In this document: piece by piece, positions 1-32,000 of the stretch | How positions within the stretch are numbered: the first letter of the stretch is position 1 | Layout of the letters: each line of letters opens with the position of its first letter | From: Candidatus Saccharimonadota bacterium | GTDB taxonomy: Bacteria > Patescibacteriota > Gracilibacteria > UBA4473 | Direction of reading: 5' to 3' | Assembly (NCBI GenBank): GCA_965228485.1 | Contig: OZ245819.1 | Location: 1,200,001-1,232,000, forward strand | Length of the DNA stretch: 32,000 bases | The notes under the pieces: generated by a model | The model's database searches: none | The model's input: only the letters and a program-made list of their open reading frames with translations | What the model was told of the DNA's origin: nothing | Made by a program: the position numbers and the translations under genes

Positions 1-222
1 GTGACTAATTTTTGTCTGCCAGTCTTTGGGTACATCGGTATGAAATCTCCAACCTTTTTGGTTTTTACTGCGCTTGAATATAGCATCGGTTTTTATGCTG
101 CGATTTTTGAGTGGCCAGTGAGCTTGGGGGCATGGGCGTTCTAGTATGAAGTCGCCAAATCGTTCGAATCGTCGGAAATCTCCGCAATCAATAAGCTCGT
201 AGTCAAATCCGTTGGTTTTCAT
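1..222 (-). CDS. N-terminal fragment (74 codons) of a class I SAM-dependent methyltransferase-like gene, running off the left edge
   Basis: Not in the ORF track because the window edge truncates it. The reverse complement starts with ATG at 222..220 and reads MKTNGFDYELIDCGDFRRFERFGDFILERPCPQAHWPLKNRSIKTD... with no stop. The YELIDxGxxxRxERFG opening resembles, from memory, the N-termini of RlmI/COG1092-type rRNA methyltransferases. Confidence 0.45.
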   Translation of the reverse strand, partial: MKTNGFDYELIDCGDFRRFERFGDFILERPCPQAHWPLKNRSIKTDAIFKRSKNQKGWRFHTDVPKDWQTKISH

Positions 223-288
223 TTGTTTTTCAAAAACCATATTAGAAAGTTTTTGAAAATTTTCGAGGAGGGTTTATGCTTTTTCGTG

Positions 289-951
289 ATGAAAAAATTA
301 AGTTTACTACTTTTGGTTTTGATTACCTTGTCAGCGTGTCAGAAAAAAGACCCAAATGCTCCAACAAATACGACGATGCTACCGGATAAAGTGGCTCAAG
401 ATTTGCAGGCAGCAGAAACGGTTGTAGAGATTGAAGACCCACAAGAAACTCAGAATAATGGGAATTCGAACTCTGAGACAGCAAATTCGGGGGTTCAGAA
501 TTACAGTAATGAGATGTTTCAGTTTGAGTTTGTAAAACCGACAGGATGGGAGGAATCTATAGATCAACTTGGAACTTTGGTGGCTTATATGGAACCAGTG
601 AAAGAGGGCGATGATTTTCAGGCGAATGTAAATGTGGTAGCTCAGCATTTAACTCAAGAGTTAGAGGTGGTAAGTTTGGATGATCATGTGCAGGCTTCAA
701 TTGCTCAGGTGAAACCATTTTTCGACAGTCTAGAGATTGTTTCAGAGGAGAGTTCAATGTTTGGTGGAGAGGATTCTCGTTTGGTGACATTGCTTGTAGT
801 GAGAGAAGGGGTAGAGCTAAAGTTGACCCAACGAATAGTCTTTCATAATAATATCGTTTATGTTATTACCTACGCGGCAGCGACCACTGAATACGATGAG
901 TATTTTGATAAATTTAAAATTATCGAAAATACATTTCGATTTAAAGGTTAG
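289..951 (+). CDS. Secreted lipoprotein, function unknown
   Basis: The track ORF is 223..951. I prefer the internal ATG at 289, which gives MKKLSLLLLVLITLSAC, a signal peptide with lipobox L-S-A-C. A low-complexity Q/E/N linker and then a globular domain follow. No catalytic motif recognised. Confidence 0.6.
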   Translation: MKKLSLLLLVLITLSACQKKDPNAPTNTTMLPDKVAQDLQAAETVVEIEDPQETQNNGNSNSETANSGVQNYSNEMFQFEFVKPTGWEESIDQLGTLVAYMEPVKEGDDFQANVNVVAQHLTQELEVVSLDDHVQASIAQVKPFFDSLEIVSEESSMFGGEDSRLVTLLVVREGVELKLTQRIVFHNNIVYVITYAAATTEYDEYFDKFKIIENTFRFKG

Positions 952-1100
952 AAAAGTTTGACTTTTCCCTGTTCTGAAGTAGATTTTAGTCGAATTTTGC
1001 CTCAGAATAAATAGATGAGTAATGAGACGGGCGGAAACTTACACTTGTTTTGTATGTTTTTGCTCGGCATTTTTTTATTTTTTTAACCACTTAAAAGTCC

Positions 1101-4100
1101 ATGCCAAAAGTTACGAAAAAACTCAACCTTCCGGCTAAACTAAAGCCAATGAAAACTGAAAACGGTCGGTGTTTTTACACGAGCGAAGTTGGAGATAATT
1201 TTCCATTTCCAAACCTTATTGAAGTTCAGTTGAAATCTTATCAATGGTTTTTACAAGAGGGAATCCAAGAACTCTTGGACGAAATTAATCCTATCGAGGA
1301 TGCGACGGGGAAAAAACTTCGCCTAGAAATTCTTTCTCACGAAGTAGAAGAACCAAAACATGATATTGATTTTTGTAAGCAGAAAGGTCTTACTTACGAA
1401 GCTTCAATTCGTGCTCACGTAGCGCTAACGAATCTAGAAACTGGGGAAATTAAAGAACAAGATGTTTACTTTGGACAAGTTCCACTGATTACTTCTATTG
1501 GGACTTTTATCATCAATGGTATTGAACGGGTGATCGTTTCTCAGATTGTGAGAAGCCCTGGGATTTTCTTTGCGCCTAATACAGCTCTACCAGGAGCTGT
1601 AACGGGAAAAATGATTCCAAAACGAGGAGCTTGGCTAGAAATTGAAAGTGATAAACGAGGTTTGATCTGGGTGAAAGTTGATCGAAAACGAAAAATCCCA
1701 GTGACTATGTTCTTGAGAGCTTTTGGATATGAATCGAATAAAGAGATTCTAGACCTTTTCAAAGATGTGATTGAAAGTGAAACTGAAAATCCAATCCTAA
1801 AAACATTGGAGAAAGATGAGTCAGAAGATGCAAAAGGAGCTTGGCAAGGAGTATATAAACGAATTCGACCAGGAGATTTGGCAACACCTGACAATGCTAA
1901 AGCTTTCTTGGATTCAATGTTTTTTGATTTCAAAAAATATGACCTTGGGCCGATTGCTCGATATAAAATTAATAATCGATTTGGTCTAAAAACCGAAGAT
2001 TCACCAGAAGGGCGAGTTTTCCGAATTGAAGATTTCGTTTCTATGGTAAAAGAAATGATTACTTATGATTCGAATGATGTTTATTATGATGATGATATTG
2101 ATCATCTATCAAACCGACGAATTCGAGGGGTAGGAGAACTCGTACAAAATAAATTCCGTGTAGGACTTTTGCGAACGGAACGAATCGTAAAAGATCGAAT
2201 GACTATCGTTGAGCTTGATAGTGTGACGCCTACACAATTGATTAACTGTCGGCCAATTACAGCAGCCATGCGAGAATTTTTTGCTTCTGGGCAGCTGTCT
2301 CAGTTCATGGATCAAACAAATCCGTTGGCAGCACTAGAGCATAAACGAAGAATTTCTGCTATGGGGCCAGGAGGGCTTAGTCGAGAACGAGCTTCGTTTG
2401 AAGTACGGGATGTACACCCATCTCACTACGGAAGAATTTGTCCGGTAACGACTCCAGAAGGACCGAATATTGGGTTAGTGCTACACTTGGCTTCTTACGC
2501 TCGAGTAAATGATATGGGATTCATTGAAACTCCATACCGAACGGTGGTTCATACTCGAAAAAATGATGGTAAATCTGCCGTTGGATACACAACGTCTATT
2601 GATGTTAAGGACGGTACTAAAGTGGTAGTAAAACAAGGAACCGAAATTACAGAAAAAGAAGCAAAAGCTTTAGCTAAAGTAAAAGACCTTAAGGTTGTAC
2701 CAGTTCGAGCACATGTTACGGATGAAGTGAATTACTACCGAGCTGAAGAAGAACGAAATATGTGTATTGCACAAGCGAATTCTCTTATGGATGAGCAAGG
2801 GCAGTTTGCAAAAGATCATATCGCGGCACGTAAAAACTTCGAACCAGGGACTTACCCTGTGGATGAAATCACTCATGTAGATATTTCTCCAAAACAGATT
2901 GTATCGCTTTCAACTTCACTGATCTCTTTCCTAGAGCATGATGATAATACGCGTGCACTAATGGGGTCAAACATGCAACGACAAGCGGTTCCACTTATCA
3001 AGCCACAGGCTCCAGTAGTGGGAACAGGAATGGAAGCTATTACTTCTGAAGAAGAATGTGTTCGAGCTCCTGAAGATGGAGAAATCAAATCAGCAGATGC
3101 TTCTGAAATTGTCTTTGTTGGAAAATCAGGAAAGAAAGAAACTTATCGATTGAAAGTATTTGAACGAACCAATCAATCAACCTGTATTCATCAACGACCA
3201 CGAGTTAATCGAGGAGATAAAGTAAAACAAGGAGATGTACTTATTGATGGAGCTTCGGTAGAAAACGGAGACATCGCTCTTGGGCAAAACTTGAAAGTTG
3301 CGTACATGTCTTGGGGAGGATACAACTATGAGGATGCGGTGATTGTTTCTGATCGTATCGTACGAGAAGGACTCTTCAACTCTATCCATATTGAAAAATA
3401 CGAGCTAGACGTTCGAGATACAAAACTAGGGTCAGAAGAACTAACTTCTGATATCCCAAATGTAGCCGCAGCTAAACTAAAAGATCTTGATGATAACGGA
3501 ATTGTTCGAATTGGGGCGACGGTTCTAGCGGGAGATATCTTAGCTGGGAAAGTAACGCCAAAAGGAGAAACAGAATTAACGGCTGAAGATAGACTTCTTC
3601 GAGCGATCTTTGGAGAGAAGGCTCATGATGTGAAAGATTCTTCTCTGAGACTTCCAAGAGGTTCTGGGGGGAAAGTAATTAACATTGAAGTTCTAGATCG
3701 AACAGAAGGAGATGATCTTCCAACAGGAGTACTAAAACGAGTAATCGTTGAAGTAGCTCAAATGCGTCATCTAGAAGCTGGGGATAAAATGGCGGGACGT
3801 CATGGGAATAAAGGGGTTATTTCTCAAATTGTTCCTTCTGAAGACATGCCATACATGGAGGATGGTTCGCCAGTAGATATTATTCTTAATCCACTAGGGG
3901 TTTCATCTCGGATGAATATCGGACAGGTATTAGAAACACATATTGGAATGGCCGCTTCTAAGATGGGAATCAAAGTAGCAACGCCAGTACTAAACGGGAT
4001 TAAAATGGATACTATCCAGGATTTTCTTGAAGCCAATGATATGCCAACAGATGGTAAATTCACTCTTTTTGATGGGAAAAGTGGAGAGGCTTTTGATCAT

Positions 4101-4676
4101 AAAGTAGTAGTGGGAACGACCTATATGTTGAAACTAATCCATCTTGTGGAAGATAAAATCCATGCACGTTCGGTTGGGCCTTACTCTCTTGTAACACAAC
4201 AACCTCTTGGAGGGAAAGCTCAGAATGGGGGACAACGTTTCGGAGAGATGGAGGTATGGGCTCTGGAAGCTTACGGAGCGGCTCATACGCTACAAGAAAT
4301 GTTAACTATCAAATCAGATGATGTTCATGGACGAGCGAAAGCTTATGAAGCGATCGTTAAAGATGAAGAAGTAGATCTGATTTCTATTCCAGAATCTTTC
4401 AATGTATTGATGAAAGAGCTTCAATCACTCTGTCTAAAAGTAGAACTTCTAAAAGATGGACAGGTTGAAGATGGAGTTGTGACAGATATGGATGAATTTG
4501 AAGAAACAACTGAAGCAAGTCTTTTGAAACAATCTGAGGATTACGCTGAAGTAGCTGAAACAGCAGAAGCTGAAAACACGTCCGCTATCCAAGTAAAAGA
4601 AGGAGAAGAAACAGATGCTGAAGCAGAAGGTGCCGAATCACCAGCTCCTGAAGCATCAGAAGAAAAAGAAGATTAA
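1101..4676 (+). CDS. rpoB: DNA-directed RNA polymerase subunit beta
   Basis: 1191-aa ORF with hallmark RpoB blocks: QLSQFMDQTNPL, RRISAMGPGGL, the HPSHYGRICPVTTPEGPNIGL region, NMQRQAVP, GRHGNKGV and GGQRFGEMEVWALEAYGAA. It ends in an acidic E/D/A-rich tail of about 90 aa. Confidence 0.98.
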   Translation: MPKVTKKLNLPAKLKPMKTENGRCFYTSEVGDNFPFPNLIEVQLKSYQWFLQEGIQELLDEINPIEDATGKKLRLEILSHEVEEPKHDIDFCKQKGLTYEASIRAHVALTNLETGEIKEQDVYFGQVPLITSIGTFIINGIERVIVSQIVRSPGIFFAPNTALPGAVTGKMIPKRGAWLEIESDKRGLIWVKVDRKRKIPVTMFLRAFGYESNKEILDLFKDVIESETENPILKTLEKDESEDAKGAWQGVYKRIRPGDLATPDNAKAFLDSMFFDFKKYDLGPIARYKINNRFGLKTEDSPEGRVFRIEDFVSMVKEMITYDSNDVYYDDDIDHLSNRRIRGVGELVQNKFRVGLLRTERIVKDRMTIVELDSVTPTQLINCRPITAAMREFFASGQLSQFMDQTNPLAALEHKRRISAMGPGGLSRERASFEVRDVHPSHYGRICPVTTPEGPNIGLVLHLASYARVNDMGFIETPYRTVVHTRKNDGKSAVGYTTSIDVKDGTKVVVKQGTEITEKEAKALAKVKDLKVVPVRAHVTDEVNYYRAEEERNMCIAQANSLMDEQGQFAKDHIAARKNFEPGTYPVDEITHVDISPKQIVSLSTSLISFLEHDDNTRALMGSNMQRQAVPLIKPQAPVVGTGMEAITSEEECVRAPEDGEIKSADASEIVFVGKSGKKETYRLKVFERTNQSTCIHQRPRVNRGDKVKQGDVLIDGASVENGDIALGQNLKVAYMSWGGYNYEDAVIVSDRIVREGLFNSIHIEKYELDVRDTKLGSEELTSDIPNVAAAKLKDLDDNGIVRIGATVLAGDILAGKVTPKGETELTAEDRLLRAIFGEKAHDVKDSSLRLPRGSGGKVINIEVLDRTEGDDLPTGVLKRVIVEVAQMRHLEAGDKMAGRHGNKGVISQIVPSEDMPYMEDGSPVDIILNPLGVSSRMNIGQVLETHIGMAASKMGIKVATPVLNGIKMDTIQDFLEANDMPTDGKFTLFDGKSGEAFDHKVVVGTTYMLKLIHLVEDKIHARSVGPYSLVTQQPLGGKAQNGGQRFGEMEVWALEAYGAAHTLQEMLTIKSDDVHGRAKAYEAIVKDEEVDLISIPESFNVLMKELQSLCLKVELLKDGQVEDGVVTDMDEFEETTEASLLKQSEDYAEVAETAEAENTSAIQVKEGEETDAEAEGAESPAPEASEEKED

Positions 4677-4689
4677 TCAGATAGATAAG

Positions 4690-4712
4690 AAGCGGGATTT
4701 ATTCCCGCTTTT
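4690..4712 (+). terminator. Hairpin plus U-tract just after the rpoB stop (terminator or processing/stability hairpin)
   Basis: AAGCGGGA-tttat-TCCCGCTT forms an 8-bp stem followed by TTAT. The tRNA-Gly 5' end lies only 2 nt further on, so this may attenuate or process rather than fully terminate. Confidence 0.45.
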
Positions 4713-4714
4713 AT

Positions 4715-4789
4715 GCGCGCATCGTATAGTGGCTATTATATTGCCTTGCCAAGGCAGAGACGCGAGTTCGATTCTCGCTGCGCGCTCCA
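4715..4789 (+). tRNA. tRNA-Gly (anticodon GCC), CCA encoded
   Basis: Hand-folded cloverleaf. Acceptor GCGCGCA/TGCGCGC. D-arm contains GG. Anticodon stem TTGCC/GGCAG with loop TTGCCAA. T-arm GCGAG-TTCGATT-CTCGC. Discriminator U, then CCA. Confidence 0.9.
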
Positions 4790-4793
4790 CGAA

Positions 4794-4830
4794 AAATTTC
4801 TTGAGTCTGATAAGACTTGAGAAATTTTTT
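4794..4830 (+). terminator. Rho-independent terminator after tRNA-Gly
   Basis: 14-bp stem AAATTTCTTGAGTC / GACTTGAGAAATTT (two G-U pairs) with loop TGATAA, followed by a T-run. Confidence 0.6.
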
Positions 4831-4845
4831 GTATAGCCCGAAAGG

Positions 4846-4939
4846 GCTGAGGATCGAACGATAAGAGTTCGACGGTAAGCCCAAATTTTTAATTTGAACG
4901 CTTCGTTCTAAACTTTGTTTAGATAAGAAGATTCTCGTT
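4846..4939 (+). repeat. tRNA-trailing module, copy A: three hairpins, then ATAAGAAGAT, then a partial copy of the tRNA-Gly T-arm
   Basis: Collinear identity blocks shared with 18405..18514: GATCGAAC, GTTCG, AAGCCCAAAT, ATTTG, GCTTCGTT, ATAAGAAGAT. Hairpins at 4854..4872, 4882..4896 and 4907..4923. GATTCTCGTT at 4930..4939 matches the tRNA-Gly sequence GATTCTCGCT (4770..4779) at 9/10 positions. Confidence 0.6.
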
Positions 4940-4986
4940 CTTAAGACTCCCTTGCTTATTCTTATAGGTCGTTATAATCCAGTCAG

Positions 4987-5679
4987 ATGGAAAAAATATT
5001 AATCCTTATAACCTTATTATTTCCCTTTATGGGGACGGTTTTGTGGGTTTTATTTAAGGTAATTAGGTTTATCCGATCTCAACATTCTACTCGAAATATT
5101 TTTCAATTAGGGATTGATATGGTTATGTTGCCCTTTAGTTTTTCAAAAATTTTCCTTCAGCGAAGAAAAGAAAAAGAGCTACCACTTTATTTTCAGTACT
5201 TTTTATCGTTTACTCGGTTTTGTAGCCGAATTCCTTATTTTCACTTTTTTCCAAAATTTGTGGTGGCAACGATCGCCGAAGTTTCGGTGCATTTTATTAC
5301 CCATCAACCTTTACTAACGGCTTTGATCTATAGTTGGAGTTTGTTCTTTTTGATCATTATTACCATGGTCGAATCGATGTATGGAGAGTTTGACGAAGAC
5401 GTTATCACTCTGGCTAACAAACTGTTTTTGTACAGCGTCTCGATGATTGTGTTGTTTTGTTTGATGGTCTGGGCTTTCTTCTGGAAAGTGGTTGAACCAA
5501 GTCTAGATAATTGGTTTCTCCAGATGATGTCGAAAGTTGCCGAGTTTTCGAATGAAAAAATGTGGGAGCTGATTGTAGCGTTTTGGGGATGGCCATTATC
5601 GATAAAATTCCTAATTTTACTGGCATTAGGGCTGTATGTTTCTAGTTCTCTCTATCTCTCTAAGAAAGGGATTAAGTAA
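4987..5679 (+). CDS. Polytopic membrane protein, function unknown
   Basis: 230-aa ORF with several long hydrophobic segments (LILITLLFPFMGTVLWVLF, LFFLIIITMV, IVLFCLMVWAFFW, FLILLALGLYV). A perfect TATAAT at 4973..4978 lies 8 nt before the ATG. Confidence 0.55.
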   Translation: MEKILILITLLFPFMGTVLWVLFKVIRFIRSQHSTRNIFQLGIDMVMLPFSFSKIFLQRRKEKELPLYFQYFLSFTRFCSRIPYFHFFPKFVVATIAEVSVHFITHQPLLTALIYSWSLFFLIIITMVESMYGEFDEDVITLANKLFLYSVSMIVLFCLMVWAFFWKVVEPSLDNWFLQMMSKVAEFSNEKMWELIVAFWGWPLSIKFLILLALGLYVSSSLYLSKKGIK

Positions 5680-6091
5680 TTTCTGGATGAAATTTTGGGA
5701 GAGGTTTTCCGTGCGGGCAGGTTTGCGGATTTCCGAGTAAGTCGGCAATTTTTAAAATTACTTTATTTGAACAAGCATGTTCTAGTTGGTGGGCTTCTTG
5801 ATGGACTTCGTTTTCTTTGAATCCTAATGTTTCGATCAGAAATAGTTCAATGATTCGATGTTTATAGGTGAGATTTTCAGCAATTTTTTTCCCTGTTGGA
5901 GTGAGTTCAATTGGTTTGTATTTTTCCTGTATAATCCAGTCCTTATTCTGTAATTCATTGAGTCGTTGACTGACGGTTGATTTTGTTAGTTGGAGTTTGT
6001 CTAAAAGTTCGACGCTTTTAATCGGTCTATCTAATTCTTCTTGTAAGAGATAAATCGCTCTCAGATAGTCTTCCTGGGTTTGTGTAATCAT
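5672..6091 (-). CDS. DtxR/MntR-family metal-dependent transcriptional repressor (no SH3 domain)
   Basis: 139 aa. The opening EDYLRAIYLL, a winged helix (STVSQRLNELQNKDWI), the dimerisation/metal region YKHRIIELFL...HQEAHQLEH and the ending CPHGKPLP are typical of DtxR/IdeR/MntR proteins. Confidence 0.88.
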   Translation of the reverse strand: MITQTQEDYLRAIYLLQEELDRPIKSVELLDKLQLTKSTVSQRLNELQNKDWIIQEKYKPIELTPTGKKIAENLTYKHRIIELFLIETLGFKENEVHQEAHQLEHACSNKVILKIADLLGNPQTCPHGKPLPKFHPEIT

Positions 6092-6099
6092 TTTTCTTT

Positions 6100-6125
6100 A
6101 AAAAGTTTGTATATGCGAACTTTTT
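6100..6125. promoter_or_regulatory. Candidate metalloregulator operator (26-nt near-palindrome) in the divergent promoter region
   Basis: AAAAAGTTtGtATATgCgAACTTTTT: the outer 8 nt and the central ATAT are perfectly symmetric. It lies between the DtxR-like gene and the transporter gene. Confidence 0.4.
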
Positions 6126-6163
6126 TGTTATAGTCCCATCATAGATATTTGTACATTAAAAAG

Positions 6164-7315
6164 ATGAAAGATAAAATTTTTTGGAAAAGTTTGTTTAAGA
6201 AAGATCGTATTTGGAGGTGGGTGCTATTGTTTGTTTTAGTCTCAATCCCTGTATTAGGGGGCGAAGAAACGCGAGAAGTTTTTTTTAGTACTTTGTCGGA
6301 CGCTTATATTCAAGTAACAGTCTTTGTGGCTCTAACGCTCTTTATTTTTTATGGGCTTGAAGCTTTACTAAAGGTGGATACGGAAGCACTGCTAAAGAAA
6401 CACAAAAAATATCAAATTCCAATTTCAGCTATTGTTGGAGCTTTGCCTGGATGTGGTGGAGCTATTATGATTATGACGCAGTATTCAGTTGGACGCCTTG
6501 GTTTTGGATCAGTAGTAGCGGTTCTGACCTCGACTATGGGAGATGCGGCATTTTTATTACTGGCCAAAGAACCAAAAACAGCACTTTTTGTTTTTGTGAT
6601 TTCTCTTACCATAGGGATTTTGTTTGGGTATTTAGTAGAGAAAATTCATGGGTATGATTTTCTTCGTCAAAATGCAAATTCAGGGGCTTATTGTGGAGGA
6701 ATATTTCATTATGAACACTTAAAATTACCTTGGGTTTTGTTATTTATTCCTGGGATTGTACTCGGACTTATGACGGCTTTTCAGATGGATACAGATCTTG
6801 TGGTCGGTATTGATGGATTCACTTTATGGTTTGGAGCTATAGGAGCTATTCTATCAATTTTACTCTGGTTCTTTAATCCTAACAATGGTCCGAGTGTTAC
6901 GAATCGATTTGAAGAACCATCACATGATTCAGTTTGGGATAAAACTACGGCTGATACTTGTTTTATAACCTTATGGGTAGTGATTGCTTTTTTACTTTTC
7001 GAACTGGGGATTCACTGGACGGCTTTTGATCTCAAGGGAATATTTGATACGGTGAAACCGTTAGTTCCACTAATGGCGGTAGTCATTGGTTTTTTACCAG
7101 GATGTGGGCCGCAAGTATTGGTTACGACCTTGTATTTGCAGGGGTATATTCCGTTATCAGCCCAGTTGGGGAATGCTATTAGTAACGATGGTGATGCTCT
7201 GTTTCCTGCACTGGCGGTTTCTCCAAAAGCGTCTTTTGTAGCGACGATTTATACCGCTATTCCAGCGCTTATTGTGGCGTATTTATATTTCTTTTTGATG
7301 GAAGGAGGATTCTAA
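6164..7315 (+). CDS. 10-TM putative metal (Mn/heavy-metal) transporter, ArsP_2-like
   Basis: The track ORF starts at TTG 6149; the first ATG is at 6164. It shows an internal two-fold repeat, each half carrying LPGCG(G/P) followed by a GD/NDGDA motif (ALPGCGGAIMIM...TMGDAAFLLL and FLPGCGPQVLV...ISNDGDALFP). From memory this matches the family annotated as putative manganese transporter / ArsP_2. It is transcribed divergently from the DtxR-like repressor. Confidence 0.65.
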   Translation: MKDKIFWKSLFKKDRIWRWVLLFVLVSIPVLGGEETREVFFSTLSDAYIQVTVFVALTLFIFYGLEALLKVDTEALLKKHKKYQIPISAIVGALPGCGGAIMIMTQYSVGRLGFGSVVAVLTSTMGDAAFLLLAKEPKTALFVFVISLTIGILFGYLVEKIHGYDFLRQNANSGAYCGGIFHYEHLKLPWVLLFIPGIVLGLMTAFQMDTDLVVGIDGFTLWFGAIGAILSILLWFFNPNNGPSVTNRFEEPSHDSVWDKTTADTCFITLWVVIAFLLFELGIHWTAFDLKGIFDTVKPLVPLMAVVIGFLPGCGPQVLVTTLYLQGYIPLSAQLGNAISNDGDALFPALAVSPKASFVATIYTAIPALIVAYLYFFLMEGGF

Positions 7316-7371
7316 TGCTTGACCTGAAAAATAAAGGAGGGTAGCATCGAAGTTGATTAATTTTTATTATC

Positions 7372-8163
7372 ATGCCACCTAAAAAAAATAAAAACACAGC
7401 CTCTCACACAAATTCAGAAGCTTCATCAGTCGCACTATTAGTGTCGGCGATAAGTTTTTTTGGACTTTTTCTCTGCACGATTTTTGGTCTAAATTTTTTG
7501 TATCAAGATTTGGCGGAGGTTACAGAACCTGTAGCGACGATTTCGACACAGTCAGTTGGAGAAGTCTATGCGGTTCCTGACCAGGTTCGAGTGAATATTG
7601 GTGTAATGGAAGCGGATATAGATATTAAAACGGCACAGAAAAAAGCTCAGGACAAAATTGATGAACTTAACAAAGCTTTAAGAAAACTAGGGATTGATGA
7701 AAGTCATATCAAAACACAGTACTTTTCGGTAAATTCGAATTATGACTGGTCTGTTCAGCCACGAGTTTTGACGGGATATACAGCAAACCATACTTTGGGA
7801 GTAACGGTTAATAACGTTGATATTGTTGATAAGGTGATTGAGATTATCATTAGCGAAGTTGGTGTTGATGTTCAGAATGTACAGTTTGTACTGAAAGATG
7901 AGACCAAGAAATCGGTGCTTCTTCAGGCTCGTGATAAAGCATTGGCTAGAGCTGAAAATCAGGCATTAGATATCGCTGGTCAGCAAGGTAAAAACCTTAA
8001 AGAGTTAATCAGCGTAAAAGTCTTTGAAGACACTAATGCTGTAAGTTACTATGACGAAGTTAATTATGGTCGTGGTGGGGGAGGTGGTTATGGAGGACAT
8101 GTATTCCAGTTTGGGCAGATAAAAGTTTCACAAACAGCTTTCACTGAGTACATTGTTGAGTGA
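7372..8163 (+). CDS. SIMPL-domain (DUF541) protein with N-terminal membrane anchor
   Basis: 263 aa. One TM segment, then SIMPL-like blocks (VRVNIGVME...AQ, IKTQYFSVNSNYDW, GYTANHTLGVTV, ARDKALARAENQALDIA). Gly-rich GRGGGGGYGG near the C-terminus. Confidence 0.8.
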   Translation: MPPKKNKNTASHTNSEASSVALLVSAISFFGLFLCTIFGLNFLYQDLAEVTEPVATISTQSVGEVYAVPDQVRVNIGVMEADIDIKTAQKKAQDKIDELNKALRKLGIDESHIKTQYFSVNSNYDWSVQPRVLTGYTANHTLGVTVNNVDIVDKVIEIIISEVGVDVQNVQFVLKDETKKSVLLQARDKALARAENQALDIAGQQGKNLKELISVKVFEDTNAVSYYDEVNYGRGGGGGYGGHVFQFGQIKVSQTAFTEYIVE

Positions 8164-8837
8164 TGTCTCAACTGACTCTTACTCCAGATCAACAGGCTAA
8201 ATTAGAGAACCTTTTGCAGCAGTTTTTGGAGTGGAATTCAAAAATTAATTTATCAGCTATTCGTGATGAAAACGAAGCTTGGGAAAAGCATGTTTTAGAC
8301 TCGCTATTACCGATGTCAAAGTTTAGTTTCTCTAAAAAAAGAATTCTAGATATTGGCACTGGTGGAGGTTTCCCAGTTTTACCTTTGGCGGTAATGAATC
8401 CATCCTCTAAGTTCTCGGCGCTTGATAGTGTGGGGAAAAAAATGAAAGTTGTTCAGGCTATGGCTGATGATTTAAATCTTAAAGTAAAGGCTTATCATGG
8501 TCGTATTGAAGAATTTGGGCAAAATTCTAAATTTCGTGAACAATATGATTTAGTTACTGCTCGGGCTTTAGCTCCTTGGCCAGTATTACTTGAATATGCG
8601 TTACCTTTTGTGAAGGTGGGAGGTTCTTTTTTGGCCTACCAAGGGCCTCAAATTGAGGAAGATTTAGAAGTTTTTAAAGGACTTGAGAAAAAACTTGGAG
8701 CTAAGGTTAAGCGTATAGAAAAGATGATAATAGGGGATTCGGAGAGAATTTTTGTAGAGCTACAAAAGACAAGCCACACGGCGCGAAAATATCCTCGAGC
8801 CAATGGCATTCCCCGAAAAATGCCTTTAGAAGTTTAG
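8163..8837 (+). CDS. rsmG: 16S rRNA (guanine527-N7)-methyltransferase
   Basis: WNSKINLSAIRDENEAWEKHVLDSL, the SAM motif ILDIGTGGGFPVLPLA, DSVGKK and DLVTARALAP are typical of GidB/RsmG. ATG 8163 overlaps the upstream stop (TGATG). The track lists GTG 8160. Confidence 0.9.
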   Translation: MSQLTLTPDQQAKLENLLQQFLEWNSKINLSAIRDENEAWEKHVLDSLLPMSKFSFSKKRILDIGTGGGFPVLPLAVMNPSSKFSALDSVGKKMKVVQAMADDLNLKVKAYHGRIEEFGQNSKFREQYDLVTARALAPWPVLLEYALPFVKVGGSFLAYQGPQIEEDLEVFKGLEKKLGAKVKRIEKMIIGDSERIFVELQKTSHTARKYPRANGIPRKMPLEV

Positions 8838-9532
8838 GCGAGGATTTTGGTATTGTGGCCCGCCTCTTTCAGAATAGACGTAATATGATCTATTTCATTG
8901 TTTGTGAAGCTTCGATATTGTTTGAATTTTGGATCTAAGGTGATCTTTGGTCGAAAGTTTTGGACTGTGTATTGCTGTGCTCCTTGTGCTGCTTTGGCCA
9001 TTTCTTTAATGCTTTTTTCTGTGTGATAATTTCCTATGAATGTACTTCTGACTTCAAAAGGGATAGTGGAGTCTTGGAGGAGTTGAAAACTTTGTTCAAT
9101 ATCTTTCCAGCAGTTGTCTAAGCAGGTCAGTTTAGAATAATTTTTTTTAGATTCTTTTATGTCCATGGCGACGTAATCAATAAGATTCTCATCTATCAAC
9201 TCTTGGAGCATTTGAGGATTTGTTCCATTGGTATCGAGTTTTACTAAGAGTTTTTTTTCTTTAAGTGTTCGTATGAATTTCGGGAGATCAGAATGGATGG
9301 TTGGTTCTCCACCAGAGATGACTACCCCCTCCAGAAAACCGTCTCTGGAGTCGAGAAAGTTTAGAATTTTTTCTGGAGGGATAAGGGTTTGTGATTTGAT
9401 TTTTTCAGGGAGAACCATTTCTGGGTTATGACAGTATCCACAACGCATATTGCATCCAGCCAGAAAAACGATGCAGGCAACTTTTCCTGGAAAATCAAGA
9501 AGCGTAAGTGTTTGAATACCTCCAATAAGCAT
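8834..9532 (-). CDS. nrdG: Anaerobic ribonucleoside-triphosphate reductase activating protein (radical SAM)
   Basis: 232 aa with DFPGKVACIVFLAGCNMRCGYCHNP (CxxxCxxC radical-SAM cluster) and VVISGGEP. It sits directly downstream of nrdD. Confidence 0.92.
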   Translation of the reverse strand: MLIGGIQTLTLLDFPGKVACIVFLAGCNMRCGYCHNPEMVLPEKIKSQTLIPPEKILNFLDSRDGFLEGVVISGGEPTIHSDLPKFIRTLKEKKLLVKLDTNGTNPQMLQELIDENLIDYVAMDIKESKKNYSKLTCLDNCWKDIEQSFQLLQDSTIPFEVRSTFIGNYHTEKSIKEMAKAAQGAQQYTVQNFRPKITLDPKFKQYRSFTNNEIDHITSILKEAGHNTKILA

Positions 9533-9693
9533 TAGTATTTTTTACAGAAAATATCGTTGTAATTGGTTGGCTCTTGAAAGTGTTTTCTTGAGTAGTGTTC
9601 GGACTTTTTACCCGTATTAAAATGTGATACTGGACGGTGGTATCCCATAACTCGAGTCCAGATTTCGCATCGGGTTCGGTTTGATTTTGTCAT
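9532..9693 (-). CDS. Stand-alone 53-aa glycyl-radical peptide of the class III RNR (not in the ORF track)
   Basis: Hand translation of the minus strand gives MTKSNRTRCEIWTRVMGYHRPVSHFNTGKKSEHYSRKHFQEPTNYNDIFCKKY. The segment EIWTRVMGYHRPVxxFNxGKKxEHxxRKHF matches the NrdD C-terminal glycyl-radical signature RxxGY...NxGK...E...R. Its stop TAA (9534..9532) overlaps the nrdG ATG (TAATG). It is separated from the nrdD stop by a 25-nt AT-rich spacer. Confidence 0.7.
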   Translation of the reverse strand: MTKSNRTRCEIWTRVMGYHRPVSHFNTGKKSEHYSRKHFQEPTNYNDIFCKKY

Positions 9694-9718
9694 TGTATAA
9701 GTTGGTTTAATAAATTAA

Positions 9719-11848
9719 TTAGCAAGTAGTACAAGCAGGCTTGGCTTGGTAGTTTGATTCGTAAATTTTACGAGTGCTTCGGTCGAATTTTTCTGGTCCT
9801 TGATATCCAATCTCTTCATCACATAGTGGACAGTAGTCATGTTCTCCTTCTATGTATCCATGTTTTGGACAGATTGAGAAGGTTGGAGTAATAGTGATAT
9901 AAGGAAGATGAAATTTAGACAGTACTTTTTTGACGAGAGATCGACAGGCTTTGGCGTCGGAAATTCTTTCCCCCATATAGAGATGAAGAACGGTTCCCCC
10001 TGTGTACTTAGTCTGCAGACGATCTTGTAGCATGAGGGCTTCAAAAGCATCTTCGGTGTATTCCACAGGGAGTTGCGAAGAGTTTGTATAATACGGGGCT
10101 TCTAGGCTTCCAGCTTGGATAATTTCTGGAAAGAGTTTTTTGTCTTCTCTCGCAAAACGATAAGTAGTTCCTTCGGCGGGAGTCGCTTCTAGATTATAGA
10201 GATTTCCTGTTTCTTCTTGATATGTCTGTAGTTTATGCTGCATAAAGACGAGGACTTCTTCAGCAAAATCTTGTCCCCAAGAGGTGGCGATATTTTCCTG
10301 ATCATTGGAGAAGTTTCTAATAGCTTCATTAAGACCGTTAATTCCAATGGTAGAAAAATGATTCCCTAATCCTCGAAGGTATCTTTTGCTATAGGGGAAA
10401 AGACCTGATTCCATAAGTCTTTCGATTTCTTTTCTTTTAATTTCTAGAGAGCTTTTCGAGAGTTCCATTAGGTGTTCTATTTGTTTTAGAAAACCTTCTT
10501 TATTTCCTCTGTAGGCACATCCAATTCTGGCAGCATTAATGGTGACGACACCAATTGAGCCGGTCATTTCCGCTGATCCAAAGAGTCCGTTTCCTCGCTT
10601 CATGAGCTCGGTTAGGTCTAGTTGTAATCTGCAGCACATAGAACGAACTTGATTTGGTTCCATATCTGAATTAATAAAATTTTGGAAATAGGGCATTCCA
10701 TATTTTGCTGTCATTTCAAAGAGTGGAATAGTATTTTCAGCTTCCCAGTCAAAGTCTTTAGTGATGTTGTATGTTGGGATTGGGAAGGTGAAAACTCTAT
10801 TTTTGGCATCTCCTTCCGTCATGACTTCAATATAAGCTCGATTAATGATGTCCATTTCTGGCTGAAGTTCTTCGAAGGTATATTCAAAATATTCCCCTCC
10901 GAGTTTCAGCTTTTGAATTTTTAGGTCTTCAGGACAAACCCAGTCGAGTGTAATATTGGTGAAAGGCGTTTGAGTTCCCCAACGAGAAGGTACGTTTAGG
11001 TTAAAAACAAAGGCTTGAATATTTTGTTTCACATATTTAAAGGTGGCTTTTTCTGCCAATGTATTAAGTTTTTCTTCGTTAATACCTGGGTTGATTGCTT
11101 TTATTTCCGCTTCTTTTTCTAATTTATACTTTTTTACAAAAGGGGAGAGATAGGTATCGAAACTAGAGAAGGCTTGAGCTCCAGCCCATTCATTTTGGAG
11201 TGTTCCTAAAAAGTTAACCATTTGAGATACGGCGGTTGAAAGGTGTTTTGGTGGGAGTGATTCAGTCTTGTTAGCAACTCCATTAAAACCTTCTTCTAGA
11301 AGTGCGCGCAGACTCCATCCAGCACAATATCCAGCCATCATATCGAGATCGTGAATATGGATATCGGCATTTCTGTGAGCGTTTCCAACTTTTTCTGGAT
11401 AAATATGAGAAAGCCAGTAATTGGCCGTTACTTTTCCAGAAGTGTTTAGAATTAATCCTCCAAGACTATAACCTTGATTGGAGTTTGCATTTACTCTCCA
11501 ATCAGTTTTGCTCAGATATTCATTTATGGTGTTTTTGACTCCAACAGCAATATTTTTGTCTGACCTAACTTCGGATCGTTTTTGTCGGTAGAGAATGTAG
11601 GATTTAGCTACTTCTGGAAGGTTGGACTCAATAAGAACTTTTTCGACGAAGTCTTGGATATTTTCTACGGTAGGAATGCCTGTTTTGTAATTTTTTTTAA
11701 GATAGCTCACTACCTTCTTAGTGAGTTGTTCAGCCGTTTCTTGGCTTTCTTCTTGGCTACTATTGAGCGCTTTTTGGATTGCTTGAGTAATTTTTGGAGG
11801 CTCAAAAGCCACAATCTCGCCGGATCTTTTCTGAATTTTTAAAAACAT
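9719..11848 (-). CDS. nrdD: Anaerobic ribonucleoside-triphosphate reductase large chain (class III) with N-terminal ATP-cone, lacking a canonical glycyl-radical motif
   Basis: 709 aa. ATP-cone (IQKRSGEIVAFEPPKI...VAKSYILYRQKR), NrdD core blocks (RSMCCRLQLD, FGSAEMTGSIGVVTINAARIG, GTVLHLYMGE) and a C-terminal Cys/His cluster CPKHG-x9-CPLC. The tail EEIGYQGPEKFDRSTRKIYESNYQAKPACTTC has no RxxGY. Confidence 0.93.
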   Translation of the reverse strand: MFLKIQKRSGEIVAFEPPKITQAIQKALNSSQEESQETAEQLTKKVVSYLKKNYKTGIPTVENIQDFVEKVLIESNLPEVAKSYILYRQKRSEVRSDKNIAVGVKNTINEYLSKTDWRVNANSNQGYSLGGLILNTSGKVTANYWLSHIYPEKVGNAHRNADIHIHDLDMMAGYCAGWSLRALLEEGFNGVANKTESLPPKHLSTAVSQMVNFLGTLQNEWAGAQAFSSFDTYLSPFVKKYKLEKEAEIKAINPGINEEKLNTLAEKATFKYVKQNIQAFVFNLNVPSRWGTQTPFTNITLDWVCPEDLKIQKLKLGGEYFEYTFEELQPEMDIINRAYIEVMTEGDAKNRVFTFPIPTYNITKDFDWEAENTIPLFEMTAKYGMPYFQNFINSDMEPNQVRSMCCRLQLDLTELMKRGNGLFGSAEMTGSIGVVTINAARIGCAYRGNKEGFLKQIEHLMELSKSSLEIKRKEIERLMESGLFPYSKRYLRGLGNHFSTIGINGLNEAIRNFSNDQENIATSWGQDFAEEVLVFMQHKLQTYQEETGNLYNLEATPAEGTTYRFAREDKKLFPEIIQAGSLEAPYYTNSSQLPVEYTEDAFEALMLQDRLQTKYTGGTVLHLYMGERISDAKACRSLVKKVLSKFHLPYITITPTFSICPKHGYIEGEHDYCPLCDEEIGYQGPEKFDRSTRKIYESNYQAKPACTTC

Positions 11849-11850
11849 TT

Positions 11851-11866
11851 TAACTATATTTAGTAT
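11851..11866. promoter_or_regulatory. NrdR-box-like site A, upstream of nrdD
   Basis: TAACTATATTTAGTAT matches 12/16 of the remembered NrdR-box consensus acaCwAtATaTwGtgt. It lies 3 nt upstream of the nrdD ATG. Confidence 0.5.
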
Positions 11867-11882
11867 GTTTCTCTATTATTGC

Positions 11883-11898
11883 ATACTAGATATGGTTT
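11883..11898. promoter_or_regulatory. NrdR-box-like site B, upstream of nrdD, in the promoter spacer
   Basis: ATACTAGATATGGTTT matches 12/16 of the consensus. It is 32 bp from site A (three helical turns). On the minus strand it sits between a TTAAAA -35-like hexamer and an AATAAT -10 (plus-strand coordinates 11875..11880). Confidence 0.5.
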
Positions 11899-12010
11899 TT
11901 TAAGTGATAATTCCTTGTTTTGGCTTACCGAACTTTTTGACCCTGTTTGGGATGCGGTTTTTTGATAAAAATTTTTGACGATTTTGTTAATCTGTCGATA
12001 ATTTTAAGTT

Positions 12011-12592
12011 ATGAGTTTTGAAGGATGGGCGGGGCAATTAAATCCGCCAGAACGAGCTTTGATTATCCGTGGAGCCTGTACTCCAGCGGGAGAAAAAGCT
12101 TTTGATGGATGGCGACAAGATTTAGCTGAAAAAGGTATTAGTGATGTTATGGTTCCTGGGGATCATTATGTGCCACATCTAGATCATGAAAATACAGTAG
12201 ATGAAATCGTAGAGTCTCTACGTAATTTGTGTGATAGAACGCTTATTATTGCTCACAGTTATGGTGGTAATATTGCGTTTCAGGTTTTGAGAAAAGTTCC
12301 AGAATTTGGCAAAAAAGTATCAGCGATTGTTCATATGGCTTCGCCTCTCAAAATTCCAACTATTAATCCATTTATTAGTATTCCAGAGCCTGCACCTAAC
12401 ACGACTGTTCCAGTAGTGGGTTTTTCAGGAAACTATGATATGACTGTCCTCCCTCAAATGACGGGAAGTCGTATTGATCATTCTCATTTTCGAGTGGATT
12501 GTGGACACAATGACTTTGTTACGGAACGTAACGTTCGACAGTTGGTTTTAGGAACGTTGGGTCAAGAGGTGTTTGGGAAGAATATTGTATAA
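12011..12592 (+). CDS. Alpha/beta-fold hydrolase (esterase/lipase-like)
   Basis: 193 aa with nucleophile elbow IIAHSYGGNIA (GxSxG-type) and a distal CGHNDF histidine motif. TTGACG-16-GATAAT lies directly upstream. Confidence 0.65.
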   Translation: MSFEGWAGQLNPPERALIIRGACTPAGEKAFDGWRQDLAEKGISDVMVPGDHYVPHLDHENTVDEIVESLRNLCDRTLIIAHSYGGNIAFQVLRKVPEFGKKVSAIVHMASPLKIPTINPFISIPEPAPNTTVPVVGFSGNYDMTVLPQMTGSRIDHSHFRVDCGHNDFVTERNVRQLVLGTLGQEVFGKNIV

Positions 12593-12627
12593 ACACTTTC
12601 TTTATCATTTTTGTAGAGTCTAGTAGT

Positions 12628-12654
12628 AAAAAACCTCTTTTTCCCAAAAAGAGG
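12628..12654 (-). terminator. Hairpin with U-tract on the minus strand
   Basis: CCTCTTTTT-ccc-AAAAAGAGG (12634..12654). On the minus strand the stem is followed by TTTTTT (12633..12628). Confidence 0.5.
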
Positions 12655-12858
12655 GAGAAAAAATCCTTGCAGTATTAAACTTCTAATTTTTCTGGCTTCG
12701 TTCGTTAAATGTGTCAAACTCGCTTCGCTCAGACACTGATACATTTGAGCACTCTCTCATAAAAAAATTTCAACGAAGATTTAATAAGGCAAGAAGAAAG
12801 GTTCTATAACTTAGAGTTTTTTACGAAAATTAATAAAGGTGATTTAAAAGAATTTTAT

Positions 12859-13221
12859 TTAACCGATCCCAATGTCATAAACTTCTAAAGGAGTAAGTTC
12901 GACGACTCCGTAGACGATTCTATTGGGGTGTAGTTCGGCAATCCACTTAGTCGTTTCTTCAAATAATTCCCCTTCGGTTTGATAGTGGCATTCAGTTTTG
13001 ATTTGATAGCCAGAAAGTCCCGACCAAGCCGTTATAGAAACGGGTTTATTAGTTTTTAGATTGTCTCGAGTTTTGTTAAAAAAATAGTCTACCAGGATAA
13101 TTTTCCCATTTTCAACTTTAATGGTTGAAATGGGTACGACATTGAGTCCTTGAGGCCCAGTCGTGGCTAAAGCTTTGGCTTCAGCGGTCAGAAGGCAGTT
13201 GGTAACTTTAGGGGTGAGCAT
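12859..13221 (-). CDS. Pyridoxamine 5'-phosphate oxidase-like, FMN-binding split-barrel protein
   Basis: 120 aa. The pattern LATTGPQGLNVVPISTIKVENGKIILVDYFFNKTRDNL is typical of small PNPOx/flavin-reductase-like split-barrel proteins. Confidence 0.7.
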   Translation of the reverse strand: MLTPKVTNCLLTAEAKALATTGPQGLNVVPISTIKVENGKIILVDYFFNKTRDNLKTNKPVSITAWSGLSGYQIKTECHYQTEGELFEETTKWIAELHPNRIVYGVVELTPLEVYDIGIG

Positions 13222-13402
13222 TATTTATTAAGTATAGAAGATTTATAATTTTGTTTATTTTTGTTTGAAAAATGTATGATTTATATGATATTATGTGAAC
13301 ACATTGTAGTACATTTTAGAGGTTCTTCGTGGTAATCCTTCCTCTCTAACGAAACAATTCACGCATCCTGGTCTTGTTTAGCTAATAGACGGGGGTGTTT
13401 TT

Positions 13403-13771
13403 TTATTTATAAAAACAAGATATAAAATATATTCTTTTATCCTTATTCATGGTTACTTCCTCTCTGAGGTGAATTTCAATTCTTTTTTTATCACTTGATA
13501 CCCCTTGAATGCAAAATTCCCTGTTATTTTGATGTTCTCTGAGAGTAAAGTTTTTATTATGCTTAATTATATCCAAGGCTACCCAAAAGCAGGAAAGCCT
13601 TTTTTTTGCTGAGCTTTTTCTTTCTGTTATAACTTCAGGTAATTTTTCCAGGCTAATCTTTCTTTTTAAAGCTTTACAGTGGATGCTTTGGTTTTTGCCT
13701 AGGAACTTTTCTAAATCTTTTTTTAGGATTGGTGAAGTTTTTTTACTGATGCTTAATTTTGATTGAAACAT
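13403..13771 (-). CDS. Hypothetical basic (K/R-rich) 122-aa protein
   Basis: Intact ORF with no family motif I can name. It has its own flanking spacers: the nrdA terminator upstream and a 180-nt spacer downstream. Confidence 0.45.
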   Translation of the reverse strand: MFQSKLSISKKTSPILKKDLEKFLGKNQSIHCKALKRKISLEKLPEVITERKSSAKKRLSCFWVALDIIKHNKNFTLREHQNNREFCIQGVSSDKKRIEIHLREEVTMNKDKRIYFISCFYK

Positions 13772-13837
13772 TTTACTTCATTTACTTTCTCTCGTACTCT
13801 TTTTTTATCAATATTCTCGTTTTATTAGTTCTTAATA

Positions 13838-13863
13838 GAAAATGGAGGCCCCTTTCGGAGCCT
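13838..13863 (-). terminator. Rho-independent terminator after nrdA
   Basis: Minus strand AGGCTCC-GAAA-GGGGCCT (one G-U pair), followed by CCATTTT. Confidence 0.6.
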
Positions 13864-13875
13864 TTTTGATATTTA

Positions 13876-15546
13876 TTACCCTTCACAGGCGGTACAGACT
13901 TTTTTCTGATTGAGCTGTTGGGCAGCGTTCATGCTGTGTTGGTAGTAGAGGGTTTTGATTCCCAGTTTCCAGGCATCAATGTAGAGTTTGTTGATGTCTT
14001 TGGTTGGGGTTTCTGGGTGGATAATGACATTGAGTGATTGCCCTTGATCGATGAATTTTTGTCGAGTTGAGGCTTGATAAATAATCGCCATTTGATCAAT
14101 CTCTGGGTAAGTCTTGAAGACTTCTTTTTCTTCATCGGTTAGACAATCTAGTTGTTGAACGGATCCGTCATGATCTCGAATGCTTCTCCAGGTTTCGACG
14201 TCATTTTTTCCTTTTTCTTCAAGAAGTTTTACAAGGAATGGGTTTTTGATCGTTGTTTTGATTTTTTGAATATCTTTTACGTAACAGTTAGACCAGATTG
14301 GCTCGATTCCTTGTGATACTTGTCCAAGGATGAAGGCAGAGGAAGTCGTTGGAGCAACGGCCATTGTCGTGGTATTTCGTCGTTCGTATCCTTTCAGTAC
14401 TTCTGGTTCTCCGAATTTCTCGGCCATTTCAGCCGAGGCCTCATAACTTCGTTTTTGGATCAGCTCGAAAACCTCGTGGTTTATTTTGGCCGCTTCTCGA
14501 CTTTCGAAGGTGATCATATGGTTCTGAAGGTATGAGTGCCATCCAAGAACTCCAAGACCAAGCGCCCGGTGTCGAGTTGCAAAGTTGTAAGCTCGTTCCA
14601 TGAACATGAAGACTTTTTGATCGTGAGGGTCTTCACTGTCTCGGTAGTATTCTAATTTTTCAATAAACTCACTCATCACCGCATCCAGGAAGTAGGTGAG
14701 TGTTTCTACCGCGTCGGTATCTTTCCAGGCGTCGTAATGAAGAATATTGATTGATGAAAGACAGCAAACAAATGATTCATCGCCCTTACTTGGGAGCATA
14801 ATTTCTGTACAAAGGTTACTGGCCCAAATACGTCGGTTTTCTTTTTCATAAACATCAACGGTATTGTTGTTTACATTGTCTTCAAAAAGAATGTATGGAT
14901 ATCCGATTTCTCCTCGTCGTTGGATAACTTTTGCCCAAAGTTTTCGTTTTTGCTCGTCTCCATCGATCATTGACTGCATCCATTCGTCACTTACGGTTAC
15001 TCCGTGAGTTAGTTTTTGAATTGGGTTTCCCTCTGTTCCAAGATCTAGGAATTCATCAGCATCTGGATGACTGAGTGGTAGGTAGGGAGCAAATTGTCCT
15101 CTTCGTGTTGCTCCTTGGCTCACGATATCCACCATCTTGTCAAAAAGTTGCATGAAGTGAACCGCTCCTGATGATTTACCATTATTGGTAATTGGGGCGC
15201 CTCGATGACGAAGGTCTCCAAAGTAACCAGAAGTTCCTCCTCCCATTTTTGACATCATTCCAACCTCTGCTTGGGTAAAAAGAATTTCTCCCATATCATC
15301 CCCTATAAATGATCCGAAACAACTGATTGGAAGCCCTCGTTTTTGCCCAAAGTTGGACCAAACTGGTGAAGCAAGAGAATAGTATCCTTCAGACATATAG
15401 TTGTAAAACTTATCTGAGAAACCTTCGATCCCGTTGATTTCTTCGGCTCGATTGGCGATTTCTCGGATTCGTTCTTCCGGTGTTACACCTTCTAGTAGGT
15501 AGCCTCGCTCGAGGAATTTTCGGCTATTTTCGGTCAACCATTTCAT
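13876..15546 (-). CDS. nrdA: Class I ribonucleoside-diphosphate reductase alpha subunit, short form without ATP-cone
   Basis: 556 aa. Active-site blocks LPISCFG, SNLCTEIMLP (Asn-Cys-Glu), AVAPTTSS and a C-terminal redox pair CTACEG. No N-terminal ATP-cone. Confidence 0.92.
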   Translation of the reverse strand: MKWLTENSRKFLERGYLLEGVTPEERIREIANRAEEINGIEGFSDKFYNYMSEGYYSLASPVWSNFGQKRGLPISCFGSFIGDDMGEILFTQAEVGMMSKMGGGTSGYFGDLRHRGAPITNNGKSSGAVHFMQLFDKMVDIVSQGATRRGQFAPYLPLSHPDADEFLDLGTEGNPIQKLTHGVTVSDEWMQSMIDGDEQKRKLWAKVIQRRGEIGYPYILFEDNVNNNTVDVYEKENRRIWASNLCTEIMLPSKGDESFVCCLSSINILHYDAWKDTDAVETLTYFLDAVMSEFIEKLEYYRDSEDPHDQKVFMFMERAYNFATRHRALGLGVLGWHSYLQNHMITFESREAAKINHEVFELIQKRSYEASAEMAEKFGEPEVLKGYERRNTTTMAVAPTTSSAFILGQVSQGIEPIWSNCYVKDIQKIKTTIKNPFLVKLLEEKGKNDVETWRSIRDHDGSVQQLDCLTDEEKEVFKTYPEIDQMAIIYQASTRQKFIDQGQSLNVIIHPETPTKDINKLYIDAWKLGIKTLYYQHSMNAAQQLNQKKVCTACEG

Positions 15547-15609
15547 TTTTTTTAGGGGTTAATTGATATGAGGTATTTTTCTTTTTTATTTTTGTATAAA
15601 AATTGTGTT

Positions 15610-16884
15610 CTAAAATAGATCGTCTGCGGTAATACTCTTACTTTTCTTGTTGTAATTGATTGATCGTTTAACGAAGAAATCTACGTGTTTGGTTCCAATG
15701 ATTTCTTCATCAAACCATTCTGATTGTTGAACAAGCTCTTCATCGGTTTCAAAAACTGGTTCAATATCTAAACTCATAAGAGATCGGTTGAATCGATCTT
15801 TGATGAATTCTTCTACAACGGTTTTTGGAAGGAAGTCCAATTCTCCCGCTTCGAATATCCAGTTGATGATTCGGCTTTCTGATTCGTAGGCTTTTCTACA
15901 AAGCTCTTGAACCATGGCAGCGTGTTTGTCGTCAAACCAACTTGGGTTTTCTTTTTTGATGATTTGAATGACATCGATTCCGAAGTTCCCGTGGATTTGT
16001 TCTTCTTTTGAAGTGGCTTCAACCACGTTGGAAATTCCTTTTAGTCGGCTTCGGTATTTGTTGAAGGCCATGATGATTAGGAATTGAGAGAAAAGTGATA
16101 CATGTTCAATAAAGAGCGAGAAGAGTAGAATTGATTCTGCGTAATCTCTTGGTTTTTCACTTTTTGCATTTTTTAGAGCGAGTTCTAGATAATCAACTCG
16201 TTCCATGATGACTGGGTTGTCAGTTAGATGTTCAAATTCTTCGTTTAGCCCTAGAATTTCTAGAAGGTGAGAGTAGGCATCGTGATGTCGTACTTCACTT
16301 TCCGCAAAAGTAGCTCCTACCGAACCGATTTCTGGTTTTGGCATTTTGTCGTAGATGTTTCCCCAGAAGGTTTTTACGGCTACTTCAATTTGAGAAATCG
16401 CCAGCATTGTTTTTCTGATGGCTTCTCTTTCTGGTTCGCTGATTCCTACTTTGAAATCTTGGATATCACTCGTGAAGTTGAATTCTGTGTGAATCCAGTA
16501 AGAGTGACGGATAGCGTCTACGTATTCTAGTAATTCTGGATATTCGTAAGGCTTAAGGTTGATTCGTTTTTTGAAGATATCGAGCTTTCTTTCTTCAGCT
16601 TGTTTGGCTCTGTAAACGATATAAGCCTTCGCTACATCGTGAAATTCACTGCTCATGAGTGTTTCTTCTACGATATTTTGTACCCCTTCTACAGAAGGGA
16701 TATAACGTCGATCTTTAGCTTTAATATCTTCAAGTGTTTTGACCACTTCTTGTGCAATTTTTTTAGCGTCCTCTAAAGTACCATTTTCAACAGCATCCAT
16801 TGCTTTTTTAATGGCTTGGATTATTTTTTCTAAATCAAAAGGTTTAATGCTTTCGTCTCGCTTTTGAATTTGTGTGATTGTCAT
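15610..16884 (-). CDS. nrdB: Class I RNR beta (radical-generating) subunit fused to an N-terminal ATP-cone
   Basis: I prefer ATG 16884 (MTITQIQKRDESIKPFDLEKI...); the track uses TTG 16923. ATP-cone: IQKRDxxxxPFDxxKI ... VAKAYIVYRAKQ. The ferritin-like part has SQIEVAV, ESEVRHHDAYSHLLE (ExxH...Y) and SKEEQIHGNFG (ExxH). Confidence 0.92.
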   Translation of the reverse strand: MTITQIQKRDESIKPFDLEKIIQAIKKAMDAVENGTLEDAKKIAQEVVKTLEDIKAKDRRYIPSVEGVQNIVEETLMSSEFHDVAKAYIVYRAKQAEERKLDIFKKRINLKPYEYPELLEYVDAIRHSYWIHTEFNFTSDIQDFKVGISEPEREAIRKTMLAISQIEVAVKTFWGNIYDKMPKPEIGSVGATFAESEVRHHDAYSHLLEILGLNEEFEHLTDNPVIMERVDYLELALKNAKSEKPRDYAESILLFSLFIEHVSLFSQFLIIMAFNKYRSRLKGISNVVEATSKEEQIHGNFGIDVIQIIKKENPSWFDDKHAAMVQELCRKAYESESRIINWIFEAGELDFLPKTVVEEFIKDRFNRSLMSLDIEPVFETDEELVQQSEWFDEEIIGTKHVDFFVKRSINYNKKSKSITADDLF

Positions 16885-17053
16885 GGTTGTATGAGGGTTA
16901 ATTTTCTTAAAATTAGGGGTCAAAAAAGCTCACTAATTTGAGAGCTAATTTTCAAATTAGATGATTTTAAGAGGGCTGATATGCTAGGTTTTTATTTTCG
17001 GTTTTCAAGTCAGAACTGGTTGAATTTTCTACTTTTCTATGTTTCTTTGTAAA

Positions 17054-17069
17054 ACAGCATATCTTGTAT
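17054..17069. promoter_or_regulatory. NrdR-box-like site 1, upstream of nrdB (downstream of the -10)
   Basis: ACAGCATATCTTGTAT matches 12/16 of the consensus and is embedded in the 8-bp inverted repeat TCTTTGTA...TACAAAGA. Confidence 0.5.
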
Positions 17070-17084
17070 ACAAAGAGAATTATT

Positions 17085-17100
17085 ACACACTATATAGTGT
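17085..17100. promoter_or_regulatory. NrdR-box-like site 2, upstream of nrdB (in the promoter spacer)
   Basis: ACACACTATATAGTGT matches 15/16 of acaCwAtATaTwGtgt. It is 31 bp from site 1. On the minus strand it exactly fills the 17-nt spacer between TTGAAT (17107..17102) and AATAAT (17084..17079). Confidence 0.65.
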
Positions 17101-17206
17101 CATTCAAATCTTTTTTTAATTATTTTTTAAGGTTTAATTAAGGTAGTTTAAAAGAGGAAATTCTCATTTTTTGTGTAATTTTTTTATTCAAGAAATGTCT
17201 TTTTGA

Positions 17207-17222
17207 ACACAATATTTAGTAC
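17207..17222. promoter_or_regulatory. Third, single NrdR-box-like site, facing the phosphatase gene
   Basis: ACACAATATTTAGTAC matches 13/16. It overlaps a plus-strand TTGAAC(17203..17208)-16-TATCTT(17225..17230) promoter-like pair upstream of the 17274 ORF. Confidence 0.4.
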
Positions 17223-17273
17223 TGTATCTTGTGGTGCTTTATTTTTTTAAATTAATCAGTCATTATTTGGGGG

Positions 17274-17732
17274 ATGATAAAAATTTTGATGGTATGTTTG
17301 GGAAATATTTGCCGAAGTCCTGCAGCGGAAGGGATTATGAGGCAAAAGTTGCTAGAAAATGGATATCAAGAAGAAGTTGATTTTGTGTTAGATTCCGCTG
17401 GAACTGGGAGTTGGCATATAGGACACCCCCCGGACCCACGATCACAAGAAGTATGTGAACGTTATGGAATTGATATTACGGCATTAAGAGCTCGTCTTTT
17501 GGAGGTGGAGGATGGGAAAAACTACGACTATATTTTTGGGATGGATTACTCTAATGTTGATAATATTAAAAATACAATAGGAGTTGATTATCATGATAAA
17601 GTATTCATGTTTGATGTGCATGAAGTGAATGATCCGTATTATTCAGCTTCTGATGGTTTTGAGATTATGTACCAACACTTGGAAAAAGCCTCTGAAGTTT
17701 GGATTGAAAAGATGTTTAATAAAAACACCTAA
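17274..17732 (+). CDS. Low-molecular-weight protein-tyrosine phosphatase
   Basis: 152 aa with an N-terminal P-loop MVCLGNICRSPAAEG (CX5R-S) and a distal DP(Y) acid motif (VNDPYY). Confidence 0.88.
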   Translation: MIKILMVCLGNICRSPAAEGIMRQKLLENGYQEEVDFVLDSAGTGSWHIGHPPDPRSQEVCERYGIDITALRARLLEVEDGKNYDYIFGMDYSNVDNIKNTIGVDYHDKVFMFDVHEVNDPYYSASDGFEIMYQHLEKASEVWIEKMFNKNT

Positions 17733-17777
17733 AACTTTGGTTTTAGGCGTTTTGTTTTTAGAATATTTAATTTTCTA

Positions 17778-18116
17778 TTATGTGGTCATCCATTCGGCGA
17801 TGACTTTTACAATCCACCAGGCGAAGAAGGCAACAAACAGCCCTCCGACGGCGTACATTACGATCATTTTCCCTTTTTCTTTATCATTGGTTGTTCCTCC
17901 GATCATATACCAAAAACCTCCGTACATAATCATTAGTACGGCGATACTACCAGCGACACTTAGTAGCATGCTCGTCCAGTTTGAAACAAGTCCTCCCACG
18001 GAGTTTAGTGAGGCATTTCCACTGTGAACCTCTGCGGTTACAATATGAATACCTTGGGCAAAAGTTGTTTTTGCTGAAAGCATTAAACCCGTAAGCGCTA
18101 GTAATTTTTGTTTCAT
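17778..18116 (-). CDS. TrbC/VirB2-like (T4SS-pilin family) small membrane protein
   Basis: I prefer the ATG at 18116 (MKQKLLALTGLMLSAKTTFAQG signal peptide). The mature part has two TM helices flanking YGGFWYMIGGTTNDKEKGK, the pattern seen in T4SS-pilin-like proteins common in CPR genomes. Confidence 0.6.
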   Translation of the reverse strand: MKQKLLALTGLMLSAKTTFAQGIHIVTAEVHSGNASLNSVGGLVSNWTSMLLSVAGSIAVLMIMYGGFWYMIGGTTNDKEKGKMIVMYAVGGLFVAFFAWWIVKVIAEWMTT

Positions 18117-18171
18117 ATTTCTTCGTATTATACGTGAAAAACCACTTTTTTTCAAATTTTATGATGTTGCT

Positions 18172-18199
18172 TTGAAAAAAGATTATGAAAGCTTAAAGT
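18172..18199 (+). promoter_or_regulatory. Promoter-like repeat P1 (TTGAAA-16-TAAAGT)
   Basis: Part of the 31-mer at 18171..18201 that is 28/31 identical to 18285..18315. It is followed by a short hairpin-plus-U-tract region (18218..18248) rather than a gene. Confidence 0.35.
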
Positions 18200-18285
18200 T
18201 TCAAGTTAGATTCCCTGAAAAAGGCGGAGAGCATAGCGCGCCTTTTTTAGGAAGAGGAGAAAAAATGGTAAGCTGAAATGAAATT

Positions 18286-18313
18286 TTGAAAAAAATTTTT
18301 GAAAGCTTAAAGT
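18286..18313 (+). promoter_or_regulatory. Promoter P2 for tRNA-Arg (TTGAAA-16-TAAAGT)
   Basis: The -10 ends 11 nt before the mature 5' end of the tRNA. Confidence 0.55.
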
Positions 18314-18324
18314 TTTTTCGACGT

Positions 18325-18398
18325 GACCTCATAGTTTAATGGAAAAACGTCCCCCTCCTAAGGGGAAGCTGCAGGTTCGATCCCTGCTGGGGTCACCA
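18325..18398 (+). tRNA. tRNA-Arg (anticodon CCU), CCA encoded
   Basis: Hand-folded. Acceptor GACCTCA/TGGGGTC. D-arm GTTT-AATGGAA-AAAC. Anticodon stem TCCCC/GGGGA with loop CTCCTAA. T-arm GCAGG-TTCGATC-CCTGC. Discriminator A, then CCA. Confidence 0.88.
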
Positions 18399-18404
18399 TA
18401 AAAA

Positions 18405-18514
18405 GCTCAGATCGAACCTATAAGGTTCGTCTGAAAGCCCAAATCTTGATTTGGAGCTGGAAGCTTCGTTTTTCCTGTTAAGGGAAATAAGAAGATCCCT
18501 GCTGGGGTCACCAT
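18405..18514 (+). repeat. tRNA-trailing module, copy B: three hairpins, then ATAAGAAGAT, then a perfect 21-bp copy of the tRNA-Arg 3' end
   Basis: Hairpins at 18408..18433, 18439..18454 and 18471..18487. GATCCCTGCTGGGGTCACCAT at 18494..18514 is identical to 18379..18399. Collinear with module A at 4846..4939. Confidence 0.7.
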
Positions 18515-18996
18515 TAGCGTTCGATGGCGATGAGGCCGCTTCGAACCCATTTGATAACTTCGATATTATTTTTAAGAATTGTTTCTAGAAATTTTTCTAG
18601 CACTTGGCTCGTATCCATTAATTCCAAACAGAGGATGTGTCCATCACGGTGCAGTTCTTTTACTAAAATATCTCCTTCGGCCTGTTTCAGAAAAGTTTCA
18701 TCATTATCGTCCATCACTTTAAATTTAGCGAGGACTACCTCTCGGGCAATAGTGGTTTCTGGTTGAAGAATCTTTACTTCAATCACTTCTATAAGTTTGC
18801 TGATAGCTTGTGCGACTTTATTTGCTTCAGATTCATCTCCAATGATAGTAATAGTGAAGTGTGATCGTTTCGGATTGGAGGTTCGTCCTACGGTGAGAGA
18901 ATCTATGTTGAATAATTTTCGTCTGAGTAATCCTGCAATTCGGGAAAGAACTCCAGGAGCATTTTGTGTTGTAACCGAAAGGATTTGTTTCTTCAT
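18514..18996 (-). CDS. ilvN: Acetolactate synthase small (regulatory, ACT-domain) subunit
   Basis: 160 aa. The ACT signature LSVTTQNAPGVLSRIAGLLRRKLFNIDSLTVG is typical of IlvH/IlvN. Located directly downstream of ilvB. Confidence 0.85.
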   Translation of the reverse strand: MKKQILSVTTQNAPGVLSRIAGLLRRKLFNIDSLTVGRTSNPKRSHFTITIIGDESEANKVAQAISKLIEVIEVKILQPETTIAREVVLAKFKVMDDNDETFLKQAEGDILVKELHRDGHILCLELMDTSQVLEKFLETILKNNIEVIKWVRSGLIAIER

Positions 18997-18998
18997 TT

Positions 18999-20696
18999 CT
19001 AGAGTGAATCAATTTTTTCATTTTTGTTGAGCATCGTATTTCCAAGACTTTCTCCTGCCGGAACCATTGGGAATACATTTTCCTCTTTTTCTACTTTAAA
19101 TTCTGCCAAAATAGGACCTTTTGCGGTCTTCATTTTTTCCAGTAAGGCCAAAGATTCCTCAGGGTTTGTGGCTCGATGACTTTCTATACCATAAGCTTCT
19201 CCTAGTTTTACAAAGTCAGGATTGTGAAGTGGTGTGTCGACATAATTTTTTTCATAAAAAAGTTCTTGCCACTGTCGAACCATTCCTAAGAAAGAGTTGT
19301 TGAGAATAATAATTTTTACAGGGATATTATCTTGGGCAATTGTAGCGAGTTCTTGACTGTTCATCTGGAATCCTCCATCTCCAGAAATTGACCAAGTTGG
19401 ATGTCCAGAAAAAGCTGCTCCCATACTTGTCGGAAGAGAGAATCCCATAGTCCCAAGTCCACCAGAGGCGAGGAATTTTCGAGATTTTTTTGGAAAGAAT
19501 CTTTGAGCAGACCACATCTCATGTTGTCCAACATCTACTAGAACAACATCATCCTCACCAAGAAGGCTGTAAAGTTGGTTTATAACGGTAATTTCGGTGA
19601 GACGATTCTTTTTTTCTCCATCGAGTTTCCAGGCTTCTTTTTTACTTTTGATGACCTCTTGCCAATCTTTGATGTCCGTTGCTGTAACGGTACTGGTTAC
19701 TTTTGGAAGCGTGTCTCTAATTTGTCCGCAGACTTTAGCATCTACAATAATATTTTTGTCGAATTCAGAAGGATCAATATCGAAATGGATGAATTTTTTA
19801 TTGGCTTGAAAATCTGAAAGTTTACCCGTGATACGATCATCAAAACGAATTCCGATTCCAATAACAAGGTCAGCATTGTTCACTGCAAAGTTTGCTCCAC
19901 CGGTTCCATGCATTCCAAGCATCCCCAAGGCCAAGTCTATTGTCCCATCTGCTCCTCCAATACCATGGAGTGTCCAGACATTTGGGATGCCCGTTTTTTC
20001 TAAGAACTCATTTAGTTGTTTCTCGGCTTCTGATAAAATTACTCCATGTCCGTAGATTACTACTGGACGTTTAGCGGCTTGAATAAGATCAATAGCTTTT
20101 TGGATTTCATCGTCACAAGTATTTGTCTCATGAAAGTATCCTGGTAGGTGCATTTCAAATTTTTCATTGTTTTCAATTTTTTTTGCTAGTGTTTCTGGAA
20201 CAGGATTACTCTGAATGCATTTGGGGATATCAATCAATACTGGTCCAGGGCGTCCAGATTTTGCCAAATAAAAGGCTTCATGAATGACTCGAGGAAGGTC
20301 TTCAATATCTTCTATGAAGTAAGAGTGTTTAACAATTGGTTCACAAATTCCAACGATATCGGTTTCTTGAAAAGCATCACTTCCGATAAGGTGTTTAAAA
20401 ACATTTCCAGTAATAGCGACCATTGGTACTGAATCGAGCTTTGCATCAGCTATTCCTGTGACTAGATTGGTGGCTCCAGGTCCAGAGGTTGCGAGGCAAA
20501 CACCGACTTCAGTAGTGGCTCTTGAATATCCTTGTGCGGCGAATGCTGCTCCTTGTTCATTTCGTACCAATATCCGCTTGATATTGTAATGAGGCATTCG
20601 GTCGTATATAGGGAGAACCGCACCTCCTGGGTAGGCAAAGATTTCACTCACTCCAAGGTTTTCCAACGTTTTCAGTAATGCGTCAGCTCCGATCAT
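18999..20696 (-). CDS. ilvB: Acetolactate synthase large (catalytic, ThDP) subunit
   Basis: 565 aa. GADALLKTLENLGVSEIFAYPGGAVLPIYD, TSGPGATNLVTGIADA and the ThDP motif GDGGFQMNSQELAT...NN. Confidence 0.9.
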   Translation of the reverse strand: MIGADALLKTLENLGVSEIFAYPGGAVLPIYDRMPHYNIKRILVRNEQGAAFAAQGYSRATTEVGVCLATSGPGATNLVTGIADAKLDSVPMVAITGNVFKHLIGSDAFQETDIVGICEPIVKHSYFIEDIEDLPRVIHEAFYLAKSGRPGPVLIDIPKCIQSNPVPETLAKKIENNEKFEMHLPGYFHETNTCDDEIQKAIDLIQAAKRPVVIYGHGVILSEAEKQLNEFLEKTGIPNVWTLHGIGGADGTIDLALGMLGMHGTGGANFAVNNADLVIGIGIRFDDRITGKLSDFQANKKFIHFDIDPSEFDKNIIVDAKVCGQIRDTLPKVTSTVTATDIKDWQEVIKSKKEAWKLDGEKKNRLTEITVINQLYSLLGEDDVVLVDVGQHEMWSAQRFFPKKSRKFLASGGLGTMGFSLPTSMGAAFSGHPTWSISGDGGFQMNSQELATIAQDNIPVKIIILNNSFLGMVRQWQELFYEKNYVDTPLHNPDFVKLGEAYGIESHRATNPEESLALLEKMKTAKGPILAEFKVEKEENVFPMVPAGESLGNTMLNKNEKIDSL

Positions 20697-20903
20697 AAGA
20701 TATAGTCAATTTAGTAAAAACAAGCGCGCCCGTTATTATAAAGCCCACTCGATTTCTCCATTAAGAGCGAATCAAGCGAGTTTAAACTACGAGTACCACA
20801 AGTGTTTTTGGCATAACCATAGGTTATGTTAATAACGATTTTTTTTTTGTAAACCCTAAAAAACTGTTTTAAAATAGTGCTAAATAATTATTCCCTCTAC
20901 ATC

Positions 20904-21248
20904 ATGACTTTCATTCCTGAAGACGTATTCAAGCAAGTAATTGATAGAGAGATTCCCGCGGATATCGTTTATGAAGACGAAGATTATATTGCTTTTAAAG
21001 ATATTCAGCCGAGAGCAAAAGTTCACGTACTCATCGTGCCAAAAGTTAACGGACTGGTTACCGCTATGGATGTGAATCAGATGAACATAGAAGTATTTGG
21101 TGGAATGTTTATGATTGCCAAATACATAGCAGATATGCTTGATCTGGATGGCTACAAACTACATATGAATGTCGGTGAAGCTGGCGGACAGGTAGTGCCA
21201 CGAGTTCACATGCATATGCTGAGTAGCGATTATCAGTCTAACCTGTAG
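20904..21248 (+). CDS. HIT-family (histidine triad) nucleotide hydrolase
   Basis: I prefer ATG 20904; the track uses GTG 20877. IVYEDEDYIAFKDIQPRAKVHVLIVPK and the C-terminal GQVVPRVHMHML (HxHxx; the first His of the triad is Arg). Confidence 0.82.
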   Translation: MTFIPEDVFKQVIDREIPADIVYEDEDYIAFKDIQPRAKVHVLIVPKVNGLVTAMDVNQMNIEVFGGMFMIAKYIADMLDLDGYKLHMNVGEAGGQVVPRVHMHMLSSDYQSNL

Positions 21249-21251
21249 GTT

Positions 21252-21713
21252 TTAAGCGTACGCTCCAACTTCTCGAGTTTCATCATCAATACCGTCCATA
21301 TCACGGTTGTTGGCTTCTAGCTTTCGAGCTCCCACTTCAGGATTCATGCTTCCGTAGAGCTTTTCGGCGTTATGCTTGAGTTCTGCTATTCTTTGTTTTT
21401 CTTCTGGTTCATCAAGTGTTTGTTCTTGTTCTCGAATAGTATTAAGTTTTTCTTTAGCTGCTTTTTGGAATTCGGCTTCTTCAACTCCGGCAGCATTGGC
21501 TATTCCAGATGTTTTTAGCATGGCTTGATCAACGTGTGAACTTCTAAGAGCTTCAGCTTTGGCCTTTGCTCCAGCAGCATATTCAAGTTCTTCTGGGACA
21601 TTGTCTCCATCAGGCTCAGGAGCTTCTATGTTCTCTGGTCTTTCGACTCCTGGGTGAACGCGGAATAAAAATTTATATTGAGCCTCTTGGGTAGCGGTAA
21701 ATAAGTTTTTCAT
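21252..21713 (-). CDS. Hypothetical acidic protein (153 aa)
   Basis: Intact ORF, 2 nt after the upstream ORF on the same strand. E/A/K-rich, probably helical or disordered. No recognised motif. Confidence 0.45.
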   Translation of the reverse strand: MKNLFTATQEAQYKFLFRVHPGVERPENIEAPEPDGDNVPEELEYAAGAKAKAEALRSSHVDQAMLKTSGIANAAGVEEAEFQKAAKEKLNTIREQEQTLDEPEEKQRIAELKHNAEKLYGSMNPEVGARKLEANNRDMDGIDDETREVGAYA

Positions 21714-21715
21714 GA

Positions 21716-22021
21716 CTAGAGGTTAGCAAGCATAATATCTAGATTTTCAATTTCAGCTTCTTCTTTTTCTTCGACAATTTCTTCGGCATAATCATAAATA
21801 GCTCGAATTTCTTTTTCGGCCATTTGTTTGTGATGAGCGGCTTCTCGATGGTACTTATCAATAAAAAATCGATGTTCTTCTTCTAAGAGAAGTTTTAGTT
21901 CAGCGATTTTTACCTCATCCAGTTCTGGAATTTTTGTTTTTATCACTTCTTTTTGCTCATCTGAGAAGATTTTTGAACCTTTTAATAATCGTAGAATGTA
22001 GCTGAGATCAATTTGAGTCAT
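21716..22021 (-). CDS. Hypothetical acidic helical protein (101 aa)
   Basis: Intact ORF downstream of the DHH-like gene. Coiled-coil-like E/K-rich sequence. No recognised motif. Confidence 0.45.
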   Translation of the reverse strand: MTQIDLSYILRLLKGSKIFSDEQKEVIKTKIPELDEVKIAELKLLLEEEHRFFIDKYHREAAHHKQMAEKEIRAIYDYAEEIVEEKEEAEIENLDIMLANL

Positions 22022-22070
22022 CGTGTTATTTTATCATATTTTTTTGTTTTTTGAAAGCTTTTTGCTTTAG

Positions 22071-23495
22071 CTAGTTTTCAGGGAAAGATTTTTTCAACCA
22101 TTCTGGGACTCCTTTTTTATCTATTGTAACCTCGGCACTTTGTGTTCCTGGAGGCGTAGGGGGTGATTCTGGTAGTTTCCCAGTTGATTCATGTGGCTGA
22201 AGCGGAGCATCAAACGGAACATCTGCCGGCGGGGTTGGTTTTACAGCCGCCTTGGTCTGTTCTGGTTTGAGGTTAATCTCTGCGTGAATGTGATTATGCT
22301 TGTCTTCTGGTTCAAGGGATTTTTTTTGAATTGGAAGTTCATAATCAATATTCAGTTTTTGCTTTTGAATATTAAGTAAATAACTCAGAATTTGAGATTC
22401 TGTGTCGGTTAGGCTGCTATTTTTGGTGATGATATTAATACCATTTTCATGATCTTCAGTGGTGAAATGTTCACTGAAAGCTTGCCAATTTACGTGAGAT
22501 TGGTTGCTTCTTACCTGAGTAATAACTTGATTGTCGTCTTCAATTACTAGTACAGAAAAATCGACAGGTTGAATGAATCGTAATATTTCGTCACTAATCT
22601 TATCAATATCTTGGATATTGGCTTCACAACCAGAAAGATCATTTTGTGAGATTTGAGACCAGGCTATACGATGAACTGGGTCTAGTTGCAATGAACCGAA
22701 TATTTTCCCCCAGATTTTTAGTGTTGCAAGTGATTTTTGTTTGAAGAAATGGTCAATGATTTCTGACTGTCGTCCTCCAAGTGCTTGGAGTTCATTTGCA
22801 GCTTGAAAGCTTGATGGACAAACATTTTTATCTAAGAAACTGCCTGTGCTTACAATCACTCCAGAAAGAAGAATTGTAGCAATATCTTCATCAATAAGTT
22901 TTGCGAAACTAGCTTCTTTTTTTAGAAGATTAAAGCAGAGCTCTGCACTAGAACTGGCTGCTGGATCGACAAGGTTTACTCGCCCAAAATCTTCGGTACT
23001 AGGATCACTTGAAATGTTAATAATTGGGTATTCAGCAAATAGCTCTGTGTTTTCAGAAAATACCGTTCCTAAACTATTTAAATTGGGTGTGTCGAGAGTG
23101 ATAATAAGGTCAAAATGTGCCAAGTGATGTTTGAATATGACATCCTTGGCAGCAAAATTACCAGATTTAGGAGTCACAATAATATCTACTGATTCATCCT
23201 CTATAGTGTATTTTACTCGTTCGACTTCTGCTTTTTTAGTCGACAAAGATATTACAAAATTTCCTTTTTCTTCGAGAGCGGTTTCAACTTCTTTTTCTCC
23301 TGGAAGAAAGTTATATTGATGTGCTAAGCCTTCTGGTGCAATAATAACGATTTCTTTTCCAATTTTTTTGAGACAATTCTGCATTGCCAGAGCACAACAG
23401 ATACCATCAGTTTTAGCGGGTGATTGTGTTACGCATAGGATCTTTTCAGCTCTTCGTATTAGGGCGAGAATTTGTTCTTGAGGGTTTATAGACAT
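22071..23495 (-). CDS. DHH/DHHA1-fold (NrnA-like) protein with degenerate catalytic motifs and a Pro-rich C-terminal extension
   Basis: 474 aa, collinear by eye with NrnA-type phosphoesterases. Motif I reads TQSPAKTDGICC instead of HxxPDxDxxGS. Motif III reads NISSDP instead of IDHHP. Motif IV reads GVIVSTGSF instead of GIxxDTGxF. Confidence 0.6.
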   Translation of the reverse strand: MSINPQEQILALIRRAEKILCVTQSPAKTDGICCALAMQNCLKKIGKEIVIIAPEGLAHQYNFLPGEKEVETALEEKGNFVISLSTKKAEVERVKYTIEDESVDIIVTPKSGNFAAKDVIFKHHLAHFDLIITLDTPNLNSLGTVFSENTELFAEYPIINISSDPSTEDFGRVNLVDPAASSSAELCFNLLKKEASFAKLIDEDIATILLSGVIVSTGSFLDKNVCPSSFQAANELQALGGRQSEIIDHFFKQKSLATLKIWGKIFGSLQLDPVHRIAWSQISQNDLSGCEANIQDIDKISDEILRFIQPVDFSVLVIEDDNQVITQVRSNQSHVNWQAFSEHFTTEDHENGINIITKNSSLTDTESQILSYLLNIQKQKLNIDYELPIQKKSLEPEDKHNHIHAEINLKPEQTKAAVKPTPPADVPFDAPLQPHESTGKLPESPPTPPGTQSAEVTIDKKGVPEWLKKSFPEN

Positions 23496-23633
23496 GACTG
23501 TTTGACTTATTTGAAGTTTAACTTAAGAATATATTTTAAAATAATTTTATAAAAGAGTCAAATATTTCCCTAGGAAAAAAAATAGCTCTAAAATCAAAAA
23601 AAAATAGAATTTTGAGGTCTTAAGAATTTTTTT

Positions 23634-24896
23634 ATGTTAGATATCAAAGCCATTCGCGAAAACCCAGATGATTTTAAATCTCAGTTAGCCCGGAAAGGGA
23701 TCCAATCGAATATTATTAATGATCTTCTTTCTGCCGATGAGCAGAAACGTGAATTACTCCAAAAAGTTGAATCATTGAAAGCTCAGCAAAACGAAGTTTC
23801 TAAACAGATCACTCAGCTTGAAGGAAAAGAAAAAGCAAAAGTATTGGCGGATATGAAGACTATTGCCGAGAGTCGAAAAGACCTGGAAGCAGAATTGGAT
23901 AGAGCTTCTGAAGTATATAAGAATTTACTTTATTCATTGCCAAACCCGCCAAGACCAGAGGTCCCAGATGGAGCGAGTGATGAGGAAAATCAAGTGGCGC
24001 GACTAGAGGGGGAAAAACCAGACTTTGATTTTGAACCAAAAGAGCATTGGGAATTGGCTGAAGATTTGGATCTGCTTGATATGGAGCAAGCGGCAAAGGT
24101 TTCTGGAGCTCGGTTTTATTACATGCGAAATGAATTGGCGTTGCTTCAACAAGCCCTGATGCTATGGGCGTTTCATGAAGTAAATAACAAAGGATTTAGT
24201 CCGACGATTCCACCTTTTATGACTCGTAAAGAAGCGATTGAAGGAACGGGATTTTTTGATAGAGATGAAAATTATTGTGTAAATCCTGGTGAAGATGACT
24301 TGTATCTTATCGGTACGAGTGAGGTTCCAATGGTAAGTATTCATGCAGGACAAACGATTGACCTTTTGAATGGTCCAATTAGATATGCCGCTTACAGTCC
24401 TTGTTTTCGGAGAGAAGCGGGAAGTTATGGAAAAGATATGAAGGGGATTTTGAGAGTTCATCAATTTGAGAAAATTGAAATGGTAGTTTTTTGTAAAGAA
24501 GAAGATTCGGTTAAAGTACATGAAGAAATTCGAGGGATTGAAGAAGAAATTCTGAAAAAACTGGGAATCCACTACCAGGTAATCGATATTTGTTGTGGTG
24601 ATCTTGGAAACTCAGCTTCTAAAAAGTACGACTTAGAAGCCTGGCTTCCAGGGCAGGGGAAATATAGAGAGATGACTTCTACGTCTATTTGTGATGATTT
24701 TCAAACTCGTCGATTAAACATCCGTTATCGAGATGGTGACGGTAAAATGCAGTATGCTCATGCACTCAATGGAACGGCTGTTTCTTCACGACCGCTTATT
24801 GCGATTCTGGAGAACTTCCAAAATGCAGATGGTTCTATTGACATTCCAGAGGTGCTTTGGCCTTATACGGGATTTAAGAAGATTGGACCTAAATAG
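23634..24896 (+). CDS. serS: Seryl-tRNA synthetase
   Basis: 420 aa. N-terminal coiled-coil arm, then class II motifs (FRREAGSYGKDMKGILRVHQFEKIEM, GTAVSSRPLIAILEN). Confidence 0.95.
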   Translation: MLDIKAIRENPDDFKSQLARKGIQSNIINDLLSADEQKRELLQKVESLKAQQNEVSKQITQLEGKEKAKVLADMKTIAESRKDLEAELDRASEVYKNLLYSLPNPPRPEVPDGASDEENQVARLEGEKPDFDFEPKEHWELAEDLDLLDMEQAAKVSGARFYYMRNELALLQQALMLWAFHEVNNKGFSPTIPPFMTRKEAIEGTGFFDRDENYCVNPGEDDLYLIGTSEVPMVSIHAGQTIDLLNGPIRYAAYSPCFRREAGSYGKDMKGILRVHQFEKIEMVVFCKEEDSVKVHEEIRGIEEEILKKLGIHYQVIDICCGDLGNSASKKYDLEAWLPGQGKYREMTSTSICDDFQTRRLNIRYRDGDGKMQYAHALNGTAVSSRPLIAILENFQNADGSIDIPEVLWPYTGFKKIGPK

Positions 24897-24940
24897 CGTT
24901 TTACTTTTTACTTAATTATTTTTTTTGATATTAAGTAGAT

Positions 24941-25432
24941 GTGTTTGATGAAGTAGAACGATTCGAGTCTTTATGTCGCTCTGATGCGGGAGTTCTTCAT
25001 CAGTATTTATCTGATAATGCAGAAGAGGCTTGGGATATTCCAAATGATGGGGTTTTAAATTCTTCAATAAGGGCTACTTGTCGTATCTATGGAGAGGAGG
25101 TGGCTATCTTTTCAGGGGTTACAGAAGAGGGGACATTTTTTTCTCCGTCTGGATATGTGAGAAGAATTTCTCCAAGTTATTTAAGGGGCAAAGGAATATT
25201 CAGCCAGCTTCACGACCGTTTGGCTGAGGTTTTGAGAGATGGAGGGATTTCAGAAATGGTTATTGAGACACAAAAACATTCGACGGCAGAATTCTTTTTA
25301 TATAAAGGGGCTCAAATTAAAGAGGTTGATGGTGATGAGTCTTCAACTTCTAATGACTTCGATATGTTATCTAATTCCCAAGGCCTTGGTGATGATTTGC
25401 GTCATCGGCTTACGTTGGTCCTTGTTCTTTGA
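24941..25432 (+). CDS. Hypothetical protein, possibly GNAT-type acetyltransferase
   Basis: GTG start. YLRGKGIFSQLHDRL resembles GNAT motif A (R-x-x-G-x-G), and AEFFLYKGAQI resembles the following helix. The 3' end overlaps the convergent cca gene by 23 nt. Confidence 0.4.
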   Translation: MFDEVERFESLCRSDAGVLHQYLSDNAEEAWDIPNDGVLNSSIRATCRIYGEEVAIFSGVTEEGTFFSPSGYVRRISPSYLRGKGIFSQLHDRLAEVLRDGGISEMVIETQKHSTAEFFLYKGAQIKEVDGDESSTSNDFDMLSNSQGLGDDLRHRLTLVLVL

Positions 25433-26750
25433 GCCAAGTTTCAGCTTCAACTCGATTTTTAAGTTCACCTTCTAATTGGAGCTCTCTTAATTGGTTTTTT
25501 ATTTCGCCTACCTTTTTTCCTGGTTTTATACCGGTGATAAGGATAATTTCTTCCCCGCTAAAAAACTCATCTTGATGAGAAGGGAGTATGCCTTGCTTCT
25601 TGGCATATTCAGCATTGTCCTTTATGCGATTCATTCGTTCTATTGCTTGTTTTTTTGCTTTCTTTTCTTTGGCAATGCACCCGTTGATATCAGCCATTTC
25701 GAGAAGCCATAGCTCTTCAAACCAAGGGTGATCGTAGTAGTGAAGACGCCTTGAGAGTTTCATGTCTTCAAAGGTTTCAAATATTTGTTTATATCGAAGG
25801 AGCCAAAGGATTTTTTCTTGAGACTTTTTTGAAAATTTTAATTGCGCCAATCTTGGAGCAATGATTTCATCCACATCATCATCGTGACCTGGGAAATGCC
25901 ATCGTCCGTCATAGAATTTTTTATGGCTTGGTTTTCCCCAATCGTGAAAGAATGCCGCCCAGTAAAGTGAAGAATCTAAATCTTCAGGCATATTTTGTAG
26001 AACAAGGAGCGTATGAGTGAGAACATCTCCTTCTAGATGATGGTCTTCAGGTTGGTCTGTTTCTGCCATCTTTTCGGTATTGGGGAAGAGTTTCTGTAAA
26101 ATTCCAAACTCGAATAAATCTTTGAAAGATTGATGCCTTGATTTATGAATAATTATTTTGTTCAATTCATCTAGAATCCTTTCATTTGCTATGTTTGTAA
26201 CTAAGGCTGCATGTCTTTTTAGCGCTGTTCCTGTGTCATATTCATATTGAAGATCAAATCGATTTTTGAATCGGACCGCTCTTAAAATTCTTAAAAAATC
26301 TTCATTAATTCTTTTATCTGGGTCACCAATAAAGCGCAGTAATTTATTTTTTAGATCCTCTTTTCCTCCAATATAGTCAATGTATTTATCATCAATAGGA
26401 TCATAAAATAGTCCATTTATGGTAAAGTCACGACGGAGAGCGTCTTGCTCGGGGGTTGAGAACTCAATGTTTTTTGGGTGACGACCATCTTCGTAATCCT
26501 GATCTTCTCTAAAAGTGGCAATTTCATAATGATGCCCACTTTCTTCTATCAAAATGACCCCAAAGGCTTTTCCGATGGGATAAGTCTTTTTAAATATTTT
26601 TTCAATGTCCTCAGGCAGGGCATTAGTGACGATATCATAATCCTTTGGTTCTAGTCCCAGTAACTTATCTCTAACACATCCCCCAACCCAAAAAGCTTCG
26701 AAGCCTTTGTGTTGTAGAATATGGACAATTTCAAATGCCTTATTTTTCAT
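25410..26750 (-). CDS. cca: CCA-adding tRNA nucleotidyltransferase with HD domain
   Basis: 446 aa. Head domain FWVGGCVRDKLLGLEPKDYDIVT, RRDFTINGLFYD and HD-domain FHDWGKP. Confidence 0.9.
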   Translation of the reverse strand: MKNKAFEIVHILQHKGFEAFWVGGCVRDKLLGLEPKDYDIVTNALPEDIEKIFKKTYPIGKAFGVILIEESGHHYEIATFREDQDYEDGRHPKNIEFSTPEQDALRRDFTINGLFYDPIDDKYIDYIGGKEDLKNKLLRFIGDPDKRINEDFLRILRAVRFKNRFDLQYEYDTGTALKRHAALVTNIANERILDELNKIIIHKSRHQSFKDLFEFGILQKLFPNTEKMAETDQPEDHHLEGDVLTHTLLVLQNMPEDLDSSLYWAAFFHDWGKPSHKKFYDGRWHFPGHDDDVDEIIAPRLAQLKFSKKSQEKILWLLRYKQIFETFEDMKLSRRLHYYDHPWFEELWLLEMADINGCIAKEKKAKKQAIERMNRIKDNAEYAKKQGILPSHQDEFFSGEEIILITGIKPGKKVGEIKNQLRELQLEGELKNRVEAETWLKEQGPT

Positions 26751-26794
26751 TCTGTTTATTTTATCAGTATTTTAGCCTTTTTTGAAGTGATTCA

Positions 26795-26831
26795 TAAAAA
26801 AAGATCCGAGAACTTGCTCGGATCTTTTTTT
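26795..26831 (-). terminator. Bidirectional rho-independent terminator
   Basis: A-run, then AGATCCGAG-aacttg-CTCGGATCT, then T-run. It lies downstream of the 26852..27217 ORF. Confidence 0.75.
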
Positions 26832-26851
26832 ATTTGGTATCTGATAGTGAT

Positions 26852-27217
26852 TTATTGTTTTAAATGTTGATCAATATACTCTTGTAGATTTACCGCTTTA
26901 AAACTCCAGTTTTCATTTTCTAACTCAGAGTAGGTGAGTACACCATCGTAAATTTCTACATCTTTTACTTCGTTTCCAGTAATTAAAACATCAATGTCTT
27001 CGTTGTAGAGTTTTTTTAGAGTTAATCCGTTTTCATCGATAGCAATTTCAACTTCATCTAGATTAGGAGTTGGCCGTACTGGAACTTTGGTTCTTTGTGA
27101 TTCTTCTTGTGCAATAATTTGTGCGAGTGTTTGTTCTTCATTTTTATCTGACCAAAGCCAGTAAATCAAAAAACTAATTCCGAGTAGGAAAGCGATCAGG
27201 ATCAGAATATTTTTCAT
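26852..27217 (-). CDS. Hypothetical membrane-anchored protein (121 aa)
   Basis: N-terminal TM/signal anchor MKNILILIAFLLGISFLIYWLW, then a soluble domain. No recognised motif. Confidence 0.5.
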   Translation of the reverse strand: MKNILILIAFLLGISFLIYWLWSDKNEEQTLAQIIAQEESQRTKVPVRPTPNLDEVEIAIDENGLTLKKLYNEDIDVLITGNEVKDVEIYDGVLTYSELENENWSFKAVNLQEYIDQHLKQ

Positions 27218-27259
27218 ACTTTTATTCTATAATAACTTTTTAATAAAGAGTCAATTTTT

Positions 27260-28663
27260 TTACCAAGACTGAACTTGTAGCATTGGAACAAATTTTCCTT
27301 CTACAAGGATGTCAGAAACAAGGATAAATTTCTTGTCTTTCCAGTCAGGGTTATGTTTGAGAAAGTGTTCTTTGGCTCTTGCAATCGTGGTTTGTGGATC
27401 TGATGAGAATTCGATTCTAAAGGCCTGAACTCCCCAAACAAGTTGCATTTTTCTTCGGGCATGGGGTTCGTTGGTGAAAGCAAAGATAGGAACTCTTGGT
27501 CGGAATTTTGAAACGAGTCGTGCCGAGTTACCACTTCGAGTAATAACGACAATGGCCTCAATTTCTTTCATGCTAAGGGCCATTTGAGCGGCGGTTTTTC
27601 CAAAAGCGCCACGAGGAGAAATTACTTCGATATTTTTTATTGGTCTAGAAGGCAGGTATTCAGATTCCGTAACTTCAGCTATTTTTGACATAGTTTCTAC
27701 GGCTTTAATAGGATAAGTACCACTAGCACTCTCCCCAGAGAGCATGATACTGTCCGATCTTTGCCAAACGGCGGTTGCCACGTCAGTTACTTCTGCTCGA
27801 GTTGGAATAGGGTTTTCGATCATAGATTCCAACATATGTGTCGCAACAATCACCGGTTTTCCATATTGTGCCGCGGTTTGCACCATTTCTCTTTGAAGTT
27901 TTGGAACTTGTTCGAAAGGAACTTCAGCTCCCAAGTCTCCACGAGCAACCATGAGACCATCAGCAGCATGACAAATAGTGCCTAGGTGCCGAGTCGCTTC
28001 GAAGCTTTCGATTTTTGCGATGATATCTACTTTTGCTTTTTCTTTCTCAAGGTACTCTCGAAGTTCATTAATGTCTTCGGCTTTTCTCACAAAGGAAAGA
28101 GCGATGAAATCTACTCCCATTTCCACGCCGAAATGAATATCTTTCCAATCTTTTTCGGTGATTGATTCCAGTGATACATCTTTTCCTGGGATGTTGATGT
28201 GCCGCCTAGAAGTGATTGTTCCGTTATCGTGAATTTCACAAATAACGTCGGTGTCAGTTTTTTCGAGAACGGTTAGATTGATAACCCCACTATCAAGTAA
28301 GATTTTTTCTCCAACTTCTACATCATCGATAAAAGCATCATAGTTAACGCCTACTTTTCCTGTTTGATCGTAGTCTCCTGGATCAATTGAAAAAGTTATT
28401 TTTTCTCCTTTTTTTAGCTCAACGGGAGCTTTGAGATCTCCACTTCGGATTTCTGGTCCTTTAGTGTCGAGTAAGATAGCGTAGTTTTTTGAATGTTTTT
28501 GGTTTAGTCGTTTAATTTTTTTGATAACATCTCCATGGCTTTCGTGTGTTCCATGAGAGAAATTTAAACGGAAAACATCCACTCCCGCCTGTGCGAGAGC
28601 TTCAATCTGTTCGTAGCTATTAGTAGCGGGCCCGAGGGTGGCAACGATCTTAGTTCTTTTCAT
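27260..28663 (-). CDS. pyk: Pyruvate kinase
   Basis: 467 aa. TKIVATLGPA, FRLNFSHG, DTKGPEIR, MVARGDLG and ATHMLESM motifs. Confidence 0.95.
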   Translation of the reverse strand: MKRTKIVATLGPATNSYEQIEALAQAGVDVFRLNFSHGTHESHGDVIKKIKRLNQKHSKNYAILLDTKGPEIRSGDLKAPVELKKGEKITFSIDPGDYDQTGKVGVNYDAFIDDVEVGEKILLDSGVINLTVLEKTDTDVICEIHDNGTITSRRHINIPGKDVSLESITEKDWKDIHFGVEMGVDFIALSFVRKAEDINELREYLEKEKAKVDIIAKIESFEATRHLGTICHAADGLMVARGDLGAEVPFEQVPKLQREMVQTAAQYGKPVIVATHMLESMIENPIPTRAEVTDVATAVWQRSDSIMLSGESASGTYPIKAVETMSKIAEVTESEYLPSRPIKNIEVISPRGAFGKTAAQMALSMKEIEAIVVITRSGNSARLVSKFRPRVPIFAFTNEPHARRKMQLVWGVQAFRIEFSSDPQTTIARAKEHFLKHNPDWKDKKFILVSDILVEGKFVPMLQVQSW

Positions 28664-28712
28664 CGCTCTATATTATCGATGAAAATAAATAATGATCAAA
28701 TTTTTTGTGCAA

Positions 28713-29342
28713 TTAGTTTTTTTCTCCTTTTAGCCAAATACCTTCATCCAAATATTGGTCTAAGGTATCTTGAGAAGTTGCCATAACTAATTCACAGTGT
28801 GATTTGCCTACTCCATAACGTCCAAATACTCCGTTAGGTTTTCTCAGTTCATTCATGTTAAATGATTGGCACCGTATTTCAGCAAATGATGGTCGTTTTT
28901 TTTCTAATACGCCTTGTTTTGCTAGTTCTTCATAAATAGTGCCTTCGAGACTCGATCTCAGAGATACTAATTGATTGTGCAGACTCATAGGAGAACCACT
29001 TTTTGATAGTTTTTCAGCATCATACTTCATGTCTTCTGGGGTGTAGACAATGGCTACGTCGGTATCACTTTTTTCGCCTATTTCGAAACTGGTTTTAAAG
29101 TCCCCTCTAATTCTTGAGCCAAATATAATTACCACAAAGTCTCCGTATTCTTCACGGACTTCTTTGAGCCATTGGTCTAAAATTTTTGATAGAGCTTCAA
29201 AGTCGATATCTTTTTCTTGTTCACTATTTCCTTCAACAATTCTATTAACCCCATCTCTTACATCTGATTCGTATTGAAGTACTACTGGATGTTCGATGTT
29301 GAATGTTTGTGGGAGAATTGAAAGGCTCTCGATATGATCCAT
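28713..29342 (-). CDS. Pol-beta-superfamily nucleotidyltransferase-fold protein, function unknown
   Basis: 209 aa. VVIIFGSRIRGDF-x11-SDTDVAIVY fits the GS-x(n)-DxD minimal NTase motif. The flanking domains are not recognised. Confidence 0.5.
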   Translation of the reverse strand: MDHIESLSILPQTFNIEHPVVLQYESDVRDGVNRIVEGNSEQEKDIDFEALSKILDQWLKEVREEYGDFVVIIFGSRIRGDFKTSFEIGEKSDTDVAIVYTPEDMKYDAEKLSKSGSPMSLHNQLVSLRSSLEGTIYEELAKQGVLEKKRPSFAEIRCQSFNMNELRKPNGVFGRYGVGKSHCELVMATSQDTLDQYLDEGIWLKGEKN

Positions 29343-29379
29343 CAGTGCATTATATCATATTTTGAGCTATTCAGCTAGT

Positions 29380-29754
29380 TTAATTTTTCATTCCCGTCAT
29401 AAATATCCATTCTAAGAGTCCAAAGAAGACTAGCAGTAGGATAACTTCTTCAATGCCAAGAAGCCTGAGGATTTGAAGGGCTGATAAAGCCATGGCTAGC
29501 AACCCAATCCAAAAAGCTCTTCGACTGGCGGTGAGGAAGACCTTGTTTCCTAGTTTGTATCCGCTGAAGAGTTCAGCTCCAAAGAAAAAGAAAATAGTAA
29601 AAAAAGACCAAATAGCTGAAAACCCACCAAAAAATAAGGCTAAGTAAGCGACGGCTTTTTGTTCTCCGAGGGGATCTAATTGCAAAAGCGTAGAGTAGAG
29701 GATTCCTAGGCTAAGACAAAAGACAATTGAGGTTAATAATAAATTTCTCCACAT
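29380..29754 (-). CDS. Hypothetical 4-TM membrane protein
   Basis: 124 aa, four hydrophobic helices, no recognised motif. Confidence 0.45.
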   Translation of the reverse strand: MWRNLLLTSIVFCLSLGILYSTLLQLDPLGEQKAVAYLALFFGGFSAIWSFFTIFFFFGAELFSGYKLGNKVFLTASRRAFWIGLLAMALSALQILRLLGIEEVILLLVFFGLLEWIFMTGMKN

Positions 29755-29768
29755 TCCAAATTAATATT

Positions 29769-30530
29769 TTAGAGCGTAATAATTGACCAATACCAATCCC
29801 ATATTAAATTTTCTGTATAGAGCATTATGAGCATTGCAGGCATAAGAAATGCCCCCATTGGGACTGCTGTTTTTCGGTTCGCTTTTTTGAAAATAACCAA
29901 ATAGATAGCCACAATACAACCAATAATGTAGGCCATAAAAAATCCAATAAATCCAAGTTTGAGGCCTAGAACTAACCCCATAAAAGCTCCGAGAAACATA
30001 TCTCCATCCCCAACCCATTTTCCTTTAGAGAGAATAAATTGGACGGCGTAGAAACTAAACCCAAGACCTCCTGCTAGTAGATAGACGGTCCAGGGTAGTT
30101 CTCGAAAGAAAGACCAGCCAAAGGCGAGAATTATAGCTGGAATTACGATCCTCAAATCTACTTCTTGGTACAGCGTATCGTAGAAGAAGAGAATAAGGCA
30201 AAAAAGTGTTGTGAGCATGACGGGTATAAACTCAGGAGTATTCCAGAATTTTATGGCGAACAGAGCAAAAGTTGCCATAAAGATCAGTTCAATTAGAGGA
30301 TAGGTTATACTAATTGATTTTGTACAGTACCGACACTTTCCATTTTGAACCACCCAAGAGAGCATTGGTACTAAATCTTTTGGACGAAGAGTGTTTTTGC
30401 AGTCTGGACACTGAGAACGGCCTGTCATAAAGCCTGGTTTATCGAAGTGCAATCTATGGATTAGCGCTGTGGTGAAACTCCCAAAAATAGCTCCATAAAT
30501 CCCTGCAATAATTCCTATAAGGTATGTCAT
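29769..30530 (-). CDS. pilD: Type IV prepilin peptidase (A24 family)
   Basis: 253 aa. N-terminal zinc-ribbon-like CPDC...CRYC, polytopic TM body and a GDGDMFLGAFMG aspartyl-protease motif. Confidence 0.88.
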   Translation of the reverse strand: MTYLIGIIAGIYGAIFGSFTTALIHRLHFDKPGFMTGRSQCPDCKNTLRPKDLVPMLSWVVQNGKCRYCTKSISITYPLIELIFMATFALFAIKFWNTPEFIPVMLTTLFCLILFFYDTLYQEVDLRIVIPAIILAFGWSFFRELPWTVYLLAGGLGFSFYAVQFILSKGKWVGDGDMFLGAFMGLVLGLKLGFIGFFMAYIIGCIVAIYLVIFKKANRKTAVPMGAFLMPAMLIMLYTENLIWDWYWSIITL

Positions 30531-30544
30531 TAGTTCTATATTAT

Positions 30545-31522
30545 TTATTTTTGACAGGTTTCCACAATGAATTTTTCTATAGCGAGTTCAAATTCAGATT
30601 GGTCATCGGTGGTAACGCTAATACCTCCAGTTTTTAATTTCGTATCGATAGATACTAAATGATTATACATTGATTTGAGTTGAGATTGACTAAAGTTTCG
30701 ACTCAGTGGCATTGTTTTCTGAACAACAAATGGATGGAGTCCGTATTCTGAGGCAATTTCTTTGGCGTTTAATTGAGCTTCGATTCCAGCTTGTATTTGT
30801 GTATGGATGCGAACTTCTCTGGTAATCATCGCGAATATCATATGAGGGGCTTCTCCGAGGCTTCTGAGTTCGCGAAATTTTGTTATCGCTGTTTGACTTC
30901 TTTGTTGACTGAGAGAGGCAAGAAAATCCCAGATTACGACTTTTGGATGGGGAAGCGTGAGCTGATTAATAATTGCTTCGGTAATATTCTTATCCTCTTG
31001 AGCTAAGAGGCATTTCTTTATTTCCTGGCTGAGCCTCCAACAATTTTCTCCGCATCGATTGAGGAGGTGCTGGGCGGTTCTCATTTGGATTTTTCCACCT
31101 TCGTTATTGGTGTATTTGATGATCCAATCGATAAGTTCATTTTCTCCAAGGTGTTCAAAGTGTTCAATTTTGGCATTTTTTAATAAAAATTTTGAACTTT
31201 TAGTTCTTTTATCGAGCGAAACTTCACAACTGATAACAGTGGTTTGCTCCTCCATTTCTGGAAGACGTTCAAAAATTTTTGCCTTTTCTGCCTTTTCAAA
31301 ATTTTCTGGTGTCCAGAAAGTTTCAGTAATTACCAGTCTTTTGCTCGCAAAAAGGTTTGGAGTAAGGACCGCATTTTCAAATTCTGTGAAATCAGATTTT
31401 TCATCAAAAAAATCAATTTCTCCATCTGGATACTTTGCTTTAAAGGCTTTTAGATAGAAATTCTTTTTTTGGCTCAGATTAAAATCATCAGGCCCTGTAA
31501 GGAGAATCAGATTCTTAATCAT
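30545..31522 (-). CDS. holA: DNA polymerase III delta subunit
   Basis: 325 aa. The N-terminus ILLTGPDDFNL...LFASKRLVI and overall helical C-terminal domains are typical of HolA. Confidence 0.78.
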   Translation of the reverse strand: MIKNLILLTGPDDFNLSQKKNFYLKAFKAKYPDGEIDFFDEKSDFTEFENAVLTPNLFASKRLVITETFWTPENFEKAEKAKIFERLPEMEEQTTVISCEVSLDKRTKSSKFLLKNAKIEHFEHLGENELIDWIIKYTNNEGGKIQMRTAQHLLNRCGENCWRLSQEIKKCLLAQEDKNITEAIINQLTLPHPKVVIWDFLASLSQQRSQTAITKFRELRSLGEAPHMIFAMITREVRIHTQIQAGIEAQLNAKEIASEYGLHPFVVQKTMPLSRNFSQSQLKSMYNHLVSIDTKLKTGGISVTTDDQSEFELAIEKFIVETCQK

Positions 31523-31977
31523 TTTTTTAGCCAGGTTATTTTTCTCATTCCAACACCAATTCCAAACTCAATCTTTAGGACAAAGATTGTTCCTGTAAAG
31601 GCTGATTTAGCATTTGCATCAATTTGTTCTGGCCATTCTACGAATGATGAAGTATTGGAGTCGCCAGCAATATCTTGGAAGCCCCGGGCAAAGAAATCAC
31701 CAGCTTCTTCTAGTCTGTAAAAGTCAAAATGAGCAAAGTTTTTTTCTTTTGTTGTTTTATATTCATTTACTAGGGCGTAGGTTGGTGAAGTGATATTTTC
31801 AGTTATACCTAGATTTTCCAACATTTCTTTAGCTAAAAACGTTTTTCCAGCACCAAGAGTTCCCTCGATAAATACCGTGAATTTTTTCTCATCTTTTAAG
31901 TATTTTTCAACTAACTCTTTTGCTAATTGACGGCTCGCTTCATGGTTCGGAATATTCTTCTGGAAAATTTTTTCCAT
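31519..31977 (-). CDS. tsaE: tRNA t6A37 biosynthesis ATPase TsaE
   Basis: I prefer ATG 31977; the track uses TTG 31995. Walker A GTLGAGKTFLAKEM, SPTYALVNEY and HFDFYRL motifs. A 4-nt overlap with holA. Confidence 0.85.
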   Translation of the reverse strand: MEKIFQKNIPNHEASRQLAKELVEKYLKDEKKFTVFIEGTLGAGKTFLAKEMLENLGITENITSPTYALVNEYKTTKEKNFAHFDFYRLEEAGDFFARGFQDIAGDSNTSSFVEWPEQIDANAKSAFTGTIFVLKIEFGIGVGMRKITWLKK

Positions 31978-32000
31978 TTTTGGACTTTTTAACAAATTTG

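Follow-up and report, generated by a model that had tools for sequence, protein, structure and literature searches.

Folded modules that carry a repeat of the host tRNA 3′ end trail tRNA genes in Gracilibacteria and may mark small insertions at the T-loop

Two related modules in one genomic window

The stretch of DNA analyzed here (the window, 32,000 nucleotides) contains two tRNA genes that are each trailed by a structured module; all features lie on the forward strand unless noted. At the first locus, tRNA-Gly(GCC) occupies 4715..4789 (ARAGORN; Rfam tRNA, 59.5 bits), with A58 of its T-loop at base 4771 and positions 59-76 at 4772-4789. A spacer at 4790..4833, in which the fold and an inverted repeat give a long hairpin and then a T-run, looks like a terminator of tRNA-Gly. 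Next come a predicted mini-hairpin, H0 (AGCCC-GAAA-GGGCT, 4835..4848), and a hairpin, H1 (4849..4872), composed of an antisense strand that we call anti-T (GAGGATCGAAC, 4849-4859), a loop, and a short sense copy, T′ (GAGTTCGA, 4865-4872). Anti-T complements T-arm positions 54-64 with one G.T pair allowed, and its best match is its own tRNA (a run of 12, versus a maximum of 11 for other tRNAs), while T′ is identical to tRNA positions 51-58. The core that follows (type I, 4873..4931, ending ..AAGAAGA) contains the P2/H2 arm (AAGCCCAAAT..ATTTG, with its 3′ strand partly deleted), the helix P3 (CTTC at 4901-4904 with GAAG at 4927-4930), and hairpin H3 (TCTAAAC-TTT-GTTTAGA, 4907-4923). Model R1 matches this module, copy A, at 4848-4939 with 84.1 bits. 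Beyond the core lies an eroded copy of tRNA-Gly from position 59 onward (TTCTCGTT.., 4932..4949), in which about 7 of 14 bases remain and TTCTCG (4932-4937) is the only remaining match; the full tRNA-Gly 20-mer has no second occurrence elsewhere in the window at up to 3 mismatches.

The second locus is better preserved at its far edge. Copy B follows tRNA-Arg(CCT) (18325..18398; ARAGORN, Rfam tRNA), has neither H0 nor a terminator, and starts only ∼8 nt after the CCA. Its H1 (TCAGA-T-CGAACCT / ATA / AGGTTCG-TCTGA, 18407..18434, by folding) includes T′ at 18423-18429, and its type I core (18430..18495, ending ..AAGAAGA; model R1 match 18406-18503, 91.3 bits) has the same arms: P2/H2 (AGCCCAAAT..ATTTGG-A-GCT), P3 (CTTC at 18464-18467 with GAAG at 18491-18494), and H3 (TTTCC-TGTTAAG-GGAAA, 18471-18487). 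The core runs into GATCCCTGCTGGGGTCACCA (18494..18513), a 20/20 copy of the tRNA-Arg 3′ end that stops at the CCA. This 20-mer, which spans T-loop G57 to A76 in the tRNA gene itself (18379-18398), occurs twice in the window, versus 0.00 occurrences expected, and the base right after the second copy is the end of an ilvH-like gene on the reverse strand (18514-18996).

An earlier note on this DNA had proposed that one homologous three-hairpin module lies behind both tRNA genes, and had asked whether the likeness exceeds chance. The homology and the shared fold are confirmed. Copies A (4848-4939) and B (18406-18503) share the collinear blocks GATCGAAC, GTTCG, AAGCCCAAAT, ATTTG, GCTTCGTT, and ATAAGAAGAT, and their local alignment scores 42, ∼12 standard deviations over shuffled sequences (n = 2,000; mean, 13.9; standard deviation, 2.3; maximum, 31) and above the top score of 26 among the 697 remaining segments of the window. 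The pattern GATCGAACN{4,10}GTTCG has two matches in the window, versus 0.00 expected. In folds and pair counts, the sequence of hairpin 3 has changed between the copies while its pairing is kept. Copy A is the more eroded of the two, with ∼6 nt missing from the 3′ side of hairpin 2.

The piece of tRNA sequence at the end of each module is no decoration: it duplicates, in direct orientation, the tRNA from position 59 to its 3′ end and marks the outer border of a small insertion. Two further segments within the module match the host, namely, the T′ copy and the antisense anti-T strand, which is host specific in some copies. In a relative (locus L050), the same core stands behind tRNA-Gly(GCC) and is followed by TTCTCTCTGCGCGC, which matches that tRNA at 14/14 positions; thus, the tail of copy A is a decayed remnant and not a chance match. 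Together with the 20/20 repeat of copy B, this bears out the earlier claim that host tRNA sequence takes over directly after ..AAGAAGA.

Copies in other Gracilibacteria

Scans of other genomes retrieved further copies, all downstream of tRNA genes. Seven lie outside the window, in other Gracilibacteria, behind six tRNA species (Arg[TCT], Gly, Leu, Trp, Val, and Ser), so that the idea of one structured element at different tRNAs now extends well past the original pair. The nine type I copies follow tRNA-Gly(GCC) (twice), Gly(TCC), Arg(CCT), Arg(TCT), Leu, Trp, Val, and Ser(GGA) and come from at least seven genomes or metagenomes, with Gracilibacteria of the CPR as the source wherever the organism is known. 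All nine modules, each ∼95 bases long, lie on the tRNA strand, between ∼8 nt and 1.2 kb downstream of the tRNA, and all end in ..AAGAAGA, after which the sequence of the neighboring tRNA continues from position 59 on.

The type I core is one of several. Core types II to V are unrelated in sequence and occupy the same slot within the same frame of H0, anti-T, and T′. Most other units have an H0-like mini-hairpin with a C-GNA-G or C-GNNA-G loop in the same place, and spacers with a hairpin and T-run, equivalent to 4790..4833, are found in L003, L006, L010, L011, L050, L051, and L055. As several copies thus sit 3′ of a separate, ordinary terminator, the earlier statement that ordinary terminators do not explain the module is upheld.

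At the 15 listed junctions, the tRNA repeat starts at position 57 to 59, directly after the core end. The exact start (G57, A58, or N59) depends on the core type, positions 54-56 are not common to the core end, and T′ terminates at A58 in nearly all units. Repeats behind tRNAs range from 12 to 96 nt at 10 loci besides the window and are host specific, matching their own tRNA at 14/14 positions in most units versus at most 8 to 13 for other tRNAs; anti-T is clearly host specific in only 5 of 13 units.

Units also accumulate behind one tRNA gene. L050 carries two, with 96/96 identical repeats around two different cores, and in L055 positions 59-76 occur three times, 18/18 each, with a different terminator behind every copy. 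The third unit of L055 contains a DUF4238 gene, and a homologous gene lies between tRNA and module in L010; both are on the opposite strand, and DUF4238 is the only cargo seen in units. In L011, a 63-nt repeat ends at a terminator T-run, likely the 3′ end of the primary transcript.

Empty sites are found among relatives at tRNA-Gly in L053 (identical in tRNA sequence to that of the window), tRNA-Ser in L054, and tRNA-Arg(CCT) in L057, the closest relative. Occupied sites are common: about 10 of 15 tRNA genes have a unit in a sample not chosen by pattern. Some units are eroded, such as copy A and the unit at tRNA-Gly of L057, and the older copies (copy A, L003, L006, and L057) have lost the tail and part of H2. 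The L003 copy is 84% identical to that of the window over 231 nt (tRNA plus module), and the rest of the locus is dissimilar; with no flanking genes in common, we rejected it as an orthologous locus. Also set aside were L001, L004, L005, and L007 from the genome scan, which are plain hairpins or coding DNA, and a repeat candidate 2.7 kb downstream of the L053 tRNA-Gly, which lies within a gene for a V-type ATPase and was taken as a chance match.

Predicted fold of the module

Over the nine type I copies, 92 to 93% of the proposed pair cells form standard pairs, compared with at most 49% when the partners are slid. Compensatory changes on both sides occur in 10 of 29 pairs. For four of five measures, none of 500 shuffles reached the observed value; for the fifth, further pair types, 6 of 500 did. 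With covariation in hairpin 3, P2, and the closing helix, the suggestion that selection acts on structure gains support. G.T pairs outnumber A.C mismatches by 7 to 2, which favors the tRNA-sense strand as the folded form.

The module is predicted to fold as a four-way junction in which anti-T has two partners, T′ on the near side of the core and positions 59-63 beyond it. In copy B (W_B), L006, and L051, the closing helix, P1, is weak or missing. An internal loop of the GNA/GRA type is conserved among copies, and the fold contains tandem G.A loops. At the gathering threshold, an Rfam search of the window and five subregions matched only the tRNAs; relaxing it to E values of up to 10 gave weak miRNA or plastid matches, none near the gathering score of its family, and neither a self-cleaving ribozyme nor any other Rfam family could be assigned. 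Inspection by eye of the cores as hammerhead, hairpin-ribozyme, box C/D, or tRNA-like RNAs found the required core motifs missing, and a reading of the H2 loop as an anticodon loop was likewise rejected by eye.

A model of small elements inserted in the T-loop

At roughly even odds, our best explanation is that small, cis-mobilizable elements without an integrase insert into Gracilibacteria tRNA genes between T-loop positions 58 and 59 and that the module forms their tRNA-distal (attR-side) end. Read outward from the tRNA, such a unit would start with fresh positions 59-76, which complete the tRNA, and would usually continue with a terminator of its own; optional cargo, mini-hairpin H0, hairpin H1 (anti-T and T′), and a core of 65 to 95 nt would follow. 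The second copy of positions 59-76, after the core, would be the displaced original 3′ end. The T-arm piece described in the earlier note would then be this displaced end, and the three hairpins of that note would be H1 and the pair of arms in the type I core. The layout, the exact 58|59 junction, the direct repeats, the tandem buildup, and the cargo in one unit are features of the loci as they stand, as are the filled and empty sites among relatives, the decay of old copies, and the conserved single-strand fold. Cis-mobilizable elements keep both att sites, carry no mobility genes, and accrete beside related elements; the repeats, the lack of mobility genes, and the tandem units at the loci examined would be compatible with this pattern.

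Movement would require an enzyme supplied in trans, presumably a site-specific strand transferase encoded elsewhere, as for att-only elements. Genes for a recombinase, transposase, or reverse transcriptase were found neither within nor next to any unit, nor elsewhere in the window or among those checked at the Gracilibacteria loci examined, and no integrase or transposase was found around L002, L006, and L013; the enzyme is therefore purely inferred. The form recognized may be the folded tRNA-sense strand. Anti-T would bring T′, whose last base is A58, and positions 59-63 together in one helix that mimics the duplex of the target T-arm, and the core arms would exit this helix exactly at the exchange point, giving the topology of a Holliday junction. 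No circular or free form and no autonomous full-length element turned up: four IMG/VR pattern scans gave only chance matches in coding DNA, and copy B had no BLAST match in phage and plasmid collections.

Several features qualify this model. T-loop identity that starts at position 57 to 59, rather than spanning the whole 7-nt loop as in the T-loop class of tyrosine integrase sites, fits a classical tyrosine integrase crossover poorly. A plain att arm leaves the host-matched T′ and anti-T unexplained. Repeats of 12 to 96 nt could also arise via homologous recombination or an RNA-templated process. Other arrangements of the same parts fared worse: a split tRNA or T-loop intron was rejected given that an intact tRNA stands upstream of each unit and that anti-T, not positions 1-49, precedes T′, and a core that independently parasitizes an intact second T-arm copy is unlikely, with 0 of the 15 listed junctions joining T′ directly to position 59.

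A bolder interpretation, which we think improbable but worth stating, is an insertion system guided to its target by base pairing, with a recombinase or reverse transcriptase acting in trans, or else the first bacterial retroelement to use the 18 tRNA bases of retroviral primer-binding sites. If base pairing is the means, anti-T would read across the cut site in the T-loop of a tRNA gene, with T′ and the 59-76 tail as the matching “exon-like” flanks and the interchangeable cores as enzyme-binding scaffolds. Such a system would be naturally reprogrammable and would already have been retargeted to at least seven tRNA species.

Alternative explanations

Ordinary intergenic sequence, whether terminators or chance likeness in AT-rich DNA, has next to no probability left. 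There are hairpins at each locus, and copy A stands behind a terminator-like one, but the alignment score ∼12 standard deviations above shuffles and the seven additional, covarying copies in other genomes refute this reading; moreover, the module lies 3′ of real terminators, and its last hairpin has no T-run. A functional small RNA, made with or beside the tRNA, is a more serious proposal that we nevertheless regard as rather unlikely. Such an RNA would begin with a mini-hairpin, continue as a four-way-junction scaffold, and close with a single-stranded 3′ tail equal to the acceptor 3′ strand, and it might guide a tRNA-gene-targeting protein in the manner of a TnpB omega-RNA or IS110 bridge RNA or act as a decoy or regulator of tRNA processing. 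The structure backed by covariation, the retained GNA/GRA internal loop, and the complementarity of anti-T to the T-loop across the junction all suit it, as does a scaffold that passes directly into 18 to 20 host-specific nucleotides, a layout like that of RNAs with a 3′ guide. Copy B must also be cotranscribed with its tRNA, since no terminator separates them. In most units, however, a terminator stands between module and tRNA, and no promoter-like site was found near copy A. Further counts against an RNA function are the absence of Rfam matches, the lack of an effector gene linked to any copy, and the exchange of several unrelated cores in one slot. The loss of the tail and part of H2 from older copies argues against lasting purifying selection on the supposed guide.

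We give the same low standing to a retroelement-like origin, in which a read-through transcript in the tRNA sense (module plus 59-76 tail) is copied back into a tRNA gene through reverse transcription, either target-primed or tRNA-primed. The tail would anneal where the gene is nicked, and copying blocked at modified A58 would account for the 58|59 boundary. In long terminal repeat (LTR) retroelements, primer-binding sites match tRNA positions 59-76 up to the CCA, because this part is copied before reverse transcriptase stops at modified A58; because of this block, the primer-binding sites of retroviruses cover no more than the final 18 nt of the tRNA. Units duplicate the same 18 nt: the repeat is exactly positions 59-76 three times in L055 and within 1 to 3 nt of this in copy B, L002, and L054, and its right edge is the CCA end at all four loci, so that the unit boundaries at 58|59 and CCA are suggestive. 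Consistent with an RNA intermediate are also the 63-nt repeat of L011, which stops at the likely 3′ end of a primary transcript, the fold on the tRNA-sense strand with its G.U pairs and tandem G.A loops, and the constant core end opposite a variable tRNA-proximal end (truncated in copy B), a pattern common in retro-copies. Against it, no reverse transcriptase gene occurs at any locus examined, the terminator at the start of most units would end a read-through transcript early, the cargo gene of L010 and L055 is oppositely oriented, and repeats that span flanking DNA and the H0/H1 frame (96 nt, L050) suggest DNA-level events. Unlike in LTR elements, the unit copy is in the tRNA sense and beside the tRNA gene, there are no LTRs, and some repeats extend past the CCA.

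Less probable again is a miniature single-strand DNA transposon of the IS200/IS605 kind (PATE-like) that inserts 3′ of TTCGA in the T-loop without target duplication. Elements of this kind insert 3′ of a short fixed sequence, make no target duplication of their own, have subterminal hairpins, and use one strand; in the TnpB omega-RNA, the structured right end abuts flanking sequence that serves as the guide. The replacement tRNA 3′ end plus hairpin would form the left end, H3 (∼9 nt from the cleavage site) would mark the right end, and the CTTC/GAAG helix would be the pairing of guide to cleavage site. Units resemble such elements in their exact insertion behind a fixed pentanucleotide, their strand-specific fold, a structured end set against the flank, and subterminal hairpins ∼18 to 25 nt from the left and ∼9 nt from the right end, distances comparable to those of IS608. 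The H0 loops are of the C-GNA-G type, which forms very stable DNA mini-hairpins. Yet no tnpA or tnpB gene is nearby, and Rfam, which includes IS605-associated RNA motifs, gave zero matches to these or to omega-RNAs. The left-end hairpins differ wholly between units and from H3, where one transposase should see alike ends; T′ and anti-T are left unexplained; and, unlike IS200/IS605 elements, a unit restores the gene that it interrupts. Nor do units resemble MITEs, as terminal inverted repeats and a fixed-length target duplication are absent: the unit ends (post-CCA sequence and ..AAGAAGA) are not inverted repeats, and the 12- to 96-nt repeat is tRNA sequence.

Relation to known integrative elements

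As in tRNA and tmRNA islands, the proposed T-loop elements lie between the intact gene and a direct repeat of that gene's 3′ portion. No integrase gene was found beside an att site within an element, in the window or among the genes around units, and the units are too short to encode one. The closest analogue is the ssrA islands of Dehalococcoides, which insert midway along the tmRNA T-loop, with a 20-bp repeat of the gene's 3′ end as their boundary and a conserved motif just upstream of each repeat, and which occur in tandem; many have no integration genes, and the authors of that report suggest that these may be cis-mobilizable elements (PMC3146451). The 20/20 repeat in the window, the tandem units in relatives, and the missing integrase recall these islands. 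In contrast, the islands are kilobases long and use one gene, whereas the units described here are 95 to 260 nt long, are mostly gene-less, occur at no fewer than seven tRNA species, and have not been seen with an integrase in any case. For a four-way-junction end with sense and antisense T-arm copies, the available portion of the report notes no counterpart (PMC3146451). Our literature search found no description of such a variant of tRNA-targeted mobile DNA.

Two further systems share some of these features. IMEX elements (e.g., the CTX phage of Vibrio cholerae) lack a recombinase, exploit host XerCD, and insert in tandem at one chromosomal site, with an attachment site that is a single strand folded to imitate the duplex target. 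Units are similar in having no recombinase, in their tandem occurrence, and in a fold that imitates a duplex target; the target here is the tRNA T-loop rather than dif, no Xer-type site is apparent, and use of single-stranded DNA by units is suggested solely by the fold and the G.T bias. Integron cassettes are small, sometimes gene-less units that are arrayed at one site by an enzyme in trans, and their attC site is a hairpin defined by structure, with ..AAC / GTT.. arms. H1 has the comparable form ..GAAC-loop-GTTC.., and newcomers appear to enter beside a fixed site, as in integron arrays. The unit junction nonetheless follows A58, unlike the G|TT crossover of integrons; the H1 loop of 3 to 7 nt is too short for L boxes; every unit supplies the tRNA 3′ end anew; and no intI, attI, or Pc was found at units.

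Gracilibacteria are a lineage of the candidate phyla radiation with genomes of ∼1.3 Mb. If the model of T-loop insertion is correct, their tRNA loci are commonly trailed by miniature insertions that no annotation tool reports, and these would account for stray tRNA 3′ fragments in Gracilibacteria genomes. An essential gene could then be reused repeatedly as a landing site without damage. A fold that rebuilds the target T-arm at the exchange point is a testable idea of how an enzyme-less element presents itself to an enzyme in trans; if that enzyme reads a nucleic acid mimic or the pairing of anti-T, the system could be retargetable. As a separate observation, the tRNA-Gly locus of the window adjoins a stretch of variable gene content.

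Related modules behind the two tRNA genes of the window

ARAGORN predicted two tRNA genes in the window, tRNA-Gly(GCC) (4715-4789) and tRNA-Arg(CCT) (18325-18398), both confirmed by Rfam. The earlier note reported that the same ordered blocks follow both genes, and this was confirmed. Local alignment of 4846-4931 with 18405-18495 gave a score of 42, compared with 13.9 ± 2.3 (maximum, 31) for shuffled sequences (n = 2,000) and a top score of 26 for 697 other window segments. The likeness of the two modules is thus far beyond chance. The pattern GATCGAACN{4,10}GTTCG occurs twice in the window, with 0.00 occurrences expected. Each module was also said to close in sequence of its host tRNA. Indeed, positions 18494-18513 of the Arg copy, directly behind ..AAGAA, repeat tRNA bases 18379-18398 (T-loop G57 to the CCA end) without a mismatch (20/20); in the Gly copy, the tail is reduced to TTCTCG. 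Terminators and chance similarity were excluded as the source of the modules, which bears out the note's view that ordinary terminators do not explain them.

The window genes form an ordinary housekeeping set (rpoB, ribonucleotide reductases, ilvBH, serS, a CCA-adding-type nucleotidyltransferase, pyruvate kinase, and a type IV secretion pilin), with no recombinase among them. rpoB is directly followed by tRNA-Gly, not rpoC (1101-4789), and no rpoC lies within the window; tRNA-Gly(GCC) is located within about 1.2 kb downstream of rpoB in 5/6 rpoB relatives examined. Near tRNA-Arg, a 31-nt repeat with 90% identity occurs at 18171-18201 and 18285-18315, 114 nt apart, and both copies hold a promoter-like TTGAAA-16-TAAAGT. 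The second copy is immediately upstream of tRNA-Arg, and behind the first lie a terminator-like hairpin and a short GATTCCCTG resembling a T-loop/T-stem piece. These features may have been left by a previous rearrangement at the tRNA locus.

Further copies and their hosts

A pattern search of one genome per species retrieved three true matches: two (L002 and L003) in the complete Candidatus Altimarinota chromosome OZ246423.1 and one (L006) in a Gracilibacteria contig. Four other matches were attributed to chance. Metagenomes added L010 and L011, the latter identical to L012 and L013. A covariance model scan, as proposed in the earlier note, was run on the rpoB neighborhoods of relatives using a model (R1) built from seven copies, and retrieved two more (L050, 93.6 bits; L051, 61 bits). 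Because the genome and metagenome patterns were strict, divergent copies and any autonomous elements may have escaped. The organism-named nearest RpoB relatives of the window are mostly Candidatus Gracilibacteria.

Hosts of the nine copies are tRNA-Gly(GCC) (twice), Gly(TCC), Arg(CCT), Arg(TCT), Leu(TAA), Trp, Val, and Ser(GGA). All nine are downstream of the tRNA on its own strand, and all nine end in ..AAGAAGA followed by the sequence of the neighboring tRNA from position 59. The association with tRNA genes and the host-specific T-arm ending thus extend from the window pair to all nine copies of this type (type I).

Anatomy and fold of the type I module

In addition to the tail, two segments of the module derive from T-arm sequence. 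One is the 3' arm of hairpin 1 (T'), which repeats T-loop positions 54-58 together with the 2 to 4 bases that end the T-stem 5' strand (e.g., GAGTTCGA in the case of Gly and TAGGTTCGA in that of Arg(TCT)). The other, the 5' arm (anti-T), is complementary to the T-loop; in several copies, the complementarity reaches into the opening bases of the T-stem 3' strand. T' stops and the tail begins at one point, between A58 and N59. Tails match their own tRNA at 14/14 positions in most units versus at most 8 to 13 for other tRNAs, and the own tRNA is the single best partner of anti-T in 5/13 units.

The consensus fold is a four-way junction almost without unpaired linker. Four helices meet in it: P1 joins the 5' portion of anti-T to positions 59-63, H1 joins anti-T to T', P2/H2 carries a conserved internal loop (GNA/GRA), and P3/H3 completes the set. 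In the alignment, which was fitted to the model and whose nine sequences are few for covariation statistics, standard pairs occupy 92% of pair cells, versus ≤49% with partners slid by 1 to 3 columns, and 10/29 pairs changed on both sides. In a shuffle test (n = 500), no shuffle reached the observed value in four of five measures; in the remaining one, further pair types, 6/500 did. H3 covaries at 5/5 pairs and one P2 pair alternates among G-C, U-A, and A-U; H2 is nearly invariant, with a single C-G-to-A-T change in L051. Apparent covariation in P1 and H1 is inseparable from simple copying, as both strands copy tRNA sequence. These data support the proposed selection on structure. The excess of G.T pairs over A.C mismatches (7 versus 2) indicates that the folding strand is the tRNA-sense strand.

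A mini-hairpin (H0) lies in front of or inside H1 (window 4835-4848; L006 ~1004-1016; L010 ~1252-1264; L011 ~2440-2456; L050 13812-13825; within the H1 loops of L055). It is nearly always a C-G-closed GNA triloop or GNNA tetraloop, with GCA, GTA, GAA, GAAA, and GATA observed. Loops of this type are exceptionally stable in DNA, and one H0 contains GCGAAGC, an unusually stable DNA mini-hairpin.

Interchangeable cores within one frame

When the region behind every tRNA of the examined loci was searched for a copy of that tRNA's positions 59-72, additional repeats unrecognized by R1 were found. Their frame is constant. The tRNA is usually followed by a terminator; then come H0, in most cases with a C-GNA-G or C-GNNA-G loop, anti-T and a T' ending in ..GTTCGA, a core of 65 to 95 nt, and finally the repeat of positions 59 onward. 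The other cores are unrelated to type I, and searching them against Rfam gave no match. Type II follows tRNA-Gly and tRNA-Ser in L050, type III follows L053 tRNA-Ser, and types IV and V follow tRNA-Gly in L054 and L051, respectively; L055 has core variants, and the cores at L057 tRNA-Gly and L059 tRNA-Ser are eroded. The predicted folds of types III and IV are closed by a helix of anti-T with positions 59-64. The interpretation first drawn from two modules is therefore upheld and extended to a general architecture with several core types.

Between tRNA-Ser and its type II unit, L050 (5966-6075) contains an extra short piece, ..GAAGTCTCCGCCA, and then the same terminator that directly follows tRNA-Ser in L051. 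Its appearance is that of an insertion, nested or older, that used a different junction, located in the acceptor strand.

Evidence for insertion

In L050, tRNA-Gly is followed by a 96-nt block (positions 59-76, terminator, H0, and H1), a type II core, the same block again (96/96 identical), and then a type I core; a third copy of the tRNA end, now eroded, closes the array. L055 contains three identical copies (18/18) of positions 59-76, each with a different terminator behind it; units 1 and 2 have different cores, and unit 3 has a DUF4238 gene. These tandem layouts show that every unit supplies its own tRNA end and terminator. L010 carries a homologous DUF4238 gene (76% identity), placed between its tRNA-Trp and type I module.

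Presence varies among relatives, and the core type behind a given tRNA species differs from one relative to another. Counting only tRNA genes not selected by the pattern itself, about 10/15 have a unit. L053 tRNA-Gly(GCC), identical in sequence to that of the window, has no frame parts in the 400 nt downstream, and tRNA-Ser in L054 is an empty site. In the closest relative (L057, OZ246423.1; RpoB 84% identical), the pilin-ilvH interval, where the window has its Arg copy, contains a tRNA-Arg(CCT) without a module. Decay is also apparent: the window Gly copy lacks a portion of H2 and retains little of its tail, and the unit behind L057 tRNA-Gly is beyond recognition by R1. On the same chromosome, the similarity of L003 (5776-6006) to the window is confined to the 231 nt that make up tRNA and module (84% identity); no flanking gene is common to both, a pattern taken to reflect transposition. 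The host of L003 is tRNA-Gly(TCC), yet its T' is of the Gly(GCC) kind and its tail is mixed; the explanation is either movement of the unit from one Gly tRNA gene to the other or exchange of the tRNA body.

Several tRNA loci show other irregularities. The L057 tRNA-Arg(CCT) (21783-21856) is on the opposite strand relative to window 18325-18398 and differs considerably in sequence (acceptor stem, GCTTTCG.. versus GACCTCA..); it seems that the tRNA gene was itself replaced or inverted. The two "empty" tRNA-Ser(GGA) sites (L054 ~9650-9756 and L057 ~8600-8700; minus strand) have in common a conserved stretch, CTAATGGCACCTGATTCCTT.., that directly follows the tRNA and has no relation to the module. 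Upstream of tRNA-Val, L011 (2225-2285; same in L012 and L013) holds a second kind of tRNA fragment, a 5' piece of a Val-like tRNA (positions 1 to about 52) whose anticodon region is altered and which ends at the T-stem.

Identity and possible mechanism

The units are laid out like an element that has integrated in a tRNA gene. Such an element would give the gene a new 3' end and displace the old one to its own far side. tRNA fragments from integrating elements are a known annotation problem (PMC9897764). The closest documented case we found is the ssrA islands of Dehalococcoides, which insert mid T-loop of tmRNA, are bounded by a 20-bp repeat of its 3' end with a conserved motif immediately upstream of each repeat, and occur in tandem; many lack integration genes, and the authors suggest possible cis-mobilizable elements and propose a CcrB-like serine recombinase as the enzyme (PMC3146451). 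Compared with these islands, the present units are short (95 to 260 nt), target at least seven tRNA species, have interchangeable cores and, foremost, adopt a four-way-junction fold. On the basis of the layout and this precedent, we read the module, with moderate confidence, as the tRNA-distal end of miniature integrase-less units moved in trans. Functionally, it belongs with the tRNA/tmRNA T-loop integrating elements; no description of it was found in Rfam or in a full-text literature search.

In the proposed mechanism, anti-T would align T', ending at A58, and positions 59-63 into a single helix mimicking the T-arm duplex of the target, with the two core arms exiting exactly at the exchange point. 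The resulting strand topology would equal that of a Holliday junction once a single strand has been exchanged. From the strand bias and the H0 loop type, the active form may be a folded single strand, for which CTX-phage attP and integron attC are known parallels. There is a small but real probability that the mechanism is a new one, in which nucleic acid or a retro route guides the targeting.

Copying of the unit back via RNA and reverse transcription would account for the exact 18-nt repeat of positions 59-76, CCA-ended in several units, and for a 63-nt repeat in L011 that stops at the terminator's T-run. Retroviral primer-binding sites comprise the same 18 bases because reverse transcriptase halts at modified A58. 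Terminators nevertheless open most units, some repeats extend over the H0/H1 frame, and the loci examined contain no reverse transcriptase gene; we regard this route as improbable. We consider it no more probable that the module acts as a small RNA, either guide-like or a decoy: a host-specific tail behind a scaffold would suit such a role, but tails are eroded in older copies, and an effector gene was linked to none of the modules. Less probable still is an IS200/IS605-like single-strand transposon, whose left-end hairpins should be conserved and are not here, and for which neither tnpA nor tnpB was found, despite the exact insertion after TTCGA and the agreeing hairpin spacing.

Variable island at tRNA-Gly

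Gene content between tRNA-Gly and gidB differs in every relative; the tRNA-Gly locus thus adjoins a variable island. The window (4987-8163) has four genes there, encoding a 230-amino-acid membrane protein, a DtxR-like repressor, an ArsP_2 exporter, and a SIMPL protein. L052 (7020-7493) has none, L050 (14267-19174) encodes two large surface proteins, and L057 (14660-19869) has five other genes.

Follow-up and report, generated by a model that had tools for sequence, protein, structure and literature searches.

The window analysed here is a whole stretch of 32,000 nucleotides, bases 1,200,001-1,232,000 of a single-contig genome (G000; 1,295,315 bp, 38.5% G+C, 99.7% complete). Within it, an intact tRNA-Arg(CCU) gene is followed by a 94-bp insert that lies between two copies of the tRNA 3' end and then by ilvN on the opposite strand. 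We searched with nhmmer and with R1, a covariance model made from seven full copies of the conserved module in this insert. Another tRNA in the window bears such a unit too. The features are as follows.

18325..18398, + strand: tRNA-Arg(CCU), intact, CCA encoded (ARAGORN; Rfam RF00005, 65.7 bits)
18379..18399, + strand: proximal 21-bp repeat, attL-like, from T-loop G57 to CCA plus 1 nt (exact match)
18400..18493, + strand: 94-bp insert, a 9-nt linker and then the conserved module (model R1, 88.6 bits, E = 1e-15)
18408-18494, + strand: module, covariance-model match inside the insert (model R1)
about 18409-18433, + strand: hairpin H1, its 3' arm resembling the T-arm GGTTCG (covariation, fold z-scores)
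about 18436-18458, + strand: hairpin H2, AGCCCAAAT..ATTTGGAGCT, with GGAAGCTTCG coming next (covariation, fold z-scores)
about 18470-18487, + strand: hairpin H3 (covariation, fold z-scores)
18494..18514, + strand: distal 21-bp repeat, attR-like, against the ilvN stop codon (exact match)
18514..18996, - strand: ilvN, acetolactate synthase small subunit, convergent with the tRNA, chromosomal flank (TIGR00119, 94.1 bits)
4715..4789, + strand: tRNA-Gly(GCC), the second unit-bearing tRNA in the window (ARAGORN)
4790..4939, + strand: tRNA-Gly(GCC) unit, made up of a terminator, a GAAA-loop hairpin, the module (4849-4930) and a decayed tail, ATTCTCGTT (R1, 76.7 bits)

An earlier, sequence-only reading had reported a perfect duplication of the tRNA 3' end at this locus. 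We found exactly two copies of GATCCCTGCTGGGGTCACCAT in the window (18379-18399 and 18494-18514), which form a direct repeat from the tRNA T-loop to the 3' end that is identical at 21/21 positions, a feature of att scars. The window holds no further match at up to 3 mismatches, and 0 were expected from 100 shuffles, which rules out a chance origin. The other structural observations of that reading were also borne out. Identity ends sharply on both sides, with C versus A before the repeat and A versus T after it. Before the distal copy stands AATAAGAA and no GCAGG partner, so that this copy cannot form a T-arm. The ilvN frame occupies 18514-18996 on the minus strand, so its stop codon and the distal repeat overlap at base 18514, which is common to both. 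No ORF of at least 60 aa is present in the insert. Its fold comprises three hairpins (RNA, -31 kcal/mol, z = -4.1; DNA, z = -5.3). There is no recombinase in the window; the PF00589, PF00239 and PF07508 matches of the genome all lie elsewhere.

Upstream of tRNA-Arg(CCU), at window positions 18171-18270, a promoter-like TTGAAA-16-TAAAGT is present twice, and its first copy is followed by GTTAGATTCCCTG, which is T-loop/T-stem-like, and then by a terminator hairpin. This duplicated promoter-like unit may be a relic of an earlier tRNA arrangement. In two congeners, G003 (L037) and the complete genome G004 (L035:1500-2200), tRNA-Arg(CCU) adjoins ilvN too, but lies downstream of it in the same orientation. 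Since the two genes are convergent here and co-oriented there, an inversion must have occurred in one lineage.

With model R1, we obtained 10 matches at 8 tRNA loci in this genome. Thus, of the 35 tRNA genes found by ARAGORN, all with CCA encoded, 8 carry the module of about 88 nt. By nhmmer and R1 these are the genes for Met, Leu-CAA, Arg-CCU, Arg-GCG, Ser-UGA, Gly-GCC and Pro and, with the module in a distal position, Arg-UCG. The tRNA-Arg(GCG) gene (983,659-983,732; L003:1341-1414) has the same layout, with a homologous insert of about 86 bp and a copy of its own tail that has one mismatch. At tRNA-Met, about 1 kb with two small ORFs lies between two modules. We also observed a second module type, which has only hairpin H1 in common with the first and likewise ends in a tail copy. 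It starts with GAACC..GGTTCGAyAyGA, has a purine-rich end before the tail copy and occurs at tRNA-Ser(UGA), Trp, Pro and Met (genome positions 306045-306465, 748086-748290, 176844-177000 and 736462-736580). A genome-wide scan for the H1 motif was too noisy to be of use. Two side observations concern the tRNA genes themselves. TAGATAAGAAG, upstream of tRNA-Gly, adjoins the terminator of the upstream gene. Among the 35 ARAGORN genes, the CGN arginine tRNAs have the anticodons GCG and UCG and none has ACG, an uncommon set among bacteria that points to inosine-34 not being used.

A typical unit begins with the tRNA tail, which runs from T-loop position 58/59 to CCA. In most units a canonical terminator and a short hairpin come next; then follow H1, H2, GAAGGCTTCG, H3, the motif (A/C)AAGAAG and a second tail copy. 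H1 has the form GAACC...GGTTCGA, and its 3' arm mimics a T-arm. H2 has the form AGCCCAAAT...ATTTGGnGCT, and H3 is a variable hairpin with a conserved CUUCG/AAGAAG base. GGTTCGA in H1's 3' arm and ATCC with the tail after AAGAAG make up the two halves of a T-loop, and the module core sits exactly between them. The Arg(CCU) and Arg(GCG) units have neither terminator nor short hairpin, and at tRNA-Arg(CCU) nothing separates the module from the tRNA; the conserved terminus of that insert is ATAAGAA(G). The C-GNA-G or GNRA type is found in the short hairpins that lie between the terminator and the module, such as those at window 4826-4841 and L139:1250-1265, and in many tips of H3, with sequences such as GCCCGAAAGGGC, GCGAAGC and GCGTAGC. 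Mini-hairpins of these types are unusually stable as DNA.

We then analysed the fold in 41 matches (37 distinct) from this genome, its relatives and metagenome contigs. The covariation alignment was itself fitted to the model, but the slid controls and the double changes remain clear: among the 37 distinct copies, 92.3% of cells pair versus 27-45% (about 42%) with slid partners, and compensatory double changes occur in 14 of the 23 pairs. None of 500 shuffles matched the observed covariation values. Between genera, the H2 pair CCCAAAT/ATTTGG changes to CCAAAAT/ATTTTG or CCGAAAT/ATTTCG. The sequence of H2 is conserved and not its structure alone, and in H3 structure is conserved more than sequence. 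The wobbles are also one-sided, with 38 G:U pairs on the tRNA-sense strand versus 5 A/C pairs, which would be wobbles of the other strand. These data demonstrate that the fold of the module is selected on the tRNA-sense strand. In an Rfam search of window positions 17000-20000 with E up to 1, the tRNA was the sole match, and the module had no family.

The module is closely tied to tRNA tails. A tRNA on the same strand lies 7-200 nt before it in 28 of the 37 distinct copies; 4 are further from a tRNA, and 5 are on fragments that have no upstream tRNA. In total, 17 isoacceptors are involved. Units end in a copy of the resident tRNA's own tail, with exceptions such as a Gly unit of G004 and the third unit behind tRNA-Ser(UGA), whose tail comes from a different serine tRNA, of the GCU/GGA type. 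The motif (A/C)AAGAAG precedes the tail in nearly all 37 copies, the variants in G044 and G048 reading GAAGGGG. In every copy the repeat starts at T-loop position 58/59, and in many position 58 is T, not A. The right end varies: it lies at CCA+1 for Arg-CCU, at +6 to +13 at some loci and after the whole terminator at others, the repeats at tRNA-Val of G002 and G003 being perfect and 65-76 nt long. Behind many modules the match of the terminal tail stops 12-13 nt in, and the module is kept where many tail copies decay. Matching tails are followed by unrelated terminators at tRNA-Asp of G003 and tRNA-Val of L132. This is consistent with two distinct molecules having recombined within the tail and does not fit fill-in target duplication or a cDNA copy.

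Among 43 genomes of the family, R1 found the module in 12, from 6 of 25 genera, and these genomes carry it at different tRNAs. In G004 the modules are at Arg-UCU, Gly-UCC and Ala-GGC (twice), loci that differ from those of G000. The tRNA-Arg(CCU) gene itself is free of both module and tail copy in 12 relatives, G003 and G004 included, so the empty sites expected of a mobile unit do exist. Sequence comparisons give further evidence of movement. Between tRNA-Gly(GCC) of G000 and tRNA-Gly(UCC) of G004, the segment that starts at CCA, includes terminator, hairpin and module and ends with the 9-nt tail ATTCTCGTT shows about 95% identity, although the bodies of the tRNAs differ, their flanks do not align and IlvN is only 55% identical between the two genomes. 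The tail behind the G004 module matches Gly(GCC) and not the resident Gly(UCC). At tRNA-Ala of the same genome, two perfectly identical 152-bp units stand in tandem, and L139 and L145 form an occupied/empty pair with a 1-kb insert at tRNA-Trp. A search of viral_contigs for the module gave 0 matches, and no close strain with the same junction of tail and ilvN was found in metagenome_contigs. In genome_contigs there were 44 pattern matches, of which 14 pass the model, all in Gracilibacteria, Peribacteria or Altimarinota MAGs. A wider taxonomic spread was rejected, the pattern matches outside the family being due to chance. Thus, the module family is limited to one family of Gracilibacteria/Peribacteria-type CPR bacteria.

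The sequence-only reading had pointed to tyrosine integrases as the usual source of such repeats. This part did not hold. The genome encodes one PF00589 protein, whose best match is XerC/XerD (about 225 bits) and whose gene adjoins no tRNA. As this Xer-like protein is the sole tyrosine recombinase, we rejected a tyrosine integrase as the agent; the recombinases at tRNA ends here are large serine recombinases. There are two, of 577 and 599 aa and 28% mutual identity, both convergent to tRNAs with overlapping 3' ends. The first heads a 16-kb island at tRNA-Arg(UCG) (L014:483-16610; genome 25982-42110), and its stop codon lies inside the tRNA T-stem. The cargo comprises a 1244-aa HNH/PIN-TPR-GreABC protein, an AcrB/HlyD efflux pair (RND), an ArsP permease and a small Terminase_2-like HTH protein. 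At the far junction there is a tail copy that has lost 7 nt, and beyond it a preexisting module unit. The second is part of an 8-kb defence island that extends from tRNA-Asn to a convergent tRNA-Thr (L043:254-8831; genome 930553-939130), and its frame runs antisense through most of tRNA-Asn. This island encodes an HTH protein, a HATPase_c_3 ATPase, an OLD-like AAA_15+TOPRIM nuclease and a methyltransferase, and no tail copy marking its far end was found within 44 kb. Full-length islands are therefore present, at tRNAs other than Arg(CCU); a further full example, with Rep-like, Abi and Type ISP genes, lies at tRNA-Ser(UGA) of G048.

Of the 43 family genomes, 34 encode large serine recombinases (as many as 13 in one genome), versus 2 of 14 control genomes. 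We discarded their presence as a discriminator, since at 34/43 they are too common to be informative. Among 14 loci examined, 7 have a serine recombinase gene abutting a tRNA in this way. A separate observation concerns G004, where a serine-recombinase island lies behind tRNA-Ala(UGC) and tRNA-Lys(UUU) and has an inverted tRNA-Thr(UGU) at its end (L178:579-14678; G004 812078-826177); no tail copy marking the far end of the tRNA-Lys island was found within 39 kb. The counterpart cluster in G000 is Ala-Thr-Lys-Lys on a single strand. This arrangement suggests a recombinase-associated inversion.

Four longer insertions inform on the order of events. In each of them (Arg-UCG of G000, Ser of G048, Trp of L139 and Ser of G002), a relic partial tail and a terminator lie between the cargo and the module. 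The target tRNA therefore already bore a unit when the longer element arrived. The far junction keeps only the last 6-10 nt of the tail, which suggests that the crossover took place close to these final nucleotides of the tRNA, whereas module units duplicate at least 20 nt from the T-loop. The 12-13 nt limit of the match in many terminal tails behind modules falls at roughly this position. Thus, two recombination systems are possible, and the module units may come from a different, possibly older, system than the resident islands. We found no recombinase-bearing island that ends directly in a module.

On balance, and with moderate confidence, we take the tRNA-Arg(CCU) unit to be a cargo-less, att-flanked miniature integrative unit, similar to a cis-mobilizable element. 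We infer that it was inserted through site-specific recombination with a serine recombinase as the agent. Insertion into the 3' part of the tRNA gene would leave the 21-bp pair as attL/attR-type sites. The incoming unit would bring a replacement tail, from T-loop position 58/59 to CCA, that now completes the tRNA and, behind it, the three-hairpin module of about 88 nt ending in ATAAGAAG. Most simply, the distal 21-bp copy would be the ancestral tail of the tRNA, displaced 115 bp downstream to the ilvN stop codon. An unoccupied locus would be expected to read GCAGGTTC-GATCCCTGCTGGGGTCACCAT and then directly TAGCGTTCG (GCAGGTTCGATCCCTGCTGGGGTCACCAT to TAGCG), and a circle or tandem junction would read ...GGGAAATAAGAA-GATCCC...CACCAT-AAAAAGCTCAG. 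Such units stand behind many tRNAs, can be repeated in tandem and can terminate cargo-bearing cassettes, and larger islands insert later between unit and tRNA. Since the unit has no enzyme gene, it must be moved in trans or in cis (accretion), most likely by the large serine recombinases that this lineage has at tRNA 3' ends. The empty sites and the islands elsewhere support the earlier suggestion of a nonautonomous mini-element with an attL/attR-type duplication of a tRNA end. In contrast, a collapsed island remnant, which had been offered as another possibility, is unlikely as a one-off event given a conserved, covarying module at many tRNAs. Several points count against a miniature integrative unit: we found no module directly at the end of a recombinase-bearing island, the longer insertions and the module units differ in how much tail they retain, a double-stranded circle of 115 bp is very small for a serine recombinase substrate, a fold on one strand is not predicted for a double-stranded recombinase site, and the tail of the Gly unit in G004 is not that of the resident tRNA.

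A rival reading is that the module is mainly a functional noncoding RNA in the direction of the tRNA, either a trailer, as the earlier reading had also proposed, or a small RNA. The unit would then be an RNA-gene cassette or an element retained by the host, and the tail copy would be a by-product or a functional tRNA-like 3' end. We regard this as possible but doubtful. The strong covariation, with 14 of 23 pairs doubly changed, and the 38-to-5 wobble bias toward the tRNA-sense strand are what an RNA would show. At Arg(CCU) and Arg(GCG) no terminator separates tRNA and module, the module is conserved despite the decay of many tail copies, and the unit survives distally after newer elements have inserted beside the tRNA. 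However, the module matches nothing in Rfam, and in most copies a canonical tRNA terminator precedes it and no promoter is evident. It has a patchy phyletic distribution, at tRNAs that vary by species. Because many tails are shortened or decayed, a tRNA-like 3' end must be dispensable.

A more speculative reading, to which we give a low probability, is that the module represents a new class of structured element, RNA or top-strand single-stranded DNA, that itself specifies insertion at the T-loop. The tRNA tail would then act as an integron-like platform without an integron integrase, which would capture small cassettes and serve as a landing pad for defence islands.

It is improbable, to a slightly greater degree, that the module is a structure-specific single-stranded DNA site, either an attC-like recombination site in a cassette platform at tRNA tails or a single-strand origin of elements whose replication or transfer proceeds through ssDNA. 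Such a site would account for the conservation of structure over sequence in H3, the strand-specific signal and the DNA fold z-score of -5.3, and it would explain the very small size of the unit more easily. Cassettes that have no recombinase end in a module, C-GNA-G mini-hairpins (GCGAAGC, GCGTAGC) abound among the accessory hairpins, and one island has a weak Rep_trans match. However, that match, at 22.3 bits, is under the Pfam cut-off of 29.6. Moreover, H2 is conserved in sequence too, no attC core motifs were seen, and an integron-type integrase is absent, the sole tyrosine recombinase being Xer-like.

We give very little credence to spread of the modules as REP/REPIN-like hairpin repeats by the single RAYT of the genome. 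The repeats are hairpin-rich, strand-specific and intergenic, and there is one RAYT gene (NF047646, 81.6 bits versus a cut-off of 80; L181:1294-1788; genome 327774-328265). However, this gene lies in a tight row of genes with no flanking module or REP-like hairpins. The complete genome G004 lacks RAYT but has four modules, the perfect tandem pair among them, and RAYT is missing as well from module-bearing G002, G003, G015, G018 and G046. In addition, HUH transposition does not produce target duplications of 20 nt or more. RAYT mobilisation was therefore rejected on the unflanked gene and the phyletic mismatch. Some relatives have up to 6 RAYT homologs.

Reverse transcription of the tRNA or its precursor, halting at modified A58, is an equally improbable source of the tail copy. 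A stop of reverse transcription at A58 sets the 18-nt primer-binding site of retroviruses, the repeats here start at 58/59, position 58 is often T, and some repeats end at CCA or the terminator, that is, at the end of the transcript. We rejected this origin because no reverse transcriptase (PF00078) was found in the 99.7%-complete genome and because the unlike terminators at tRNA-Asp of G003 and tRNA-Val of L132 are unexpected for a cDNA copy. Finally, an assembly artefact is unlikely, and a chance match or artefact has virtually no probability as an explanation of the 21-bp repeat: in its favour is the small size of the duplication and nothing more, and against an artefact stand the homologous arrangement at a second tRNA-Arg of the same single-contig genome and the identical layout in dozens of independent assemblies (MAGs and metagenome contigs).

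CPR bacteria have tiny genomes and few recognised types of mobile element. Our results show that tRNA 3' ends are busy integration sites in one CPR family. What is new is a covarying module of about 88 nt that stands outside Rfam and has spread over at least 17 isoacceptors, in units that include replacement tails. Should it be a signal for recombination or replication, the module would define a mobile unit of minimal size, about 115-170 bp, and a means of stacking cassettes and defence islands that does without tyrosine integrases. If it acts as RNA, it would be a new RNA family linked to tRNA genes. Annotation pipelines will overlook the module, and the partial tRNA tails adjoining it are open to misreading.

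Several known systems resemble the units described here. Integron cassettes are small and promoter-less and end in a strand-specific attC site whose structure is conserved over its sequence; empty cassettes exist. The units share the small promoter-less cassette with a strand-specific terminal site, and both systems have empty forms. Unlike integrons, this system has no IntI and no R/L box architecture, its site is bound to tRNA tails, and H2 is conserved in sequence. The CIMEs of Streptococcus thermophilus (ICESt1/ICESt3) are kilobases long and are found at the fda 3' end; they require a tyrosine integrase and lack a conserved structured core. Like them, the unit at tRNA-Arg(CCU) has att-type (attL/attR) repeats around a segment with no recombination or transfer genes, and module units are found in tandem with autonomous islands, as CIMEs are with autonomous elements at the same site (accretion). 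However, the unit is much shorter, is located at tRNAs and has a conserved structured core.

In Prochlorococcus, tycheposons mostly use tyrosine recombinases, with 27 of 937 elements using large serine recombinases (Hackl et al., bioRxiv 10.1101/2020.12.28.424599). Tycheposons are alike in their tRNA hot spots, in stacked elements with partial tRNA copies between them, in defence and niche cargo and in degenerate remnants; they differ in host phylum and in the mostly tyrosine recombinases. A search of the preprint for a repeat element gave no conserved noncoding att-site module.

The ssrA-specific islands of Dehalococcoides carry DsiB, a large serine recombinase (McMurdie et al. 2011, PMC3146451, where the CIME concept is also cited). 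These islands have a repeat of about 20 bp that starts midway through the T-loop and a conserved motif just upstream of the distal repeat; the tRNA-Arg(CCU) unit shows both of these DsiB/Ccr-like features. The recombinase gene overlaps the attL side, as it does here at tRNA-Arg(UCG) and tRNA-Asn, although it is absent from the 94-bp insert. Tandem arrays with recombinase-less members are likewise common to both. The units differ in being gene-less and only about 0.1-0.17 kb long, in using at least 17 tRNAs versus one tmRNA gene and in having a covarying three-hairpin filling that is not described for the ssrA islands (PMC3146451); here, we infer the link to a serine recombinase. Of published systems, the serine-recombinase ssrA island family with its integrase-less members is the closest.
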